DNA from: Dehalococcoidia bacterium
Lineage (GTDB): Bacteria; Chloroflexota; Dehalococcoidia; UBA2979
NCBI GenBank assembly: GCA_963667465.2
Contig: CAXXDN010000001.1
Span: 800,001-864,000, forward strand
Length of the DNA: 64,000 bases
Direction of reading: 5' to 3'
Shown here: piece after piece, positions 1 through 64,000 of the stretch
Position numbering within the stretch: the stretch's first letter is position 1
How the letters are laid out: the number at the start of each line of letters is the position of its first letter
Position numbers and translations under genes: made by a program
Notes under the pieces: model-generated
Seen by the model: only the letters and a program-made list of their open reading frames with translations
Told to the model about the DNA's origin: nothing
Databases searched by the model: none

Positions 1-1088
1 GAGACCGCAAAGGCCGAGCCGGGCACGGCGCGGTCGGCGAAGAGCGCGTTGAGGCCGCGCACGAGCGCCGCCGTGGTTGCGTCGGCGCGCTCCGTCTGGC
101 CGCCCGCCTCGATGATGCGGAGCGCGGCGATGCCCGCGGCGGCGGCGGGCGGCTGCGCGTTGTACGTGCCCTGGTGCGGCACGCGCAGGCGGCGGTTCCA
201 GACCTCGTCGCCCGGGCGGAACTCGAGCATCGAGATCACGTCCTCACGGCCGGCCACGCAGCCGCCGGGCAGGCCGCCCGCGAGGATCTTCGCGTAGCTC
301 GCGAGGTCGGCGGTGATGCCGAGGCGCTCCTGCGCACCGCCGGGGGCCATGCGGAAGCCGGTGATCACCTCGTCCATGATCAGCAGCGTCCCCGCCTGCT
401 CGGTCAGCTCGCGCGCCGCCCGCAGGTAGTCCGGATCGAGCGGATGCAGTCCCCAGTGCGCGCCCGTCGGCTCGAGGATCAGTGCCGCCACGTCGCGAGG
501 CGCGAGCGCCTGCTCGAGCGCGGCGACGTCTCCGGACGGCACGATCGTGAGGTCATCGTAGAAGCCGGGGGGCACGCCGGCCGCGCTGGCCCGCGTCTCG
601 CTCTCGCGCAACTGGCCGACGGCGAGGTCGTGCCAGCCGTGGAAGTGATCGGCGAGCTTGATCACGCGGTTGCGGCCCGAAAAGGCGCGTGCGAGGCGCA
701 GCGCCATCATCGTCGCTTCGGTGCCGGATGAGGTGAAGCGCACGCGCTCGGCGCAGGGCGACAGGCGCAGCACCAGCTCGGCCCACTCCAGCTCGCGCGC
801 CTGCGAGGAGCCGAAGTGCGTACCGTCCTCGAGCGCCGCGCGGATCGCCGCCAGCACCTCGGGGTGGTTGTGCCCGAGCAACAGCGCCCCGTGTCCGCCG
901 ATGTAGTCGACGTACTCGTGCCCGTCGACGTCCGTCTTGCGCGGCCCCTGCGCGCGCTCGACGTAGATCGGGAACGGCTCGAACGCGCGAATATCGTGCG
1001 TGACGCCGGAGGGGAATACGGAGGCAGCGCGCTCCGCCAGCTCCCGCGAGCCGGGGTGTCTGTCCTCGAAGGTCTGGAGGATGGTCAC
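1..1088 (-). CDS. Class III PLP aminotransferase (glutamate-1-semialdehyde 2,1-aminomutase-like), runs off the left edge
   Basis: Hand translation from GTG at 1088: MTILQTFEDRHPGSRELAERAASVFPSGVTHDIR..FPIYVERAQG..DVDGHEYVDYIGGHGALLLGHNHP; later LLIMDEVIT and AKILAGGLPGG motifs. Not in the ORF track because it is open-ended. Confidence 0.85.
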   Translation of the reverse strand, partial: MTILQTFEDRHPGSRELAERAASVFPSGVTHDIRAFEPFPIYVERAQGPRKTDVDGHEYVDYIGGHGALLLGHNHPEVLAAIRAALEDGTHFGSSQARELEWAELVLRLSPCAERVRFTSSGTEATMMALRLARAFSGRNRVIKLADHFHGWHDLAVGQLRESETRASAAGVPPGFYDDLTIVPSGDVAALEQALAPRDVAALILEPTGAHWGLHPLDPDYLRAARELTEQAGTLLIMDEVITGFRMAPGGAQERLGITADLASYAKILAGGLPGGCVAGREDVISMLEFRPGDEVWNRRLRVPHQGTYNAQPPAAAAGIAALRIIEAGGQTERADATTAALVRGLNALFADRAVPGSAFAV

Positions 1089-1114
1089 TGGTGGGGCCGG
1101 TCGGTGCTCCCTGG

Positions 1115-1984
1115 TTAGCGCCAGTTGTACGAGTCCCGGACCATCTGCTCAAGCGACCACATGTGCCCCAGGTCGCCGTTCCTGCCGATCAGCTCGCCGG
1201 GCAGGTCGGGGTTGAGATGCACCAGCCGATCGATTGCCGCGTTTCGCATTGCGGGCGCGGTCTCTGCGATCACCTTCCTCAGCCGCGCCGTCCCGAACTC
1301 GGCCGTCACCCCGAAAAAGCGACAGTCGTTGTTCTGCGCCCGCGCTGCGGGCATGTAGGCCCGAGCCTCGTCGATAATGTCGACGCGATCGTGGCGGTAC
1401 GTCCACCTGGTTGTGATCAGCGCGACGATGCGCGGGCCGCGTTGCGCCACGATGTCGATACGCGCGGCTTGGCTGCGGTTCCCAAAGTCCAAGCCGGGGA
1501 AGAGATCGTGGGGTGAGACTTCTTCCCGCACATCGAGGTCTGGATCGCCGAACATCGCGAGGGTCTCCGCGACGATTGAGCGGAAGGCATGGCCCCGGGG
1601 GTTCTGCGGCTGAAGTTCCACGATCTCAGGGTGCCGGAAGAACTGGCCCAGTTCCGCACACAGACCGTCTGGATCGGCATCGATCTCGGCAGCGATCCAC
1701 TCCTTAACGAGGAAGGCATCCGCCAACGCCCGGTTCGGGTCGCCTCGCCTTGTATGGCCGTAGTCGTTCTGCTCGCGCAGCACAGGCGCGTCGTAGAGCT
1801 CCGTCCAACCCGGTCCCCAGCCGCAGCGAGGGCAGCGCAAGGGGTTCCATACCTCGCACGTCATCAGCAGCATCGCGATCGCGAGCCACGACTGTTCAAG
1901 ATCCCAGCCGTGCTGGGTGAGCAGTTCGTTGTAGAGGTCGACTGCCAGTTCGGCGTGTGCATCGGATGTACCGTGCCTAGGCAC
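1115..1984 (-). CDS. Putative Type II restriction endonuclease (PD-(D/E)xK fold, CCGG-family-like motif)
   Basis: Directly downstream of a C5 MTase. RIDIV...ITTRWTYRHDR...DE resembles the NgoMIV-type SCKWTIRSDR...E motif. Start placed at GTG 1984 (overlapping the MTase stop); the track ORF extends to 2098. Confidence 0.6.
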   Translation of the reverse strand: MPRHGTSDAHAELAVDLYNELLTQHGWDLEQSWLAIAMLLMTCEVWNPLRCPRCGWGPGWTELYDAPVLREQNDYGHTRRGDPNRALADAFLVKEWIAAEIDADPDGLCAELGQFFRHPEIVELQPQNPRGHAFRSIVAETLAMFGDPDLDVREEVSPHDLFPGLDFGNRSQAARIDIVAQRGPRIVALITTRWTYRHDRVDIIDEARAYMPAARAQNNDCRFFGVTAEFGTARLRKVIAETAPAMRNAAIDRLVHLNPDLPGELIGRNGDLGHMWSLEQMVRDSYNWR

Positions 1985-2996
1985 GAGTGGTCTCGTATGC
2001 GCCGGATTTGTCCAATAGCCGGTGCTGAGCGCGCAGCACAGCATGCCCATTGATTCGCCTGCCTGTGAGAGCCTCGCGAATGGCCACGCCGACTGCACAG
2101 GCGACGGGCGGAGGGAATGCGTTGCCGACTTGCCGGTACGCAGCTGTCTTGCGGCCCGCGAACATCCAGTCGTCCGGGAACCCCTGAAGGCGGGCGATCA
2201 TGCGCACGGTAAGCCGCGGGAGGACGTCCGGGTTGTGATCGGGCGGAGGTGGCGCATCAGCGAGGCCTAATCCGTCGACGCCGAGTGTGCGCCACTGTTT
2301 GCGCGCCCGCGTCGGACCGAGGTCAGGGCCGCCATGCTTCTTCGAGCCGCCCACAAGGGTGGGCGCGATCGAGTTGGCTCCCTTGGCCCATGCCGTTGCG
2401 CCGGGCCAGCCATCGGCAGCCATGAGATCCCGCAGGGTTTCCCCGACTGTGGGCGCTGCAGACGTTCCCTCCGGCCACGCGAAGCGCTTGGCGTGCTTCG
2501 GGCGCAGGGCTACGAGGACGAACCTCGGGCGCAACTGCGGCACACCGAAGTCCGACGAGGTGAGTAGACGCCAGTCTGGGTCGTAGCCGAGTTCGCGCAG
2601 TTCGCCGAAGAGCCAACTCCGGTATTGCTCAAAGCGCTTCGTTGCGAACCCACGCACGTTCTCCAGCATGACCGCTGCCGGACGCGATTCCCTGATCAGC
2701 CGCAGAGCCTCAGGGAACAGGTCGCGCTCGTCGTCTGCGCCCAACTGATCGCCGGCGATGGAGAATGGTGGGCAAGGAACACCCCCGGCCAGTAAGTCCA
2801 CGCCCCGGTACTCCTTGCCGTCGATTGCCGCCACGTCGTCCTCAATCACGTCCCACGACGGGCGGTTCCAGCGGAGGGTTGTGCATGCGTGCGGATCGTT
2901 GTCCACCGCCGCGGTGTGCTCCCATCCGGCGGCCTCCAGGCCGATGGCTTGCCCGCCTGCGCCGGCGCAGATCTCAAGGACGCTGAGTCGGCTCAC
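1977..2996 (-). CDS. DNA (cytosine-5)-methyltransferase, M.NgoMIV/M.NaeI-like
   Basis: Motif I CAGAGG, catalytic GGVPCPPFS, ENV, QLRPR, YRQVGNAFPP. TRD segment APTLVGGSKKHGGPDLGPTR is typical of GCCGGC-type MTases. Confidence 0.95.
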   Translation of the reverse strand: MSRLSVLEICAGAGGQAIGLEAAGWEHTAAVDNDPHACTTLRWNRPSWDVIEDDVAAIDGKEYRGVDLLAGGVPCPPFSIAGDQLGADDERDLFPEALRLIRESRPAAVMLENVRGFATKRFEQYRSWLFGELRELGYDPDWRLLTSSDFGVPQLRPRFVLVALRPKHAKRFAWPEGTSAAPTVGETLRDLMAADGWPGATAWAKGANSIAPTLVGGSKKHGGPDLGPTRARKQWRTLGVDGLGLADAPPPPDHNPDVLPRLTVRMIARLQGFPDDWMFAGRKTAAYRQVGNAFPPPVACAVGVAIREALTGRRINGHAVLRAQHRLLDKSGAYETTRA

Positions 2997-3418
2997 CGGC
3001 TCGCCCTCTCCGGTACCCCGCGCAGCCCCTCAAGTCGGCGCATGAGGCGCGAGGTGTCTCGCTCGAGCGTGCATTCCCTGATGGTGAACACGTCCCATTG
3101 CTCCTCTTCGAGGGAGTAGGCGTTGCGTTGGTCCCGGACCATGTTGCCCTCGATCTTCGGCCCCCAGTAGGAAGTGTTCTTGCGAGGCCGGCCTGCGCGT
3201 TCGCAGTCATGCCCGTGCCAGAAGCAGCCGTGGACGAAGACCGCGAGCCGGTAGCGGGGGAACACGAGGTCGGGGCGACCGGGGAGATCGCGTCGGTGCA
3301 GCCGGAAGCGGAATCCCGCCGCGTGGACGCGGCGGCGCACGTGCAGCTCAGGCTTGGTGTCCTTGCTCCGGATGGCCGCCATGTTGCGGCGGCGGCCCTC
3401 GGTCGGAGATTCTAGCAC
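2993..3418 (-). CDS. vsr: Very short patch repair endonuclease
   Basis: MAAIRSKDTKPE, LPGRPD, FVHGCFWHGH motifs; overlaps the MTase start by 4 nt. Confidence 0.95.
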   Translation of the reverse strand: MLESPTEGRRRNMAAIRSKDTKPELHVRRRVHAAGFRFRLHRRDLPGRPDLVFPRYRLAVFVHGCFWHGHDCERAGRPRKNTSYWGPKIEGNMVRDQRNAYSLEEEQWDVFTIRECTLERDTSRLMRRLEGLRGVPERASR

Positions 3419-3472
3419 AGACGTTCCGCTAGCGGGGGAGAGCCTTATCGTACGCCGCTCTGCCCTGCCGCT

Positions 3473-4264
3473 TCAATCGCCCACCCCGTCGATAAACGCC
3501 AGCACGGCGGCGTTCCAGGCTTCCGGGCGCTCGAAGTAGGCGGAGTGGCCGGCGCCCTCGACCTCGACGTAGCGGGAGCCGGGGGTCAGCTCGTGCGAGA
3601 TGCGGACCAGCTCGGCAGGCACCACGCGCTCTTCCGCGCCGGCGATCCAGAGCAGCGGCGCTCCGCTGTCGAGCAGCCGCTCGCGCGTCGAGCCCCGGTA
3701 GTTGCGCATCGCCGGCGGCGGCGCCAGGAAGTCGCGAGGGCGCGGCGGGTTGATCGAGCGGATACGGCGATAGAGCCACTCGAGGGCCGGCTCGCGCTTC
3801 CGGAAGTCCTCGGCGAGCGCGCGCTGCAGCAGGCTGCCGGAGAGCGCCCCCGAGGCCTGTAACTCGGCCTTGCGCTCGCGCAGCCGGTCGTCGACGCAGC
3901 CGGCGTTGGAGCCGGAGATGGTGAGGGAGCGGAAGCCGTCCGGCCTGTGCCGCATCAGCCCGATCGCCGTGCGCGCGCCCATCGAGTGCGCGACGAAGTG
4001 CACCGGGCCGAGGTCCAGCCGCTCGACGAGCGCATGGATGTCGTCGCCGAAGGCGGCGCGGCCGGGGCCGCCCGCGATGTCGGGAGAGCGGCCGAAGGCG
4101 CGGTGGTCGAAGGTGACGACGGAGTAGCGCTCGCTGAAGGCGGGGATCTGCCGCCACCAGGACATGGCGTTGCCGCCCGCGCCGTGCGCGAAGACGACGG
4201 GCGGGCCCTCGCCGTGGCGCTCGTAGTAGAGGTGGAAGCCGTCGTCGAGTTCGAGGTGCGGCAC
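3473..4264 (-). CDS. Alpha/beta hydrolase
   Basis: HGAGG, HSMG nucleophile elbow, GAGHSAY. Start placed at GTG 4264 (VPHLEL). Confidence 0.85.
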   Translation of the reverse strand: MPHLELDDGFHLYYERHGEGPPVVFAHGAGGNAMSWWRQIPAFSERYSVVTFDHRAFGRSPDIAGGPGRAAFGDDIHALVERLDLGPVHFVAHSMGARTAIGLMRHRPDGFRSLTISGSNAGCVDDRLRERKAELQASGALSGSLLQRALAEDFRKREPALEWLYRRIRSINPPRPRDFLAPPPAMRNYRGSTRERLLDSGAPLLWIAGAEERVVPAELVRISHELTPGSRYVEVEGAGHSAYFERPEAWNAAVLAFIDGVGD

Positions 4265-4488
4265 GGTGCAGGTCCTCGGCTGCGGGTCACACGGTACAGG
4301 CGAGGCTGGTTGCTGTCCGCGCTCGGGAGGGAGGGGACCCATCCACGCGCCCTCCATGTGCGGGCTTCGCCCGGTGCCCCTGCTTGTGGGGGGCTGCGCC
4401 CCTCACAAGCAGCTACGCGGGCCAGCTCGGAGGGCGTTGTGCATTCGGAGCGGCGCTCGCGCGCCGTCCCACTCACCCCAACCCTAAT

Positions 4489-4682
4489 GGGGTTCGACCG
4501 GACCCTGGAGCGATCTGGGAGACTGGTCTTGGACCGGCCGGCCGGTGAGCACTGCCCCTCCCCGAGACACTGCGATCTCCAGGGAGAGACCGTGCCCCGG
4601 CTGGTGCGTCCGGGTGGTCCACAGCACTCCTGGGGTGTCGTGCCCGAGAGCACTGGTCCATTAGGCCGTCGCAGGACCAGCC
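4489..4682 (+). ncRNA. Predicted IS110 bridge RNA (target-binding loop then donor-binding loop)
   Basis: LTG-like CCGGACCCT 4498-4506; RTG GGGAGAG 4582-88 (reverse complement of target CTCTCCC); LDG CCTGGGGTGTC 4629-39 (identical to right end); RDG CCATTAG 4658-64 (reverse complement of CTAATGG). Closing stem GGCTGGT 4599-4605 / ACCAGCC 4676-82. Confidence 0.85.
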
Positions 4683-4728
4683 CGGCAGGTCGCAAACAGC
4701 AGCACGAAGCGCAGGAAAGCGAGGCACG

Positions 4729-5952
4729 ATGACCCTCTACGTCGGTGACGACTGGTCCGAAGACCACCACGATGTCCAGCTCATGAACGAGGCCGGCGAA
4801 CGGCTCGCCGCCAGGCGGCTGCCCGAGGGCGTCGCGGGCGTCGCCGTGCTGCACGAACTGGTTGCCGAGCACGCCTCAGACCCGGGCGCGGTCGTGGTCG
4901 GCATCGAGACCGACCGCGGACCCTGGGTCACGGCCCTGCTCGCGGCCGGCTACCGCGTCTACGCGATCAACCCCCGCTCGGCGGCGCGCTACCGTGAGCG
5001 TCACCACCTGGGCGGCGCCAAGTCCGACGCCGCCGACGCGAAGCTGCTCGCCGACCTCGTGCGCACCGACCGCCACAACCACCGTCCGCTGGCCGGCGAC
5101 AGCGACGAGGCTGCCGCGGTGCGCATCCTCGCCCGCGCCCACCAGCAGCTGATCTGGGACCGCGTGCGCCAGACCAACCGGCTGCGCAACGCCCTCAGGG
5201 AGTATTTCCCGGCTGCCCTGCAGGCCTTCCCCAGCCTCGCGCACGGCGACGCCCTGGGCGTGCTGGCGCGGGCGAGCGAGCCGCGCGAGGCGGCGCGCCT
5301 GAGCACGTCGAAGATCCGCTCGGCGCTGCGCCGCGGCGGACGTCAGCGCAACCTCGAGCGGCGCGCCGCCGCGGTGCGCGACGCGCTGCGCTCCCCGCAA
5401 CTCGAGGCGCCGCCTGCCGTGAGCCGGGCGTTCGCCGCGAGCACCCGCGCGGCGGTCGCGCAGATCAGCGAGATCAACCGTCAGCTTACGGAGCTCGAGG
5501 CCGCGCTCACGAGCCATTTTGAGCAGCACCCGGACGCCGCAATCTACCGTTCCCTGCCCGGTCTCGGTGTCGTGCTCGGCGCCCGGGTGCTCGGCGAGTT
5601 CGGGGACGACCCCGAACGCTACGAGTCGGCGAAGTCCCGCAGGAACTACGCCGGCACCTCGCCGCTCACCGTAGCATCGGGCCGCAAGCGCAGCGTGCGC
5701 GCCCGCTTCGTGCGCAACCGCCGGCTCGCCGACGCCGTGGACCGCTGGGCGCTCTGCTCGCTGCAGGCGAGCCCCGGCTGCCATGACTTCTACCACCGCC
5801 GCCGCGCCGCGGGCGACCTCCACCACCAGGCGCTGCGCGCTCTCGGCAACCGCCTCGTCGGCTACCTCCACGGCTGCCTGAAGGCACGTCGCCCCTACGA
5901 CGAGGCCACCGCCTGGGCGCACCGCCACGACCGCGAACAGCTCGCCGCTTGA
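4729..5952 (+). CDS. IS110 DEDD recombinase/transposase
   Basis: YVGDDW, IET, KSDAADA (RuvC-like DEDD); SLPGLG, YAGTSP..SG Tnp domain; 407 aa. Confidence 0.97.
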   Translation: MTLYVGDDWSEDHHDVQLMNEAGERLAARRLPEGVAGVAVLHELVAEHASDPGAVVVGIETDRGPWVTALLAAGYRVYAINPRSAARYRERHHLGGAKSDAADAKLLADLVRTDRHNHRPLAGDSDEAAAVRILARAHQQLIWDRVRQTNRLRNALREYFPAALQAFPSLAHGDALGVLARASEPREAARLSTSKIRSALRRGGRQRNLERRAAAVRDALRSPQLEAPPAVSRAFAASTRAAVAQISEINRQLTELEAALTSHFEQHPDAAIYRSLPGLGVVLGARVLGEFGDDPERYESAKSRRNYAGTSPLTVASGRKRSVRARFVRNRRLADAVDRWALCSLQASPGCHDFYHRRRAAGDLHHQALRALGNRLVGYLHGCLKARRPYDEATAWAHRHDREQLAA

Positions 5953-5975
5953 CGCCTTAGCACCCTGGGGTGTCT
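5949..5975 (+). promoter_or_regulatory. -35 half of the IS circle-junction promoter
   Basis: TTGACG at 5949-54. Joining the right end to the left end gives TTGACG-N18-TCTAAT pointing into the bridge RNA. Confidence 0.6.
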
Positions 5976-6043
5976 CTCCCGCCAGGGGCGAGGGGGCCGG
6001 ACCGCCGTCTCCCGCCAGGGGCGAGGGGGGCGGACCGCTCTGG

Positions 6044-6517
6044 CTAGTCCTCGTCCCAGGGGACGCCGGTGGCGTTGGCGACGACGTCGAGGATGTCTTC
6101 GATGTCGCCCCGTAGCTGCGGGTCGGGGTCGAGGGTGAGAGCGCGGCGGAGGATCTCGGTGGTGGCGGTGTAGAGGGTGGCGGCGTCCTGCGCGACGGGC
6201 TGGTGCGGCTGGCGCTGGCGCGGGTGATCGAGGGCGTGCGCGACGAACTCGCGGCACCAGCCGAGCGTGTAGAGGATCGCGGCGTCGCCGGGGCAGAGTG
6301 CGACGGCGCGCTCCAGCGCGCCGAGGCCGTCCGCGAAGCGCCGCTTGCGCGTGACCAGCGTGTTGCCGAGGTAAGCGTGCGCCTCGCAGAACTCCGGATC
6401 GAGTGCGACGGCCCCCTCGGCAGTAGCGAGGGCGGCGTCGATCTGGTCGTCGCTGTGCAGGCGCATCGCGCGGCGCAGCAGCGCGCGAGGGTCCTCGCCC
6501 TCGGCGCTGGTGGTCAC
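6044..6517 (-). CDS. TPR-repeat protein
   Basis: AVALDPEFCEAHAYLG and AVALCPGDAAILYTLG TPR motifs. Confidence 0.8.
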   Translation of the reverse strand: MTTSAEGEDPRALLRRAMRLHSDDQIDAALATAEGAVALDPEFCEAHAYLGNTLVTRKRRFADGLGALERAVALCPGDAAILYTLGWCREFVAHALDHPRQRQPHQPVAQDAATLYTATTEILRRALTLDPDPQLRGDIEDILDVVANATGVPWDED

Positions 6518-6539
6518 GCGTTGTTGTCCGCCGCGCGGC

Positions 6540-7376
6540 TCAGGAGACGGCGTCGTAGTCCGCGATCACGCGGGCGTTGCGCTGCTCGTACTCGGGGCGC
6601 GTGTCCGGGTGGCTGAAGATGAACAGCCGGTTCGCACGCACGCCATCGATTGTGCGGCGGGCGACCTCGACCGGGTCCATCGCCGGATCGACCTCGACAA
6701 GTTCGTCGCGCTCTGCCATCCGTGCCTCTGCGGCGGGTGGCAGCTCGGCGGGCCCGCCCAGCTCCTCGGGGCGGTTGCGGGTGGCGGTGAAGATCTGCGT
6801 GTCGACGCCGCCGGGGCAGAGGACCGAGACGCCGATGCCATCCGGCTCCAACTCGCTGCGCAGCGTCTCCGCGAAGCCCACGACGGCGTACTTCGAGGAG
6901 ACGTAGACGCCGATCGGCGTCTCGTGGATCGGCCGCGTGCCGGCGATCGAGGCGGTGAACACGATGTGCCCCTCGCCGTCCTGCTCGCGCATCCGCGGCG
7001 CGAACGCGTTCGCGCAATGGATCGCGCCGTAGAGGTTCACGCCGAGCGTCCACTGCCAGTCCTCGATCGGCGTCTCGAGCAGCGGTGCGACCATCATCAC
7101 GCCGGCGTTGCTGCAGAGCAGGTTGACCTGGCCGAACTCCTCGTAGGCGCGGTCCGCCAGCTCGCCCACGGAGGCGGCGTCCGAGACGTCCGCGCGCAGG
7201 CCGATCGCCTCGCCGCCAAGCTCGCGAATCGAGTTCGCGACGCGGGCGGCCTGGTCCTCCTCGATGTCCGAGACGACGATGCGCATCCCGGCCTCGTGGC
7301 AGATGCGGGCGAACCCCTCGCCAATGCCGGAGCCGCCCCCGGTGATCACTGCGACGCGGCCTTCGAGTTGCTCCAT
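6540..7376 (-). CDS. Short-chain dehydrogenase/reductase
   Basis: TGGGSGIG, NAG, YVSSK. Confidence 0.93.
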   Translation of the reverse strand: MEQLEGRVAVITGGGSGIGEGFARICHEAGMRIVVSDIEEDQAARVANSIRELGGEAIGLRADVSDAASVGELADRAYEEFGQVNLLCSNAGVMMVAPLLETPIEDWQWTLGVNLYGAIHCANAFAPRMREQDGEGHIVFTASIAGTRPIHETPIGVYVSSKYAVVGFAETLRSELEPDGIGVSVLCPGGVDTQIFTATRNRPEELGGPAELPPAAEARMAERDELVEVDPAMDPVEVARRTIDGVRANRLFIFSHPDTRPEYEQRNARVIADYDAVS

Positions 7377-7407
7377 GACTTTGCTCCGTTCGCGCCCGGC
7401 GTGCGGG

Positions 7408-7797
7408 CTACAGCTCCCTGACGATCTCCTCGGCGGCGTCGCGGCAGAGCACCACCGCGGCGTCCTCCGTTGTGCTCGGGTTGACGATCTGATGCGGCGC
7501 GTTGGCGGGCACGTAGAGGAAGTCGCCGCTCTCGGCGCGGTGCTCCAGCGCGAGCGCGGGGCCGTGGCGCATCAGGACGGGGCCGGCGAGGACGAACATC
7601 GCCGTCTCGCAGTTGGTGTGGACGTGGGGGGTGCTCTCCATGCCCGGCGGGATGCGCTGGTGCGTCATGAAGACGTTGTGCGAGCCGCTCAGCTCTCCCG
7701 AGACGCCGAACTGGATGCTCATCCCGGAGCGGTGCCCGGACCACGGCGCCTCGGCCCCCCGCGTCAGCACGATCGGAGCGGGATTGGCCTCGGCCAT
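7408..7797 (-). CDS. Cupin domain protein
   Basis: PHVHTNCET and GDFLYVPANAPH cupin motifs. Confidence 0.88.
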   Translation of the reverse strand: MAEANPAPIVLTRGAEAPWSGHRSGMSIQFGVSGELSGSHNVFMTHQRIPPGMESTPHVHTNCETAMFVLAGPVLMRHGPALALEHRAESGDFLYVPANAPHQIVNPSTTEDAAVVLCRDAAEEIVREL

Positions 7798-7918
7798 CGT
7801 CGATCACCCTCCGGCGCGCAGCGCTCCGCGCGGGGCTCATCCTACCGCGCGAATCCCGCAAACGCCGCAGCACGGGCGACCCGCTCGAGGTTGACGAGCG
7901 CGCGCGGCGCTGCCTAGC

Positions 7919-8893
7919 GTGCCGCCGATGTCCTCCGCGAGCCTTGCCGCAGACCGCGCCGCCATCGTCGCGCTTGTCCACGCCTACCCGCGGCTGCAGG
8001 ACGCGGCGGACTTCGAGGGCATCGGGAAGCTGTTCGCGAAGGGCCGCTTCTCCTCGACGCTGGGCCGCTCCCTGGGCGGGGCCGAGCTGACGGCCGACCG
8101 CGCGCGCGGTATCCGCCTGCACGAGGACGGGACCCCGCGCACGCGCATCCTCACCAGCAACCTGCTGATCGCCATCGACGCCGCGGCCGGCACGGCCCGC
8201 ACGCGCTCCTACTACGCGCTGCTCAAGCAGCCCCCCGGCGAGCCGCTCAGCGTCGTCGGCGCCGGACGCTACTACGACGAGTTCGTGCGCGAGGACGGCG
8301 CGTGGCGCTTCGAGGAGCGCGTCAGCAACTTCGACCTTTCGGGCGACGTGGGCGGCTTCCTGCGCGCCGCACCGCGGCGGCAGCCCTCGCTGGCGCTGCG
8401 CGGCCCGCCCGCGGCCGAGCTGCGGCCGTTGCCCCCGCCTCCGGACGCGGCGGACGCGATCGAGGCGCTGATCTACACCTACGCCGAGCGGATCGACCTC
8501 GCGGACTTCGCGGGCGTCGGGGCGCTCTTCGCGCACGGGCCGTTCGTCGGCGAGACGGCGGATGGCGGGAGCTACGAGCTGCGCGGCGAGGGGCTCGCGA
8601 AGGGCCTGCGCGGTGCGGTCCGGCTCTACGAGGGCAATCCGCGCACCAAGCACGTCACCACCAACGTCGCCGTCGAGGTGGACGAGGCGGCCGGGAGCGG
8701 CCTCGCGCGCTCCTGCTTCGTCGTCCTGCAGCAGACGCCGGAACTGCCGCTGCAGCCGATCATCAGCGGTCGCTACCGCGATCGTTTCGAGCATGTCGGC
8801 GGCGCCTGGCGCTTCGCGGAGCGGCGTGTGCAGACGGACATGGAGGGCGACCTCAGCGCCCACCTCCGCGCGGGCGGCGGCACGGGCGCTTGA
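7919..8893 (+). CDS. Tandem SnoaL/NTF2-like domain protein
   Basis: Two YA..D.ADF...GRY.D.F....GAWRF units. Confidence 0.85.
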   Translation: MPPMSSASLAADRAAIVALVHAYPRLQDAADFEGIGKLFAKGRFSSTLGRSLGGAELTADRARGIRLHEDGTPRTRILTSNLLIAIDAAAGTARTRSYYALLKQPPGEPLSVVGAGRYYDEFVREDGAWRFEERVSNFDLSGDVGGFLRAAPRRQPSLALRGPPAAELRPLPPPPDAADAIEALIYTYAERIDLADFAGVGALFAHGPFVGETADGGSYELRGEGLAKGLRGAVRLYEGNPRTKHVTTNVAVEVDEAAGSGLARSCFVVLQQTPELPLQPIISGRYRDRFEHVGGAWRFAERRVQTDMEGDLSAHLRAGGGTGA

Positions 8894-8939
8894 CGGCCCT
8901 CGCGGCGCGCTCATACGGTCCCGCCGGGGTGTGAGGCCG

Positions 8940-9884
8940 ATGACGAAGAGCCGCGACGCGATCCGCGATCTGATGATGCGCTACGCGCGCTTCACTGATC
9001 TTGCCGACCACGACACGGTCGGCGAGATCTTCGCGCACGGCCCGTTCCGCTCGTCCCTCGGATCCTCGCACGCCGGCGCCGAGATGGCGGCGAACCGCAA
9101 GCGGCGGATCCTCACGCATGACGGTTCGCCCGGCACGCGCCACGTCCCGACCAACATCATGATCGACATCGACGAGGCTGCCGGGGCGGCACGCGCCCGC
9201 TCCTACTTCTCGCTCTTCCAGGCGACGCCGACCATGCCGCTGCGGCTGGTCGGCAGCGGCCGCTACTACGACCGCTTCGAGCGCATCGAGGGCGAGTGGT
9301 GCTTCACGGACCGCCTGAGCATGCTCGACAGTCGCGGAGACCTCTCGCAGCACATCCTCGGTTACCAGGCGAGCGAGTTGCCGTACGACGTGCCGGTGCT
9401 TGGACCTCCGCTCGAGGAGATTCCACCGATGCCGGTGCCGGACGAGCTGCACGCGGCGGTCGAGACGCTGATCTTCAGCTACGCGGAGCGGATCGACCTC
9501 GGAGACTTCGAGGGGGCCGGCGAGATCTTCGCGCACGGCGGCCGGCAGCATGGGCCGGAGGGGACGCCGCTCGGCGGTCCGGCGCTCGCCGAGGCGCTGC
9601 GCAGCAGTTTCCGCATCCACGACGGCAGCCCGCGCACGAAGCACGTCACGACCAACGTGCTGATCGAGCCGGGCGAGGAGGCGGGCACGGCAGCAGCACG
9701 TTCCTACTTCACCGTCATGCAGGCGACCCGCGGTCTGCCGCTCCAGATCATCGCTGTCGGTCGCTACCACGACGCTTTCGAGCGCGTCGACGGCGCCTGG
9801 CGCTTCCGTTCGCGGGTGATCCTGCTCGACCATCAGGGCGAGATCGAACACCATGTGCCACCGGGCTCGGCGCTGCTTCGCTAG
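8940..9884 (+). CDS. Tandem SnoaL/NTF2-like domain protein (paralog of the upstream gene)
   Basis: Same two-domain layout; ATG at 8940 (MTKSRDAI). Confidence 0.85.
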   Translation: MTKSRDAIRDLMMRYARFTDLADHDTVGEIFAHGPFRSSLGSSHAGAEMAANRKRRILTHDGSPGTRHVPTNIMIDIDEAAGAARARSYFSLFQATPTMPLRLVGSGRYYDRFERIEGEWCFTDRLSMLDSRGDLSQHILGYQASELPYDVPVLGPPLEEIPPMPVPDELHAAVETLIFSYAERIDLGDFEGAGEIFAHGGRQHGPEGTPLGGPALAEALRSSFRIHDGSPRTKHVTTNVLIEPGEEAGTAAARSYFTVMQATRGLPLQIIAVGRYHDAFERVDGAWRFRSRVILLDHQGEIEHHVPPGSALLR

Positions 9885-9919
9885 CGTCGCACGGCGGCAT
9901 GTGAACGGAGGCTGAGCGC

Positions 9920-10819
9920 GTGGATGTAGGCATCCTGCTTCCCCAGGCCGGCGATCGCGCCACCCGCGAGGTGGTGCTGCGGCACGCCCGCGCCGCCGAG
10001 GAGGCCGGCTTCGATTCGCTCTGGACCAACGACCACGTCGTCTTCCCTCGCGAGTACCGCTCGCGCTACCCGTACAGCGCGGACGGCAATCTGCCGGGGC
10101 GGGTCCACATCGACGCCTCGCTGCTGGAGCCGTTGACGGAGCTGGCCTTCGTTGCTGGCGCAACGAGCCGCGTGCAGCTCGGCGTGGCGGTGCTGGTGCT
10201 GAACATGCGGCAGGCCGTGCTGCACGCGAAGATCATGGCCACGCTCGACCACCTCGCCGGCGGGCGCTTCATCCTCGGCGCGGGGATGGGCTGGGCGAAG
10301 GAGGAGTTCGAGGTGCTCGGCATGCCCTCGGACCGCCGCGGCGCACGTTTCGAGGAGAGCCTGGAACTGACGCGCAAACTCTGGACCGAGGACTGGGTCG
10401 ACGGCTTCCACGGCGACACCTACGAGGTCGACGGCTGGACCTCGCGGCCGCACCCGCCGCGCCACGTGCCGATCTGGATCGGCGGCGACAGCCCGCAACA
10501 GATGCGCCGCATCGGCGAGCTGGCGGATGGCTGGCTGACGCACGGCAACTACCTCGACAACGCCGGGGAGGCGATGCAGCCCGCCCGCGAGGCGGCCGAG
10601 CGAGCCGGTCGCGACCCCGCTGCGCTCAAGATCGGGATGACCGGCATCGCGCTCCTCGCGAGCGATCGCCTGGAGCAGGTGCGGGAACGGCTGGGCCGAG
10701 CGCGCGAGGCGGGCGTCGACCACGCGATCGTCGGCCTGCACCCCGCCCAGTTGCTCGACGCGCCGGACCTGATGCGCCGCTTCGGTGAGGACTACCTCGC
10801 CGCGGCGAAGACCGGCTGA
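9920..10819 (+). CDS. LLM-class F420-dependent oxidoreductase (Rv2161c-like)
   Basis: GFDSLWTNDHVV, RVQLG, LAGGRFILGAG.GW, PIWIGG. Confidence 0.9.
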   Translation: MDVGILLPQAGDRATREVVLRHARAAEEAGFDSLWTNDHVVFPREYRSRYPYSADGNLPGRVHIDASLLEPLTELAFVAGATSRVQLGVAVLVLNMRQAVLHAKIMATLDHLAGGRFILGAGMGWAKEEFEVLGMPSDRRGARFEESLELTRKLWTEDWVDGFHGDTYEVDGWTSRPHPPRHVPIWIGGDSPQQMRRIGELADGWLTHGNYLDNAGEAMQPAREAAERAGRDPAALKIGMTGIALLASDRLEQVRERLGRAREAGVDHAIVGLHPAQLLDAPDLMRRFGEDYLAAAKTG

Positions 10820-10844
10820 GCGCGGACGGGCGCCGGCGAGGGCG

Positions 10845-11153
10845 ATGGAGCTCGAGATCACGGCCGCGGCGGCCGAGCTGGCGCGTCGCAGGGGCGGCGA
10901 GTTCGCGCTGGACTTCATCACGCCAATCGGCTGAGGCGGCGTCCTCGCTGTGCCGGTCGACACCTACCTCAAGGGCAAGAATCTCACCCGCTACGAGAGC
11001 GTCCGGCACCACGACCTGACAGTCCACGTCGCACCGGCGCTGCTGCAGTGGGCAAGCGCCGTGCGCGTCGACGCGGAACGCGTCCTCTTCTTCTGGCGTC
11101 GCTTCACGGTCGCGGCGGACCACCGCCACCAGCCGACCTGACAGCACTCGTAG
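10845..11153 (+). CDS. Candidate small selenoprotein with two in-frame UGA (Sec) codons, 102 aa
   Basis: GAGGG-N-ATG 10845. MELEITAAAAELARRRGGEFALDFITPIG-UGA(10932)-GGVLAVPVDTYLKGK...HRHQPT-UGA(11139)-QHS-TAG. A SECIS-like hairpin follows each UGA. Confidence 0.7.
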
Positions 11154-11193
11154 CCCCGCCGGAGGCGGGGGACGGGGGCGAGGGCGGTCGCGG

Positions 11194-12045
11194 CTACATG
11201 CGCGCGATCAGGTCGCGCGAGATGCGCTCCAGCGTGCGCCGCGAGGACGGCACGTCCGGGTCGGTGATCAGGATGTTCAGGCGCGAGACGCCAAGCTCCT
11301 CGAGACGCTGCGCCAGCTCCAGCTCGGGCGGCACGCCGGCGCTGATCTCGACGTCGTCGGGGTCGCGGCCATGTGCCTCGGCGGTGCGGCGCGCCTCGGC
11401 GATCAGCTCGTGCCAGGCGCGGCCGAAGACATGCGGGAAGAAGCCGGCGCCGTACTTTCCGGCGCGCCGCGCCGCGGGGATCGAGTGCCCGCCGATGATG
11501 AACGGCACGCCGCCCGGCTGGACCGGCTTGGGGTCGCAGGCGAGGTTGGAGAAGCGCACCAGTTCGCCCTCGTAGCTCGCCACGGGCTGCGTCCAGAGGG
11601 CGCGCATTGCCTCGATGCACTCGTCCGTGCGCTTGCCGCGGCGCTCCCAGGGCACGCCGATCGCCTCGAACTCCTCGCGCAGCCAGCCGACGCCGATGCC
11701 GAGATCGATGCGGCCCTCCGAGTAGACGTCGAGCGAGGCGAGCTGCTTGGCGAGCACCACCGGGTTGCGCTGCGGGAGGACGAGGACCGAGGTGCCCAGG
11801 CGCAGCGTCTTCGTCTTCGCGGCGACGAACGTGAGCGTGACGATCGGGTCCGGGATCGGCGCGTCCTCGTAGGGCATGCGCTCGGCGTAGGGGTAGTCCG
11901 AGTCGTGTCCCTGCGGGATCACGACGTGGTCGCTGGTCCAGAGGGTGTCGAAGCCGCAGTCCTCGGCGGCCTGGGCGAAGCCGGCGAGGAACTCGGGCGA
12001 GGTCACCGGCTGCTCGTTGAAGTCGACCGTCACTCCGAAGCGCAT
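11194..12045 (-). CDS. LLM-class F420-dependent oxidoreductase
   Basis: GFDTLWTSDHVV, LRLGTSVLVLPQRNP, GIGVGWLREEF. Confidence 0.92.
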   Translation of the reverse strand: MRFGVTVDFNEQPVTSPEFLAGFAQAAEDCGFDTLWTSDHVVIPQGHDSDYPYAERMPYEDAPIPDPIVTLTFVAAKTKTLRLGTSVLVLPQRNPVVLAKQLASLDVYSEGRIDLGIGVGWLREEFEAIGVPWERRGKRTDECIEAMRALWTQPVASYEGELVRFSNLACDPKPVQPGGVPFIIGGHSIPAARRAGKYGAGFFPHVFGRAWHELIAEARRTAEAHGRDPDDVEISAGVPPELELAQRLEELGVSRLNILITDPDVPSSRRTLERISRDLIARM

Positions 12046-12192
12046 CTCGGCCTCCGTCTCTCGCTCAGTGTCGGGCAGTGTCCGCGTTCCGCCGCATCCT
12101 AGCGGAGCGCTCGCTTGCGCTCACGGCGTGCCCGGCGCGCGGCCTCGCGGTAGGCTTGGCGCACGGGACGGACGGCGGAAGGAGCGAGGGCG

Positions 12193-13038
12193 ATGACGGC
12201 GGGGGCAGTGCTGGACGCGAGCGATGCGACGTTCGCGACGGACGTGATCGAGCGCTCACACCAACTGCCGGTGGTGGTCGACTTCTGGGCGCCCTGGTGC
12301 GGCCCCTGCCGCGTGCTCGGCCCCACCCTCGAAACGATCGCCTACGAACGCGCGGGCGAGGTGCAGCTCGTCAAGATCAACGTCGACGAGAACCCCGGCG
12401 TCGCCACGAGCTACCAGGTGCAGGGCATCCCGGCGGTCAAGGCCTTCCGCGACGGCGAGGTGGTCAGCGAGTTCGTCGGCGCGCTGCCCGAGCCGCAGGT
12501 CCGTGGATTCTTCGACTCGCTCGTGCCGACCGCCGCCGACCAGGCCGTCGCGGCCGCCCGGCACGCGATGCAGAACGGCCAGCCTGGCGCCGCGCGGCTC
12601 CATCTGGAGCACGCGCTCGAGCAGGATCCCGACCACCGCGGCGCCTCGGCGGCGCTCGCCGCGATCCTGCTCGCCGACGGAGCGGTCGCCCGTGCGCGCG
12701 AGCTGGCCGAGCGCTTCCCCGGCGATCCCGCCGCCGCGAGCGTGCTCGCGCAGCTCGCGTTCCGCGACGAGGCCGGGGACGAGCCGCGCGAGGCTCTCGA
12801 GACGCGGCTGGAGGCGGACCCGGACGACGCCGAGGCGCACTACCGGCTCGGCTGCCTGCTGGCGGCGGCGGCCGAGTGGCGGGACGCCCTCGAACACTTG
12901 CTGGCGACGGTGCGGCTCGATCGGGGCGTCGCGGACGACGGCGGACGGCTGCGCATGCTGGACGCCTTCACGCTGCTCGGCGACGGCCACGAGCTGACGC
13001 GCGGCTACCGCCAGCGCCTCACGAACGTGATCTTCTAG
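12193..13038 (+). CDS. Thioredoxin-TPR chaperedoxin (YbbN/CnoX-like)
   Basis: VVDFWAPWCGPC followed by TPR-like C-terminal domain ending YRQRLTNVIF. Confidence 0.9.
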   Translation: MTAGAVLDASDATFATDVIERSHQLPVVVDFWAPWCGPCRVLGPTLETIAYERAGEVQLVKINVDENPGVATSYQVQGIPAVKAFRDGEVVSEFVGALPEPQVRGFFDSLVPTAADQAVAAARHAMQNGQPGAARLHLEHALEQDPDHRGASAALAAILLADGAVARARELAERFPGDPAAASVLAQLAFRDEAGDEPREALETRLEADPDDAEAHYRLGCLLAAAAEWRDALEHLLATVRLDRGVADDGGRLRMLDAFTLLGDGHELTRGYRQRLTNVIF

Positions 13039-13071
13039 CGAGGCGACAGAGCACTCACAGAGACGGAAGCG

Positions 13072-14385
13072 ATGGCCGAAGCGATCGACTGGCCGGCCGT
13101 CCACGCCGAGGCGCTCGACGTCCTCCAGCGCTACCTGCGCATCGACACCTCGAACCCGCCGGGCAACGAGGCCCCGGCCGCCCGTTTCCTCGGATCGCTA
13201 CTGGAGGCGGAAGGCGTCTCTTGCGAGTACATCGAGACCGCTCCCGGACGCGAGGCGCTGGTCGCGCGGCTGCGCGGGGACGGCAGCCGCCGCCCGCTGC
13301 TGCTCGGCAACCACCTCGACGTGGTGCCGGTCGAGGAGGAGTTCTGGGATGTCCCGCCCTTCGGCGGCGTCGTGCGCGACGGCCGTATCTACGGCCGCGG
13401 CGCGATGGACATGAAGGGTGCGGGCGTGATGCAGCTCATGGCCGTGCTGCTGCTCCAGCGCCGCCGCGCGCCGCTGCGCCGCGATGTCGTCTTCCTCGCC
13501 GCGCCCGACGAGGAGATCGGCAGTACCTACGGCGTGCGCTGGCTCGTCGAGCACCGCCGCGATCTGTTCGATGCCGAGTTCGCACTCAACGAGGGCGGCG
13601 GCGGCCTCAGCGACTTCGCGGGCCGCGAGGACCGGCGCATCTTCCTCGCCAGCGTCAACGAGAAGTCTGTGGGCTGGTTGCGGCTGCGCGTCGAGGGCAC
13701 GACAGGGCACGGCAGCTTGCCGACCGGGGACAACTCGGCGCTGCGCCTGATCCGCGCGCTGCTGCGGCTCGCCGACTGGGATCGCGGCCTGCAATTCGAG
13801 CCGGGCACCGCGCGCCTCGTCGACCAGCTCTCGCGCGCCGGGCTGCTGCCGTCCCCCGATGACGCCGAGGCGTTTGAGCAGGCGCTGCGCAGCGACCCCG
13901 CCGCGCTGGCGATGTTCATCAACACGCTCAACGTCACCGTCATCGACAGCGGCTTCAAGGCGAACGTCATCCCCCCGCGCAGCGAGGCGGTGATCGACTG
14001 CCGGCTGCTGCCCGGGCAGACCCTCGAGGACTGGATCGAGCAAGTCCGCGCACGCATCGACGACCCGCTCGTCTCGGTCCGGCCGGAGCTCGACGACTTC
14101 ACCTCGACGGCCTCTTCGGACTTCGGCACGGAGCTGTTCACGGCGATCCGCGAAGTGGTCGAGGAGGCGTTCGAGGGCGCCGTGGTCGCGCCCTCGGTGG
14201 CCTCGTTCGCGACCGACAACCGCTTCCTGCGCGAGATCGGAATGCCGTCCTACGGCTTCATCCCCTGCATGTTCAGCGCGGAGGAGCGCGCCGGCTTCCA
14301 CGCGCACAACGAGTTCCTGACAGTCGAGAACCTCAACAGCGGCTGCGAGCTGATGTACGAGATCGTGCGGCGCGTCGTCTGCTGA
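13072..14385 (+). CDS. M20/M25/M40 metallo-peptidase/amidohydrolase
   Basis: HLDVVP, GRGAMDMKG, DEE, H..NE. Confidence 0.92.
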   Translation: MAEAIDWPAVHAEALDVLQRYLRIDTSNPPGNEAPAARFLGSLLEAEGVSCEYIETAPGREALVARLRGDGSRRPLLLGNHLDVVPVEEEFWDVPPFGGVVRDGRIYGRGAMDMKGAGVMQLMAVLLLQRRRAPLRRDVVFLAAPDEEIGSTYGVRWLVEHRRDLFDAEFALNEGGGGLSDFAGREDRRIFLASVNEKSVGWLRLRVEGTTGHGSLPTGDNSALRLIRALLRLADWDRGLQFEPGTARLVDQLSRAGLLPSPDDAEAFEQALRSDPAALAMFINTLNVTVIDSGFKANVIPPRSEAVIDCRLLPGQTLEDWIEQVRARIDDPLVSVRPELDDFTSTASSDFGTELFTAIREVVEEAFEGAVVAPSVASFATDNRFLREIGMPSYGFIPCMFSAEERAGFHAHNEFLTVENLNSGCELMYEIVRRVVC

Positions 14386-14409
14386 CGCTCGTCGAGCCCT
14401 CGCCGGCGG

Positions 14410-15486
14410 CTACAGCATCCCCAGCTGCGTGAGGGCGACGCGCGTGACAAGTTGATGCAGCTCCGCGCGGCGCTCGAGCGCCTGGTGCTGCTGCCCCATC
14501 TCCACGAGGATCGGCGTCAGGCCCTCGACGTAGTTGCCCAGCGAGAGCGAAGTGCCTCCGCGCCCCGGCCGCCAGGCCCAGCTGCTGGTGTCATCGAACG
14601 ATGGCCCGTCCGGAGAAGTCGAGAAGCCCCAGCTCCTCCGGTCCCGCGCGACCAGCTGATCGCGTTCAATCTCCACCTGTGCGTTGAAGTCCTCGGCGAT
14701 GCGCGTCGCGGCCTCGCTGTCCGTTCCGGGTCCGCCCGTGATCGTCTGGCCGATGAACGCCGTGCCGCTGTTCGACCCGCGGTCGACGTAGAACCCCCAC
14801 GACTCGTGCAGATCGAGGACGAGCGAGACGCGGTAGCGGCGCGCGACCTCGACGATCTGCGCCGCCATCCGCGACATCGGCAGCTCGGCGTCGTCCGAGC
14901 CGGGGTAGAGCCGGTTGAGGTCGCCGAGCTCGGGCAGCGTGCGTTCGCCGACGCGGGTGGCGACGATGTTGGCGCGCGGGATGACGATCAGGCTGCCGCG
15001 CACCGGCTGCCACTCGACGATCTCCTCGGTCGCGAGCCAGCTCCCCGGCTCGTTGCCGTGCACCCCGCCGAGGACGAGCACGGCCGGCCCCTCCTCGCCG
15101 CTGTGGTGGGCGACCAGCGGGTTCTCCCACTCCGTGCCTTCCAGTAGCGCGATCTCCTCGCGACCGGCGGGCCATGGCGTCGGCTCGGGAGTCGGCTCCG
15201 GGGTCGGGACGGGTGTGGGGGTCGGAGTCGGTGGTGGCGTCGAGGTAGCAGTGGGCACGAGGGTGGGCATGGGCGTGGCGGTAGGCGTCGGCGCCGCGGT
15301 CGCGGCGGGAGTGGGCGGCGGCGGGGGTGTCGCCGAGGGCGTGGGACTCGGCGACGGCGCGACGGCAACCTGCTCGGCCGTGTCGCCGCCCGCGCCGCAG
15401 GCGACCAGCAGCCCGCCGAGGCCGCTCGTCGCGGCGAGCTGGAGGAAGCGGCGGCGGCTGTGCGGCCTGGCCGGTGAGCGGGTCAT
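14410..15486 (-). CDS. Tat-exported lipoprotein, Pro/Thr linker plus AstE/AspA (M14-like) deacylase domain
   Basis: SRRRFL twin-arginine, LVAC lipobox, PT repeats, GGVHGNE, DLNRLYPG, LDLHE. Confidence 0.85.
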   Translation of the reverse strand: MTRSPARPHSRRRFLQLAATSGLGGLLVACGAGGDTAEQVAVAPSPSPTPSATPPPPPTPAATAAPTPTATPMPTLVPTATSTPPPTPTPTPVPTPEPTPEPTPWPAGREEIALLEGTEWENPLVAHHSGEEGPAVLVLGGVHGNEPGSWLATEEIVEWQPVRGSLIVIPRANIVATRVGERTLPELGDLNRLYPGSDDAELPMSRMAAQIVEVARRYRVSLVLDLHESWGFYVDRGSNSGTAFIGQTITGGPGTDSEAATRIAEDFNAQVEIERDQLVARDRRSWGFSTSPDGPSFDDTSSWAWRPGRGGTSLSLGNYVEGLTPILVEMGQQHQALERRAELHQLVTRVALTQLGML

Positions 15487-15542
15487 CGCGCCAATCCTGC
15501 CTGAGGCTGTGTCACCTCACCCTAAACCGGCGGCAGCCCAGG

Positions 15543-16532
15543 CTACAGCAGCGAGCCCTGCTGCTCGGCAGCGCCGCGGGCGGAGGACGGCGAGGCCTCG
15601 ACGGGTTCGAAGCCCGCGATGGCGGCGAGACCGTGCTCCTCGAGGCGCCGTTGCAGCAGGTCTGCATTGACCGGGCCCTGGTCGTGGTTGTTGGTGTTGA
15701 CGATCAGGTGCACCGCCTCGGCCTCGCGCGCGAGCGCCTCGATGCGCGGGACCCACTCGTCCAGCTCCGCGGCGTCGTACCAGTAGTCGAAGCGCTCGGA
15801 GGAGGTGCGCGTGCGGCGCTCCCAGGTCTCCGTGTTGCGGCCGTGGAAGCGCACAAAGGCGAGCGCGTTCGTCGCGGCGGCGAACGGCGGCAGCGAGGAG
15901 TCGAAGCCCTGCGGCGCGTCGACGCAGATCAGCGAGAGATCGAGGTCGCCGAGCAACGCCAGCGTCTCCTCGCGTTGCTCGGGCTCGAGCCAGCGCCGCT
16001 GGCGGAACTCGACCGCGCCTCGGAACGGCCCGAGGCGGTCGCGCGTCTCCTCGAGCGTGGCGAAGGCGCGCGGGCCGGGCACGAACCACTTGGGGAATTG
16101 CAGCACGACCGCGCCGAGGCGCCCGGCGTCGTGGAGCGGCAGCAGCGCGTCCGTGTAGCTGGCCCAGCAGAGATCGAGGATCTCGTCCGGCGTGTCGCGA
16201 CGGTAGAAGCGCCCCTGCGCCTCGAGGTCGGGCGGAAGGACGGCACGGATCGCCTTCGGCAGTCGCGCGACGGGCGTCGGGTGCTCGGTGAACAGCGAGT
16301 ACGCCTTCACGTCGAAGGTAAAGCCCTGCGGTGTGCGCTCGATCCAGCGCGCCGCCTGCTCCGGCGTAGGAAGCCCGTAGTACGGTGCGTCGATCTCGAC
16401 GAGCGGGTAGCGCGTCGTGTAGTGGCGCAGCCGCGCCTCGGCGCTCTTCGCCTGCGGCGGGTAGAAGCGCCCACTGTCGATCAGCGGCTTGTCGGTCCAC
16501 GAGGCGGTCCCGAGGAGCAGCGGCGCGGTCAC
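15543..16532 (-). CDS. DUF72 family protein
   Basis: GTASW, VEID..YY, FDVKA, QFP.WF, VEFR, VRFHGRN, NN motifs. Confidence 0.9.
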   Translation of the reverse strand: MTAPLLLGTASWTDKPLIDSGRFYPPQAKSAEARLRHYTTRYPLVEIDAPYYGLPTPEQAARWIERTPQGFTFDVKAYSLFTEHPTPVARLPKAIRAVLPPDLEAQGRFYRRDTPDEILDLCWASYTDALLPLHDAGRLGAVVLQFPKWFVPGPRAFATLEETRDRLGPFRGAVEFRQRRWLEPEQREETLALLGDLDLSLICVDAPQGFDSSLPPFAAATNALAFVRFHGRNTETWERRTRTSSERFDYWYDAAELDEWVPRIEALAREAEAVHLIVNTNNHDQGPVNADLLQRRLEEHGLAAIAGFEPVEASPSSARGAAEQQGSLL

Positions 16533-16589
16533 GTCTCAAGCCTACACGGGTGGGGTGCCCTCATCCTGACTTCGGAGGCCCGAAGTGCG

Positions 16590-16975
16590 CCCCGGAGCGG
16601 CGCTGGCGCGCCGACCCCCTCACCCCCGCCCTCTCCCGCAAGGGGAGAGGGGGCTGGACTCGCCCTCGTCGGTGCGTTGCCCCCTCCGGCGAGCTGCGCC
16701 CGCTCCCCCCCACCCCCGCCCTCTCCTCGCGGGGAGAGGGGGCCGGACGGTGCGCCCTCCAAAGCTCCGAGGGGGGCGTGGGGGCGCAGCCCCCACAGAG
16801 AGAAAATCCGAGGGCGGGTGGGTGGGCCAGAGCCGCGCAGCGTGCTCGTCCGGGATGGGGGTGTGGGGGGCGCAGCCCCCCGCAGCAGACACGCGCCTGG
16901 GCTTTGGAGGGTCGTCGTGTGCTCGGAGTGGCGCTCACCCCCGCCCTCTCCCGTCAGGGGAGCGGGGACCGGAGG
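16590..16975. repeat. BIME-like cluster: three REP palindromes plus GGGGGCGCAGCCCCC module
   Basis: CCCTCACCCCCGCCCTCTCCC-N-GGGAGAGGG units near 16615, 16708 and 16934. Confidence 0.85.
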
Positions 16976-16990
16976 GTCGTTCGTGCAGCC

Positions 16991-18772
16991 CTAGACGGCG
17001 CACTCGCCTTCGCCGCGCTCGAGGACGTAGAGGCCTTCCCGCTCCCAGTCGATGAACTCGTCCATCGTCTGGACGGAGAACTCCGGCGGCAGCGTCAGGT
17101 CCGTTACGGCCTCCTCGAACGGGGCCTTGCCGACGCGGTCGAAGAAGTCGTTGAACTCCTCGCCGTCGCTGCGCTCCGCCTCGTAGAGACGGATGAAGCG
17201 CTCGACGGCGTCCGGCACGCGCTTGGCGGGCAGGCGCGCCTTGATCAGCGTGCCGAGGCGCAGATCCTGGCCGGTGCGGCGGTTGCCGGCGATGAATACG
17301 TGATAGGCGGGGGCCTGGCGATCGCCAGACTTGATGGCCGCGCCGTGGAAGCCGATGTTCGCGATGTGGTGCTGGCCGCACGAGTTGGGGCAGCCGCTGG
17401 CGTTGATCAGGATCCGCCGCGTCAGCGGGTCCGTGATCTGCAGCGAGCGGACGTGCTCGGAAACCGCGCGGTTGAGGCCCATCGAGCTGGTGATGCCCAG
17501 CTTGCAGCTGTCCGTGCCCGGGCAGCTCACGACGTCCTCGATCTCGAGGATGCCGCCGCCATTCAGGCCGAGCTCGCCGAGCGCCAGCCAGACGGCGTAG
17601 ACGGACTCGTTCGGGATCCAGCGCAGCACGATGTTCTGCCACGGCGTGGTGCGGGCGCGGCCGGAGCCGTACTCGCGCATGATCGTGGCCAGACCGCGGA
17701 ACTGCTCGGGCGTGAGGTCGCCCTGCGGTACCTGTACCTCGATGGCTGCGTAGCCTGCCTGGCGCTGCGCCTTCACTGCTGTGCGCGCCCATTCCTCGAA
17801 GGTGGCGCGGTCGGTGTCGGTCGGCTGCGGCGCGTCATCGGGCGGGGCTGGGGCGTCGGCCTCCTCGTCGTCGAGGAAGAGCAGCGGGTCGGGCAGGGCG
17901 TCGGCCTGCGCCCACTCGCCCTCGAGCTCCGCGTCGACCATCGCGCGGAACGCCTCCTCGCCCACGCGGTGGACGAGGAACTTGATGCGCGCCTTGGCGA
18001 GGTTCTTGCGCAGCTCGTCGGCGTCGTTGAAGACGCGCAGCACGGCGTGCGAGTGCCTGAGGTACTCGTCGACCGAGACCCACTCGCGGAGGACTACGGC
18101 GTGCTTCGCCATGATCGAGAGCCCGCCGCCGGCGACGATCCGGAAGCCCCTGGTAGGCACGCCAGCGACCTCGCGGATCTCGGGGATGAAGCCGAGGTCG
18201 TGGATCTGCGTGAGCGCGGAGTCCTCGTCGCTGCCGGAGAAGGCGACCTTGAACTTGCGAGGTAGCAACTGGGTCAGCTCGCTGCGCACGAAGTAGCGCA
18301 CGAAGGCGCCGGCGTAGGGGGTGACGTCGAACGGCTCGTCGTCGCGGATGCCGGCCCAGGGGTCGCCGGTGACGTTGCGCACGGTGTTGCCGCAGGCCTC
18401 GCGCGTGGAGAGGCCGGCGCGGCCGAGCACCTGCAGCAGCTCGAGCGTCTCGTCGAGGGGGACGTGGTGGTACTGCACGTTCTCGCGTGTGGTCAGGTGG
18501 CCCTTGCGCAGCGGCGTGAAGCGCTCGGCGACCTCGCCGAAGGCGTCGAGCTGGTCAGAGGTGACCCCGCCAAAGGGCAGCTTGACGCGGATCATCTGGC
18601 GGTCGGCCTGACGCTGACCGTAGACACCCTGGCGCAGCCGGAACTTGGTGAAGTCCAGCGCGTCCCGGTTACCCTCGAGGAACTCGGTCGCCTCGGTGGT
18701 GAAGTCCGCAAGTTCGTCCTCGAGGATCGGGATCACGAAACCGGGGGTGTCGGCACGGACGCTGGTGGTCAT
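16991..18772 (-). CDS. Nitrite/sulfite reductase (siroheme, 4Fe-4S)
   Basis: LRQGVYGQR, TTRENVQ, ACGNTVRN, LPRKFK, CPGTDSC, SGCPNSCG. Confidence 0.93.
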   Translation of the reverse strand: MTTSVRADTPGFVIPILEDELADFTTEATEFLEGNRDALDFTKFRLRQGVYGQRQADRQMIRVKLPFGGVTSDQLDAFGEVAERFTPLRKGHLTTRENVQYHHVPLDETLELLQVLGRAGLSTREACGNTVRNVTGDPWAGIRDDEPFDVTPYAGAFVRYFVRSELTQLLPRKFKVAFSGSDEDSALTQIHDLGFIPEIREVAGVPTRGFRIVAGGGLSIMAKHAVVLREWVSVDEYLRHSHAVLRVFNDADELRKNLAKARIKFLVHRVGEEAFRAMVDAELEGEWAQADALPDPLLFLDDEEADAPAPPDDAPQPTDTDRATFEEWARTAVKAQRQAGYAAIEVQVPQGDLTPEQFRGLATIMREYGSGRARTTPWQNIVLRWIPNESVYAVWLALGELGLNGGGILEIEDVVSCPGTDSCKLGITSSMGLNRAVSEHVRSLQITDPLTRRILINASGCPNSCGQHHIANIGFHGAAIKSGDRQAPAYHVFIAGNRRTGQDLRLGTLIKARLPAKRVPDAVERFIRLYEAERSDGEEFNDFFDRVGKAPFEEAVTDLTLPPEFSVQTMDEFIDWEREGLYVLERGEGECAV

Positions 18773-18789
18773 CAAGTGCTCCTGGGGAG

Positions 18790-18871
18790 GGATTTGCTAT
18801 TGTCGACAAATCCGGTAAACAACACAGACAATTCTGTCGGGCAATCGTAACAGCCGGGGGAGCAGTGTCAA
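18790..18871 (-). promoter_or_regulatory. Sigma70-type promoter with downstream palindromic operator(s)
   Basis: Minus strand TTGACA(18871-66)-N16-TACGAT(18849-44) with TGn extension. AT-rich leader carries GACA-N4-TGTC and GGATTTG-N10-CAAATCC palindromes. Confidence 0.65.
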
Positions 18872-18920
18872 CGCAAAACCTCCGGCGCGAACGCTCCGGC
18901 CCAGCCCGCGAGGCGTCCAG

Positions 18921-19547
18921 GTGACTGTCCCGGCCCCGCGCGACTGCGTCGACGCCGAGCGTTTCGCGCGTGCCATCGCCGCGATCGACGCCGCCAACGC
19001 CGCCGACCCGGCGACGATCATGGTTGGCGGCGAGCCACGCCCGAAGGAACTGACGCACGCGGCGCTGCTCTGCGAGTGGGTCGCACGGCTCGCCTCCTCG
19101 CCCGGCGAGGCGCTGCTGCTGGCGGCGCGGGCGCACCACATCCGGCGCTGGACCGTGCCGCGCTCGAGCTACCCGCCGGGCCGCGGCGCCTACCTGCGCT
19201 GGCGCCGCGATCTGCGCCGCTTCCACGCCGGCGAGGTCGCGCGCATCCTCCGCGCCGAGGGCTACGACGACTCGCTGATCGAGCGCGTCCAGCAGATCGT
19301 GCGCAAGGAGGGGCTGGTCAGCGACCCCGAGGTGCAGACGCTGGAGGACGGCCTGAACCTCGTCTTCCTGCAGACACAGTTCGATGAGTTCCGCGAGCGC
19401 CTCGGCGACGACGACAGGTTGGTCGCAATCGTGCGCCGCACCTGGCGCAAGATGAGCGAACGCGGTCGCGAGGCGGCGCTCGGCCTCGAGCTCAGCGAGC
19501 GCGGCCGCGCGATAGTAGCGAACGCGCTCGAGGACGCGGGGGAGTAG
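18921..19547 (+). CDS. DUF4202 family protein
   Basis: IDAANAADP, LAARAHHIRRW..PRSSYP.GR..YL.WR, QTLED...LVFL, TWRKMS. Confidence 0.88.
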   Translation: MTVPAPRDCVDAERFARAIAAIDAANAADPATIMVGGEPRPKELTHAALLCEWVARLASSPGEALLLAARAHHIRRWTVPRSSYPPGRGAYLRWRRDLRRFHAGEVARILRAEGYDDSLIERVQQIVRKEGLVSDPEVQTLEDGLNLVFLQTQFDEFRERLGDDDRLVAIVRRTWRKMSERGREAALGLELSERGRAIVANALEDAGE

Positions 19548-19604
19548 CGCGCGGGCGTGATAGCCTAGCTCTTGGTCGGCGGGGAACCTCGGAGGGCGAG
19601 CACC

Positions 19605-20327
19605 GTGGCTCAGTCACCACATGAGCGACTGCAACGGCCCATCTACAGCTACGCCGAGGCCGATCGGATTACTGCGGTGACCCGCGGCACGTCGAAGCGA
19701 TGGCTCCGGGGCTACCAGTACAAGGTCGCCGGAGAACCTGTGAGCGCTCCTCCAGTCACGTGGGGACTTCCACGATCCGACGAACCAGGTGTGTCGTTCT
19801 TCGATCTTGTCGAGATCGCTGCGATCGGCCGACTAAAAGAGGTCGGGTGGTCGCTTCCCGTGATCCGAGCGGCTGCTGAGGCGTGCCAGCGCATGTTCCG
19901 TCTGCAGCGACCACTCGTGACCGAGCGGTTCATGACCGACGGCAGCGACTTCTTCGTGCGGCGTGACGGTGCCCTGATCGAGGTGGGAATTGGTCGGTTC
20001 CCGGGAGAGCGGGCCTGGGATGAAGTGCTTGCGCCATTCCTGGAGACTGTCGAGTACGAACGCCAGTACGTGCGCCGCTGGTGGCCAATCGGGCGCAACA
20101 GACGTGTGGTTGTCGACCCTGACTTCGGATTCGGGCTCCCCGTGATTGCGGGCTCCGGTGTACGAACGGAGATCGTGTACGAACAGGCGCAGGCAGGCGT
20201 CCCATACGAGCGCATCGCCTTGGACTTCGGGATTGGCCAAGACGACATCGACCACGCGATACAGTTCGAGGGTGCGCGTGATGTCGAGCACGCAACTTCG
20301 CACGAGGCGTCGCGTCTGCCTGCATGA
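19605..20327 (+). CDS. HTH-DUF433 putative antitoxin (VapB45-like)
   Basis: N-terminal YSYAEA..., SFFDLVE; C-terminal VVDPDFGFGLPVIAGSGVRTE. GGAGG RBS before GTG 19605. Confidence 0.8.
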   Translation: MAQSPHERLQRPIYSYAEADRITAVTRGTSKRWLRGYQYKVAGEPVSAPPVTWGLPRSDEPGVSFFDLVEIAAIGRLKEVGWSLPVIRAAAEACQRMFRLQRPLVTERFMTDGSDFFVRRDGALIEVGIGRFPGERAWDEVLAPFLETVEYERQYVRRWWPIGRNRRVVVDPDFGFGLPVIAGSGVRTEIVYEQAQAGVPYERIALDFGIGQDDIDHAIQFEGARDVEHATSHEASRLPA

Positions 20328-20698
20328 TCTTCATTGATCGCTCCATCCCCCGGAGCGTTGCGAATGCGCTGAGTTGCGTCCGCGACGATGTCGAATGGTT
20401 GGAGCCACGGTTTCCGCACGATACCCCTGACGAGGAGTGGCTAGCCGAGGCCGGCCGCCAAGGTTGGGTCGCGGTGTCTCGCGACAAGAAGATTCGGACC
20501 CGTCCCGGTGCTCGTCAGGCAATCCAGGACAACGACACCGGCTGCTTCATCCTGACCCAGAGGCAGAATCTCGCCCCCTGGGATCTCTTGAAGGTCATCG
20601 TTCCGACCCTTGACGAGATGGAACGACTCTTTGCCGAGACGCCACGCCCCTTCATCTACACGATTGACAGTACAACGCGCTTCCGCCACGTCGTGTAG
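20324..20698 (+). CDS. PIN-like putative toxin (VapC45-like)
   Basis: IFIDRS, DEEWL..AG..GW..VSRDKKIR; ATGA overlap with the antitoxin. Confidence 0.8.
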   Translation: MIFIDRSIPRSVANALSCVRDDVEWLEPRFPHDTPDEEWLAEAGRQGWVAVSRDKKIRTRPGARQAIQDNDTGCFILTQRQNLAPWDLLKVIVPTLDEMERLFAETPRPFIYTIDSTTRFRHVV

Positions 20699-20750
20699 CG
20701 CGCGGAAGCGCCCGACGGTCGCTGCGTCCGCTGTCCTGTAGACTCGGCTG

Positions 20751-22043
20751 ATGATCACCCTCGAGTCGATCGGCCGGCGGCACCCCGCGCTGCAATCGCG
20801 GGACTTCCGGCGCATCTTCGCCAATGCCTTCTTCGCCTCGGCCTCGCACTGGACGATGCTGCTGGCGCGCGGCTGGCTGATCTTCGAGCTGACCGGTCAC
20901 GCCGGCTGGGTCGGTGCGGCCACCTTCGCGGGCATGGTCCCACTGCTCCTGGCCGGACCGATCGGCGGCGCGCTGGCCGACCGGGCGGACCGGCGGCGCA
21001 TGGCGATCGCCGCCGACATCGTCAGCATCATCTCGGCGTTGGGCCTCGCGGCAATCACGCTGCCGGGCTTCGTCGAGCCGTGGCACGTGATCGCGTTCGC
21101 GGCGCTGGGCGGCACGGCGCGCGCCTTCGGCACCCCGGCCGAGCAGGCGCTGGTCGCGAACGTCGTCCCCAAGGAGCACCTCCTGAACGCGATCGCGCTC
21201 GCCGGGATCACGCGCCACGGCTCGCGTGTGCTGGGCCCCACAATCGGCGGCGCGATGCTCTCCTGGCTGGGGTCGGGCTCCGTGTTCATCCTCTCCGGCT
21301 GCTTCGTCATGCTCGCCCTCTATCAGATCTTCAAGCTGGAGTACCGTGCGCCGCCAGCGGCGGGGGAAACCGACGGCCCGCTCTTCGATGGGCGCCGCAT
21401 CATGAGCGACATCGGCGCGGGCTTCGCTTACCTCGAGCGCGACGCACGCGTGGCGTTCGTCATGGCGCTCGTCGGGCTGCACTGCGGCCTGACGATGGCG
21501 TTCGATTCGATGATGCCGACCCTGGCGACGCAGGTCGGCGGGGCGGACCGCACCTACAGCGCGATCATCGTCGGCGTCGGCGTGGGTGCGATCTGCGGCA
21601 CGCTCGTGATCTCGATGCTGCGGACGGACGTGGCGCAAGGCCGCGCACTGCTCATCGTCGGCATCGGGAGCGGGGCCGCGATGCTCGTGCTTGGGTTCGC
21701 GGCCACGGCCTGGATGGCGGTCCTCGGCGGGGTTGCGACCGGCCTGACGCAGGCCAGCTACATGGCGCTCTCGGCGACGTTCGTGCAGCGCACCGTGCCG
21801 GACGAGTATCGCGGGCGCGTGATGTCGATCTACCTGATGCTCGCGGCGGGCCACATGGCCTTCGCGAACTTCGGTTTTGGCTGGCTCTCCAACGAGCTCG
21901 GCGTGCGCGTGCTGCTGATCATTCCCGCGATGATCTGGACGCTCTCCTTCCTCACGGCGGCGTTGCTGCTGCCCGAGGTCCGATCGCTGGTGCGCAGGGG
22001 GACGTTCCGCCCGCGGCCCGCGGCCGTGGGCGTCGAGCCGTAG
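20751..22043 (+). CDS. MFS transporter
   Basis: GGALADRADRRR motif A, about 12 hydrophobic helices, VPDEYRGRV. Confidence 0.92.
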   Translation: MITLESIGRRHPALQSRDFRRIFANAFFASASHWTMLLARGWLIFELTGHAGWVGAATFAGMVPLLLAGPIGGALADRADRRRMAIAADIVSIISALGLAAITLPGFVEPWHVIAFAALGGTARAFGTPAEQALVANVVPKEHLLNAIALAGITRHGSRVLGPTIGGAMLSWLGSGSVFILSGCFVMLALYQIFKLEYRAPPAAGETDGPLFDGRRIMSDIGAGFAYLERDARVAFVMALVGLHCGLTMAFDSMMPTLATQVGGADRTYSAIIVGVGVGAICGTLVISMLRTDVAQGRALLIVGIGSGAAMLVLGFAATAWMAVLGGVATGLTQASYMALSATFVQRTVPDEYRGRVMSIYLMLAAGHMAFANFGFGWLSNELGVRVLLIIPAMIWTLSFLTAALLLPEVRSLVRRGTFRPRPAAVGVEP

Positions 22044-22050
22044 TCCGCAG

Positions 22051-23310
22051 CTACGCCCTGCTGCCCGGCTTACCCCTTCCGTCCGAGGGCGCCTCGGCGT
22101 CTTGCGCGAGTGCGAGCGTGAAGCAGACCGTCGCCCCCGGCGTGCGATCGGCTACCCGGATGCGGCCCCCGAGGCGGTGGACGAGCTGGCGCGTGATCGC
22201 GAGGCCGAGGCCGGCCCCGCCGCCCGTCCCGCGCGAGTCGTCGCCTGTGTAGAAGCGCTCGAAGACGCGCTCGCGCTCGCTGGGCAGGATGCCGGAGCCC
22301 TCGTCGCGGACCTCGAAGCGCACCTCGCCGTTGCCGACGAACGCGGCGAGGGCGATGCGGCTGTCGTCGGGGCTGTGGCGCAACGCGTTGTCCAGCAGGT
22401 TCGCGAGCACCTCGCCGACGTACTCGCGGTGTCCCGCGACGAGCGCGCCGGTGGCCTCCTCGATGTCCACGCGGATCCGGCGCTGCGCGGCGACGGGCGC
22501 GACGCGTGCGGCTGCGCCCTCGAGCAGCTCCTCCGGCGTCAGCGGCTCGAGTTCGATCGGCTCGTCGCCGGACTCGAGCTGCGCGAGGAGCAGCATCCGC
22601 TCCACGAGCCTGCTCATCCGCTCGATCTCCTCGCCGAGCAGTCGCAGGAAGCGGTCGCGGTCGGCCGGATCCTCGGCCGCAGTCTGGAAGGTCTCGGCGA
22701 TCGCGCGCGCCCCCGCCAGCGGGGTGCGCAGCTCGTGCGCGAGGTTCGCGACGAGGTCGGAGCGCGCCCGCTGCGCAGCGCGCAACGTGGTCAGGTCCTC
22801 GACGGCGATCAGCTGCGTCGCCCGCCCGCCGGCCAGCGGCAGGTCGATCGGCGCCGCGCTGAGCCGCGCCTCGACGCCGTTCGTGAAGTGGGCTTCGCGC
22901 GAGCCGTGGAGGCGTTCCCGGGCGAACTCGACCAGCTCGATCTCACGGATCGCGCGGATCAGCGAGACGCCCAGCATCGTCTCGAGCGGGTGCTCGACGA
23001 TGCGCGCGAGCGTGTCGTTCGCGGCGAGCACGTTGAGCTGGTCGTCGAGCAGCAGCACGCCGCAGGGCAGCGGCGCGAGCAGCGGCGTGGCATCGGGCGG
23101 CGGCCCCGCCTCCGGCGAGGCGTCCGGGGCGGGTGACGGCTCGGGCGCCGGTCCGGCTACGCCGGGATCGGCGGCCCGCACGAGGAACGCGGTGGCGAGG
23201 AAGGCGACGAGCGCGATCGGAGCGGCCGCGGGGCCCGGCAGCAGCAGCACCGCGGCGGCGACGAGACCCGCCAGGCCGGCCAGCGCAGCCCAGCGCCAGC
23301 CGGGGGTCAT
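22051..23310 (-). CDS. Sensor histidine kinase (PhoR/SenX3-like)
   Basis: AHELRTPL, NLLDNA, DEGSGI, GAGLGL; start MTPGW at 23310. Confidence 0.92.
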   Translation of the reverse strand: MTPGWRWAALAGLAGLVAAAVLLLPGPAAAPIALVAFLATAFLVRAADPGVAGPAPEPSPAPDASPEAGPPPDATPLLAPLPCGVLLLDDQLNVLAANDTLARIVEHPLETMLGVSLIRAIREIELVEFARERLHGSREAHFTNGVEARLSAAPIDLPLAGGRATQLIAVEDLTTLRAAQRARSDLVANLAHELRTPLAGARAIAETFQTAAEDPADRDRFLRLLGEEIERMSRLVERMLLLAQLESGDEPIELEPLTPEELLEGAAARVAPVAAQRRIRVDIEEATGALVAGHREYVGEVLANLLDNALRHSPDDSRIALAAFVGNGEVRFEVRDEGSGILPSERERVFERFYTGDDSRGTGGGAGLGLAITRQLVHRLGGRIRVADRTPGATVCFTLALAQDAEAPSDGRGKPGSRA

Positions 23311-23345
23311 CGCTTGCGGCTCGAAGAGGGCTGTGCGGGCACGGG

Positions 23346-24038
23346 TCAGGGCTCGAACTTGTAGCCCACGGTCCGCACCGTCACGAGGTGTTGCGGCTTC
23401 GAGGGCGCAGCTTCGAGCTTCTGGCGCAGCCAGCGCATGTGCACGTCCACGGTGCGCGTGCCGCCGCCGAACTCGTAGCCCCAGACCTGCTCCAGGATGC
23501 GATCGCGCGTCAGCACCTGGCGCGGGTGGCGCATCAGGCACTCCAGCAGGTCGAACTCCTTCGGACGCAGCCGCACGACCTCGCCGTGACGCCGCACCTC
23601 GCGAGCCTCGGGCCGCAGCTCGATGCCGCCGCCGCGTAACGTCCCGCCGTTCACTCCTCCGGCGGCCTCGCGCGAGATCCGGTCACGACGCAGCATCGCG
23701 CTTACCCGCGCGATCAGCTCCTGCATCGAGAACGGTTTGGTGACGTAGTCGTCGGCGCCGAGGTCCAGCCCCGCGATCTTGTCGCCCTCGGCGCTGCGCG
23801 CGGTCAGCACCAGGATTGGCACGGGCCGCTCGTCGCGCACGATGCGGCAGACATCGAGGCCGGACATGCGCGGCAGCATCAGGTCGAGCACGATCAGGTC
23901 CGGCTCGGTCTCGCGCGAGAGCTGCAATCCCGAGACGCCGTCGGCGGCGGTGACCACGTCGTAGCCCTCGCGGCCGAGGTTGTAGGCGACCGTCTCGAGG
24001 ATCGCTGCGTCGTCTTCGACTACCAGCACGCGAGCCAT
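23346..24038 (-). CDS. OmpR/PhoB-family response regulator
   Basis: VVEDD, LDLMLP, GADDYVTKPF, RTVDVH, VGYKF. Confidence 0.95.
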   Translation of the reverse strand: MARVLVVEDDAAILETVAYNLGREGYDVVTAADGVSGLQLSRETEPDLIVLDLMLPRMSGLDVCRIVRDERPVPILVLTARSAEGDKIAGLDLGADDYVTKPFSMQELIARVSAMLRRDRISREAAGGVNGGTLRGGGIELRPEAREVRRHGEVVRLRPKEFDLLECLMRHPRQVLTRDRILEQVWGYEFGGGTRTVDVHMRWLRQKLEAAPSKPQHLVTVRTVGYKFEP

Positions 24039-24139
24039 ACCCCCAGTCTCGCCGCCGCCCCCCCGGCCTCGCAAGCGCGAGCGTGCGTCCGGGGCCGATG
24101 GCGCGCCAATGTTTGGTTATCCAGCCTCCGGCGCCGCGC

Positions 24140-24430
24140 CCTCGCCGGTGCGTTGCCCTCGCTGGCCGCGCTGTCGCGCGGCTCCCCCTCACCCCCGCCC
24201 GCTCCCGCCAGGGGAGAGGGGGCTGGACTCGCCCTCGATAGTCTGTTGCGCCCGCGAATCCGGCCCCCTCTCCTGGGGGAGAGGGTTGGGGTGAGGGGGC
24301 GCGCCTGCCTGGCTGCTGACTCGAAGGGTTGTTGCGCCCTCGGAGGTTCCCGGCGGGGGCGTGGGGGTCTGCGAGGTATCCTCGCGCCCGATCGAGACCG
24401 TGCCCCAACAGCAGACGCGCGCCTGGCTTC
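24140..24430. repeat. BIME-like cluster with an inverted REP pair
   Basis: REP near 24185 (+) and 24265-24299 (-); shares linkers with the 16.6 kb and 50.3 kb clusters. Confidence 0.8.
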
Positions 24431-24443
24431 GAAGAACCGAGGG

Positions 24444-25745
24444 CTAGATCGCGCCGCGCTCCGCCAGCACCGGCAGGTCCTCGGCCGGGACGCCCAGCTC
24501 GCCGTGGTAGACGGCGTGGTTGTGCTCGCCGAGCAGCGGCGCGCGGCACGGCAGCCCGCGCGGGACGCCCTCGAAGCGGTACGGCCCGACGGGGAGGCGT
24601 GCCTGCTGCCCGTCGGCCAGCTCGATCGGCGCGAAGCTCTCGCGGTCCGTCCAATGCGGGTCGTCGAGGTTCTCCTCGGGGCGCCGCACGATGCCCCATG
24701 GCAGGTGCATCCCCTGCCCGCCGCGGTAGGCCTCCTCCGTCGTCAGCATCGAGACGAAGCGCTTGGTCACCTCGGAGAATCGCTTACGCTCCTCCTCAGC
24801 CTCGTTGCGGGCCGCGAAGATGGCGGCGCGGTAGCGCGGCTCGCGCAGGTCCTCGGCGGCGTCGTACTGGTCCATCCAGTCGAGCATGTCGTCGAGGTAG
24901 CGCGCGGAGCGCGGCTGCCCGCCGCCGATCACGTTCATGTGACGTCCGTCGATGGTCGGGAACTGGATCTCCGGCGTCGGGCCGGGCGCCGAGTGGCGGC
25001 CGGTGGCGCGCTGGTTGATCTCGCGGCGGTACTCCCAGCTCGGGAACGCGCCCTCGGTCGTGGCGCTCACCGCGTCGTGGATCGCGAGGTCAACCAGCTC
25101 CGGCCCTTCGGCGGCTCCGGCATCCAGCCCGAACAGCGCGCCGAGGATGCCGACCACCGCGTACTCGCCGCCCATCCAGTAGGAGTGGTCGAAGCCGCCG
25201 CGGATCGGCGGCAACTCGTGGTCCGTGTAGCCCGTGCTCATCATCGGGCCGCCGAGCGCGAGCTGGACGAGGTCGCTCGAGGCCCAGTTCGCCCACGGCC
25301 CCTCGCGGCCGAACGGCGTGATCGAGCACCACACGCGCGGGCCCGCCCAGCCGTCCGCCAGCCGCGCCTCCCAGCCTGCGCCGAGCGCGTCGAGGACGCC
25401 GTGGCCGGAGCCGTCGATGACCACGTCGGCGCTCTCGCAGAGCCGCCGCCACAGCGCGCGGCCCTCGGCGTGCTCGAGGTCCAGCGTGATGCCGCGCTTG
25501 TTCGCGTTGTGCGCGGCGAAGCGCAGCGACGTCTCGACGCCCGGCTCGTCGCCGGGGTAGGGCCCGATGTGCCGGGATGCCGCGCCCGAGGGCGGCTCGA
25601 CGCGAATCACGTCGGCTCCGACGTCGGCGAGCAGCCTCCCGGCGATCTCGCCGAGGTCGCCGACCTCGACGACACGCACGCGATCGAGGATCGGCGCGCC
25701 GTCCAGGCTATCGGCGAAGTCCGGCAGCGGGGGTGCGTCGCTCAT
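24444..25745 (-). CDS. CoA-transferase family III (BbsE-like subunit)
   Basis: LADVGADVIRVEPP, NANKRGITLDL, ITPFGREGP, APLLGEHN. Confidence 0.9.
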   Translation of the reverse strand: MSDAPPLPDFADSLDGAPILDRVRVVEVGDLGEIAGRLLADVGADVIRVEPPSGAASRHIGPYPGDEPGVETSLRFAAHNANKRGITLDLEHAEGRALWRRLCESADVVIDGSGHGVLDALGAGWEARLADGWAGPRVWCSITPFGREGPWANWASSDLVQLALGGPMMSTGYTDHELPPIRGGFDHSYWMGGEYAVVGILGALFGLDAGAAEGPELVDLAIHDAVSATTEGAFPSWEYRREINQRATGRHSAPGPTPEIQFPTIDGRHMNVIGGGQPRSARYLDDMLDWMDQYDAAEDLREPRYRAAIFAARNEAEEERKRFSEVTKRFVSMLTTEEAYRGGQGMHLPWGIVRRPEENLDDPHWTDRESFAPIELADGQQARLPVGPYRFEGVPRGLPCRAPLLGEHNHAVYHGELGVPAEDLPVLAERGAI

Positions 25746-26992
25746 ACGGCCGCCTCCGCCCGCAGTTGCGCGATCTCCTCGGGCGTGCAGCCCAGCTCCG
25801 TCAGCACCTCGTCGATGTGCTCGCCGAGGCCGGGCGCGCCGCGCTGCACGTCCCAGCCAAGCTGGCGGAAGAGGAAGGGCAGGCCCTCGTAGAAGCGATC
25901 GCCGACGTACGGGCTGGGGGCGGCGCGGTAGAAGCCACGGGCGGCCAGCTGCTCGTCCTGCATCTTGTCCGGCATGTGTTGCGCAAGGCCCGCGGGCACG
26001 CCGCGCGCCTGCAGCGCGAACATCAGCTTGCGAGCATCGCGCTGGCGCGTGCACTCCGTGATCGCCGCGTCCAGCTCGTCCTGCGCGGCGAGGCGCGCCT
26101 CGAGGCTGGCGAAGCGCTCGTCGTCGGCGAGTCCGGGCGCGCCGAGTTCCTCGCAGAGTTCGCGCCAGTGCTCCTCGGTCTCGATGGCTACCGTGATCCA
26201 GCGGTCGTCGCCGGCGCAGCGGTAGGCGCCGTGGGGCGCCATCGCCGGGTGCTGCGAGCGGTTGCCGAGGCGCTCCGACTGGCGGCCGTTGATCTGCCAG
26301 TCGAGCATGGTCACGCCGGTCATCACCATGCCGGTCTCCACCTGCGAGATGTCGATGCGCTGTGCGCCCTCGATGCGCTCGCGCCGCCGCAGGGCGAGCA
26401 GCATCGCGATCGCGCCGTAGTAGCCGGCCGAGTGATCGAGGTAGGAGTAGCCCCAGCCGGCCGGATCCTGGTCGGGCAGGCCGGAGATGTAGGTCAGCCC
26501 GGAGACAGCCTGCGCCGTCGGGCCCCACGTCACGTAGGAGCTGTCGCGACCGTAGTGGCCGTAGCCGGAGAGTGAGAGGTAGATGATCTTCGGGTTGAGC
26601 TCGCGCAGGCGCTCGAAGCTGAAGCCCATGCGGGCGAACGCGCCGGGGCTGAAGTTCTCGGTGACCGCGTCCGCCCCGGAGATCAGCTGCTCGATCAACT
26701 CGCGGGTGCGCGGGTGGTAGATGTTGGCGGTGATGCCGCGCTTGTTGCGGTTGAAGTTGTTGAAGATGCCGGAACGGTCCGGGTGGGGGTCCCCCTCCGC
26801 GGGCAGGCCCCCGCGCAGCGAGTCCATGTGCCCCTCGTTCTCGACGCGGATCACGTCCGCCCCGAGGTCGGCGATGATGCGCGTCGCCTGCGGCCCGGCG
26901 ACGATCCAGGTGAAGTCCACCACGCGGATCCCCGCCAGGGGCCGCGGCCGCTCGTCGTAGGCGCGGTCGCTGTTCGCGTCGCTCTTCGCCAT
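25742..26992 (-). CDS. CoA-transferase family III (BbsF-like subunit)
   Basis: VVDFTWIVAGP, NRNKR, ENFSPG, SYLD; 4-nt overlap with its partner. Confidence 0.92.
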   Translation of the reverse strand: MAKSDANSDRAYDERPRPLAGIRVVDFTWIVAGPQATRIIADLGADVIRVENEGHMDSLRGGLPAEGDPHPDRSGIFNNFNRNKRGITANIYHPRTRELIEQLISGADAVTENFSPGAFARMGFSFERLRELNPKIIYLSLSGYGHYGRDSSYVTWGPTAQAVSGLTYISGLPDQDPAGWGYSYLDHSAGYYGAIAMLLALRRRERIEGAQRIDISQVETGMVMTGVTMLDWQINGRQSERLGNRSQHPAMAPHGAYRCAGDDRWITVAIETEEHWRELCEELGAPGLADDERFASLEARLAAQDELDAAITECTRQRDARKLMFALQARGVPAGLAQHMPDKMQDEQLAARGFYRAAPSPYVGDRFYEGLPFLFRQLGWDVQRGAPGLGEHIDEVLTELGCTPEEIAQLRAEAAV

Positions 26993-27380
26993 CGGCGCTC
27001 TCCGTCCGGGCCGCCAGTCGCGCTCCGCTCTCGCGTGAGCCTCGACAAGCGGCGCGAGGCTGTCAAGCGGGCGGGGGCGTGGGGCGCCCTCGGAGCCGGA
27101 TCTCGACGGCAACGCCGGCAGCCTCGCCGTCCCTCCCCCTCTTTGCCGCGGGGTGCCACGTGCTCCCCTCCGACGGGGTAGGCGACCCCGCAGCTCCCGG
27201 GTTTCCGCCGGAGTGCACGGCAATCACTTTGGCACGAAAACGTTACTGCGAAACCCGCGCAAGTTACGGAGGCGCCAATGTTCGCGCATGCTATTGTTTT
27301 CGCTCATCTCTCGGGGGCGGGCCGTCAGAGCCCGGTCGGCGCTACGGACCGGCGAACCGGTCCGGCGGGAGGTCGTTCCG

Positions 27381-28310
27381 ATGCAGTCTCGTACCCTTAA
27401 GCTGCTGTCGATCGTGCTCTCGCTCGTGCTGGCGCTGGCCATGGTGTCGCGCGGCGTGGGGCACGTGCTGGAGGCGGCCGTGGCCCCGGTTCCTGAGCCA
27501 GTCGCCATGATCTGGCGCGTCGCTCCCACCTCCGTCGATAGCGATAGCGATGGCGACGACGACGACGATGATGACGGCGACACTCCGACCCCGACCGACG
27601 ACGACGGGTACGACACGCCCGAGACCGACTACGACGGGATCGACACGCCCGACACCGACGACGATGGCGTCGCTACTCCGTACACCGACTACGACGGCTT
27701 CAGCACTCCTCCGACCGACGCTGACGGCGTCGACACCCCGACTCCAACCGATGACGATGGCATCGACACGCCCGACACGGACCGCGACGGCATCGACACG
27801 CCGTACAGCGATAACGACGGCATCGACACGCCGGGCACCGACAACGACGGGTTCGCGACGCCGTACACGGACTACGACGGGGTCGACACACCGCTGACCG
27901 ACGACGACGGCGTCGCCACCGCCTACACGGACTACGACGGCGTCGACACCCCCTTGACCGATGGCGACGGGGTCAACACCCCGTACACCGACTACGACGG
28001 CATCGACACGCCGACGCCGACAGACAACGACGGTACCGACTCGGACGGCATCGACACGCCGACGCCGACAGACAACGACGGCACGGACTCGGACGGCATC
28101 GACACGCCGACACCGACGGACAACGACGGTACCGACTCGGACGGCATCGACACGCCGACGCCGACGGACAACGACGGTACGGACTCGGACGGCATCGACA
28201 CGCCGACGCCGACGGACAACGACGGTACGGACTCGGACGGCATCGACACGCCGGCGCCGGAGACCGGAAGCGACGAAGACAGTGACGACAGTGGCAACGT
28301 CAGCAGCTGA
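27381..28310 (+). CDS. Exported/anchored Asp-Thr-rich tandem-repeat protein
   Basis: GGAGG RBS; hydrophobic N-terminus; about 14 DGxxTPxTDx decamers then five exact DGIDTPTPTDNDGTDS 16-mers. Confidence 0.85.
   Translation: MQSRTLKLLSIVLSLVLALAMVSRGVGHVLEAAVAPVPEPVAMIWRVAPTSVDSDSDGDDDDDDDGDTPTPTDDDGYDTPETDYDGIDTPDTDDDGVATPYTDYDGFSTPPTDADGVDTPTPTDDDGIDTPDTDRDGIDTPYSDNDGIDTPGTDNDGFATPYTDYDGVDTPLTDDDGVATAYTDYDGVDTPLTDGDGVNTPYTDYDGIDTPTPTDNDGTDSDGIDTPTPTDNDGTDSDGIDTPTPTDNDGTDSDGIDTPTPTDNDGTDSDGIDTPTPTDNDGTDSDGIDTPAPETGSDEDSDDSGNVSS
27996..28253 (+). repeat. 48-bp coding tandem repeat, five copies plus a partial
   Basis: Units start at 27996, 28044, etc.; full units differ only synonymously. Confidence 0.92.
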
Positions 28311-29541
28311 GCCGGAGGCGCCGACCGTCGCACCAGCGGTCGCTCCGCTCTACCCGCCGGTCGACTTCCCGGATGACCCAGCCCTGCCCGATCTGCCCGG
28401 GCTCTACGACCCCGAGTGGATCTGGTGCGCGTACGAGCAGCGGAACGGTCGGCAGGAGGTCAGCCCGCAGCGGATTCGCGTTCGCGAGCTGAGCCACAGC
28501 CCGGGCCGAACGGCCCAGGTCAGCTACGAGGCGCAGTGGCACGAGGACGACTATCTGCCCTCGCAAGTCTTCACGATCAGGGTCGAGCGCGACCAGCCGG
28601 CGGAGCTGTTCCAGTACCCCGATGACCGCACCTTGCCCGGCCTCGCCGAGGCCGCTCACGCCGACGGTGCGCTGCGGCTGCTCAACCAGCACGTGCTGGC
28701 GATCCCGGCGCGGCGAGTGCGCGTGGAGCTGGTTCGCTACCGCCCGGCGAGCCGGGCCGTGCTGCGCCACCGCGTGGGCAAGGCGCGCTTCTACGCGCGA
28801 GCGATGCGCCCCGACGCGGTAGAGCCGCTGCTCGCGGCCAGGAATCTCGCCGGGCGCTCGCGGTTTGTCGTGCCGAGGCTCGCTGGCCACTGGCGGGACG
28901 GCGCCGTGCTGTGGATGTCGGAGATTCCGGGCAGGAACCTCCGGCAGCGGATCCGCGCCGGCAAGGGGCCGGACCCCGGCGCGCTACTCGACGCGATCGA
29001 GAGCCTCTGGGCTGCGCCCCACGGGACGGGGGACGGGCGTCCCTTCAACCTCGCGGGCGCCTATCGCAGGGCGAAACGAAGCTTCAGGGACAAGGCCCGC
29101 GACGACGATGCGTCGCTGCGCGAGCTCAAGGCGGCTGTGAGGGTGCTCGATCCGTTCGTCGAAGCCTGGGAGCCCTCCGGGACCGCCCACAACGACTTCT
29201 ATGACGACCAGATGCTGGTCCTGCCCGACGGCCGGATTGCGCTGGTCGATTTCGAGGAGGCGGGACCGGGCGATCCACTGCTCGACGTGGGCAACTTCCT
29301 CGCGCACCTGCGCTGGGCCTCGCACTTCGGGCGCAGGCGTGACGCACCGGCGGCCGGTGCGTACCACGCAGACTTCCGGCAGGCTGCGCTCGATCGATTC
29401 GAGTGGAGCGAACGCGATCTCGCCTTGCGCGAGGCGGTATGTCTGTTCCGCGTCTGCACGAACGCGATCCGCCATCCCCGGCAAGACTGGCGCGCCCAGC
29501 TCCGGAAGGGCCTCTCGCTGGTGAACGAAACCCTGGCCTGA
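28282..29541 (+). CDS. APH/choline-kinase-like phosphotransferase
   Basis: HNDFYDDQ Brenner-like motif, LVDFEE, GDPLLDVGNFLAH. GTG start (28282 or 28291) overlaps the repeat gene; the longer track ORF is an off-frame read of the repeats. Confidence 0.8.
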   Translation: MTTVATSAAEPEAPTVAPAVAPLYPPVDFPDDPALPDLPGLYDPEWIWCAYEQRNGRQEVSPQRIRVRELSHSPGRTAQVSYEAQWHEDDYLPSQVFTIRVERDQPAELFQYPDDRTLPGLAEAAHADGALRLLNQHVLAIPARRVRVELVRYRPASRAVLRHRVGKARFYARAMRPDAVEPLLAARNLAGRSRFVVPRLAGHWRDGAVLWMSEIPGRNLRQRIRAGKGPDPGALLDAIESLWAAPHGTGDGRPFNLAGAYRRAKRSFRDKARDDDASLRELKAAVRVLDPFVEAWEPSGTAHNDFYDDQMLVLPDGRIALVDFEEAGPGDPLLDVGNFLAHLRWASHFGRRRDAPAAGAYHADFRQAALDRFEWSERDLALREAVCLFRVCTNAIRHPRQDWRAQLRKGLSLVNETLA

Positions 29542-29574
29542 GAGCGACAGGCGCTCGCCGCGCCGCGCCGCCCG

Positions 29575-30576
29575 CTACTGCGTTGCCGCGCCGCCCCCGG
29601 GGATGCCGCCGGCCGCGAGGTCGATCTCCAGCGTCAGCTCCGCGCCGTCGCGCAGCAGCACGACCTCGATCGTGCCGCCGCCGGGGTTAAACGAGCGCAG
29701 CAGCGCGTCGAGGCCGGCGATGCTCCAGAGCGGGCGGCCCGCCATCGAGACCAGCAGGTCGCCGGGGAGGATCCCGCCCGCGTCCGCGGGTGAGCCGGGG
29801 AAGACCGCGAACACGCGCAGCCCGTCCGCTGTCTCCTCGACCAGCTCGCCGAGCAGTGAGGGCGGCAGGTCCGGGCCGCCCGGAGCGCCCTGCAGCACCA
29901 GCGCGAGCGCCATGGCGCGCAGCAGCTCCGCGCGCCAGGCGTCGCCTTCGGACGCCGCCTCGCGCTCGAGGTCCACCAGCCCGGGCGCACCGCCGCGCCT
30001 GACCGTCAGCACATAGGCCGCGCCCTCGGCGACGGCCTCGATGGCGGCGCGCAGCTCCGCGTCACTCGCGACGGGCGTGTCGTCGACTGCGGTGATCTGG
30101 TCGCCCTCGACAAGGCCCGCGCGCTCGGCGGGCGAGCCGGGGAGGACGGCGACGACCGTTCCCGAGCCTCCCAGCTCGGCAATGATCACGCCCAGCAGTA
30201 GGTCGGCGCCGAGTGTGTCGAACAGCGCCCGCAACACCGGCGGCAGCGCGTCGATCGAGCCCGAGAACAGCTCGGAATCAGGATCGCTCATCGCGTCGAG
30301 CAGCAGGCGAATCACCTGCGCCTGTTGCTCGGGCGGCAGCAGGCTTTCGCCGTCGCCGGACGGCGGCCCCGCAGCCGTCGGCGTGGCGGTGGCCGTGCGT
30401 GCAGCGGGCGTTGGCGAGGGCGACGGGGCCGGGCTGGGTGTAGCTGTCGGCGTCGCTGTGAGCGAGGGCGTCGCGGCCGGTTCGACCTCGTCGTCGCCGG
30501 AGCAGCCGGGGAAGGTCGCGAGCGCCGCTGCCAGAGCGAGCGCCGCGAACGCGCCGAGCCGTGGGGCATTGCGCAT
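29575..30576 (-). CDS. Lipoprotein with Pro/Thr linker and two PDZ domains
   Basis: FPGC lipobox-like; VLPGSPAERAGL..GDQI and VFPGSPADAGGI.PGDLL. Confidence 0.8.
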   Translation of the reverse strand: MRNAPRLGAFAALALAAALATFPGCSGDDEVEPAATPSLTATPTATPSPAPSPSPTPAARTATATPTAAGPPSGDGESLLPPEQQAQVIRLLLDAMSDPDSELFSGSIDALPPVLRALFDTLGADLLLGVIIAELGGSGTVVAVLPGSPAERAGLVEGDQITAVDDTPVASDAELRAAIEAVAEGAAYVLTVRRGGAPGLVDLEREAASEGDAWRAELLRAMALALVLQGAPGGPDLPPSLLGELVEETADGLRVFAVFPGSPADAGGILPGDLLVSMAGRPLWSIAGLDALLRSFNPGGGTIEVVLLRDGAELTLEIDLAAGGIPGGGAATQ

Positions 30577-30620
30577 CGCCGTGGTCCTTCCTCGGGGCCC
30601 CGGCGAATCGCCCGCCGGGA

Positions 30621-30806
30621 CTACTCTTGCGGGCCGTAGCGGGCGGCCCGCTGGTCCGCCTTGTGCTCGTTGATGACGAGCACCGCATGGATGACCCCGG
30701 GGATCCAGCCCGCGACGGTCAGCACCAGATTGAGCAGCGACAGCCAGGGGCGCCCTACTGCCAGCACCGCGATCGGCGGCGCGATGATCGCGAGGAAGTA
30801 GAGCAT
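30621..30806 (-). CDS. YqaE/Pmp3 small membrane protein
   Basis: MLYFLAIIAPPIAVL...LLNLVLT..GWIPGVIHA. Confidence 0.9.
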   Translation of the reverse strand: MLYFLAIIAPPIAVLAVGRPWLSLLNLVLTVAGWIPGVIHAVLVINEHKADQRAARYGPQE

Positions 30807-30811
30807 CGCGC

Positions 30812-32296
30812 CTAGCCCTCGCCGAGCACGGCCTCGGCGGCGGCGCGCCCGGCCGTGCGGCCGAAGACCGCGCCGGACATCAGGCCCGTTCCGCCGGCGT
30901 AGTTGTGGTAGAAGAGCCCGCCGACCAGCTCGCCGGCGGCGTAGAGGCCGGGAATCGCCTCGAGCTCCGTGTCCAGCACCTGCGCGCTGCGGTGGTCGAT
31001 GCGCAGACCGCCGAAGGTGAACGTGATGCCGCAGGTGACGGCCACGCCGAAGTAGGGCGGCTCGTCGAGCGGGATCGCCCAGTTCGACTTCGGCGGCTCG
31101 ATGCCCTCGGTGCTGACGCCGTCGAGGGCGGCCGGGTTGAACTCGCCCGGCTGGCAGGCGGCGTTGAACGCGGCGACCGTGCGCTCCAGCCCCTCGCGAT
31201 CGATGCCGAGGTCGTCGGCCAGCTCGCCGATGGTCTGGCCCTCGCCCTTCGTGATCTCGCGGATGCGGTACTCGTCGCGCAGGATCGGCACCGTCTTCTG
31301 GTCGAAGAGCTGGAAGGCTACGCCGTAGGGCTGGCGCAGGATCTCGCGCCCGTACTTGGCGTAGGTGTAGTTGCGCATGTCCGCGCCCTCGTCGACGAAG
31401 CGCTCGCCCTCGATGTTGACGATCAGGCCCAGCGGGTAGGAGTGTTTCTGGTAGAGGTCGCCGACGATGCGGTTGCCGGTCGGCGGCGCGTTCAGATCCC
31501 AGGCGACCGCGTGTCCCGAGGACCAGTGGCCGTGCGACTGCGCGCCCACGTCGAGGGCCATGCGGATGCCCTCGCCGGTGTTGTGACGGGTGCCGCGCAC
31601 CTTCGCCAGCTCCCAGCCGGGGCCCATGTAGCGGGTGCGCATCTCCGTGTTCGCCTCGAAGCCGCCGGCGGCCATCACGACGGCGCGCGCGTCGATGGTC
31701 TCGAGGCCGTCGGGGCCGCGCGCCTGCACGCCGCGCACGCTGCCGGCGTCGTCCATGACGAGGCCGACGGCCTTCGTGCCGTAGCGCACGTCGACGCCGT
31801 GGTGGTCGGCGGCGGCGAAGAGCGAGTCGGAGAGGCCCTTGCCGGCGCCGACGGCCTCGACGATCAGGCCGCCCCAGAAGCGCAGCTTGCCCTCCACCTC
31901 GTAGGCCTGGCGCCCATACATCAGCACCCAGCGCACATCGAGGCGCTCGCGCATCCACTGCATGGTGTCGAAGGAGTTGCGTACCAGGTGGTCGGTCAAC
32001 TGCTCGTCGGCGAGGCCTTCGCTGACGCGCATCAGGTCCTCGCGCATCGCGGCCTCGGTGTACTCGCCGACCTCGATGCGGTCGAGTTCGCTCTCGGTGA
32101 GGTCGGGGATGAGCGTGACGATGTCGTCGATGCCGTTGTAGGGGAAGCGGAAGCCGCCGCCGGTGAAGAAGGTATTGCCGCCGCGCTCATCCTCGCTGGC
32201 CTTCTCAAGGACGAGCACGCTCGCGCCCGCTTCCTGCGCCGCCAGCGCCGCGCAGAGCGCCGCGTTTCCGGCGCCGACGACCACCACGTCGTGCAT
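30812..32296 (-). CDS. tcuA: FAD-dependent tricarballylate dehydrogenase-like flavoprotein
   Basis: VVGAGNAALCAA, RGGNT.F, GGFEAN, RGT..NTG, GITFTFGG, NY.GGTGL. Confidence 0.85.
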   Translation of the reverse strand: MHDVVVVGAGNAALCAALAAQEAGASVLVLEKASEDERGGNTFFTGGGFRFPYNGIDDIVTLIPDLTESELDRIEVGEYTEAAMREDLMRVSEGLADEQLTDHLVRNSFDTMQWMRERLDVRWVLMYGRQAYEVEGKLRFWGGLIVEAVGAGKGLSDSLFAAADHHGVDVRYGTKAVGLVMDDAGSVRGVQARGPDGLETIDARAVVMAAGGFEANTEMRTRYMGPGWELAKVRGTRHNTGEGIRMALDVGAQSHGHWSSGHAVAWDLNAPPTGNRIVGDLYQKHSYPLGLIVNIEGERFVDEGADMRNYTYAKYGREILRQPYGVAFQLFDQKTVPILRDEYRIREITKGEGQTIGELADDLGIDREGLERTVAAFNAACQPGEFNPAALDGVSTEGIEPPKSNWAIPLDEPPYFGVAVTCGITFTFGGLRIDHRSAQVLDTELEAIPGLYAAGELVGGLFYHNYAGGTGLMSGAVFGRTAGRAAAEAVLGEG

Positions 32297-32399
32297 CTCG
32301 CCCCCAGCCGTTTCGCGCGCCCTCGCGGCGCGCGCTCCATGCTACCACCGGCGCGGGTTTGGGCCGGGGATGGCGGGCGTGGGCTGCGGCACTGGACGG

Positions 32400-32607
32400 A
32401 TGCTCGCTGCGTACGCCGAGCGCGAGGGCGAAGCGCTCGGGACGGACTACGAAGTCGTGCTGTTCTACGGCGAGTCCGAGGACGACCTGCGGAAGACACA
32501 CTCCCGCTACTTCATCAAGCGGAAGCGCACCGGGAACGGGGGAGTCCCTCGATCTTGATCAGATCGGAGCGCTCATTGAAGAGTTGAGGAGCGTCGCGAC
32601 CGCCTGA
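32400..32607 (+). pseudogene. Possible gene remnant
   Basis: YAERE...EVVLFYGESEDDLRKTHSRYF resembles, from memory, C-termini of RelA/SpoT-domain proteins; no N-terminal part is present. Confidence 0.3.
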
Positions 32608-32756
32608 CGGCCCAGCCTGCCTGGCGCCAGATCCCCGTCGCCCCGCGACCCCGACCGCCCCAACGCCTACCTCGCGCGGCGCGCCTCCGGTAGGCTGTCT
32701 CGCGACCAGCGAGGCAACCGACCCGGACCCGGTGGACCGGCAGCGGAGGAGCGACG

Positions 32757-34034
32757 ATGGCGCCCGGTGCGCTCGATGGCGTGCGCGTGCTCGAGTTCTC
32801 GCAGATCGCCGCGGGTCCCTACTGCGGCGTCAATCTCTCCGACCTCGGCGCCGACGTCGTCAAGGTCGAGCCGCGCGAGGGTGAGCACTACCGCAACGTC
32901 GGCGCCGTCGTCCCCCGCGAGGGCAAGCGCTTCCAGTCCCTTAACCGCGGCAAGCGCGCCGTGGCGATCGACCTCAAGAGCGAGCGCGGCCAGGCCGTGC
33001 TGCACCGCCTGGTTCCGCGCTTCGATGTGCTGATGCACAACATGCGGCCCGGCGTCCCGGAACGCCTCGGCGTCGGCTACGAGCAACTCGCCGCCCTCCA
33101 CCCCGGCCTCATCTACTGCGAGATCAGCGCCTACGGCAGCGAGGGCCCTCGCGCCTTCGATCCGGCCACCGACGGCGCGATGACCGCCTACAGCGGCCTG
33201 ATGTCCGTGATCGGCCGCGTCGACCACGAGGGCACCCCGCAGTACACCCGCCCGCCGATCGTCGACTACGCAACCGGGCTGACCTCGGCGATGGCGATCG
33301 CGAGTGCGCTCTACCACCGCGAACGCACGGGCACGGGGCAGTTGATCCAGGCCTCGATGCTGCGCACCGCGCTCTCGCTGCTCGACTACCACGTGATGGA
33401 CGAGCCGGTCAGCGACTCCGTGACACGTGACCCGATGCTCGCTGAGATCGAGGAGGCGCGAACCGCCGGCAAGCCCTACCGCGACCAGATGGCGATCCGC
33501 GATCGCCATCGCATCACCGAGGCCGGCCCGCCGCGCCTCTACTACCGCTCCTATCAGGCGAAGGACGGCGCGATCGCCCTCGGCTGCCTCACGCCGCCGC
33601 TGCGCGCCGCCGCCCGCGCCGTGCTCGGCGTCGACGACGACGGCGACAGCCCCGACTACGACTCGACGGACCCGGAGAACGAGACGCGCTTCGAGCAGTG
33701 GAAGTCGCAGATCGAGCGCATGATGCGCGAGTACACCGTCGCGGAGTGGATGGAGCGCTTCGAGGAGGGCGGCGTACCGGCCTCGCCGGTGCGTTTCCCC
33801 GAGGACCTGCCGGAGGACGAGCAGGTCAAGGAGCTCGGCCTGATGTGGGACCTCGAACACCCGATCACCGGGCCGCAGCGCGTCGCGGGGCCGGTGGTGC
33901 AGATGTCGGAGACACCGACAGCCGTGCACGGCCCGGCCCCGGCCTACGCCGCCGACACCGACCAGGTGCTGCTGGAGCACGGCTTCAGCGTCCGCGAACT
34001 CACCTCGCTGCGTGAGGCGGACGTCATCGCATAG
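32757..34034 (+). CDS. CoA-transferase family III
   Basis: EFSQIAAGP, LGADVVKVEP, LNRGKR, PIVD. Confidence 0.92.
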   Translation: MAPGALDGVRVLEFSQIAAGPYCGVNLSDLGADVVKVEPREGEHYRNVGAVVPREGKRFQSLNRGKRAVAIDLKSERGQAVLHRLVPRFDVLMHNMRPGVPERLGVGYEQLAALHPGLIYCEISAYGSEGPRAFDPATDGAMTAYSGLMSVIGRVDHEGTPQYTRPPIVDYATGLTSAMAIASALYHRERTGTGQLIQASMLRTALSLLDYHVMDEPVSDSVTRDPMLAEIEEARTAGKPYRDQMAIRDRHRITEAGPPRLYYRSYQAKDGAIALGCLTPPLRAAARAVLGVDDDGDSPDYDSTDPENETRFEQWKSQIERMMREYTVAEWMERFEEGGVPASPVRFPEDLPEDEQVKELGLMWDLEHPITGPQRVAGPVVQMSETPTAVHGPAPAYAADTDQVLLEHGFSVRELTSLREADVIA

Positions 34035-34090
34035 CACGCAATCGCACGAGAGCGCCGGAGGACGAGAGCGCCGGAGGACGGGAGCGAACG

Positions 34091-35332
34091 ATGGACTGGA
34101 GCGACAACGAGGAGCAGCAGGACTTTCGCGAGAAGGTCCGCAGCCTGATCGCCGAGCGCCTCCCGGCGCGCTACCGCAGCGGCGGCGTCAACGCGCATCG
34201 CCTCGAGCGCACCTGGGAGTTCGACCGCAAGTCCGAGGACCGCGATCGCCGCGAGGCCGCCGTTGCCTGGTCGGACGCCCTCGCCGAGCACAACTGGGTG
34301 GCGCCCCACTGGCCGGAGGAGTACGGCGGCGGCGGGCTCAGCTCGATGGAGCAGTTCATCCTCAAGCAGGAGCTGGCAAGCTCCGGCGCACCGGCGGTCG
34401 GCGGCTCCGGCACCAACATGCTCGGGCCGACGCTGATCCTCAACGGCACCGAGGAGCAGCGGCGCGAGCACCTGCCGCGCATCCTCTCCGGCGAGGTGAC
34501 CTGGGCGCAGGGCTTCTCCGAGCCGGGCGCGGGCTCGGACCTCGCCTCGCTCTCCACCAGCGCGCGCCGCGACGGTGACGACTACGTGATCAACGGGCAG
34601 AAGATCTGGACCTCGGCAGCCCACACCGCCGACTGGTTCTTCCTGCTCACCCGCACCGACCCCGCCGCGCCGAAGCACCGCGGCATCTCTTTCCTGCTCG
34701 TCGACGGCAAGACACCGGGGATCGGCGTCCAGCCGTTGGTCGACATGAGCGACGTGCACTACTTCAACGAGACCTTCTACGAGGAGGTGCAGACGCCCGT
34801 CTCCAACCTCGTCGGCGAGGAGAACCGCGGCTGGTACGTGGCGATGAACCTGCTCGACTTCGAGCGCTCCAACATCGAGGGCGCCGTCTCGATGCAGCGC
34901 GGCATCGAGAAGCTGCTCTCCTACTGTGCGAGCGAGGAGGGCGCTGCGAAGTCGCTGCTCGGGCGCGGCGGGACGCTGCGCACCGAGGTCGCCGACCGCT
35001 ACATCGAGACGGATGTGATGTTCCAGTTCTCGGCGCGCGTGATCTCGATCCAGGCGGCGGGAATGGTGCCGAACTACGAGGCCTCGACCTCGAAGTTGTT
35101 CAACTCGGAGCTGCTGCAGCGGCTCTCGGCGACGAGTATCAGGACGTTCGGGTTGTACGGGCAGCTCTGGGGGCAGGGCACGGAGGACGGGCCGCAGAGC
35201 GCCTACGCCGCGCAGGGCGGCGCGCCGCCCTACAACTACCTGCGCGCCGTCCCCGCCACGATCCGTGGCGGCACCTCCGAGGTGCAGCGCAACATCATCG
35301 CCACCCGCGGCCTCGGCCTGCCTCGGGGGTAG
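34091..35332 (+). CDS. Acyl-CoA dehydrogenase family protein
   Basis: QGFSEPGAGSDLAS, NGQKIWTS, FNE, TIRGGTSEVQRNII. Confidence 0.95.
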   Translation: MDWSDNEEQQDFREKVRSLIAERLPARYRSGGVNAHRLERTWEFDRKSEDRDRREAAVAWSDALAEHNWVAPHWPEEYGGGGLSSMEQFILKQELASSGAPAVGGSGTNMLGPTLILNGTEEQRREHLPRILSGEVTWAQGFSEPGAGSDLASLSTSARRDGDDYVINGQKIWTSAAHTADWFFLLTRTDPAAPKHRGISFLLVDGKTPGIGVQPLVDMSDVHYFNETFYEEVQTPVSNLVGEENRGWYVAMNLLDFERSNIEGAVSMQRGIEKLLSYCASEEGAAKSLLGRGGTLRTEVADRYIETDVMFQFSARVISIQAAGMVPNYEASTSKLFNSELLQRLSATSIRTFGLYGQLWGQGTEDGPQSAYAAQGGAPPYNYLRAVPATIRGGTSEVQRNIIATRGLGLPRG

Positions 35333-35349
35333 GCGGGGCGCCTCAACCT

Positions 35350-35440
35350 TCCGGCTCCCTCGCCCCTCGCGGGTAGGGCGGGTCGCTCACCCCTCCGGCT
35401 CCCTCGCCCCTTGCGGGAGAGGGTTGGGGTGAGGGGTAGC
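35350..35440 (-). repeat. REP palindromes
   Basis: GGGAGAGGGTTGGGGTGAGGGG, whose reverse complement matches the reconstituted empty site of IS copy 1 around the core. Confidence 0.8.
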
Positions 35441-35515
35441 GCACGTTCCGAGACGCGGTATCCTTTCGTCGCGGGGCGTACGGCTGGGGAGGTGCTCACC
35501 GTGTCGATCTGGCTC

Positions 35516-37327
35516 ATGACGCGCTCGAGGTTCCTCGCGTTGCTGCTGCTCGCCGCCGCGCTCGCCCTCGCCGCCTGCGGCGACGGCGACGATGAGGGCG
35601 ACGGGGATGAGCCCGACACGCCCGAGGCGATCGTCGGCTCGCTCAAGGAGAACGCCGCGGCGTTCGAGTACGAGATCGGAGAGCCGGGCGGCACGATCAC
35701 CTCGTCAACCATCGGCGAGCCGCTGACCTTCAACCTCGCGCTGGCGAATGATGCCTACTCAGCCGGCCTGCTTGGCCTGCTCTTCGACGGCTTGACCGAG
35801 GTCTCGTGGCTCACCGACGAGGCCGAGCCCTCGCTGGCCGAGTCCTGGGAGCACTCGGAGGACGGGCTGACCTGGACCTTCTCCCTGCGCCGCGATGTCA
35901 CCTGGCACGACGGCCAGCCGTTCACCGCCCACGACGTGGATTTCACCTTCAATCGCATCATCTACAACGAGGACATCCCGACGGATACCCGCGCGGCGTT
36001 CATCTTCCGCTTCCTCGAGGACGGCGAGTGGGTTGAGGACACGATGACCGTGACGGCGGTGGACGACTACACGGTGCGCTTCGTGCTGCCGACGTCGTTC
36101 GCGCCCTTCATCCGCTCGATGGGCACTGCGATCTACCCGCGCCACATCCTGGAGCCGCACGTCGACGACGGCACCTTCAACTCCGTCTGGGGCATCGATG
36201 CGGACCCGGCGACGGTGATCGGCACGGGGCCGTTCACCATCGAGAGCTACACCCCCGGCGAGCGCGTCGTGCTGCGGCGCAACCCGCACTACTGGCTGAA
36301 GGACGCCGAGGGCAACAGCCTCCCCTACATCGAGACCGTAGTGCATCTGCTCGTCGACGACATCGAGGCCGAGCTCGCTCTCTTCGAGGCGGGCGACACG
36401 GATGTGCACGGCGTCACAGGCGAGGAGTACGCGGGCCTCAAGCTGCTCGAGGACGAGGGCAACTTCACCATCTACCGGCGTGGCCCGGCCTTCGGGACCA
36501 CGTTCCTCGCCTTCAACCAGAACCCCGGCTCGAACGCCGAGCGCGGCGCGCCCTACGTCGCACCGGAGAAGCTCGCCTGGTTCAGCAACCAGCCGTTCCG
36601 CCGCGCCGTCGCGCACGCCATCGACAGGGACCGGATCGTAGCCGAGGTCATGCACGACCTCGGCTACCCGCAGTGGGCCGCGATCAGCCCGGCGGCGGGC
36701 GACTTCCACAACCCCGACGTGCGCAAGTACGAGTACGACGTCGAGGCGGCGAACGACATCCTCGACGGCCTCGGTTGGACGGACAGCGATGGCGACGGCG
36801 TGCGCGAGGACGGCGCGGGCAACCCGATCGAGTTCTCGCTGATCACGAACGAGGGCAACACCGTCCGCGAGCAGGTGGCGATGCGGATCGCCGAGGGGCT
36901 GGCCGCTCTCGGCCTCAAGGCGAACTACCAGGCGATCGACTTCGGCGACGTGGTCGAACGGCTGGTGACCTCGTACGAGTGGGAGGCGGTGGTGATCGGC
37001 CTGACGGGCGGCACGGAGCCGCACGACGGGATAGGCGTCTGGCACAGCAGCGCCGACCTGCACCTCTGGAATCCGAAGCAGGAGGCCGCGGCGACCGACT
37101 GGGAAGCGCAGATCGACGAGCTCTACATCCTCGGTAGCCAGGAACTGGATCGCGAGAAGCGGGTGGAGCACTACCGCCAGGCCCAGGCGATCGCCGCCGA
37201 GCAGGTGCCGCTGATCTACACGACGCTGCCCGAGCGCCTGAGCGCCGTGCGCAACGTCTTCGGCAACACCACCCCGACGCTCTACGGCCTCTGGGACATC
37301 CGCTACCTCTACCGCACGGACAACTGA
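35516..37327 (+). CDS. ABC transporter substrate-binding lipoprotein, family 5
   Basis: LAAC lipobox; LAESW...DGLTWTF.LR.DV.WHDG.PFTAHDV; GTGPF. No permease genes adjacent. Confidence 0.92.
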   Translation: MTRSRFLALLLLAAALALAACGDGDDEGDGDEPDTPEAIVGSLKENAAAFEYEIGEPGGTITSSTIGEPLTFNLALANDAYSAGLLGLLFDGLTEVSWLTDEAEPSLAESWEHSEDGLTWTFSLRRDVTWHDGQPFTAHDVDFTFNRIIYNEDIPTDTRAAFIFRFLEDGEWVEDTMTVTAVDDYTVRFVLPTSFAPFIRSMGTAIYPRHILEPHVDDGTFNSVWGIDADPATVIGTGPFTIESYTPGERVVLRRNPHYWLKDAEGNSLPYIETVVHLLVDDIEAELALFEAGDTDVHGVTGEEYAGLKLLEDEGNFTIYRRGPAFGTTFLAFNQNPGSNAERGAPYVAPEKLAWFSNQPFRRAVAHAIDRDRIVAEVMHDLGYPQWAAISPAAGDFHNPDVRKYEYDVEAANDILDGLGWTDSDGDGVREDGAGNPIEFSLITNEGNTVREQVAMRIAEGLAALGLKANYQAIDFGDVVERLVTSYEWEAVVIGLTGGTEPHDGIGVWHSSADLHLWNPKQEAAATDWEAQIDELYILGSQELDREKRVEHYRQAQAIAAEQVPLIYTTLPERLSAVRNVFGNTTPTLYGLWDIRYLYRTDN

Positions 37328-37491
37328 GGCTGGTGGCTACGGTGGGACGGGGGTCCAGCTTCCACAGCCGCGGCTGACGAAGCCGGCATCTGCAGCTGCG
37401 ATGTCCACGGTGCTGACGGCCCCGGGCTCGGCGCTGCCGGCCTCGATGGTCTCGGCCTCGGATCCGCCGAAGCCGCTCACCCGCCGCCGCG

Positions 37492-38679
37492 TCAGCTGAC
37501 GCGGCTGCCGTAGCCGACGATGCGGAAGGCGACACGGCGGGCGATCTGCTCGCGGCGTCGCGCCGGGAGCGACGCGAGGTGCGCCTCGTAGTCCGTCTCG
37601 ATCGCGTGGGCGAGCTGCGCCTCGGCGCGGCCGTCGAGGGCGACGTGCAGCTCCAGGATCACCTGCGTCTCGTTCGTCTCGCCGCCCAGCTCGCGGTAGG
37701 CGAAGCTCAGCTCCGCGCCGGACCAGCGAGGCGGCAGCGCCGTCTGCACGCTGGCGATCAGCTGCTCCAGCGCGACCCAGCCGCCGGGCACGTCGAAGAG
37801 CGCATCGACGGCGCGCGGGTCGGCGGGCACCTCGAGGCTGTCGGGCGTGCTCATCCGCCGGTCTTCCTGGTACCAGCGGAAGAACAGCACGGCGAGCGCG
37901 GCGATCACCATGAAGCTGCCGATGATCCAGAGCAGGAAGCCCGCCGCCTGCTGGTCGCCGTGCGCGGTGACATCGGCCCAGACGCGGGGCGCGCCCTCGT
38001 AGACGTCGTAGAGCGGGTCGTCGCGGAAGAGGTAGAAGGCGCCGACCACCTTGGGGAAGATGAACGGCGCGACGAGGTAGAGCATCCCCACCAGGTAGGG
38101 CGGCCGGTGGCGTCCGGCGAGCGGGCCGACCAGCGGCGACCAGAGCGCGACGGCGGCGGCGAGCCAGGCGGCCGTGATCGCGAACGAGCCCCACGGCGAG
38201 GGCCGCAGCGCGTCCACCACCGCCGGGAGGTGCGTCACCGCGAGCGCAATCCCGAACGTTGCGCCGCCCACGACCGGCGAGCCGAAGGCGCGCCGCAGTC
38301 GCTGCCTGGCGTGGTCGCGCAGACCGCTCGGCGGCTGCTCCGGGCGCGGGCGACCTCGGGGCAGGCCGAGCAGTATCAGCGGCGCCGCGCCGAGCGTGAT
38401 CAGCAGGTCCTGCAGCGCGTTCGCGCTCGCCAGGTAGCCGGCGGCGAGCGTGCCGAGCGGCCAGTCGAGGGCGGCCCAGAGCACGGCCAATCCGACCGCG
38501 AAGAGCAGGATCTGGTCGGCGCTGACCTCGGGGTCGCCGGTGCGGCGGTGTCCGGGGCTGAGCGAGCGCACCCGGAGGGCGTAGCCGAAGCCGATCGCGA
38601 TTAGCAGCAGCCAGACGGCGGGGTAGGGGGTCCAGCCCCAGTCCCAGGCTGCGCCTCCCGCGCTCGGCCACCAGCTCAC
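37492..38679 (-). CDS. Cytochrome c oxidase assembly factor CtaG-like membrane protein with extra C-terminal domain
   Basis: ALDWPL, APLILLG, HLP, DQQAAGFLLW. Confidence 0.75.
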   Translation of the reverse strand: MSWWPSAGGAAWDWGWTPYPAVWLLLIAIGFGYALRVRSLSPGHRRTGDPEVSADQILLFAVGLAVLWAALDWPLGTLAAGYLASANALQDLLITLGAAPLILLGLPRGRPRPEQPPSGLRDHARQRLRRAFGSPVVGGATFGIALAVTHLPAVVDALRPSPWGSFAITAAWLAAAVALWSPLVGPLAGRHRPPYLVGMLYLVAPFIFPKVVGAFYLFRDDPLYDVYEGAPRVWADVTAHGDQQAAGFLLWIIGSFMVIAALAVLFFRWYQEDRRMSTPDSLEVPADPRAVDALFDVPGGWVALEQLIASVQTALPPRWSGAELSFAYRELGGETNETQVILELHVALDGRAEAQLAHAIETDYEAHLASLPARRREQIARRVAFRIVGYGSRVS

Positions 38680-38742
38680 CGTCGTGCTCCCGCCCGCGCT
38701 GCCTCGTGCGCGTCCGAGTCTGCGCCGTGGCGCGCGCCGCCG

Positions 38743-39882
38743 CTACCCGCTCGCGAGGGCGACTCGCTCGCCGCGCAGCAGCACGAGGTCCGGCCGCTCG
38801 AGCAGCTCCGGCGACTCGCGCGGGTCGTTCGCGAACCAGACGAGGTCCGCGGGCGCGCCGTCCTCGAGGCCGGGCTCGCCCAGCAGCTCGCGCGCGGCGC
38901 TCGAGGCGGTCGCGAGGGCATCCCTGGGCTCGAGGCCCGCTTGCTGGAGGCGCGCGACCTCGCGCGTGACGGGCTGGACACCGTCGGTGCCGGCGAGCAG
39001 CGGCACGCCGAGCCGCCGCGCGCGCACGATCAGCGGCTCGATGCGATCGATGACGTCGTGCAGCCAGCGATCGACGGCCGCGCTCGGTGGCTGCCCGCGC
39101 CCGCCCGCAGCCATGTCCAGCATCAGCTCGTCGAGCGCGAGCGTGGGCGTCCAGGCAATACCGCGCCGCGCCAGCTCCTCGACCAGTCCCTCGTCGAGGC
39201 CCCAGCCGTGCTCGATCGAGTCGACACCGGCGGCGACGGCGCTGGCGGCGGCCTCGCGCGTGAAGGCATGCACGGCGATGCGGGCGCCGGCCGCGTGGAC
39301 GGCCTCGGTCGCGCCGCGCAGCTCCGGCTCGCGGTAGTTCACCATGCCCGGCACGCCGTCGACGGCCGGCGCGAAGTGCGGCGGGAAGTTGTCGAGGATC
39401 ACCTTCACCCAGGGCGAGTGCTGTTCGCGAACGCGGTGGGTGGCGTGCGCTTCCAGCTCCTCGGGCGCGGTGGGCTCCTGGATGCCGGTGAAGACGCCTT
39501 CCGGGGCGAGCGGCTGGCCCGAGGCGATCACCGGCGGCAGCCCGTCGTCGCGCGGCAGACCGAGCGTGGCCGGGAGCTTGGCGTCCCGCCGCGCGAACGC
39601 GCCCATGTCGCGCAGCAGCAGCACGCCGCGCTGCAGGAAGTCGCCGCGATTGCGGTCGATCACCTCGCGCGACCCGGCGGGAAGCTCCTTGTAGTCGCGG
39701 TTCGTGACGAGGTGGACGTGCGCGTCGACGAGGCCGGGGAGGACGTAGCCGCCCTCGCGAGCGAGCGGTTCGGCGCCGTCGATCGGCCGGGTGTGGATGC
39801 GCCCGCCGGCGATCCAGAGGTCGCCCGGCGCGTCGCCGTAGGGCAGCACGGTGGCCCGCAAATGGTAGGTGTGTGGCGGCAT
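38743..39882 (-). CDS. Amidohydrolase family protein
   Basis: LPGLVDAHVH, WVK, AVHA, SIEHG, AGTD. Confidence 0.9.
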   Translation of the reverse strand: MPPHTYHLRATVLPYGDAPGDLWIAGGRIHTRPIDGAEPLAREGGYVLPGLVDAHVHLVTNRDYKELPAGSREVIDRNRGDFLQRGVLLLRDMGAFARRDAKLPATLGLPRDDGLPPVIASGQPLAPEGVFTGIQEPTAPEELEAHATHRVREQHSPWVKVILDNFPPHFAPAVDGVPGMVNYREPELRGATEAVHAAGARIAVHAFTREAAASAVAAGVDSIEHGWGLDEGLVEELARRGIAWTPTLALDELMLDMAAGGRGQPPSAAVDRWLHDVIDRIEPLIVRARRLGVPLLAGTDGVQPVTREVARLQQAGLEPRDALATASSAARELLGEPGLEDGAPADLVWFANDPRESPELLERPDLVLLRGERVALASG

Positions 39883-40056
39883 TCGCCGATGGTACGCGTG
39901 AGGCCGCGCAAGGGCAGCGCCGCGCTTCTGCGTCTTATGGCGAGCGTCAGGGTTGAAAGGCGATCCCTTAAGCGTGAGACTGTGAAGGAGAACCGCGGCG
40001 CCCGGACCCGGGCGTGCGGCCGGGGTGAGCGTTGCGGCTCATTTTGGGGGACCGAC

Positions 40057-40725
40057 ATGGGACTGCTGCAAGGGCTCGGACGGCTGTTCGGTGGGCAGAT
40101 CGCGGATCAGGTGGCGGCGCAGAGTGCGGAACCCCTCGAGTATCCCGCCGCGATCTCCCTTGAGGGCGTCACCCTGACGCTACGCTTCCTGGAGCGTGGC
40201 GACCGCGAGGCGATGCTCGACTTCGCGCGCAAGCTGCCCACGCACGACCTGCTCTTCCTGCGCCGCGACATCACGGACCCGGCCAACATCGACCAGTGGA
40301 TCGAGGACATCGAAGAGGGCTTCTACACGACGATCGCGGCCGTGAAGGACGACGCGATCGTCGGCTACACCTCGGTGGCCACGGACCGCCTCGGCTGGAC
40401 GCGGCACGTCGCGGAGCTGCGCGTGCTGATCTCGCACGAGATGCGCGGCAAGAACCTCGGGCGGCTGCTCACGGAGCAGGCCTTCGCGTTCGCCAAGCAG
40501 CGAGGCGTGAAGAAGATGATGGCGCAGATGACCACGGACCAGGAGGCTGCCGTCAAGGTCTTCAGCCGCATGGGCTTCCAGCGCGAGGCGCGCCTGCGCA
40601 ACCAGGTCATGGACCGCGACGGCGCGCTCCACGATCTGCAGCTCATGAGCCTGGACGTCGATGAGTTTCAGGCGAAGATCGACGTGATGCTGCTCAGCGC
40701 GCAGAACGAGTTCCTGGGCATCTAG
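40057..40725 (+). CDS. GNAT acetyltransferase
   Basis: HVAELRVLI...RGKNLG, A..VF..MGF..EA. Confidence 0.85.
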   Translation: MGLLQGLGRLFGGQIADQVAAQSAEPLEYPAAISLEGVTLTLRFLERGDREAMLDFARKLPTHDLLFLRRDITDPANIDQWIEDIEEGFYTTIAAVKDDAIVGYTSVATDRLGWTRHVAELRVLISHEMRGKNLGRLLTEQAFAFAKQRGVKKMMAQMTTDQEAAVKVFSRMGFQREARLRNQVMDRDGALHDLQLMSLDVDEFQAKIDVMLLSAQNEFLGI

Positions 40726-40754
40726 CGGCTTCAGCCTCCCGCCGAGGCGCCGCG

Positions 40755-41165
40755 ATGCCGCTGACCACCGCCGACCGTCTCGAGATCCTCGAGTTGCTCG
40801 GGCGCTACGCCCACGCGATCGACTCGGGCGACGGCGAGGCCTACGCCGATTGCTTCACCGCCGACGGCGTGATCGAACTGCGCCGCACGGGGCTGCACGT
40901 CCAGGGCCGCGAAGCCCTCATCGAGTTCGCGCGCGACGACCACGCGCGATCGGGCGCCGCCCGCCACATGACGAACAGCCCGATCATCGCGGGCGACGGC
41001 GACGAGGCAACGATGCGCGTCTACCTGCTGCGGCTCTACCAGGACCGCTCGCAAGACGCGGAGCGCGGCATCGGTCCCGTCGGCCTCTACCACGACACGC
41101 TGCGCCGCGTGGGCGGGCGCTGGCGCTTTGCGCTCCGCGAGGTGTTCGTAGACCCCCAGCGCTGA
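40755..41165 (+). CDS. SnoaL-like (NTF2) protein
   Basis: RYAHAIDSGD..YADCFTADG, RH.TN, YHDTLRR..GRWRF. Confidence 0.88.
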   Translation: MPLTTADRLEILELLGRYAHAIDSGDGEAYADCFTADGVIELRRTGLHVQGREALIEFARDDHARSGAARHMTNSPIIAGDGDEATMRVYLLRLYQDRSQDAERGIGPVGLYHDTLRRVGGRWRFALREVFVDPQR

Positions 41166-41169
41166 TCCC

Positions 41170-41480
41170 TGACGCCTCGCAGGGCGGCTTGGCCCACCCA
41201 CCCGCCATCAATGGATGCGGAGCTGCGCCCCGCGCCCCCTTTCGCGGGGCTCCGCCCCACGCTCCCACTCGGAACCCCCGAGGGCGCAACACCCGATCGA
41301 GGCATGAGCAGCGGCGGGCGAGCCCCCTCACCCCCACCCGCTCCCCCAGGAGAGGGGGCCGGATCGGCGCGCGGACCTTCCGAGGCGAGCAGCAGCGGGG
41401 GGGCAGGGGGGCGAGCCCCCACAGAAGAGGAAATCCGAGGGTGGGTGGGTGGGCCTGAGCCGCGCAGCGTGCTCGTCCGA
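41170..41480. repeat. Composite repeat cluster (REP plus GC hairpin module)
   Basis: REP near 41324; module 41398-41479 homologous to 16772-16860 and 50368-50460. Confidence 0.8.
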
Positions 41481-41666
41481 CGCCCGCCGCGCAAGTACCC
41501 TCGGGGGCCCACCCAACCCACGAGGGGTGCGATCCGGCTCCTTGACCCCGGCGGCGGAGGATGCGCCTCCGGCGGCGGCCGCTATACTCGCGGGCATTCG
41601 TACTCCCGGACATTCGAGCGCACTCGGGAGTGACGCCCGTAGTGAGTCGGGGCGGAGGGGGACGCG

Positions 41667-42602
41667 ATGGAGTACCGGAACCTCGGACGGTCGGGCCTGC
41701 AGGTCTCCGTCGTCGGGCTCGGCTGCAACAACTTCGGCATGCGCGCCGACTACGCGGCTACCGAGGCCGTTGTGCGCGCCTGCCTCGACAGCGGAATCAA
41801 CTTCTTCGACACGGCCGATATCTACGGCGGCGCGAAGTCCGAGGAGTTCCTCGGCAAGGCGCTCGGCGCGGATCGCCATGACGTGATCGTCGCCAGCAAG
41901 TGCGGCGTGCCCATGGGCGAGGGCCCGCTGCTGCGCGGCGCCTCGCGGCGCTACATCATGCAGGCCGTCGAGGCGAGCCTGCGCCGCCTCGGCACGGACT
42001 ACCTGGACCTCTACCAGATCCACTTCCCGGACCCGGACACCCCGCACGACGAGACGCTGCGCGCGCTCGACGACCTCGTGCGCTCGGGCAAGGTGCGCTA
42101 CATCGGGAACTCGAACTTCGCCGGCTGGGCGATCGCGGACTGCCACTGGATCTCGCGGCACCACCACCTCACCCCGTTCGTCTCCGCGCAGAACGAGTAC
42201 AGCCTGCTCAAGCGCGACATCGAGGCTGAGGTGCTCCCGGCCTGCGAGCAGTTCGGGCTCGGCATGCTGCCCTACTTCCCGCTCGCCAGCGGCCTGCTCA
42301 CCGGCAAGTACCGCCACGGCGAGGAGGCGCCCGAGGGCGCTCGCCTCTCCGACCAGCGCTTCGCCGGCCGCTTCGTCTTCGATCGCAACTGGGAGATCGT
42401 CGAGAAGCTCCGCACCTGGTGCGACGAAAACGGGCGCAGCATGCTGGAGGTCGCCTTCGGCTGGCTGCTCGCCAAGCCCTCGGTCAGCAGCGTGATCGCG
42501 GGCGCGACGAAGCCGGAGCAGGTCGTCTCGAACGCCGCCGCCGGCGAGGTGCAGCTGAGCGCCGAGGAAGTGGCCGCGATCAGCGAGCTCGCGCCGGCGT
42601 AG
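41667..42602 (+). CDS. Aldo/keto reductase
   Basis: GINFFDTADIYG, SLRRLGTDYLDLYQIH, GKVRYIG.SN, PLASGLLTGKY. Confidence 0.95.
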   Translation: MEYRNLGRSGLQVSVVGLGCNNFGMRADYAATEAVVRACLDSGINFFDTADIYGGAKSEEFLGKALGADRHDVIVASKCGVPMGEGPLLRGASRRYIMQAVEASLRRLGTDYLDLYQIHFPDPDTPHDETLRALDDLVRSGKVRYIGNSNFAGWAIADCHWISRHHHLTPFVSAQNEYSLLKRDIEAEVLPACEQFGLGMLPYFPLASGLLTGKYRHGEEAPEGARLSDQRFAGRFVFDRNWEIVEKLRTWCDENGRSMLEVAFGWLLAKPSVSSVIAGATKPEQVVSNAAAGEVQLSAEEVAAISELAPA

Positions 42603-42714
42603 CCCGCCCCGCAAGACGCTCCCTTGCTACCATGACGCTACGCCGCGAAGCCGGCGATCACAGCGAACACACATGCCCACGGCTCGCGCCCTGCGGCAGT
42701 GAGAGGATCCGACG

Positions 42715-43827
42715 ATGAGCGACGACCCCCTGTTCACCCGGCTCTGCCAGGAGTACGGCTGCGAGTACCCGATTGTCTCCTTCGCGCACACGCGCGACGT
42801 GGCCGCCGCGGTCAGCAACGCCGGCGGCATCGGCATGCTCGGCGCCAGCACGCACACGATCGAGGAGATGCAGAACGATATCCGCTGGATCAAGGAGCAG
42901 GTGGGCGACAAGCCGTTCGGCGTCGACATCACCATCCCCTCCTCCTACGTGCGCGGCAACCTCGAGGAGCTCGAGGCGCAGATCCCGCAGCAGCACCGCG
43001 AGTTCATGGACGGGCTGATGCGGGACAACAACATCCCGGAGCCGACCACGCCCGGCCCCTGGGGCGCGCAGCGCCTGCAGGGCCTGGCCGACACGCGCGG
43101 CAAGCTCGAGATCATGATGGAGGAGCAGATCCCGATCTTCGCCTCCGGCCTCGGCAGCCCCGCCTTCATCCTCGACGAGATGCACGACGCCGGGGTGAAG
43201 GTCTGGGGCCTGATCGGCATGGCGCGGCAGGCGCAGCGTGAGCTCGACGCCGGACTCGACCTGCTGATTGCGCAGGGCCAGGACTCGGCCGGCCACACCG
43301 GGCGGATCGGCACCTTCTCGATCATCCCGGAGGTCGCCGAGCTCGCGAGGGCGCACGACACGCCGATCCTCGCCGCGGGCGGGATCACCACCGGCCAGCA
43401 CATCGTGGCGGCGATTGTCCTCGGGGCGGTCGGCGTCTGGACAGGCACGATCTGGCAGGCGACGCACGAGTCGGCGACGGAGATGTGGGCGAAGCAGAAA
43501 CTGCTCGACGCGAAGGCGCAGGACGCCTGGGTCAACGAGGCGGACGACGGCAAGCGCAACCGCGCGGTGCGCAGCCGCTTCAAGGAGGCCTGGGAGCAGG
43601 CGGACGCCCCGCCCTACCTGCCGATGCCGCTGCAGGGCCTGCTGGTCGGCAAGATCAAGCAGGCCGCCGAGGACCACAAGCTGTACGACTGGATCAGTCC
43701 GCCCGCGGGGCAGGGCGTCGGCTTCATCCGCGAGCTCAAGCCCGCGCGCCAGGTCGTGATGGACATGATGGAAGAGGCCTACGACGCCGTCGACGGCCTC
43801 CAGCTCGGTGACGCCGTCGGCGCGTAG
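42715..43827 (+). CDS. Nitronate monooxygenase/FabK-like flavoprotein
   Basis: AAAVSNAGGIG, AQG..AGHTG, LAAGGI..G, GVWTGT. Confidence 0.9.
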   Translation: MSDDPLFTRLCQEYGCEYPIVSFAHTRDVAAAVSNAGGIGMLGASTHTIEEMQNDIRWIKEQVGDKPFGVDITIPSSYVRGNLEELEAQIPQQHREFMDGLMRDNNIPEPTTPGPWGAQRLQGLADTRGKLEIMMEEQIPIFASGLGSPAFILDEMHDAGVKVWGLIGMARQAQRELDAGLDLLIAQGQDSAGHTGRIGTFSIIPEVAELARAHDTPILAAGGITTGQHIVAAIVLGAVGVWTGTIWQATHESATEMWAKQKLLDAKAQDAWVNEADDGKRNRAVRSRFKEAWEQADAPPYLPMPLQGLLVGKIKQAAEDHKLYDWISPPAGQGVGFIRELKPARQVVMDMMEEAYDAVDGLQLGDAVGA

Positions 43828-43921
43828 CACGCCTCCGGTCCTCGCGCCGGCCGGCCCGGCGCTTCGCCCCTTCGCGTAGGATGCGCCCGCATCCGAACCG
43901 TCGACGCGCAGGAGGTGAGTC

Positions 43922-44896
43922 ATGCCAGAGGCCCCGTCGCAGGAAGAGGTGCTCTCGTACTTCGATACGCTCAGCAACTGGGGACGCTGGGGTGACGACG
44001 ACACCCTCGGCACGCTCAACCTGATCACGGACGAGAAACGCAGGCAGGCCGCCGCGCTCGTCGAGGACGGCGTCAGCATCTCCTGCTCGCGGCTGATCCC
44101 CTGGGGCGGGCCGCAGCTCGGCGGTGGCAACCCGACCATCGACATGGCGCAGAGCGGCGAGCGCTACGCCCTCGGCGACAACCCCGAGGACCCGGCGCTG
44201 CCGGGCGTCGAGCCGCTGCAGTGGGCCGGCGAGCGCCTCAGCTTCGCCTTCCACGGCAGCATCTTCACGCACATCGACGGCCTCGCCCACGTCTTCTTCG
44301 ACGGCAAGATGTACAACGGCCGCTCGGCCGGCCTCGTCAAGACCTCGGAGGGCGCGCTCGAGCAGACCTCCGAGGTGATGCGCGACGGCATCATGACGCG
44401 CGGCGTGCTGCTCGACGTCGCCCGCGCGCTCGGCGAGGACCCGCTCCCGATGGCCCCCGGCGTCTACCCGGAGGACCTCGAGGCGGCGGAGGAGGCGCAG
44501 GGCGTGCGCGTCGAGGAAGGCGACGTCGTGCTGCTGCGGACCGGTTACGGCGCGCAGCACGAGGCGGCGATCCTCGCGGGCACGGAGCCGCCGCACGAGC
44601 ACTCCGGCTACCACGCGGCGACGCTGCCCTGGCTGCACGAGCGCGGGGCAGCGGTGATCGGCTCCGACGTGACCACGGACACGCGCCACCGCGACGAGCA
44701 CTACACGCGGACGCGCATGCCCGTGCACCAGGTCGCCCTCGTGGCGATGGGCTTGCGGTTGATCGACAACGCCCACCTCGAGCGCCTCGCGGAGGCCTGC
44801 GCGGAGCGCGGCCGCTGGGAGTTCTGCTTCACGCTCAACCCGCTGCGCTTCGAGCGCGGCACCGGCTCCCCCGCCAACCCGATCGCGACGTTCTGA
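43922..44896 (+). CDS. Cyclase (kynurenine formamidase-like) family protein
   Basis: NWGRWG.DD.LGTLN, THIDGLAH, RGVLLD, GDVVLLRTG, GTGSPANP. Confidence 0.92.
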   Translation: MPEAPSQEEVLSYFDTLSNWGRWGDDDTLGTLNLITDEKRRQAAALVEDGVSISCSRLIPWGGPQLGGGNPTIDMAQSGERYALGDNPEDPALPGVEPLQWAGERLSFAFHGSIFTHIDGLAHVFFDGKMYNGRSAGLVKTSEGALEQTSEVMRDGIMTRGVLLDVARALGEDPLPMAPGVYPEDLEAAEEAQGVRVEEGDVVLLRTGYGAQHEAAILAGTEPPHEHSGYHAATLPWLHERGAAVIGSDVTTDTRHRDEHYTRTRMPVHQVALVAMGLRLIDNAHLERLAEACAERGRWEFCFTLNPLRFERGTGSPANPIATF

Positions 44897-44929
44897 GGGA
44901 GGGGCGCGGGTCACGGAGCGCGGTCGGCC

Positions 44930-45415
44930 TTACCGTCTTGAGGCGTTCGACAGGATGCTGTCGGCGAACTCGGCGGGGTCGGACGGGCTGATGTAGTAGG
45001 TCGCTCCCGATTCCAGCGTGATCCGGAGGCCATCGGTGAGGCGGTTCGCCAGGCCTCGCCCGCCTCCCCAGCCGAGGACGCGCGGGATGAAACCGACACG
45101 CTCGACGGTTGCCACGGTGCTGCACGGGATCTCGGCCCTGATGACGAAACCCGACCGGAGACGGAGCGTACGGTTCGAGAGTTCGTAGCGCGTGCGGAGA
45201 GCCGCGTGCAGGGGGACCAGCACCAGTCCCCCCAGCGGGATAACGAACAGCATGACTGCCGCGATTTGCTCGATGCGCCCGGCGCCACGCAGCTCCAGCG
45301 CCAGCACTACGAACGTCACGCAGGTACCAGCGATGAGCCCGAACAGAAGCGCGAGGTATCCGGTTCCGGGGGACGGTCGGTCGAGCACGCGGCGCTCCAC
45401 TCTGCCGGCAGTCAT
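44930..45415 (-). CDS. Small membrane protein with bacterial PH-like domain
   Basis: Two hydrophobic helices then TRYEL...L.LRSG...I and YYISP.DP.EF. Confidence 0.6.
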   Translation of the reverse strand: MTAGRVERRVLDRPSPGTGYLALLFGLIAGTCVTFVVLALELRGAGRIEQIAAVMLFVIPLGGLVLVPLHAALRTRYELSNRTLRLRSGFVIRAEIPCSTVATVERVGFIPRVLGWGGGRGLANRLTDGLRITLESGATYYISPSDPAEFADSILSNASRR

Positions 45416-45422
45416 GCACCCC

Positions 45423-45989
45423 TCAGCCGCTGTACGTCCAGCCGGTGTAGAGCGAGGTCAGCGGCTCGGCGCTGACGAGGACCTCGCCGTCGAGCACGCG
45501 GCCGATCACGAGCACGTGGTCTCCGGCCTCGACGAACTGCTCCGCCTCGCATTCGAGCCAGGCGAGGGCGTCCTCCAGCACCGGGCAGCCGGAGTCGCGC
45601 AGCCAGTGCTCGACGCCGGCGAGCTTGTGGTGGCGCTGCGCCGCCGCCTCGTCGCTGCGGCCCTTGATCTTCGAGGCGTCGTAGGGCTGCAGGAACTGAC
45701 GGGCCAGCTCCATGCTGCCCGGCTCCTCGGTCAGCAGGTTGACGGTGAAGACGCCGTTGGCGCGGATCCGCGAGAGGCTGCGCGAGTCGTCCTCGAAGGC
45801 GACGGCGACGAGCCGCGGCTCGAACGAGACCTGCATCACCCAGTCCGCGATCATCCCGTTCGGTTCTCCGTTCTCGACGGACCCGACGATGTAGATGCCG
45901 TAGGGGAACTCGTGCATCACCTGCTCGACGGGGTCGATCTCGACCTTGCCGGGGACGTCCGGGGGGAGCGGTGGGGGTTGGGCGCTCAT
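45423..45989 (-). CDS. Flavin reductase-like protein
   Basis: PYGIYIV, WVMQVSFEP, GCPVL.DALAWLEC, GDHVLVIG. Confidence 0.9.
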   Translation of the reverse strand: MSAQPPPLPPDVPGKVEIDPVEQVMHEFPYGIYIVGSVENGEPNGMIADWVMQVSFEPRLVAVAFEDDSRSLSRIRANGVFTVNLLTEEPGSMELARQFLQPYDASKIKGRSDEAAAQRHHKLAGVEHWLRDSGCPVLEDALAWLECEAEQFVEAGDHVLVIGRVLDGEVLVSAEPLTSLYTGWTYSG

Positions 45990-46049
45990 CGCTGCTCCTG
46001 CCACTGCTGCGGTTCGCTTCCACGATAGCGCCGGAGCCGCGCTGGCGCG

Positions 46050-46290
46050 CGGCGTCCCGCTCTCTCCCCTCGCGGGAGAGGGCGGCCGGCTGCCCTCGGC
46101 CGGCGGGAGCCGGATCTCCTTCCGATCCCCTCTCCCCCTGGCGGGAGAGGGTTAGGGTGAGGGGGACTCCGGCGCAGCCGGAGCGCGCGCGCCTCGAGGA
46201 CTGTTGCGCCGCCGCAGGCTCCTCCCCCGGCGGGCGTCGGACCCCCTCACCCCCGCCCTCTCCCCTCGCGGGAGAGGGGGCCGGAGAGTG
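46050..46290. repeat. BIME-like REP cluster, homologous to 62555-62857
   Basis: Shared linkers CCTTCCGATCCCCTCTCCCC... and GCAGCCGGAGCGCGCGCG. Confidence 0.85.
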
Positions 46291-46364
46291 GGCCCCGCCG
46301 CCGCCCGACTGGAATCCGGCATCGGAGGGCGGTGCGCCCTCGGAGCGGCGCGGCGCGCCGGGCG

Positions 46365-47717
46365 TTACCAGCGGAAGCCGGTTGGGGCGCCGCCGGGGCG
46401 GCGGCGTTCGAGCTCCAGCACGAACTCCTGGAACCAGCGGCCCGCCGTCGTGAGGTCGACCGTCGTGCGCAGCACGGCCGCGCGGCGCGAGCGCTCGTCC
46501 CGCGGCATCTGCAGCGCGCGCTCGAGCGCCTCCTCGATCGAGCCGACGTCGGTCGCGCGCACGGGCAGGGCCCCCGTCAGTTGCGAGGCCGCCCCGCAGG
46601 TGTCGGACAGCACGAGGACGCCGGGGTGCTCGGCGGAGTGGACGGCCGCGAACTCCTTGGCGACGAGGTTCATGCCGTCGGCGAGCGAGGTGACCACGCA
46701 GATGTCGGCCGCCTCAAGGCCGGCGGCCACCTCGTCGGGCGGGTGCGAGGTGAGGTCCAGCTCGACGGGGTGCGGCTCGCCGAAGCGCGCGTTGATGCGC
46801 TCGGCCACCTCGATCACCGCGGCGCGCTCGGCCTGGTACTCCGGCACGTTGCCGCGCGAGGGCGCGGCCCACTGCACGAAGCGCGCCTCGCGCCGCCAGC
46901 GCGCGTCGCGCAGCAACAGCCGCTCGAACGCCTCGAGGCGCTGGCGGATGCCCTTCGTGTAGTCGAGCCGGTCGACGCCGAAGAGGATCTGGCGCTCGTC
47001 ACCCTCGCGGGCGAGGGGGTCGGAGCCGTAGGAGGCGGCGAACTGGCGGAAGCGCTGCGGGTCGATGCCGACCGGGTGCGCGGAGATGTGCTCGCCGTGA
47101 TCGGCGGGCAGCAGCGTGCGCAGTTGATCGCGGTCGCGCGGCGTTTGCGTGCCGATCAGTTCGTAGGCGGTGAACGAGGCGGCGAGCGCCTCGTGGTTGG
47201 GGATCGCCTCCCAGTGCTCGCCAGGCGGGACCGGGACGTGGTGGAAGTAGCCGAGCGGCCCGCGCCAACCGAGCCGCTGCAGCTCCTGGCCGAGCGGGAT
47301 CAGCTGGTAGTCGTGTACCCAGATGAGGTCGTCGGCCGCGAGCAGCGGCACGAGCGCGAGAGCGAAGCGGCGGTTCGCCGTGCGGTAAGTCGAGTATTCG
47401 AGATGCAGGCTCGTCGCCTGCTCGGCGAGGCCGTGCAGGCGGGGCCAGAGCGTGCGATTGCAGAAGCCCTCGTAGAAGTCCGCGATCTCCTGCGCGGGCA
47501 GATCGATGGTGACATAATCGATGTCGCTCGTAACCGTGCGCTGCGGCGGGGTGTTCGGGTCGCCGGCCTCCCCGCTCCAGCCGAACCAGATGCCGCCGAC
47601 TGCGGCGAGTGGCGGCAAGAGCGCGGAAACGAGGCCGCCCGCCGGCCAGGGCGCGCCCTCGGCGGGCGGGGGCGGCACCCGGTTGGAGGCGATGACCACG
47701 CGCCGGCGGCCGTTCAC
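46365..47717 (-). CDS. otsA: Trehalose-6-phosphate synthase
   Basis: SNRVP, AGGL, WFGWSG, WVHDYQL, GVDRLDYTKG, DGMNLVAKE. Confidence 0.93.
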   Translation of the reverse strand: MNGRRRVVIASNRVPPPPAEGAPWPAGGLVSALLPPLAAVGGIWFGWSGEAGDPNTPPQRTVTSDIDYVTIDLPAQEIADFYEGFCNRTLWPRLHGLAEQATSLHLEYSTYRTANRRFALALVPLLAADDLIWVHDYQLIPLGQELQRLGWRGPLGYFHHVPVPPGEHWEAIPNHEALAASFTAYELIGTQTPRDRDQLRTLLPADHGEHISAHPVGIDPQRFRQFAASYGSDPLAREGDERQILFGVDRLDYTKGIRQRLEAFERLLLRDARWRREARFVQWAAPSRGNVPEYQAERAAVIEVAERINARFGEPHPVELDLTSHPPDEVAAGLEAADICVVTSLADGMNLVAKEFAAVHSAEHPGVLVLSDTCGAASQLTGALPVRATDVGSIEEALERALQMPRDERSRRAAVLRTTVDLTTAGRWFQEFVLELERRRPGGAPTGFRW

Positions 47718-48535
47718 TGTTTGCCTGCCGCCTCGCGAGCGCGGCGCAGCCACTCGCGCAGGAGGGCTGCCACCGCCGGGGGCGCGATGACGTGCGCGGC
47801 GGCCGTCTCGCGCGGCTGGTCCGCGACGAGCACGGCGAGGCCGCGGCCGGCGATCGCGCGGAAGGCGTCCTCGTCCGTCTCGTCATCGCCGAGGTAGCAG
47901 GCGGGCGCGCCCTCGGGCAGCTCCGCCAGCAACTCGCGCAGTACGTCGCCCTTGCTGCGCCCGGCGCAGCGCAGCTCGATGCCGCCGTCGAAGCGCCGCA
48001 GGTCGAGCCCATGCTCCGCCGCGAGGTCGCGCCAGCGCGGCTCGGCGCTCGCGATCAACGCCGCGCCCCCGGCGGCCTCGAGGCCGCGCACGTGCAGGGC
48101 GATGCTCGCGGACTTGCGCTCCAGACGCGCCGCCGCCAGCTCGCCGGCGAGGCGCTGCCACTCGGCCTCGAGGACGGCGGCGGCGCGCGGCGGCGGCGCA
48201 TGGTCGGCGCGGCGACCGTCCGGCAGGCGGCGCTCCCAGCCATGCACGCCGAACAGTTCCGGCAACGGATCGAGGTCGATCAGCGCCTCCAGTTCGGCGA
48301 TCGGCCGTCCGGAGACGATCGTGACGCGAGTTGCCTTGCAGCCCGCCAGCGCGGCGAGCAGTGCGCGCAACTCGTCCGGCATGCGCGCCTCGGAGCGTTC
48401 GCTGCGGAAGGGCGCGAGCGTGCCGTCGTAGTCGAGCGCAAGCAGGCTCGGGCCGCCCGCGACGGCGCGCAGTCCGGAGCGGAGCGAGGGGCTGAGCGTG
48501 GGTTGGAGTGCGCGATCGGATGAGGTGGTCGTCAT
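47714..48535 (-). CDS. otsB: Trehalose-6-phosphate phosphatase
   Basis: LDYDGTLAP, VSGR, ERK, KG, LGDDETDEDAF; GTGA overlap with otsA. Confidence 0.92.
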   Translation of the reverse strand: MTTTSSDRALQPTLSPSLRSGLRAVAGGPSLLALDYDGTLAPFRSERSEARMPDELRALLAALAGCKATRVTIVSGRPIAELEALIDLDPLPELFGVHGWERRLPDGRRADHAPPPRAAAVLEAEWQRLAGELAAARLERKSASIALHVRGLEAAGGAALIASAEPRWRDLAAEHGLDLRRFDGGIELRCAGRSKGDVLRELLAELPEGAPACYLGDDETDEDAFRAIAGRGLAVLVADQPRETAAAHVIAPPAVAALLREWLRRAREAAGKQ

Positions 48536-48718
48536 CGTATCGAGGCGCCTCCACCACGTCTGACCGTAGCGCCCGCGCGCGCGGGCGGCAATCGCATGGC
48601 TGTCGCAGGTGACGCTGTTGCGCGTAAGTCGCCGCGCCGGTGATCTGCGCACGGGCGCATGTCGCGGCGGCGGTGAGACCGCCCGGACGGTCCGCCCGGA
48701 AAGCGGGGCGTCGCCAGC

Positions 48719-50140
48719 ATGGTCGAGCCGCACGAGGTTGCAGTCCCCGACCGCTCGTTCAGCCTGCTCGAGGGCGTGATCGGTGCGGAGGCGGTCGCGG
48801 CCGCCCGCGATCGCGCGGCGGCGTTGCGCGAACACCTCGACGGGCGCGTCGTCTGGAACATCAACTCCACCGCGACGGGCGGCGGGGTCGCGGAGATGCT
48901 GCCCTCGCTGATCGGCTACGCGCGCGACCTCGGCGTGCAGACGAGCTGGCTGGTGATCGAGGGCGTCGCACCGTTCTTCACCCTCACCAAGCGGCTGCAT
49001 CACGCCCTGCACGGCGCGGCGGGCGACGGCAGCCCGCTCGGCGAGGCCGAGCGCGCGGTCTACGAACAGGTCGCCGCGGAGAACGCCGCGGGCGTGCTCG
49101 CCCACGTCGGCCCTCGCGACATCGTGATCCTGCACGACCCGCAGACGGCGGGCCTCGCGCCGCACCTGGCGCGCGCCGGAATCCCCTCGATCTGGCGCTG
49201 TCACATCGGCAGCGACGCCGCGAACGAGGAGGTCGAGCGCGGCTGGGGCTTCCTCGCGCCGTACCTGGAGCCGGTCGACGCCTTCGTCTTCACGCGCCAG
49301 GCCTACGTCCCCTCGCTCGCCTCGGGCCGCGAGGTGATGCTGATTCCGCCCTCGCTCGACCCGCTGACCGCGAAGAACGAGGATTTGGACGCTGAGATGG
49401 TGCGCGCCGTGCTCGCGCACACGGGGCTGATCGCGGGCGAGTCGGGCAGTGCGGTGCGCTTCGCCGGCCAGGACGGATCGCCTCGGCAGGTCGAACGGCG
49501 CGCCGAGGTGGTGCGCTCCGGCCCGCCGCCCGCCGCCGACGTACCGCTGGCGGTGCAGGTCTCGCGCTGGGATCCGCTCAAGGACCCGATCGGCGTGATG
49601 CAGGGCTTCGCCGCGATCGCCGCGGAGACCGACGCCCAGCTCATGCTGGCCGGGCCGAACACCAGCGGCGTCGCCGACGACCCCGAGGCGGCGCACGTCC
49701 TCGAGGCGACGATCGCCGTCTGGCGCGGGCTGCCGGATGCGGTGCGTGACCGCATCCACCTCGTCTCGCTGCCGACCGACGACGTCGAGGAGAACGCGGT
49801 GATGGTCAACGCGCTGCAGCGTCACGCCGCGGTGATCGTGCAGAAGAGCCTGCAGGAGGGCTTCGGCCTGACCGTCACCGAGGCGATGTGGAAGGGCCGC
49901 CCGCTGCTCGCGAGCGCCGTCGGCGGCATCCAGGACCAGATCGAGGACGGCCGCGACGGCGCGCTCCTCGCCGACCCGTCAGACCTCGCGGCCTACGGTG
50001 CGCGGCTGCGCGAGTTGCTGGCGCAGCCGAAGCGCGCGGATGCGCTCGGCCGCCAGGCGCGCGAGACGGTGCGGGAGCGCTACCTCAGCGTGCGCCACCT
50101 CGGTCAGTACGCAGACCTGATCGAGCGCCTCGAGGCGTAG
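48719..50140 (+). CDS. GT4 glycosyltransferase, trehalose synthase TreT-like
   Basis: NSTATGGGVAEML, HDPQ, WRCHI, QVSRWDPLKD, DDPE, QKSLQEGFGLTVTEAMWK. Confidence 0.88.
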   Translation: MVEPHEVAVPDRSFSLLEGVIGAEAVAAARDRAAALREHLDGRVVWNINSTATGGGVAEMLPSLIGYARDLGVQTSWLVIEGVAPFFTLTKRLHHALHGAAGDGSPLGEAERAVYEQVAAENAAGVLAHVGPRDIVILHDPQTAGLAPHLARAGIPSIWRCHIGSDAANEEVERGWGFLAPYLEPVDAFVFTRQAYVPSLASGREVMLIPPSLDPLTAKNEDLDAEMVRAVLAHTGLIAGESGSAVRFAGQDGSPRQVERRAEVVRSGPPPAADVPLAVQVSRWDPLKDPIGVMQGFAAIAAETDAQLMLAGPNTSGVADDPEAAHVLEATIAVWRGLPDAVRDRIHLVSLPTDDVEENAVMVNALQRHAAVIVQKSLQEGFGLTVTEAMWKGRPLLASAVGGIQDQIEDGRDGALLADPSDLAAYGARLRELLAQPKRADALGRQARETVRERYLSVRHLGQYADLIERLEA

Positions 50141-50149
50141 CGACGCGTC

Positions 50150-50520
50150 TTGCCTGTGGGGGCTGCGCCCCACGCCGCATCCCGGAGGAGCAGGCGCTGC
50201 GCGCCGCTCCGGCCCGCCCGCCCACCTGCCCTGGATTTCTTTCTCTGTGGGGGGCTATGCTACCCACGCCCCCCCTTGGTTCGCTGTCTCCCGATGGGGA
50301 GGGCACACGGTCGCACAAGTGATACACGCGATTGCTCCGGAGGCACGCCGCGTGCGCCGATCCCGGCGGGGGCGTGGGGGCGCAGCCCCCACACAGAAAG
50401 AAATCCGGGGTGGGTGGGCGGGTCCGAGCCGCGCGGAGCGCGTGCTCGTCCGGGATGGGGCTTCGGAACCCGCGAGGTCCCCTCGCGTCCGGAGGTCTCC
50501 TCGCGTCCGATCGAACAGCG
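50150..50520. repeat. Composite repeat cluster with inverted copies of the GC hairpin module
   Basis: 50368-50460 (+) and a partial reverse copy at about 50157-50256. Confidence 0.75.
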
Positions 50521-50561
50521 CCCCCCCAAAGAGGGCGCGCGGGTGGGCTGGTCGCCCGCGT

Positions 50562-51878
50562 CTAGCTGCCGCGCTCCTCGATCGGGACGTAGCTGCGCAG
50601 CGTTTCGCCGGTGTAGATCTGGCGCGGGCGGTTGAGCTTGTTTCGCGGATCGGCGTGGTGCTCGCGCCAGTGGGCGAGCCAGCCGGGCATCCGTCCGAGG
50701 GCGAAGAACGGCGTGAAGCCGTTTGTCGGAATCCCCAGCGACTCGTAGATGATGCCGCTGTAGAAGTCGACGTTCGGATAGAGCTGCCGTGCGACGAAGT
50801 AGTCGTCACTGAGCGCAAGCTCCTCGAGCTCCATCGCGATCTCGAGCAGGCGCCGCGTCTCGCCGAGCTGGTCCATCACCTTGTGCGCGTGGTCCTTGAG
50901 GATCCTCGCGCGCGGGTCGAAGTTCTTGTAGACGCGGTGGCCGAAGCCCATCAGGCGCGTGGTGTCGTTGCTGTCCTTCGCCTTGTCCATGAAGACCCGG
51001 GCGCTGCCCTCGTTCTGTGCGATGTCGTGCAGCATCTCGATCACGGCCTGGTTCGCGCCGCCGTGGAGCGGCCCCCAGAGCGCCATGATCGCCGCCGAGG
51101 CCGAGGCGTAGATGTTCGCCCGCGAACTGCCCACCATCCGCATCGCGCTCGTCGAGCAGTTCTGCTCGTGATCGGCGTGCAGGATCAGCAGCGTCTCCAC
51201 GGCGCGCGTGAAGGTGTCGTTGACCTCGTACTCCTCGGTCGGCAGGCCGAACATCATGTAGAGCATGTTCTCGGCGTAGCTGAGGTCGTTGCGCGGGTAG
51301 TTGAAGGGGTGCCCCATCGCGTACTTGAAGGCCACCGCGCAGATCGTCGGCAGCTTGGCGATCAGCCGGTAGGTCGAGATCTCCACCTGCTCCGGGTCCA
51401 GCGGGTCCACCGAGTCCGGATAGAACGTAGAGAGCGCGCCGACCACCGCCGCGCTCACGGCCATCGGGTGCGCCGCCAGCGGGAACGCCCGGTACATGTG
51501 CCGGATGTCCTCATGCAGCAGCGTGTGGTTGGTGATTCGCCCCTCGAAGTACTCGAGCTGGGCCTTCGTCGGCAGGTCGCCATAGAGCAGCAGGTAGGCG
51601 GTCTCGATGAAGCTGCTGTGCTCCGCCAGCTGCTCGATCGGGTAGCCGCGGTAGCGCAGGACGCCCGCTTCGCCGTCGATGAAGGTGATGTCGCTGAGCG
51701 TGCTGCCGGTGTTCGCGTAGCCGAGATCGAGCGTGATCAGGCCGGTGTCGCTCCGCAGGGTGCTCACGTCGATCGCGCGCTCGCCCTCGCTGCCCTCGAT
51801 GATTGGCAGCTCCCAGGTTTGCCCGTCGATGGTCAGCGTTGCTACGTCAGAAGTTGCGGGCGCCTCAAGCGTCGTCAT
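50562..51878 (-). CDS. gltA: Citrate synthase
   Basis: ITFIDG..G.LRYRGY, HADHEQNCST, GPLHGGAN, MGFGHRVYK..DPRA, YPNVDFYSG. Confidence 0.97.
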   Translation of the reverse strand: MTTLEAPATSDVATLTIDGQTWELPIIEGSEGERAIDVSTLRSDTGLITLDLGYANTGSTLSDITFIDGEAGVLRYRGYPIEQLAEHSSFIETAYLLLYGDLPTKAQLEYFEGRITNHTLLHEDIRHMYRAFPLAAHPMAVSAAVVGALSTFYPDSVDPLDPEQVEISTYRLIAKLPTICAVAFKYAMGHPFNYPRNDLSYAENMLYMMFGLPTEEYEVNDTFTRAVETLLILHADHEQNCSTSAMRMVGSSRANIYASASAAIMALWGPLHGGANQAVIEMLHDIAQNEGSARVFMDKAKDSNDTTRLMGFGHRVYKNFDPRARILKDHAHKVMDQLGETRRLLEIAMELEELALSDDYFVARQLYPNVDFYSGIIYESLGIPTNGFTPFFALGRMPGWLAHWREHHADPRNKLNRPRQIYTGETLRSYVPIEERGS

Positions 51879-52006
51879 CTCTCACCCCCAGCTATCGCAT
51901 GGCCGCCCGGCGCGCGGGACGGGCCCGGAGGCCCGCGGCGCTCGCGACCAGAATCCACCGCTACACAGTGTAGACGGTCCGCGTGATCGACGCGTTAATC
52001 GGGCTG

Positions 52007-52933
52007 CTATCCGTCGTCCTGCCAGCTGCGGACCGCGTCCGCCGCGCGCAGCTCCACGCCGCTGCGCCGCTCCTGCATGATGATCGAAGCGCTCGAGTCG
52101 AGCGGACCGAGGCCGGCGTCGACCGCCTCGGCGACCTCCGCCTCGGCGACCGCGCCGAGCGCGATCGGCACGGCGAACTCCTCAGCCAGATCAAGGGCGA
52201 GCCGCAGGTCCTTGAGCGAGAGGTCCAGCGCGAAGCCGACGTTGTCGTAGGCGCCCTGGTAGACGATGTTCGGCACGGTGCGGTGGATCAGGTTGCCCTG
52301 CCCGAACGAGCCGTTCTGCACGGCCTCCAGCAGCGCCTCCGGGTCGACCCCGGCCTTCACCCCCAGCGTCAGCGCCTCGCCGACGATCACGCGCGCGCTG
52401 ATCGTGATCAGATTGTGCACCAGCTTCGCGATCGCCCCCGCCCCCGAGGGCCCGATGTAGGAGACCTTGTCGCCGATCAGGTCGAGCACCGGCCTGGCGC
52501 GCTCGTAGGCATCCTCCGGACCGCCGACCATCACGGCCAGCGTCGCCTGCTCCGCGCCCTTCGATCCGCCGCTGACCGGCCCGTCGAGGACGGCGACGGC
52601 TTCGGCCGCGAACTCCTCGTGGATGCGCCGCATGAGCGTCGGCGAGTTGGTCGAGAGGTCGACGTAGATCGTGCCCGGCGCGGCGCCGGCGAGCACGCCA
52701 CCCTCGCCGAGGGCCACCTGCTCGACCTCGGCCGGGCCGGGTAGCGAGGTGAAGACGATCTCGCGGTCCTCGCTCGCCCCGCGCGGCGTGGCGGCCCAGC
52801 GCGCGCCGGCGGCGAGGTGCCGTTCGGCGGCCTCGCGGCGGATGTCGTGCACGACCACGTCGTGGCCGCCGGCGATCACGTTCATCGCCATGTGCCCGCC
52901 CATGTTTCCGAGGCCGATGAAGCCGATGCGCAT
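52007..52933 (-). CDS. NAD(P)-dependent 3-hydroxyisobutyrate dehydrogenase family protein
   Basis: GFIGLGNMG, DGPVSGG, KLVHN, KDLRLA. Confidence 0.92.
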   Translation of the reverse strand: MRIGFIGLGNMGGHMAMNVIAGGHDVVVHDIRREAAERHLAAGARWAATPRGASEDREIVFTSLPGPAEVEQVALGEGGVLAGAAPGTIYVDLSTNSPTLMRRIHEEFAAEAVAVLDGPVSGGSKGAEQATLAVMVGGPEDAYERARPVLDLIGDKVSYIGPSGAGAIAKLVHNLITISARVIVGEALTLGVKAGVDPEALLEAVQNGSFGQGNLIHRTVPNIVYQGAYDNVGFALDLSLKDLRLALDLAEEFAVPIALGAVAEAEVAEAVDAGLGPLDSSASIIMQERRSGVELRAADAVRSWQDDG

Positions 52934-52994
52934 GGTGTTGCTCCTCGCTCCCTGTCCTGCCCGGCCGCGTTCGCGGCTTGCCGTCCTCGCCGTC

Positions 52995-53399
52995 CTAGCC
53001 GTCCTCGCGCACGAAGGCGACGACGTTGTCGTCGGGGTCGTAGACCTGCACGTACGTCCCGCCGTGCGACGCCGGCTTGAGCGGCGAGTGGAACTCCAGC
53101 CCCGCGGCCTCGCAGCGCGCGGCGATCTCCTCGACGTTGGAGACGAGGATCGTGAAGTAACGCAGCCCGGTCTGCGTGCGCGCGCCGCGAGGCGTGCGCG
53201 AGGCCGGCGTCTCCGGCGGCACGACGAGCTTGATCACGCTCTCCCCGCAGGCGAGGCGGTGCATGTAGCCGCCCGGGCCCGTGGTCTGCTTGTTGAGGTA
53301 CTCGAGGCCGAGCGTGTCGCGGTAGAAGCGCAGCATCGCCTCCTCGTTGGCCACGACGATCCCCAGATCGATCGCGGCTCTCGCCAGTTCGACGGCCAT
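52995..53399 (-). CDS. VOC/glyoxalase family protein
   Basis: IDLGIVV...LRFYRDTLGL...DPDDN. Confidence 0.85.
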   Translation of the reverse strand: MAVELARAAIDLGIVVANEEAMLRFYRDTLGLEYLNKQTTGPGGYMHRLACGESVIKLVVPPETPASRTPRGARTQTGLRYFTILVSNVEEIAARCEAAGLEFHSPLKPASHGGTYVQVYDPDDNVVAFVREDG

Positions 53400-53501
53400 C
53401 GGCTCCCCCTCGCTTGCGCGCCCGGCGATGATAGGCGGGACCGGCGGGCGGATCGATCCGTGCCCGCGACAAGCGCGAGCGACGAGGCGAGGAGCGAACA
53501 C

Positions 53502-54377
53502 ATGCAGCAGTTCGAGGGCAGGGTCGCGGTGGTCACCGGCGCGGGCGGCAAGGTCGGCCTCTCGCTCTCGCGGCGCTTCGCAGGTGCGGGCATGAGCGTG
53601 GCGATGGCCGACGTGCATGAGGAGGACCTCTCCGCTGCCCGCGCGCAGCTGATCGAGGAGGGCGTCCCCGGCGAGCGGCTGATCACCGTCGAGACGGACG
53701 TGACGAAGTCGGAGAGCGTACAGCGGCTGGCCGACGCGGCTGTCGAGGCCTTCGGCGGCGTGCACGTGGTCTGCAACAACGCGGGCGTGAACCCTCAGGA
53801 CCTCTCGATCTGGGAGGCGACCGAGGAGGACTGGCGCTGGGCCCTGGGCGTGAACCTCTGGGGCGCGATCCACGGCACGAGGATCTTCATCCCGTTGATG
53901 CTCGCCCAGGGCGAGGAGGGGCACCTCGTCAACACCGCCTCGGCGGCGGGCCTCGGCGCGCGGCCCGGCATGGGCAGCTACGTGGTCAGCAAGACCGGCA
54001 TCGTCGCGCTCACCGAGGTGCTCTACCACGAGCTGCGCCGCCTCGACGCGAAGGTCGGCTGCTCCGTGCTCTGCCCCGGCCGCATCCGCGGCGGCGGCAC
54101 GCGCAACCGCCGCCCCGACGAGTTCCGCACCGAGGGCGACGAGGCGCAGGCGCAGCGCGACAGCGAGCTGTACGAACGCGCCCTCGCCCGCCAGGCGGAG
54201 CTGGGCGGTCCCGGCTACATCCCGCCCGACGACGTCGCCGGGCTCGTCTTCGAGGGCGTGCGCGAGGGCCGCTTCTACATCTTCACCCACCCCGAGGCGA
54301 CCTCGCAGCGCGTGCAGGAGCGCGCGGAGGCCCTCGCCGCCCTCGATCCCCCCGCCCTCGCCGGCTCGATCTTCTGA
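53502..54377 (+). CDS. Short-chain dehydrogenase/reductase
   Basis: VTGAGG, CNNAG, NTAS, YVVSK; GGAG RBS. Confidence 0.92.
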   Translation: MQQFEGRVAVVTGAGGKVGLSLSRRFAGAGMSVAMADVHEEDLSAARAQLIEEGVPGERLITVETDVTKSESVQRLADAAVEAFGGVHVVCNNAGVNPQDLSIWEATEEDWRWALGVNLWGAIHGTRIFIPLMLAQGEEGHLVNTASAAGLGARPGMGSYVVSKTGIVALTEVLYHELRRLDAKVGCSVLCPGRIRGGGTRNRRPDEFRTEGDEAQAQRDSELYERALARQAELGGPGYIPPDDVAGLVFEGVREGRFYIFTHPEATSQRVQERAEALAALDPPALAGSIF

Positions 54378-54493
54378 GGCCAGGCGAGCGGCCAGGCGTG
54401 CGGGGCCGCGCGTGCGGCGCGGCGCTGGCGCCCGGCGGCCCCTCGCGTATCATCCCCCCGCACACGCACGGACGCGGGAGCCGGAGGAACGCC

Positions 54494-55687
54494 GTGCTGC
54501 AGACCAGCCTCTTCTACCTGCCCACCGTCGGCTCCCGCGAGCAGATCGAGGAGGGCATGGCCGGGGTCCGCGACGACCTCTACCAGAACATGCTCGCCGA
54601 GCTCACCGAACAGGCGCAGCTCGCCGACCGGCTCGGCTACGACTCGATCTCCTTCACCGAGCACCACTTCCACATCGAGGGCTTCGAGCTCTCCACCAAC
54701 CCCGTCCTGCTCGACCTCTACATCGCCATGCAGACCGAGCGCATCCGCGTCGGCCAGCTCGGCATCGTGCTGCCCGCCCAGAACCCGATCCGCGTCGCCG
54801 AGGACATCGCGATGCTCGACCACATGAGCGGCGGGCGCGCCATCGCCGGCTTCGCGCGCGGCTACCAGCGCCGCTGGGTGGACGTGATGGCGCAGCAGAT
54901 GCACGGCATCCACGGCGCGATCCCCCAGCAGCATGACGAGATCGATGCCGCCAACCGCCAGGCCTTCGAGGAGCACTTCAACCTCGTCCGCCGCTGCTGG
55001 ACCGAGGAGATGATCGAGGCCGACAGCAGCTACTGGCAGATCCCGACCGAAGGCACCCCGTGGACCCTCGAGGCCACACGGCTCTACGGCAAAGGCGTCG
55101 ACGAGGACGGCATGCTGCGTCAGATCGGCGTGGTCCCCAAGCCGCTGCAGAAGCCGCACCCGCCGATCTTCCAGCCCTTCGCCTCCAGCGAGGGCACCGT
55201 CCGCTGGTGCGCGCGCGAGGGCATCACCGCCGTCGTCACCGCCATGCACCCGGTCAACCAGCGCAAGCTGCTCGAGGCCTACCAGGACGAAGCGACGGCC
55301 GCCGGACGCGCGCTCCGGCCCGGCGAGGGCATCGGGCTGCTGCGCGACGTCTTCATCGCCGACACGGACGAGGAGGCCTACGAGCTGTGGCGCCGCGGCG
55401 CCGGCTTCGCGCACAACGCCTGGTTCACGCCCTTCGGCTTCGGCGTCGGCCGCAACAGGCCCGGCACGGACGAGGCGATGTCGCCGCAGGAGATGATGGA
55501 CCTCGGCATGCTGCTCGTCGGCAGCGTCGACTCGGTGACGAGGCAGCTCGAGGCGATGCTCTCCCACGATCCGGTGGACTGGCTCTTCGCCTGGCAGTTC
55601 AACGGCCTGATCCCGCACGACAAGCTGATGCGATCGCTGGAGCTGTTCGCGACGAAGGTGCTGCCGCGCGTCAACGGCGGCGAGTAG
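54494..55687 (+). CDS. LLM-class flavin-dependent oxidoreductase
   Basis: FTEHHF, NPIRVAEDIAMLDHMSGGR, PKPLQKPHPP. Confidence 0.92.
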   Translation: MLQTSLFYLPTVGSREQIEEGMAGVRDDLYQNMLAELTEQAQLADRLGYDSISFTEHHFHIEGFELSTNPVLLDLYIAMQTERIRVGQLGIVLPAQNPIRVAEDIAMLDHMSGGRAIAGFARGYQRRWVDVMAQQMHGIHGAIPQQHDEIDAANRQAFEEHFNLVRRCWTEEMIEADSSYWQIPTEGTPWTLEATRLYGKGVDEDGMLRQIGVVPKPLQKPHPPIFQPFASSEGTVRWCAREGITAVVTAMHPVNQRKLLEAYQDEATAAGRALRPGEGIGLLRDVFIADTDEEAYELWRRGAGFAHNAWFTPFGFGVGRNRPGTDEAMSPQEMMDLGMLLVGSVDSVTRQLEAMLSHDPVDWLFAWQFNGLIPHDKLMRSLELFATKVLPRVNGGE

Positions 55688-55777
55688 CGGCCCGCGCGCG
55701 GAGCTGCCCGCGAGGGCTGCCCTCCGGCCCCCTCGCTCCGAGAGAGCGGGTGGGGGTGAGGGCGGAAGGAGGATGAA

Positions 55778-56587
55778 ATGCAGGACGTCGTGCTCTACGA
55801 GGTGGAGGACCGCATCGCGACGGTCACGCTCAACCGGCCGGAGCGCCTCAACGCCATCAACCCGGAGCTGGACGAGGCGCTGATCGCCGCGCTGCTGCGC
55901 GCCGAGGCGGACCCGGACGTGCGCTGCGCGATCGTGCAGGGCGCGGGCCGCGCCTTCTGCGCCGGGGCCGACACCAAGCGCGACGACTCCTCGGGCCAGC
56001 CGCGCGACTTCACGCCGATCGAGGATCGCAACCGGCTCGAGGCGCAGTACCGCCGCTGGATGCAGATCTGGGACCTCAAGATCCCCGTGATCGCCAAGGT
56101 GCATGGCTACTGCCTCGGCCGCGGCACGCAGCTCGCCGTGATCTGCGACATCACCTACGTCGCCGAGGACACGATCATCGGCGCGCCGCAGCTGCCGCTG
56201 GGGGCGGGTTGGAACTCGGTGTTCTGGGCGTGGCACCTCGGCCCCAAGAAGGCGAAGGAGATCTTCCTCCCGGTGGGCGACACGATCACGGGCGCGGAGG
56301 CGGCGGAGCTGGGCATCTTCAACGCCGCCCTGCCGGCCGACCAGCTCGACGCCTACGTGCGCGAGTACGCGTTGAAGCTGGCGCGCGTCCCGAAGGACCT
56401 GCTCGGCCTGGAGAAGCTGGCGATCAACAAGACGCAGGACATCCAGGGCTTCCGCGAAGCGCTCGCCGTCGGCTTCGAGATCGACGTCGTCGGCCACCTC
56501 GCCCCGGCCGTGCTCGACGTCAACCGCCGCATCCGCGAGGACGGCCTGCGCCCCACGATCGAGGCCTGGCAAGCCGGCGAGTTCTAG
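55778..56587 (+). CDS. Enoyl-CoA hydratase/isomerase family protein
   Basis: LNRPERLNA, AFCAGAD, IAKVHGYCLG.G. Confidence 0.92.
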   Translation: MQDVVLYEVEDRIATVTLNRPERLNAINPELDEALIAALLRAEADPDVRCAIVQGAGRAFCAGADTKRDDSSGQPRDFTPIEDRNRLEAQYRRWMQIWDLKIPVIAKVHGYCLGRGTQLAVICDITYVAEDTIIGAPQLPLGAGWNSVFWAWHLGPKKAKEIFLPVGDTITGAEAAELGIFNAALPADQLDAYVREYALKLARVPKDLLGLEKLAINKTQDIQGFREALAVGFEIDVVGHLAPAVLDVNRRIREDGLRPTIEAWQAGEF

Positions 56588-56737
56588 GCGGGCTACGCGG
56601 CAGAGAGACGGATACCACCGGAACGCTTGTCCTGCTATGGTGTGCGTGGCGCGGGACTACGACGGTCGGCTCGCCGAAGGCCGCCCGGCGCTTCCCGCGC
56701 CTCACGGGCGCCCTCCTCGCGCTCAGGGAGCGGTGAC

Positions 56738-58414
56738 GTGCCGTCGCTCGAGTTCAAGGGCAAGTCGCTCGTCTACGCGCACCACCTGACAGTCCCGCAC
56801 CGCCCGCTCGTCGTGGACCCGGTGAGGTCGGTGGGCGAGGCTGGCGCCAACGGCAACCTGATCATCCACGGCGACAACCTGGAGGCGCTGAAAGCGCTGC
56901 TGCCACGCTACGCGGGCCGCGTCAAGTGCATCTACATCGACCCGCCGTACAACACGGGCAACGAGGGCTGGACGTATAACGACAACGTCAACAGCCCGCT
57001 CCTCCAGGAATGGTTCAAGGAGAACTCGCCGGTGGACGGCGAGGACCTCGAACGCCACGACAAGTGGCTGTGCATGATGTGGCCGCGCCTGCATCTGCTG
57101 CGCGAGCTCCTGTCCGAGGACGGCGTGATCTTCGTCTCGATCGACGACAACGAGCAGCACCACCTGCGAATGCTCATGGACGAGATCTTCGGCGAGGAGA
57201 ACTTCCTCTCGTCAATCATGTGGCACAAGTCGTACAGCCCACAGATGGACGCTGCCGGGTTCAGCGTGAGTCACGACTACATCATGTCCTACCGGCGGAG
57301 CGGCTTGGCGATTGTCAATAGGGAACCCTTCGAACAGAACATCGAGCAGTTCCGTTTCACTGAAGCGGCTACAGGGCGACCTTACCGCAGGCGATCACTT
57401 CGGAAAGAAGGAAGTAACTCCCTGCGGGTTGACGCTCCACGATCATGGTTTCCACTCACCGGACCAGACGGAACGCAAGTCTTTCCCTACAAGCCCTTGA
57501 GGGCTGGCGAGAGTGAGCGAATTGAGGGTGTGTGGAGATGGTCCCATGAGACCTATAGCAAGCGCCTCGACAATGGCGAAGTGGAATGGGTGTTGACGGA
57601 TAATGATGGGTGGCAGCCTTATGCAAAGCAATATGTGAACGAGGGTGCAGATCGACCTCCTGGAACAGTTTGGACCTACGACGAAGTAGGCCACACTCAC
57701 GACGCTGCCGAGGAAGTCGCACAGTTGCTCGGACCCAGGGCTTTTCAAACCCCGAAGCCCGTCGCCCTCCTAAAGCGGCTGATAGGGATCGCAACAAGAG
57801 CGGACGACGATCCGATCGTGCTCGACTCCTTCGCGGGCAGCGGTACGACGGCGCACGCGGTGCTGGCGCTCAACCGCGAGGACGGCGGCAGCCGCAAGTT
57901 CATCCTCGTGGAGTGCGAGGACTACGCGGACAGCGTGACCGCCGAGCGGGTGCGCCGGGTGATCGCGGGCGTGCCGGAGGCGAAGGACGAGGCGTTGCGC
58001 GATGGGCTCGGCGGCTCCTTCGCCTACTGCACGCTCGGCGATGCGCTCACCATCGAGGGCTTGCTCACGGGCGACGGGATGCCGTCGTTCGCCGCGCTCG
58101 CGGCGTGGCTGCTGCACACCGCCGCCGGCGTGACCGCCGCCACGTCGGCACTGTCGCCGCTCGACGACGACGGACTCTTCTACGACGACGGGGTATCGCG
58201 CTTCCACCTGCTGTACGAGCCGGATATCGACTTCCTGCGCGGCGAGGACGCGGTACTCACCGAGACGCGCGCGCGGCGCATCGGCGAGGACGGCCGCCGC
58301 AACGGCCGGAAGGCCGTGGTGTTCGCCGCCGCCAAGTACCTCGGCCAGCGCGAACTCAGCGAATACGGCGTCACCTTCAGCCAGCTCCCGTACGAGCTGC
58401 ACCGCAGGGGGTAG
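56738..58414 (+). CDS. mod: Type III R-M methyltransferase (Mod)
   Basis: MPSLEFKGK start, IHGDNL, IDPPYNTG, SIDDNE, TPKP, DSFAGSGTT. Confidence 0.93.
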   Translation: MPSLEFKGKSLVYAHHLTVPHRPLVVDPVRSVGEAGANGNLIIHGDNLEALKALLPRYAGRVKCIYIDPPYNTGNEGWTYNDNVNSPLLQEWFKENSPVDGEDLERHDKWLCMMWPRLHLLRELLSEDGVIFVSIDDNEQHHLRMLMDEIFGEENFLSSIMWHKSYSPQMDAAGFSVSHDYIMSYRRSGLAIVNREPFEQNIEQFRFTEAATGRPYRRRSLRKEGSNSLRVDAPRSWFPLTGPDGTQVFPYKPLRAGESERIEGVWRWSHETYSKRLDNGEVEWVLTDNDGWQPYAKQYVNEGADRPPGTVWTYDEVGHTHDAAEEVAQLLGPRAFQTPKPVALLKRLIGIATRADDDPIVLDSFAGSGTTAHAVLALNREDGGSRKFILVECEDYADSVTAERVRRVIAGVPEAKDEALRDGLGGSFAYCTLGDALTIEGLLTGDGMPSFAALAAWLLHTAAGVTAATSALSPLDDDGLFYDDGVSRFHLLYEPDIDFLRGEDAVLTETRARRIGEDGRRNGRKAVVFAAAKYLGQRELSEYGVTFSQLPYELHRRG

Positions 58415-58426
58415 GACCACCGGGGC

Positions 58427-60934
58427 ATGGAACTCAAGCAGTACCAGATCCGCACGCTCGACGCCTTCGACGCATGGCACAAGGCGCTCGGCGCCGCCCG
58501 CGTGCGCGCTGACTTGATAGTCGCGGCCCTCGCGGACGCCGGACAAGACGTGTCCGAGGGGGCCGCGGACTTCCCGCGTGACGCGTGGCAGAGCCTGGCC
58601 AAGACCGGCGGCGTAGCCGATCCCGGGGCCGCGTACGTCGAGCGGACGGACGACGCGGGTCGCCCCATCCCCCACGCGTGCTTCAAGATCCCGACCGGCG
58701 GCGGCAAGACGCTGCTTGGGGCGGCGGCGCTCGAGCGGCTCGGCATGAGCACCGGATTCGTGCTGTGGATCGTGCCGACGCGCGCGATCTACGAGCAGAC
58801 GAAGGCGGCGCTGTGGAGCCGCGAGCACCCCTACCGCCAGATCCTCGAACGCGCCAGCGCCGGGCGCGTCAAGGTGCTGGAGAAGGACCAGCCGTTCACC
58901 CGCGACGACACCGAGCACTACCTGTGCGTGATGCTGCTCATGCTCCCGGCGGCGAACCGGCGGAAGGGCCGCGACTTCCTGCGCATGTTCCGCGACTCCG
59001 GGCGCTACCCGACGCTGTTCCCCGACGCCGACGACGCGCGTGGCGCGGCGGAGCTGCTGGAGCGTCACCCTGACCTCGAACGCGCGTCGCCGGACGGTCC
59101 GGCCAAACACAGCCTGTTCAACGCACTGAAGGTGCTGCGCCCGGTCGTCGTGCTTGACGAGGCGCACAAGGCGTACGGCAGGAAGGGCGCGGAGGAGTTC
59201 GTGCAGGCGGTCAACCGCCTCGACCCCTCGCTGGTGATCGAGTTGTCGGCCACGCCGACCGGCACGATCAGCAACCTGCTCGTTGACGTGACGGGTGTCG
59301 AGTTGAAGCAGGAGGAGATGGTCAAGCTCCCGGTGCAGGTGTCCTCGCTCGACAACGTCGAGTGGCGCGACGCGTTGGCCCGCGCGCACGACAAGCTCGC
59401 CGAGCTCGCCGCCGAGGCGAGGGCCCTCTGGGGCGACGAGGGCCGTTACATCCGGCCCATCGCCGTCGTGCGCGTCGAGCGGACCGGCAAGGATCAGCGC
59501 GACGGCGAGCGCGTCCACGCCGAGGACGTTCGCGACTACCTCGTTCGGAACCTCGGCGAGTCGCCGGGCGCGGTTCGGGTGAAGTCCGCCGAGCGCGACG
59601 AGATCGCGGGCGAGGATTTGCTGTCGGAGACCTCGCCCGTGCGCTGGATCATCACCCGCGCGGCGCTGATGGAGGGCTGGGACTGCCCGTTCGCCTACCT
59701 CCTCGTCATGCTCGACAACACGAGCAGCCAACGGGCGCTCACGCAGCTGACCGGGCGCGTCATGCGCCAGCCCGACGCGCGCCGCACGGGCCGCGAGGCG
59801 CTCGACCAGTGCTACGTCCACTGCTGGCAGACCGGCGTGGACGGCGCCGTGCGGCAGGTCAAGGCGGGGCTGGAGGAGGAGGGGCTGACCGGCCTCGGCG
59901 ACGACGTCTTCGGCGTCGCCGCCCGCGAGTTCCACAAGCGGGACGTGCCTCGCCGCGAGCGCTTCCAGAACCGCGACATCTTCCTCCCGCGGGTTTCGCA
60001 CCGCGCCGCCGGTGGCGGTTGGCGCGAGCTGGACTACCAGCGCGACATTCTCCCGGCGATCGATTGGCCGTCCATCACCCCGCCCGCGCAACTTGCGCTG
60101 TCGGGCCTCAGCGAGGGGGCGGCGGCGGAGACAGTCACCGTCGACGTCGGACCCGCAGAGCCGTCGCCCGTTCGCCGCGAGGCGCTGGCTGTGGACAAGA
60201 CGATCACGCTCGAGTGGTTCACGCGGCAACTCGCGGACCTCATCCCGAATCCGTGGCAGGGAGCGCGCGTCGTCGGCGAGATGCTTGAGCGGCTGCGTGC
60301 GAACGGCCTCGACGACGAGGCGATCCACGCCCAGCGCCGCGAGCAGGCGCTGGCGTTGCGCGACCACGTCGCGAACGAGGTCGAGCGGCTCGCGGAGGGC
60401 GTGTTCCGGGACAAGCTCCAGGCGGGCGACATCCGCTTCGATCTCGAGGTCGGCCAGCCGAACTTCAAGATGCCGGACAGCGTCCCAATGCGCGTCGCGC
60501 CGGACGACGCTCCGCTGAGCAGCCACGGCGAGCCGGTACAGAAGACCCTGTTCGATCTCGTGCCGCAACGCGACTTCAACAGTCTCGAGCGGAAGTTCGC
60601 GCTGTACCTCGACGCCAGCGAGGCGATCCAATGGTGGCATCGCGTCGCCGTCCGGCAGCAACGCGAGTACTACCTGCGGGGCTGGAAGCCGGACCGCATC
60701 TGGCCGGACTTCGTGGCCATGTCCGACGATACAGCCGACGATCCCGCCCTGTTCATCGTCGAGACGAAGGGCCAGCACCTCGACAACCCGGACACGGAGT
60801 ACAAGCGGCGTGTGCTGGACGCCCTCGAACAGCGCTTCAACGAGTACGGCAAGGTTACGGTCGCGAGCGGCCCGGTCAGGGGCAACTTCTCGATCGTCTT
60901 CAGGGAGTCGGATTTCGCGCAGGCGCTGGCGTAA
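58427..60934 (+). CDS. res: Type III R-M restriction helicase-nuclease (Res)
   Basis: PTGGGKT, DEAH, SAT, EGWDCP, Q..GR.MR, PDFV...VETKG. Confidence 0.9.
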   Translation: MELKQYQIRTLDAFDAWHKALGAARVRADLIVAALADAGQDVSEGAADFPRDAWQSLAKTGGVADPGAAYVERTDDAGRPIPHACFKIPTGGGKTLLGAAALERLGMSTGFVLWIVPTRAIYEQTKAALWSREHPYRQILERASAGRVKVLEKDQPFTRDDTEHYLCVMLLMLPAANRRKGRDFLRMFRDSGRYPTLFPDADDARGAAELLERHPDLERASPDGPAKHSLFNALKVLRPVVVLDEAHKAYGRKGAEEFVQAVNRLDPSLVIELSATPTGTISNLLVDVTGVELKQEEMVKLPVQVSSLDNVEWRDALARAHDKLAELAAEARALWGDEGRYIRPIAVVRVERTGKDQRDGERVHAEDVRDYLVRNLGESPGAVRVKSAERDEIAGEDLLSETSPVRWIITRAALMEGWDCPFAYLLVMLDNTSSQRALTQLTGRVMRQPDARRTGREALDQCYVHCWQTGVDGAVRQVKAGLEEEGLTGLGDDVFGVAAREFHKRDVPRRERFQNRDIFLPRVSHRAAGGGWRELDYQRDILPAIDWPSITPPAQLALSGLSEGAAAETVTVDVGPAEPSPVRREALAVDKTITLEWFTRQLADLIPNPWQGARVVGEMLERLRANGLDDEAIHAQRREQALALRDHVANEVERLAEGVFRDKLQAGDIRFDLEVGQPNFKMPDSVPMRVAPDDAPLSSHGEPVQKTLFDLVPQRDFNSLERKFALYLDASEAIQWWHRVAVRQQREYYLRGWKPDRIWPDFVAMSDDTADDPALFIVETKGQHLDNPDTEYKRRVLDALEQRFNEYGKVTVASGPVRGNFSIVFRESDFAQALA

Positions 60935-60995
60935 AGCATCGGCACGCTCGCCGAGGGAGGCAGAGGAAGCCTCGCGCGCGCTTCGCCTCTGACCA

Positions 60996-61010
60996 CCCCC
61001 CCCCCCCCCC
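60996..61010 (+). repeat. C15 homopolymer
   Basis: Direct reading of the sequence. Confidence 0.9.
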
Positions 61011-61083
61011 ACTTGCACCCGCTGGCACAATCTTGCGCCTGCCCCCCGCCCTCCCGACGATGGAAGGGGCGAGGAGGTGTGCG

Positions 61084-61977
61084 ATGCGGGTGGCGATTAC
61101 GGGGGGCTCGGGGCTGATCGGGAGCGCGCTCGCGGCGCGGCTCGAGGGCGCGGGGCACGAGGTGCTCCGCATCCGCCGCGGCGGCGAGGACGATCCGAGC
61201 GCCGACTGGGATCCGGCGGGCGGCTGGATCCGCGGCGGGGCCTTCGCGGGGCACGATGCGATCGTGAACCTCAGCGGCGCGAACATCGGCGGCGCACGCT
61301 GGTCCGGTGCGCGCCGCGCCGAGCTGCGCAGCAGCCGCATCGACCTCACCCGCGTGCTTGTCGAGCACCTCGGCTCGCTCGCCGCGGAGGACCGGCCCGG
61401 CGTGCTTGTCAACCAGTCCGCCGTCGGCTTCTACGGCGACCGCGGCGACGAGGAGCTGGACGAGGCCGCCGGACGCGGCGCGGGCTTCCTCGCCGACCTC
61501 GTGGCCGACTGGGAGGCGGAGGCGGTGCGCGCGGAGGCGCTCGGCATCCGCACGGTGCGCCACCGCTCGGCGATCGTGCTTTCGAAGCAGGGGCCGCCGC
61601 TCTCGCGGATGCTGCTGCCGTTCCGGCTCGGCCTCGGCGGCACGCTCGGCAACGGGCGCTGGTGGATGCCCTGGATCACGCTGGAGGACCAGCTGCGCTC
61701 GCTGGAGCACGCGATCACGTCGGAGCTGAGCGGGGCGGTCAACGCCTCGGCGCCCGGCGCGACGACGAACGCCGAGCTGACGAAGGCGCTCGGCCGCGCG
61801 CTGCGCCGCCCGACGCTGTTCCCGATCCCCGGCTTCGCCTACCGGCTCGCCTTCGGGCAGGATCCCGCCGAGCTGTTCGCCAGCCAGCGGGTCGTGCCGA
61901 GGGCGCTCGCCGGCTCCGGCTTCGAGTTCAGCCACCCGGGGATCGATAGCGCCCTCGAGGCGGTGCTCGCCGGCTGA
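61084..61977 (+). CDS. TIGR01777 (YfcH-like) epimerase/oxidoreductase
   Basis: ITGGSGLIG, NLSGANI..RW, SAVGFYG, WE, GLGG.LG.G, SQRVVP. Confidence 0.92.
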   Translation: MRVAITGGSGLIGSALAARLEGAGHEVLRIRRGGEDDPSADWDPAGGWIRGGAFAGHDAIVNLSGANIGGARWSGARRAELRSSRIDLTRVLVEHLGSLAAEDRPGVLVNQSAVGFYGDRGDEELDEAAGRGAGFLADLVADWEAEAVRAEALGIRTVRHRSAIVLSKQGPPLSRMLLPFRLGLGGTLGNGRWWMPWITLEDQLRSLEHAITSELSGAVNASAPGATTNAELTKALGRALRRPTLFPIPGFAYRLAFGQDPAELFASQRVVPRALAGSGFEFSHPGIDSALEAVLAG

Positions 61978-62023
61978 GCGCGGACCGGGCGGCCGGATTG
62001 GGCGGGCGGATTGGGGGCGCGCC

Positions 62024-62509
62024 GTGGGCCTGCATCGCTTCGAGACCCGGCAGGTGGTGCCGATCGGCCTCGACGAGGCGTGGGAGTTCTTCTCGGACCC
62101 GCGCAACCTGGCCGTGATCACGCCGCCGGAAATGGCGTTCGAGGTCGCCTCGCCGCTGCCGGAGCGGATGCATCCGGGGCTGATCGTCGTGCATCGCGTG
62201 CGGCCGCTGTTCGGGCTGCCGGTGACGTGGGTGACGGAGATCACGCAGCTGGTGGAGGGCGAGCTGTTCGTCGACGAGCAGCGCTTCGGGCCGTACCGCT
62301 TCTGGCACCACCAGCACCACTTCCGGCCCGTCGAGGGCGGCGTGGAGATCGGTGACATCGTCCACTACTCGGTGCCGCTGGGCCCGATCGGCGACGTACT
62401 CAACCGGCTGCTGGTCGCCGATCGCGTGCGCGCGATCTTCGAGCACCGCCGCGCCGTCATCGAGCGCCGCTTCGGGCGCGCGCCGGCGGGTGCGGCCCGC
62501 TCGGCCTGA
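62024..62509 (+). CDS. SRPBCC family protein
   Basis: WEFFSDPRNL..ITPP, W.TEIT, FVDEQ..GPY..WHH.H.F. Confidence 0.9.
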   Translation: MGLHRFETRQVVPIGLDEAWEFFSDPRNLAVITPPEMAFEVASPLPERMHPGLIVVHRVRPLFGLPVTWVTEITQLVEGELFVDEQRFGPYRFWHHQHHFRPVEGGVEIGDIVHYSVPLGPIGDVLNRLLVADRVRAIFEHRRAVIERRFGRAPAGAARSA

Positions 62510-62554
62510 GCGGATAGCGGACGCAGGAGAGCGGCAGCGCTGGCGGCGCTGGCC

Positions 62555-62857
62555 GCGTCGGACCCCCTCACCCCCGCCCTCTCCCGCGAGGGGAGAGGGG
62601 GCCGGATGCCTCGATCCCGTCTCTCCCGGCGGAGGTCGGACCCCCTTCCGATCCCCTCTCCCCCGGCGGGAGAGGGTCAGGGTGAGGGGGATTCCGGAGC
62701 AGCCGGAGCGCGCGCGTCTCGCTGGGCTGTTGCGCCGCCGCAGGGTCCTCGCCCGGCGGGAGCCGGACCCCCTCACCCCCGCCCTCTCCCGCGAGGGGAG
62801 AGGGGGCCGGAGCCGCTGTAGGAGGTTGGGTGTGGCCGCCCTCTCCTGCGAGGGGAG
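62555..62857. repeat. BIME-like cluster of four REPs, the last interrupted by IS110
   Basis: REPs near 62564 (+), 62654 (-), 62768 (+) and 62840. Confidence 0.85.
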
Positions 62858-64000
62858 AGACACCCCAGGGTGCTAAGGCGTCAAGCGGCGAGCTGTTCGC
62901 GGTCGTGGCGGTGCGCCCAGGCGGTGGCCTCGTCGTAGGGGCGACGTGCCTTCAGGCAGCCGTGGAGGTAGCCGACGAGGCGGTTGCCGAGAGCGCGCAG
63001 CGCCTGGTGGTGGAGGTCGCCCGCGGCGCGGCGGCGGTGGTAGAAGTCATGGCAGCCGGGGCTCGCCTGCAGCGAGCAGAGCGCCCAGCGGTCCACGGCG
63101 TCGGCGAGCCGGCGGTTGCGCACGAAGCGGGCGCGCACGCTGCGCTTGCGGCCCGATGCTACGGTGAGCGGCGAGGTGCCGGCGTAGTTCCTGCGGGACT
63201 TCGCCGACTCGTAGCGTTCGGGGTCGTCCCCGAACTCGCCGAGCACCCGGGCGCCGAGCACGACACCGAGACCGGGCAGGGAACGGTAGATTGCGGCGTC
63301 CGGGTGCTGCTCAAAATGGCTCGTGAGCGCGGCCTCGAGCTCCGTAAGCTGACGGTTGATCTCGCTGATCTGCGCGACCGCCGCGCGGGTGCTCGCGGCG
63401 AACGCCCGGCTCACGGCAGGCGGCGCCTCGAGTTGCGGGGAGCGCAGCGCGTCGCGCACCGCGGCGGCGCGCCGCTCGAGGTTGCGCTGACGTCCGCCGC
63501 GGCGCAGCGCCGAGCGGATCTTCGACGTGCTCAGGCGCGCCGCCTCGCGCGGCTCGCTCGCCCGCGCCAGCACGCCCAGGGCGTCGCCGTGCGCGAGGCT
63601 GGGGAAGGCCTGCAGGGCAGCCGGGAAATACTCCCTGAGGGCGTTGCGCAGCCGGTTGGTCTGGCGCACGCGGTCCCAGATCAGCTGCTGGTGGGCGCGG
63701 GCGAGGATGCGCACCGCGGCAGCCTCGTCGCTGTCGCCGGCCAGCGGACGGTGGTTGTGGCGGTCGGTGCGCACGAGGTCGGCGAGCAGCTTCGCGTCGG
63801 CGGCGTCGGACTTGGCGCCGCCCAGGTGGTGACGCTCACGGTAGCGCGCCGCCGAGCGGGGGTTGATCGCGTAGACGCGGTAGCCGGCCGCGAGCAGGGC
63901 CGTGACCCAGGGTCCGCGGTCGGTCTCGATGCCGACCACGACCGCGCCCGGGTCTGAGGCGTGCTCGGCAACCAGTTCGTGCAGCACGGCGACGCCCGCG
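62858..64000 (-). mobile_element. IS110 copy 2 (left end outside the window)
   Basis: Same right end TTGACGCCTTAGCACCCTGGGGTGT-CT followed by REP CTCCCCTCGCAGGAGAGGG. Confidence 0.95.
62881..64000 (-). CDS. IS110 recombinase copy 2 (5' end cut by the window edge)
   Basis: Translation appears identical to copy 1 over the visible 368 aa. Confidence 0.95.
   Translation of the reverse strand, partial: AGVAVLHELVAEHASDPGAVVVGIETDRGPWVTALLAAGYRVYAINPRSAARYRERHHLGGAKSDAADAKLLADLVRTDRHNHRPLAGDSDEAAAVRILARAHQQLIWDRVRQTNRLRNALREYFPAALQAFPSLAHGDALGVLARASEPREAARLSTSKIRSALRRGGRQRNLERRAAAVRDALRSPQLEAPPAVSRAFAASTRAAVAQISEINRQLTELEAALTSHFEQHPDAAIYRSLPGLGVVLGARVLGEFGDDPERYESAKSRRNYAGTSPLTVASGRKRSVRARFVRNRRLADAVDRWALCSLQASPGCHDFYHRRRAAGDLHHQALRALGNRLVGYLHGCLKARRPYDEATAWAHRHDREQLAA

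What the first reader, a model, noticed from the sequence alone, without database searches (positions are those of the whole stretch)
4484..4728. IS110 bridge RNA with all four guides readable, aimed at the host REP repeat
Seen: the circle-junction donor would be CCTGGGGTGT-CT-AATGG and the empty target CCCCAACC-CT-CTCCC. The left end contains, in order, CCGGACCCT (4498-4506; 7/9 to this target, 8/9 to REP variant CCTGACCCT near 62675), GGGAGAG (4582-88; exact reverse complement of CTCTCCC), CCTGGGGTGTC (4629-39; exact 11-nt left donor) and CCATTAG (4658-64; exact reverse complement of CTAATGG). LDG and RDG are separated by a GTGC/GCAC hairpin and enclosed by GGCTGGT/ACCAGCC. Known: this is the LTG-RTG-LDG-RDG layout and CT core of the IS621 bridge recombinase. 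Inference: an intact RNA-guided recombinase from a distant high-GC lineage, and a candidate new programmable ortholog.
Basis: partly seen in the sequence, partly recalled or inferred. Interest (0 to 1): 0.9.

Follow-up and report, generated by a model that had tools for sequence, protein, structure and literature searches.

The report
Bridge-RNA insertion sequence aimed at REP repeats

Summary
Window 4486-5973 is a 1488-bp IS110-group element with CT on both sides. The genome holds 10 full copies at 99.9-100% identity. Its 407-aa protein has both IS110 Pfam domains and conserved DEDD and Ser-Gly residues.

Across 80 related loci the RTG place matches its own right flank (4.30 contiguous nt beyond the core, against 0.76 for other elements' flanks).

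It lies in a conserved 5' stem-loop, a 7/9 match arises in 800 of 2000 shuffled left ends, and its place shows no signal in relatives (4.93 vs 4.94 of 9). The covarying LTG is 4555-4563, CCCCUCC plus CC (6.51 vs 4.35). The proposed GGCTGGT/ACCAGCC helix is also unsupported. A different two-loop fold is supported.

A handshake base and a promoter formed only at the circle junction are conserved too.

Nine of ten copies sit in a REP-like palindrome.

No RNA data exist, so transcription and activity are inferred. Verdict: real, new member of a known kind.

The parts
4476..4485 (+). Left target (LT) CCCCAACC plus the CT core (4484-4485) of this copy
   Evidence: The ten copies have LT = CCCC[G/T/A/C]CC-type 7-mers followed by CT.
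4486..5973 (+). IS110-group insertion sequence, 1488 bp, with no terminal inverted repeats. It is flanked by CT on each side.
   Evidence: 10 full-length copies at 99.9-100% identity plus one copy cut by a contig end; flanks.
4496..4528 (+). 5' stem-loop (outer stem GACCGG/CUGGUC).
   Evidence: helix 1: 6 pairs, 5 with changes on both sides, 88.2% of cells paired; no flank signal at this place (4.93 vs 4.94 of 9).
4538..4604 (+). Target-binding loop module. Outer stem 4538-4552 with 4592-4604, internal loop, and hairpin 4564-4579 (GAGA/UCUC).
   Evidence: Helix 2: 13 pairs, 9 with double changes, 98.7% paired. Helix 3: 4 pairs, 3 with double changes, 97.5% paired.
4555..4563 (+). Revised LTG: body CCCCUCC (4555-4561) plus core-side CC (4562-4563)
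   Evidence: the homologous strand matches its own LT 6.51 of 9 against 4.35 for other elements' LT (57 pairs); own-match rates for LT -1 to -7 are 0.98, 0.93, 0.82, 0.66, 0.54, 0.66, 0.41 against 0.21-0.58 for other elements' LT; the ten occupied sites have 0 (1 site), 1 (7 sites) or 2 (2 sites) mismatches.
4582..4588 (+). RTG GGGAGAG, the reverse complement of CT-CTCCC
   Evidence: Own-match rates for RT +1 to +5 are 1.00, 0.98, 0.94, 0.90, 0.45. Mean contiguous match is 4.30 against 0.76.
4589..4590 (+). Candidate TBL handshake bases AC, complementary to the last two LD bases GT
   Evidence: Read from the sequence. AU or AC follows the RTG where the LDG has GU before the core in 64 of 80 parsed loci. 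This place barely varies, so it is weak evidence.
4610..4685 (+). Donor-binding loop module. Outer stem 4610-4627 with 4668-4685, internal loop, and hairpin GUGC/GCAC 4640-4653.
   Evidence: Helix 4: 76.5% paired, 8 of 11 pairs with double changes. Helix 5: 96.3% paired. Helix 6: 100% paired, nearly invariant.
4629..4639 (+). LDG CCUGGGGUGUC, identical to LD plus the core C at 5964-5974
   Evidence: 2 of 5000 shuffles; at the one variable position, guide/donor are A/A in 27, G/G in 19, G/A in 3 and A/G in 0.
4658..4664 (+). RDG CCAUUAG, the reverse complement of CT-AATGG (core plus 4486-4490)
   Evidence: 2 of 5000 shuffles; 62 of 67 relatives have the exact complement upstream. G029 has CUAUUAG with CTAATAG.
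4665..4665 (+). DBL handshake base G, complementary to LT -1 (C4483)
   Evidence: Watson-Crick to LT -1 in 66 of 69 non-identical cases, against 43.9 expected if independent. All 10 C cases go with G, both U cases with A, and 1 of 2 A cases with T.
4729..5952 (+). Recombinase gene, 407 aa: DEDD RuvC-like domain plus Tnp domain
   Evidence: PF01548 6.9e-38 and PF02371 7.1e-11. D8, E60, D100, D103, S317 and G318 are invariant in 25 sequences; the profile hits IS621 transposase 8wt6 at E 1.1e-27.
5949..5954 (+). -35 box TTGACG, overlapping the stop codon. With an 18-nt spacer, T5973 + CT + AAT(4486-4488) would give the -10 box TCTAAT, only on the circle junction.
   Evidence: sequence; 59 of 60 distinct right ends have TTGACA with at most 1 mismatch at 17-18 nt; no sigma-70-like site in the integrated copy.
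5964..5980 (+). Left donor CCTGGGGTGT (5964-5973), CT core (5974-5975), right target CTCCC (5976-5980)
5974..6040 (+). REP-like palindromic repeat units that received the insertion (two tandem units to the right)
   Evidence: sequence; consensus CCCCnCnCC..CCCTCTCCCCC.GGGGGAGAGGG; 68 copies of the CTCACCCC-N2-3-CCTCTCCC signature.

Best explanation
Window 4486-5973 is one of ten identical copies of an IS110-group insertion sequence that moves by bridge-RNA-guided recombination, as described for IS621.

Inferred cycle:
1. The element is excised as a circle.
2. Joining the right end to the left end puts a -35 box (TTGACG, 5949-5954) 18 nt from a -10 box (TCTAAT) that exists only across the junction.
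3. That promoter transcribes the left end and the recombinase gene.
4. The left-end RNA (about 4496-4690) folds into a 5' stem-loop and two stem/internal-loop/hairpin modules.

[quoted passage not shown] In the second module, CCUGGGGUGUC (4629-4639) and CCAUUAG (4658-4664) pair with the two sides of the circle junction. The base after the RDG (G4665) can pair with the last left-target base after strand exchange.

The DEDD/Ser recombinase exchanges strands at the shared CT. The element therefore ends up with CT on each side.

The specified site (about 7 + CT + 4-5 bp) lies in one arm of a REP-like palindrome, on the side next to CTCACCCC. The host genome carries dozens of such palindromes.

Shown here: anatomy, copy number, flanks, structural covariation, guide-flank covariation, and conserved catalytic residues. 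Inferred: the RNA itself, the promoter, the circle, and catalysis.
For: Element and copies. There are ten 1488-bp copies at 99.9-100% identity. All have CT on both sides. Nine of ten have CT-CTCCC on the right, and the left 7-mers have 0-2 mismatches to CCCCTCC.

Protein. Both IS110 Pfam domains are present. D8, E60, D100, D103, S317 and G318 are invariant in 25 homologues. The DxxD and SG motifs align to IS621 (E 1.1e-27).

Fold. On 60 left ends, 42 pairs are 91.7% paired, against 83.8% in shuffles (0 of 500 reach it) and 31.6-47.9% when partners are slid. There are 257 double-change cells against 77 expected.

Guides.
- RTG: contiguous match beyond the core is 4.30 to the element's own flank and 0.76 to other elements' flanks (57 pairs).
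- LTG strand: 6.51 of 9 to its own flank and 4.35 to others (57 pairs).
- There are 45 distinct RTG 7-mers among 80 parsed loci.
- LDG variable position: A/A 27, G/G 19, G/A 3, A/G 0.
- Handshake base: 66 of 69 Watson-Crick against 43.9 expected.

Promoter. 59 of 60 distinct right ends carry a -35 box 17-18 nt before the junction -10. No promoter-like site was found in the integrated copy.

Mechanism. The model comes from Durrant 2024 (PMC11208160, section 7 and passages read) and Hiraizumi 2024 (PMC11208158, passages read).
Against: - No RNA evidence. All 20 holder runs are kept as contigs and none is on record as RNA, so transcript, ends and promoter are untested.
- The single-sequence MFE fold of the left end is no better than shuffles (z = -0.44).
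- No Rfam family matched the left end at E up to 10.
- The LTG does not fit this copy well: 5 of 7 to CCCAACC. It fits the REP consensus CCCCGCC with a U-C mismatch at -3. By sequence alone a 7/9 match to that consensus arises in 1286 of 2000 shuffles, so the LTG assignment rests on homology of position and on covariation in relatives.
- Its second core-side base is C, not U.
- The LDG 10-mer is exact in its own right end in only 43 of 71 relatives, against 395 of 3146 for elements with a different LDG. The donor side varies little (6 RDG variants), so donor covariation is thin.
- In relatives the element ends were located with the donor guides, so donor matches there are partly circular.
- The left flanks of G152 and G041 did not fit their LTG strands.
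- One of the ten copies has CT-AACCC on its right.
Confidence: 0.88

Rival explanations
1. One reading: the same element, but the left target guide is CCGGACCCU at 4498-4506 and the donor loop is closed by GGCUGGU/ACCAGCC.
For: The string is there and is 7/9 to this copy's left target and 8/9 to the REP variant at 62668-62682. The seven-base helix can form in this one sequence.
Against: - A 7/9 match occurs in 800 of 2000 shuffled left ends.
- The ten occupied sites have 2-4 mismatches to its 7-nt body, against 0-2 for CCCCUCC.
- In relatives this place matches its own flank no better than other elements' flanks (4.93 vs 4.94 of 9, 57 pairs).
- It lies inside a 5' stem-loop helix that has compensatory changes (helix 1).
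- The proposed closing helix is 61.9% paired against 60.5% in shuffles.
Confidence: 0.04
2. The repeated strings act as DNA, not RNA. On this view the internal copies of the end sequences are protein-binding subterminal repeats, and target choice comes from the recombinase recognising the REP hairpin itself.
For: - No transcript has been seen.
- The donor-side strings barely vary in the family.
- The target is a palindrome that could be recognised as a structure. A 2026 preprint reports a target stem-loop as an extra determinant for ISPpu10 (10.64898/2026.03.19.712850, abstract read).
Against: - 45 distinct RTG 7-mers track the elements' own right flanks, and the LTG strand tracks left flanks. 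A fixed protein surface cannot explain this.
- Left guides match in sense and right guides in antisense, as the RNA model needs.
- The guide-bearing loops sit in helices with compensatory changes.
- At the LDG variable position the only mixed case seen is the one that gives a G-T wobble (3 cases), and never the A-C combination (0 cases).
- The structural-gate idea can hold alongside the RNA model without replacing it.
Confidence: 0.04
3. The anatomy is right but the element is a dead relic in this genome and no longer transposes.
For: No circle junction was seen in the contigs of the 4 runs laid. No unoccupied site perfectly matches the LTG body (0 of 504 N7-CT-CTCCC candidates).
Against: - Ten copies are 99.9-100% identical over 1488 bp and the six copies searched at protein level have open frames, which points to recent spread.
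- The catalytic residues are intact.
- 42 empty sites carry one mismatch, and seven of the ten real insertions used sites of exactly that kind.
- Contigs cannot show rare circles.
Confidence: 0.04

Closest known systems
IS621 (E. coli) bridge recombinase and bridge RNA. Sources: Durrant et al. 2024, PMC11208160 (section 7 and passages read); Hiraizumi et al. 2024, PMC11208158 (passages read).
   Same: - DEDD RuvC-like plus Tnp(Ser) recombinase.
- Long left end that encodes the RNA.
- 5' stem-loop followed by a target-binding loop and a donor-binding loop.
- Left guides in sense and right guides in antisense.
- CT core included in the pairings.
- Handshake base after the RDG.
- Promoter rebuilt at the RE-LE junction.
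- REP-type target.
   Different: - The protein is too distant for a single-sequence hit; only a profile reaches it. It is 407 aa against a 328-aa PDB chain.
- The RTG reads 4-5 bases beyond the core, where the paper gives a four-base RTG including the core for IS621.
- The LTG signal fades after about 6-7 bases.
- The second core-side base of the left guides is often unpaired. It is U in 66% of LTGs; here it is C in the LTG and G after the LDG.
- The RDG here pairs contiguously (7 nt), not discontiguously.
The clade of relatives found here: IS110-group elements of Dehalococcoidia MAGs (75-91% aa identity) and of Actinomycetota such as Mycobacterium, Rhodococcus, Nocardia and Acidimicrobiia (60-73%)
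   Same: They share the same left-end architecture, which can be aligned column by column. They have nearly the same donor guides and the same junction promoter. The nearest ones (L053, L055, L056, L063, L064) even share the RTG GGGAGAG and REP-like flanks.
   Different: Each lineage has its own LTG and RTG. This element's LTG (CCCCUCC) differs from those of its nearest relatives (for example CCUCGCC, CCUUGCC, GGCUCC). I could not check whether any of them has an ISfinder name or a published bridge RNA model.
ISPpu9 / ISPpu10 of Pseudomonas putida: IS110 elements that insert into REP or a conserved intergenic stem-loop. Sources: PMC12288879 (search listing only); 10.64898/2026.03.19.712850 (abstract read).
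   Same: IS110 elements whose natural targets are multi-copy palindromic intergenic repeats.
   Different: Different host phylum and a different repeat. Whether the hairpin of this REP adds specificity was not tested here.
IS1111 group and seekRNA elements
   Same: Same recombinase family and same guide logic.
   Different: According to Durrant 2024 (passage read), those elements carry the RNA in the right end and have longer subterminal inverted repeats. Here the left end is 243 nt and the right end about 21 nt, and the RNA is in the left end.

Membership tests
IS110-group bridge-RNA insertion sequence | Recombinase with a DEDD RuvC-like domain and a Tnp domain carrying the catalytic serine | tested here: met
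   PF01548 at 6.9e-38 and PF02371 at 7.1e-11. D8, E60, D100, D103, S317 and G318 are invariant in 25 sequences. The DxxD and SG motifs align to IS621. The E60 column is locally shifted in that printed alignment. The match of ours' IE to IS621's IE is my reading of the letters.
IS110-group bridge-RNA insertion sequence | No terminal inverted repeats, and a shared core dinucleotide (CT) at both junctions instead of a longer target duplication | tested here: met
   All 10 copies have CT on both sides. Joining the flanks with a single CT gives the REP consensus.
IS110-group bridge-RNA insertion sequence | Non-coding left end much longer than the right end, with the RNA encoded in the left end | tested here: met
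   The left end is 4486-4728 (243 nt). The right end after the stop codon is 5953-5973 (21 nt).
IS110-group bridge-RNA insertion sequence | Conserved fold with two stem/internal-loop/hairpin modules | tested here: met
   42 pairs, 91.7% paired, 29 pairs with changes on both sides. Shuffle and slide controls are far lower. RNAalifold found the same helices on its own, except the 5' stem-loop.
IS110-group bridge-RNA insertion sequence | First-loop strands covary with the left and right target flanks (LTG in sense, RTG in antisense) | tested here: met
(57 and 56/49 pairs), with other elements' flanks as the control.
IS110-group bridge-RNA insertion sequence | Second-loop strands match the element's own right and left ends (LDG, RDG) | tested here: met
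   Here the matches are exact over 11 nt and 7 nt. In relatives the variation is small, and the ends were found with the guides, so the support is weaker.
IS110-group bridge-RNA insertion sequence | Handshake guide after the RDG pairs with the last left-target base | tested here: met
   66 of 69 Watson-Crick against 43.9 expected. Here G4665 pairs with C4483.
IS110-group bridge-RNA insertion sequence | Promoter reconstituted at the circle junction | tested here: inconclusive
   The sequence motifs fit and are conserved (59 of 60; none in the integrated copy). No transcript or circle was observed.
IS110-group bridge-RNA insertion sequence | The RNA is made, binds the recombinase, and is needed for recombination | not testable with these tools
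   No RNA run holds the stretch. This needs bench work.
IS1111 group | RNA in a long right end, with subterminal inverted repeats of 7-17 bp | tested here: not met
   The right end is only 21 nt after the stop codon and the guides are in the left end.

The most novel reading that the evidence does not exclude
This element and its clade show natural 'family targeting'. The left guide leaves the second core base unpaired and tolerates a mismatch at LT -3. One bridge RNA can therefore serve a whole set of REP variants (CCCC[G/T/A/C]CC-CT-CTCCC), and the RTG plus the inner LTG bases carry most of the specificity.

The same clade spans two phyla (Dehalococcoidia MAGs and Actinomycetota). That would mean recent cross-phylum transfer, followed by retuning of the target loop alone to each new host's repeats.
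Probability: 0.3. Interest if true: 0.4.

Novelty: new member of a known kind. Interest (0 to 1): 0.3.

Why it matters
It adds a well-defined bridge recombinase from a high-GC Dehalococcoidia genome. It looks recently active. It comes with ten natural insertion sites, a set of 80 relatives that map its guides position by position, and a clear natural target.

That is useful raw material for people who collect orthologs for genome engineering. It also helps in studying how IS110 elements retune the target loop to host repeats.

It does not change what is known about the mechanism.

Tried and rejected
- Single-sequence folding of 4487-4728 was not better than shuffles (z = -0.44). Its MFE structure mixes the modules, so it was not used.
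- The Rfam scan of 4000-6400 at E up to 10 gave no bridge-RNA family. The only real hit is Ms_AS-4, antisense inside the gene.
- phmmer of the protein against PDB sequences found nothing. A profile was needed.
- Sequencing runs: 20 holders, no RNA holder listed, all kept as contigs.
- Laying 4 runs (X1, X2, X3, X9, chosen from 21 listed) showed no circle junction and no transcript ends, and contigs cannot show them.
- One contig of X9 joins 4483 to 5974, skipping 1490 bases. The shorter side is only 25 letters at likeness 90. I read it as an unoccupied REP copy or a relative, not as proof of excision.
- G152 and G041: their left flanks did not fit their LTG strands. In G152 the two ends come from different contigs. 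I did not resolve this.
- The guide parser examined 82 loci: 80, this window, and G224. L081 (no TBL anchor) and L114 (no RDG) failed.
- Rows without a left flank of at least 11 nt, without a recognisable 5' arm of the outer stem, or with identical guide and flank were dropped. That left 57 pairs for the LTG and 57 for the RTG.
- Five left ends outside 200-260 nt (L084, L099, L118, L119, L123) were left out of alignment A2.
- L077 and L082 were mis-parsed on the donor side (LDG read as GTTGCCGCCGGG) and add noise.
- G272 is marked unpublished.
- Supplementary files were not requested. Durrant's Supplementary Data 2 and Table 5 may already list this clade's bridge RNA models.
- Print searches: 'bridge RNA' + IS621 + IS110 gave 23 papers. 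IS110 / bridge RNA / Dehalococcoidia gave 51 papers with at least two of the terms, and none of the 10 listed holds Dehalococcoidia. 'bridge RNA' + Chloroflexota gave 1 paper, in which Chloroflexota refers to an unrelated repeat array.
Full report
WHAT IS THERE

Window 4486-5973 is a 1488-bp element bounded by ...CCCCAACC-CT|AATGG on the left and CCTGGGGTGT-CT-CTCCC on the right. The window is G000:C1:800001-864000, in a 2.97-Mb, 71% G+C assembly of two contigs.

BLAST of the element against that genome gives ten full-length copies at 99.9-100% identity. One more copy is cut by a contig end. One of the full copies lies at the window's own end (C1:862860-864347, minus strand).

All ten copies have CT on both sides. 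Nine have CT-CTCCC on the right and one has CT-AACCC. The seven bases left of the core are CCCCGCC in five copies and CCCCTCC, CCCCACC, CCCCCCC, CCCAACC (this copy) and CGCCCCC in one each.

The only long ORF on the plus strand (4729-5952, 407 aa) carries PF01548 DEDD_Tnp_IS110 (6.9e-38) and PF02371 Transposase_20 (7.1e-11).

In dinucleotide-preserving shuffles of the 243-nt left end, the exact LDG 11-mer and the exact RDG 7-mer each turn up in 2 of 5000. The RTG 7-mer turns up in 437 of 5000.

The LTG claim is different. A 7/9 match to this copy's left target is found in 800 of 2000 shuffled left ends. The ten occupied sites have 2-4 mismatches to that string's 7-nt body.

RELATIVES

A sample of 301 genomes of the same phylum gave 14 genomes with a match, G000 included. 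A scan of one genome per species, using a five-sequence protein alignment, returned the 80 best loci.

The closest, at 75-91% amino-acid identity, are in MAGs titled Dehalococcoidia bacterium. The rest, at 60-73%, are mostly Actinomycetota (Mycobacterium, Rhodococcus, Nocardia, Acidimicrobiia and others). Their left ends align column by column (60 distinct sequences, 62% mean column identity).

THE FOLD

RNAalifold on that alignment found a long outer stem and a small hairpin around the first loop, and an outer stem and an invariant GUGC/GCAC hairpin around the second loop. 21 of its 36 pairs have compensatory changes.

I wrote out a 42-pair structure that adds a 5' stem-loop and extends the donor-loop stem. 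Results on the 60 sequences:
- 91.7% of cells pair, against 83.8% in shuffles (0 of 500 reach it).
- 31.6-47.9% of cells pair when the 3' partners are slid by 1-3 columns.
- 257 cells have changes on both sides, against 77 expected.

GGCUGG belongs instead to the outer stem of the target loop.

There, five of the six outer pairs show changes on both sides (helix 1).

THE GUIDES

In each relative I located the donor hairpin, the RDG, the conserved anchor after the RTG, and the 5' arm of the outer stem. I then found the element ends from the donor guides. Because the ends come from the donor loop, comparing the target loop with the flanks is an independent test. I used other elements' flanks as the control.

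RTG. The contiguous match beyond the CT core is 4.30 to the element's own right flank and 0.76 to other elements' flanks (57 non-identical pairs). By position, the own-match rates for RT +1 to +5 are 1.00, 0.98, 0.94, 0.90 and 0.45. Control rates are 0.26-0.52 (49 pairs).

LTG. The 5' strand of the first loop matches its own left target plus core at 6.51 of 9, against 4.35 for other elements (57 pairs). The own-match rates for LT -1 to -7 are 0.98, 0.93, 0.82, 0.66, 0.54, 0.66 and 0.41, against 0.21-0.58 for other elements' flanks (about 0.25 except at -1). They fall to background at -8 (56 pairs).

In this window the covarying strand is U-G-CCCCUCC-CC at 4553-4563. The LTG body is 4555-4561 and the two core-side bases are 4562-4563. 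It fits the ten occupied sites with 0 mismatches (one site), 1 mismatch (seven sites) or 2 mismatches (two sites, this copy included).

Donor side. The donor guides vary little: 19 LDG 12-mers, mostly two variants, and 6 RDG 7-mers. At the one common variable LDG position, guide and donor are A/A in 27, G/G in 19, G/A in 3 and A/G in 0. This fits pairing with the bottom strand, with G-T wobble allowed.

The LDG 10-mer is exact in the element's own right end in 43 of 71, against 395 of 3146 for elements with a different LDG. That support is real but modest. It is also partly circular, because the ends were found with these guides.

Handshake base. The base after the RDG is Watson-Crick to the last left-target base in 66 of 69 non-identical cases, where 43.9 are expected if the two were independent. 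This is the handshake guide described for IS621 (PMC11208158, passages read). Here it is G4665 with C4483.

PROMOTER

The integrated copy has no sigma-70-like site in 4300-6100. The right end carries TTGACG at 5949-5954, overlapping the stop codon. Eighteen bases later come T5973, the CT core and, on a circle, AAT of the left end. Together these read TCTAAT.

59 of 60 distinct right ends in the family have TTGACA with at most one mismatch, 17-18 nt before that junction hexamer. This matches the junction promoter reported for IS621 (PMC11208158 and PMC11208160, passages read).

A start a few bases downstream would fall near 4495, just where the 5' stem-loop begins. That is an inference.

PROTEIN

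The single sequence finds nothing in the PDB at E 0.001. A profile of 25 homologues finds IS621 transposase (8wt6, 1.1e-27) and ISCro4 transposase (9t56, 2.7e-26).

D8, E60, D100, D103, S317 and G318 are invariant in the 25 sequences. The DxxD and SG motifs align to those of IS621, whose D11, E60, D102, D105 and S241 are catalytic (PMC11208158, passages read).

THE TARGET

CCCTCTCCC occurs 206 times in the genome, against about 88 expected from base composition. Its surroundings give the consensus CCCC.C.CC..C.CCCTCTCCCCC.GGGGGAGAGGG.G..GG.G.GGGG, a palindrome with unequal flanks.

68 copies carry the CTCACCCC-N2-3-CCTCTCCC signature. 113 CCTCTCC-N3-12-GGAGAGG palindromes lie on the plus strand.

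The element sits in the arm next to CTCACCCC. In the other orientation the seven bases left of the core do not fit the LTG.

There are 504 N7-CT-CTCCC candidates, a count that includes the elements' own right junctions. None has 0 mismatches to the LTG body, 42 have one (40 of them the REP consensus CCCCGCC) and 47 have two. All ten real insertions fall in the 0-2 mismatch class.

REP targeting by IS110 elements is already known: Tobes and Pareja 2006, cited in PMC11208160; ISPpu9, search listing only; ISPpu10, abstract read.

WHAT WAS NOT SHOWN

There is no RNA evidence. All 20 holder runs are contigs and none is on record as RNA. Some are labelled sponge metagenome.

Laying four runs showed no circle junction. 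One contig of a lower-share run joins 4483 to 5974. I read it as an empty REP copy.

The single-sequence fold is unremarkable, and Rfam has no matching family for the left end.

The LTG of this element fits the commonest REP variant only with a U-C mismatch at -3, and its second core-side base is C. Whether that means tolerance, drift or a preference for the rarer CCCCTCC variant is open. The only genomic site with CCCCTCC is occupied.

VERDICT

This is a genuine IS110-group bridge-RNA element that looks recently active. It is distant from IS621 in protein sequence but has the same architecture in every feature I could test.

It is a new member of a known kind. Bridge RNAs were predicted for most ISfinder IS110s in 2024 and are now mined at scale (10.64898/2026.10.21.760802, passages read). 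A specialist would therefore not be surprised. The value lies in a clean, well-mapped ortholog from an unusual host.

Noticed in passing
window 5553-5634, minus strand: Rfam RF02464 (Actinobacteria sRNA Ms_AS-4) matches at 65.1 bits (gathering score 50), antisense to the most conserved part of the recombinase gene (the LPGLGVVLGARVLGEFGDDP region). This may reflect only coding conservation shared with mycobacterial IS110 elements, or it may be a real antisense RNA of this IS family.
   Followed up: no
window 62860-64000, minus strand (C1:862860-864347): A second, identical copy of the element runs off the window's end. It lies next to a cluster of REP-like units at about 62571-62790.
   Followed up: partly
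window 16623-16952, 24192-24291, 35415-35429, 46143-46387, 62571-62790: These are clusters of the REP-like palindrome. They include two unoccupied sites identical to this copy's target (24277 and 35415, minus strand).
   Followed up: partly
window 5976-6040: Two tandem REP-like units (tctcccgccaggggcgaggggg.cggaccgc, twice) lie directly right of the insertion.
   Followed up: no
loci L051-L130: The same IS clade occurs at 75-91% protein identity in several Dehalococcoidia MAGs and at 60-73% in many Actinomycetota. One locus each comes from a MAG titled Candidatus Sericytochromatia and one titled Candidatus Spongiisociaceae. This suggests transfer across phyla. No tree was built.
   Followed up: no
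G000:C2:1583213-1584700: This is the one copy with a non-consensus right target (CT-AACCC) and a flank that is not a typical REP. It looks like a natural off-target insertion with two RTG mismatches.
   Followed up: no
window 2993-3418, minus strand: A 141-aa ORF with the string FVHGCFWHGH looks, from recall only, like a very-short-patch repair endonuclease. It was not scanned against any library.
   Followed up: no
rc(L037) 1240-1330 (G152): The left flank of this 75-78% relative shares CCGGTA(G) with both its 5' stem-loop and its LTG strand, but it does not fit the LTG in register. The two ends of this element come from different contigs. This remains unexplained.
   Followed up: partly

Follow-up and report, generated by a model that had tools for sequence, protein, structure and literature searches.

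The question raised by this locus is whether a reading frame interrupted by two in-frame TGA codons is a single gene in which both codons are read as selenocysteine (Sec). The window, i.e. the whole stretch of DNA that was analyzed, is 64,000 nt long, and all coordinates given here are positions in it on the forward strand. The frame (10845..11153, +) starts with the ATG at 10845 and stops with the TAG at 11151-11153. Translated with TGA as U, it yields 102 residues, with UGA1 (10932..10934, +) as codon 30 in the motif P-I-G-U-G-G and UGA2 (11139..11141, +) as codon 99 in H-R-H-Q-P-T-U-Q-H-S. GAGGG (10838-10842, +), located 2 nt upstream of the ATG, is a putative Shine-Dalgarno sequence; a purine-rich run of G at this position is also retained in the relatives from the same genus. 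Read directly from the DNA, the positions of the ATG, both TGAs and the TAG are all as the original prediction had them. The list of open reading frames contains a GTG-started fragment of 63 aa (P0002; 10950..11141, +), which is what gene callers report in place of the full gene, as had also been predicted. A convergent gene at 11194-12045 faces the 3' end of the two-Sec frame.

The local DNA has a G+C content of 72%, and an open frame in such DNA carries little weight alone. What lifts the gene above chance is that the frame, both TGAs and both hairpins described below are conserved in relatives. The gene is present in 11 of 41 related genomes, all of one genus, and the two TGAs lie in the same frame in 12/12 genus loci. 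The wider set comprises 80 related loci from metagenome-assembled genomes of Chloroflexota and Actinomycetota (the 12 genus loci probably overlap L033-L043 of this set), and the clade occurs in Dehalococcoidia/Chloroflexota, Acidimicrobiia and Nitriliruptoria. Neither frameshifts nor extra stops were found in the 80 loci, except in the divergent N-terminal part of L110 and in L086, which is truncated by a contig end. Positions 30 and 99 are invariant columns in an alignment of 51 sequences with TGA read as C. Frame and residues are conserved across both UGAs; an end of conservation at these codons had been named beforehand as evidence against the gene. The identical 441 bases are found in three assemblies (three runs from two studies), and the source sample is possibly among them.

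These data also bear on the reading in which neither UGA is read through, so that the gene is dead or the 63-aa GTG fragment is its sole product. Such a reading would fit databases that carry the fragment only, the fact that no RNA run is listed as carrying the stretch, and the metagenome copy L157, which is an example of decay. It is extremely improbable. Across two phyla, the 29 codons upstream of UGA1 show conservation at the protein level together with ordinary synonymous variation; they encode the strand and the helix with which the predicted fold begins, and correspond to positions 1-29 of the family profile NF041239. Six database pieces are the exact N-terminal part, cut at UGA1, and the 80 loci are intact apart from the two cases mentioned.

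The genome is equipped for Sec insertion. Matches to selA (517 bits), selB (299 bits), selD (358 bits, with an in-frame TGA of its own) and tRNA-Sec (selC, 77 bits, anticodon TCA) exceed the family cut-offs in all four cases. The genes lie elsewhere on the two contigs; their absence from the window had been noted correctly, and their absence from the genome, which would have spoken against Sec, can be set aside. A reading of TGA as Gly, similar to genetic code 25 and raised by the Gly variants at site 1 described below, was rejected, because the upstream gene stops at TGA and the Sec machinery is complete.

Site 1 is TGA in 81/81 sequences (the window and the 80 loci), always eight codons upstream of VDTYLKGK, and in 13/14 metagenome loci. 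Cys takes its place in the full-length database relatives P0022-P0027, P0030, P0146 and P0147, which are Cys/Cys forms. The relatives thus have Cys or TGA at both sites, as was expected of true homologs, with two exceptions that carry Gly at site 1: P0003, an otherwise intact database protein, and the decaying copy L157.

Downstream of UGA1 and within the coding sequence lies the first candidate SECIS element (10950..10963, +), composed of GUGCC (10950-54), the loop GGUC (10955-58) and GACAC (10959-63). Its loop is found 21 nt past UGA1, at +24 to +27 when counted from the start of the codon. The sequence and the loop distance are those of the original prediction. The stem is imperfect: in this genus it contains a C.A mismatch, due to a Pro codon, and the single-sequence fold of the window equals that of shuffled sequences (z 0.10). 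In the family the consensus is AGGUGUC-GGUC-GACACCU, with 95.6% of positions paired among 71 distinct sequences. Synonymous entropy over the element is 0-0.17 bits (codons +5 to +10), versus 0.65-1.7 bits for flanking invariant residues, and the VSVDT residues that the element encodes relax in relatives with Cys at site 1. Only one compensatory change was observed, G-C to A-U in L092. The outer UGAGG/CCUCA helix of the original prediction is 88.7% paired with zero compensatory changes, and when it is tested together with the inner stem, 92.7% of the cells are paired and covariation is no higher than in shuffles. The support for this element is conservation rather than covariation.

Site 2 differs in that both states are common. 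Among the window and the 80 loci, TGA is found in 36 sequences (including the window) and Cys in 44, while one site is lost at a contig end. Sec-type genes end in TGA-x-His-(x)-stop and Cys-type genes in C-x-H-stop or similar. To judge from the alignment, site 2 is a classic Sec/Cys pair. The second candidate SECIS element (11154..11170, +; CCCCGCC-GGA-GGCGGGG) follows directly after the TAG in the 3' UTR, with its stem from +16 and its loop from +23, counted from the U of UGA2. The perfect hairpin with a G-led loop is as originally described, and it is far above chance: the hairpin has -13.6 kcal/mol, and the 42-nt fold has a z of -3.2, with 1 of 200 shuffles equally good. The loop GGA lacks the U that most relatives have.

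It had been considered beforehand that the second hairpin could be just a terminator. On that account UGA1 alone would encode Sec, UGA2 would be the true stop (...HRHQPT) and hairpin 2 would terminate transcription. A GC-rich hairpin at the 3' end of a gene, opposite the convergent gene, would suit such a role, the tail beyond UGA2 is just three residues long, and all fragments reported by gene callers terminate at PT. Against this, 35/35 distinct Sec-type sequences have a hairpin (+13 to +22), but only 13/42 of the Cys-type genes, whose need of terminators is equal. The preceding codon is always TGA (36/36), while the true stops that follow U-x-H vary (16 TGA, 13 TAG, 6 TAA), as do those of Cys-type genes. 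UGA2 aligns exactly with the Cys of 44 loci, and the His two residues further on stays in frame. The distance between hairpin and UGA2 is fixed, and a loop that is G-led or contains GU occurs in 34/35 Sec-type sequences (at +21 to +28) against 6/42 Cys-type sequences. The Sec-type stems comprise more than a dozen different sequences. The mean energy of the best hairpin is -11.2 kcal/mol in Sec-type and -5.3 kcal/mol in Cys-type sequences (Mann-Whitney p 1.6e-7, in a set where kin are non-independent). No U tract follows the hairpin in the window. A stop at UGA2 is accordingly graded as very unlikely.

Both in-frame UGAs are almost certainly read as Sec, each with its own RNA hairpin. The rule for bacterial SECIS elements attributed to Zhang and Gladyshev (2005) reportedly places a stem-loop a short way 3' of the UGA and requires a G in its apical loop; both elements, the first with GGUC, show this arrangement. 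SelB carrying Sec-tRNA(Sec) would be brought to UGA1 by the coding-region hairpin with its GGUC loop 21 nt downstream, and to UGA2 by the GC-rich hairpin that starts directly after the TAG stop. With Sec insertion itself deduced from the sequence, 10845-11153 is very probably one gene for a 102-residue protein of IscA fold with U30 and U99.

The gene is real but unannotated, and it has been missed by current annotation. Protein collections contain many look-alikes of P0002 of 62-69 aa, and in two large collections almost all members are truncated 'hypothetical' pieces, which make up 98/125 clusters at 50% identity and 111/114 clusters at 90%. The precomputed Pfam label of the database pieces is PF28096; in a Pfam copy that does not include PF28096, the read-through protein has no match at E values up to 10, and three relatives have none either. 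The closest described family is NF041239, whose name refers to a 'CC/Se motif'. Residues 1-89 of the window protein align with positions 1-88 of the 91-position profile at 28.9 bits (E 8.9e-7), short of the 40 bits set as the curated cut-off. The profile is matched over its whole length by all 51 aligned members (best E 8.2e-11). Of the nine full-length database relatives scored from the clade, eight also fall short (18.7-37.1 bits) and one just reaches the cut-off with 40.1 bits, whereas true G-C-C-G proteins score 57-71 bits. The defining vicinal motif G-C-C/U-G, taken here from the name of NF041239 and from the above-cut-off proteins P0111, P0123, P0131 and P0140, is replaced by G-U-G-G in the window protein. 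The clade of the window protein, with Sec as the usual residue at site 1, is a sister of the NF041239 family. NF049953 ('protein DG') was considered for its GUxG motif (PMC13188914) and rejected; it is a model of 172 positions and has no match in this genome.

The published table of 119 families of selenoproteins (PMC13188914) has no entry of this kind; the family may be contained in BSepDB (PMC13326102). No description of the two-Sec subfamily was found in the literature searched, and none of the Moorella protein in the accessible main text of PMC1794560, PMC2398784 and PMC5029168.

The resemblance to HesB/IscA-like and CC/Se-motif proteins, first proposed from the N-terminus, is supported by fold and profile searches. 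The AlphaFold (AF2) model has a pLDDT of 85.5 and a pTM of 0.76, with low values for the C-terminal tail (68 and 47 in the last two blocks). The best Foldseek match is SufA (2d2a; E 1e-4, TM 0.64), followed by IscA (1x0g, 1r94, 1s98), HI1723 and AQ_1857. With VIA-align against 48,161 chains the top seven matches all have the IscA/SufA fold, with Z falling from 9.2 to 5.2, before a drop to 3.0 for the match that follows; among the best is DsrR, a sulfur-oxidation protein with the IscA fold (Z 8.5). The protein is thus predicted to have the fold of A-type carriers (IscA/SufA/HesB). At the profile level, PF01521 (A-type carriers) gave no match to the window protein at E values up to 10, nor did a profile search of the sequences in the PDB. 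An hhalign comparison with an IscA alignment places the Sec30 column on the Cys of GGGCSG (E 9e-4, probability only 23%), and Sec30 may, on this weak alignment, stand at the first cluster-binding Cys of IscA/SufA. Of the three ligand Cys in the pattern C ... C-x-C, Sec30 would be the first; C-x-C is absent. Sec99 is placed within the flexible, His-rich C-terminal tail (H93, H95, H101). Ordinary IscA-type genes are found elsewhere in the same genome.

As far as the alignments go, the family has a single invariant pair of residues that could act as ligands or redox partners, namely the two chalcogen residues. The tail H-x-H...U-x-H is retained in most members and is absent in a subgroup (...YRDPSTCTI, ...GASCQIGG), which weakens a metal site based on His. 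Gene context yields no functional clue, as no neighbor is conserved family-wide: when all open reading frames within 3 kb of the 81 loci were clustered, no neighbor family was common beyond single lineages. The luciferase-like genes that flank the window gene recur in 16 closely related loci only, and the neighbors elsewhere include aldo/keto reductase, adenosine deaminase, VanY and CN hydrolase, among others.

The best guess as to function, held tentatively, is that Sec30 and Sec99, with the His residues of the tail and perhaps across a dimer, may bind a metal ion or Fe-S cluster. It is also quite possible, though not probable, that the protein is a redox or chalcogen relay, with a reversible Se-Se bond between Sec30 and Sec99 (Se-S in Cys-type proteins) or with a persulfide or perselenide, and with no metal or cluster. 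Invariance is limited to the two chalcogen positions, and the subgroup devoid of tail His points the same way. One Sec would lie in the body of the protein and one on a flexible tail, an arrangement as in resolving-Cys systems. The likeness to DsrR fits a relay as well, and most uncharacterized selenoproteins are interpreted as redox proteins (PMC13188914, section 7). On the other side, a CxxC/UxxC-type motif and a thioredoxin fold are both absent, no conserved redox partner gene lies nearby, H-x-H...U-x-H persists in most members, and cluster carriers rank first among the structural matches, with Sec30 falling on a ligand Cys in the weak profile alignment.

A bolder version of the favored reading, metal or cluster binding, is unlikely. 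The family might be the Se-ligated counterpart of the A-type carriers, in which the near-obligatory Sec30 and the tail Sec/Cys form an Se2(His)n site for a metal, for an Fe-S or Fe-Se cluster, or for handover of Se, e.g. to SelD. If so, it would represent a dedicated step of chalcogen or metal trafficking in selenium-using Dehalococcoidia and Acidimicrobiia, one that is absent from the accessible published selenoprotein lists.

If both Sec residues are real, a double-selenocysteine subfamily is added to the short list of multi-Sec proteins; those with more than one Sec are 'a small subset' of the 119 families according to the 2026 review (PMC13188914). The family would be unusual in having many more Sec than Cys forms at site 1. 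Its small mRNA would provide a natural pair of bacterial SECIS elements, the first within the coding sequence and the second past the stop, handy for studying how SelB deals with both. Selenium would occupy a ligand position of an Fe-S-carrier fold, and selenium-metal or selenium-trafficking chemistry could be tested in a protein of 102 residues.

Three known systems can be compared. NF041239 ('Moor_selen_rel') shares the length class of about 90-105 aa, the N-terminal pattern MxLxxTxxA...GG...D and a chalcogen residue after Gly near residue 30, and its superfamily already includes known selenoproteins. It differs in its G-C-C/U-G motif, where the clade of the window protein has G-U/C-[GSTNR]-[GK] (G-C-G-G/K in Cys forms), and it has one Sec (PMC13188914 list), whereas the window protein has two. 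The window protein further has a second Sec/Cys position at the C-terminus (H-x-H-x-x-x-U/C-x-H), for which a separate SECIS element lies past the stop. The HesB-like selenoprotein (TIGR01911) is likewise a small selenoprotein, by its name of the HesB/IscA type, whose Sec lies at about the N-terminal third; it has the motif UxGP and one Sec (PMC13188914, Table 1), in contrast to U-G-G-V and two Sec in the window protein, which the TIGR01911 profile does not match at E values up to 10. IscA, SufA and ErpA share the predicted fold (VIA-align Z 9.2 to 8.0) and have a further chalcogen residue on a flexible C-terminal tail, but the tail of IscA/SufA reads C-x-C-G-x-S-F, while that of the window protein holds a single Sec/Cys flanked by His.

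The gene under study occupies positions 10845-11153 (+) and lies in a 374-base gap between two convergent genes for luciferase-like monooxygenases (PF00296), located at 9920-10819 (+) and 11194-12045 (-); the G+C content of the window is approximately 72%. The ATG start codon at 10845 has GAGGG two bases upstream, and the only interruptions of the frame ahead of the true stop, TAG at 11151-11153, are TGA codons at 10932 (UGA1) and 11139 (UGA2). Translation with TGA read as selenocysteine (Sec, U) yields 102 residues, MELEITAAAAELARRRGGEFALDFITPIG-U-GGVLAVPVDTYLKGK...ADHRHQPT-U-QHS, with predicted Sec30 and Sec99. On re-reading, the ATG, both TGAs and the TAG were all found where the original prediction had placed them, as were its two hairpins, here termed SECIS1 (inside the coding sequence after UGA1) and SECIS2 (11154-11170, after UGA2). 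The ORF list contains just two pieces at this place, of 49 and 63 aa; the latter is the form stored in public protein collections (P0002), as anticipated. We have high confidence that this is a real gene, very probably encoding a two-selenocysteine protein.

Two tandem genes upstream, at 7919-8893 (+) and 8940-9884 (+), each carry two SnoaL_4-type domains and a Ring_hydroxyl_B-like match, and look like a local duplication. The second gene past the selenoprotein gene on its downstream side, 12193-13038 (+), encodes a protein in which a thioredoxin domain is joined to TPR_19/TPR_20 repeats; this adjacency is not conserved in other lineages, and a gene-neighbourhood comparison identified no conserved neighbour gene across the family.

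The window's genome (2.97 Mb, 2 contigs, 93.6% complete) contains selA (517 bits), selB (299 bits), selD (358 bits) and a tRNA-Sec of 93 nt (77 bits; ARAGORN call tRNA-SeC, anticodon TCA). With all four components present, the organism is able to read UGA as Sec. All are located outside the window, in agreement with the reported absence of sel genes from it. The selD gene (G000:C1:106747-107682, locus L001) has one in-frame TGA of its own, which makes SelD a selenoprotein in this organism as well.

A search with the read-through protein found the gene in 11 of 41 related genomes, including that of the window, all belonging to one genus, in which 10 of 18 other species carry it; none of the 22 genomes outside the genus has it. 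All 12 loci of the genus have two in-frame TGAs in the same places and the tail [Q/R]-H-[S/G]-TAG. In one genus relative (G017) the gene with its flanks occurs twice, in identical form, on two contigs (G017:C3:1044813-1045115 and G017:C4:778331-778633; L030 and L032), which may represent a duplication or an assembly artefact. A wider scan, in which each species was represented by a single genome, gave 100 relatives, and 80 of these were kept (L033-L112). Their MAGs carry the labels Dehalococcoidia/Chloroflexota, Acidimicrobiia/Acidimicrobiales and Nitriliruptoraceae; the first eleven are probably the same genomes as in the genus search.

All 81 sequences (window and 80 loci) have TGA at site 1, the alignment position of UGA1, always 8 codons before VDTYLKGK. 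At site 2, the position of UGA2, the relatives show two forms: a Sec-type C-terminus, H-x-H-x-P-T-TGA-x-H-(x)-stop, in 36 sequences including the window, and a Cys-type C-terminus in 44, either H-x-H-x-x-x-Cys-x-H-stop or, in subgroups, ...YRDPSTC[T/A]I or ...GASCQIGG; the C-terminus of one locus was lost to a contig end. UGA2 thus aligns with Cys residue for residue, and the His two positions on stays in frame. The site 2 codon of the Sec form is always TGA, and the true stops after U-x-H vary (TGA 16, TAG 13, TAA 6 among distinct sequences); all three stop codons are used in the Cys form. Cys is found at both sites in the full-length database relatives P0022-P0027, P0030, P0146 and P0147, so that homologs with Cys or TGA at either site exist, as a di-selenocysteine protein would lead one to expect. 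A metagenome scan added 14 further loci, 13 of them with TGA at site 1. The exception, on a metagenome contig (L157:396-629), has GGA there, an internal stop, a broken N-terminus and an intact SECIS1 sequence, and looks like a decaying gene copy. In a further exception, P0003, a protein of 97 aa known from the database alone, Gly occupies the place of Sec30; the protein is 65% identical, otherwise intact and full-length, and ends HRHQPT. The Gly may be a real Gly variant, a sequencing error or a recent TGA-to-GGA change.

After UGA1 nearly all sequences read GAG GUG UCG GUC GAC ACC U. The SECIS1 consensus is a 7-bp stem AGGUGUC/GACACCU with a GGUC loop at +24 to +27 (U of UGA = 1); the E. coli fdhF element has a similar loop and distance. 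Synonymous-site entropy over codons +5 to +10 is 0 to 0.17 bits (80 distinct sequences), compared with 0.65 to 1.7 bits at nearby invariant Gly, Ala, Asp, Tyr, Leu and Lys, which reflects selection on the RNA and not on the protein alone. Consistent with this, relatives with Cys at site 1 show looser constraint on the hairpin-encoded residues V-S-V-D-T. Formal pair counting in 71 sequences gave 95.6% paired cells for the helix; the only compensatory change was G-C to A-U in one locus (L092), and covariation in these 71 sequences was no better than in shuffles, so that the support for SECIS1 comes from conservation rather than covariation. The outer pairing UGAGG/CCUCA of the original prediction is possible in 88.7% of cells, with no covariation. 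A mismatch is tolerated at the second pair from the loop, where the codon 10953-10955 is Ser UCG in most lineages (pair U-A), Pro CCG in the window's genus and three others (C.A) and Ala GCG in one Acidimicrobiales group (G.A); protein change and RNA pairing thus trade off at one base. The Pro codon accounts for the one mismatch in the window's stem (GUGCC/GACAC), and the window's SECIS1 alone folds no better than shuffles (z 0.10).

After UGA2, a hairpin of at most -6 kcal/mol was found in 35 of 35 distinct Sec-type sequences; its start lies 13-22 nt downstream of the U in UGA2, at the true stop or just beyond. Its loop is G-first or contains GU (GUC, GGUC, GGU, GUU) in 34 of the 35, and is GGA in the window, whose hairpin has z -3.2 against shuffles. 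The stems differ widely (CCCGCC, GAGCC, GGUGCCC, CUCGUCGA, CUCACCG, GUCCGGC, GGCGUCG, CGCGCCC); it is structure that is kept and not sequence. A hairpin in this position could be read as a terminator only, the reservation attached to the original prediction. This reading is weak, because Cys-type genes would need a plain terminator equally, yet only 13 of 42 distinct Cys-type sequences have a hairpin there (6 with a G-led or GU loop), and no U tract follows the window's hairpin at 11154-11170. Mean best energies, for perfect stems only, were -11.2 kcal/mol in Sec-type and -5.3 kcal/mol in Cys-type sequences (Mann-Whitney p 1.6e-7 for the hairpin energies, kin not being independent). SECIS2 therefore appears to be more than a terminator. 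Bacterial SECIS elements are located within coding regions, according to a 2026 review of prokaryotic selenoproteins (PMC13188914); SECIS2 differs in lying behind the stop, which is unavoidable for any near-C-terminal Sec.

The family profile matched 125 clusters in a library of 1.84 billion representatives: 98 C-terminal pieces beginning directly after site 1, 6 N-terminal pieces no longer than 31 aa, 14 full-length proteins with Cys at site 1 (G-C-C-G type included), 3 large, unrelated-looking proteins and 4 other pieces. Pieces also made up 111 of 114 matches in a collection of 5.8 billion clusters, where all names given were 'hypothetical protein', bar one evident misnomer. At site 1, Sec forms are thus far more numerous than Cys forms; no read-through annotation was found in either collection. 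A tree was built from 76 distinct proteins, omitting the window and also L110, whose N-terminal part is divergent; it is based on few columns and leaves many forks open. On this tree the Sec-type C-terminus requires three changes and falls mostly in a single 40-row clade (34 Sec, 6 Cys) mixing Chloroflexota and Acidimicrobiia. The 2026 review counts 119 families; in its Table 1 two come nearest, NF041239 (CC/Se motif family, motif CxxU, 1 Sec) and TIGR01911 (HesB-like protein, motif UxGP, 1 Sec), and nothing in the whole table combines G-U-G-G with a second C-terminal Sec (PMC13188914). A full-text literature search returned no description of a double-Sec G-U-G-G subfamily.

The AlphaFold2 model, based on a 51-sequence alignment, has a pLDDT of 85.5 and a pTM of 0.76, with a soft C-terminal tail. 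Its best Foldseek matches were E. coli SufA (E 1e-4, TM 0.64), IscA (1x0g, 1r94, 1s98), HI1723 and AQ_1857; the top seven chains of an independent all-against-all structural search all had the IscA/SufA fold (Z 9.2 to 5.2; next Z 3.0). The HesB/IscA likeness first suspected from the N-terminus is thus upheld by both searches. In a weak profile-profile alignment (E 9e-4, probability 23%) with 19 IscA-type proteins from the same class, the Sec30 column aligned with the Cys of the GGGCSG loop. Ordinary PF01521 genes are present elsewhere in the window's genome.

Beyond the gene, its recoding contexts, the machinery and the fold, we infer the following mechanism. Translation would start at 10845; the coding-region hairpin would recruit SelB and Sec-tRNA at UGA1, the hairpin behind the stop would do likewise at UGA2, and three more residues would be added after Sec99 before TAG. 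Sec30 would be located in the loop where IscA and SufA bear their first cluster ligand, and Sec99 on the flexible tail. Since sites 1 and 2 are the sole invariant candidate ligand or redox residues in the 51-sequence alignment, Sec30 and Sec99 are expected to act together. The chance that they bind a metal ion or Fe-S cluster, together with the tail histidines and perhaps between the subunits of a dimer, is slightly below even; that they instead serve as a couple for redox or relay (Se-Se/Se-S) is somewhat less likely. With the tail histidines absent in one subgroup and the neighbourhood not conserved, neither is strongly preferred. The function of the predicted double-Sec protein is directly testable.

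The sole NCBIfam match is NF041239, 'CC/Se motif family (seleno)protein', at E 8.9e-7 and 28.9 bits, below the cut-off of 40; it aligns residues 1-89 with positions 1-88 of the 91-position profile and thus crosses UGA1. All 51 alignment members match it (best E 8.2e-11), which upholds the likeness to CC/Se motif selenoproteins first suspected. G-C-C-G motif proteins score 57-71 bits, and 8 of the 9 scored full-length relatives of the window's clade 18.7-37.1 bits, one just reaching 40.1. The clade is thus a sister group mostly missed by current naming rules. It is probably a Sec-dominated, double-Sec sister of a known (seleno)protein family with the A-type-carrier fold. It differs from the NF041239 family by having G-U/C-G-G/K as its motif and one more Sec/Cys at the C-terminus, and from IscA-type proteins in that their C-terminal C-x-C-G-x-S-F is replaced by one Sec/Cys among histidines.
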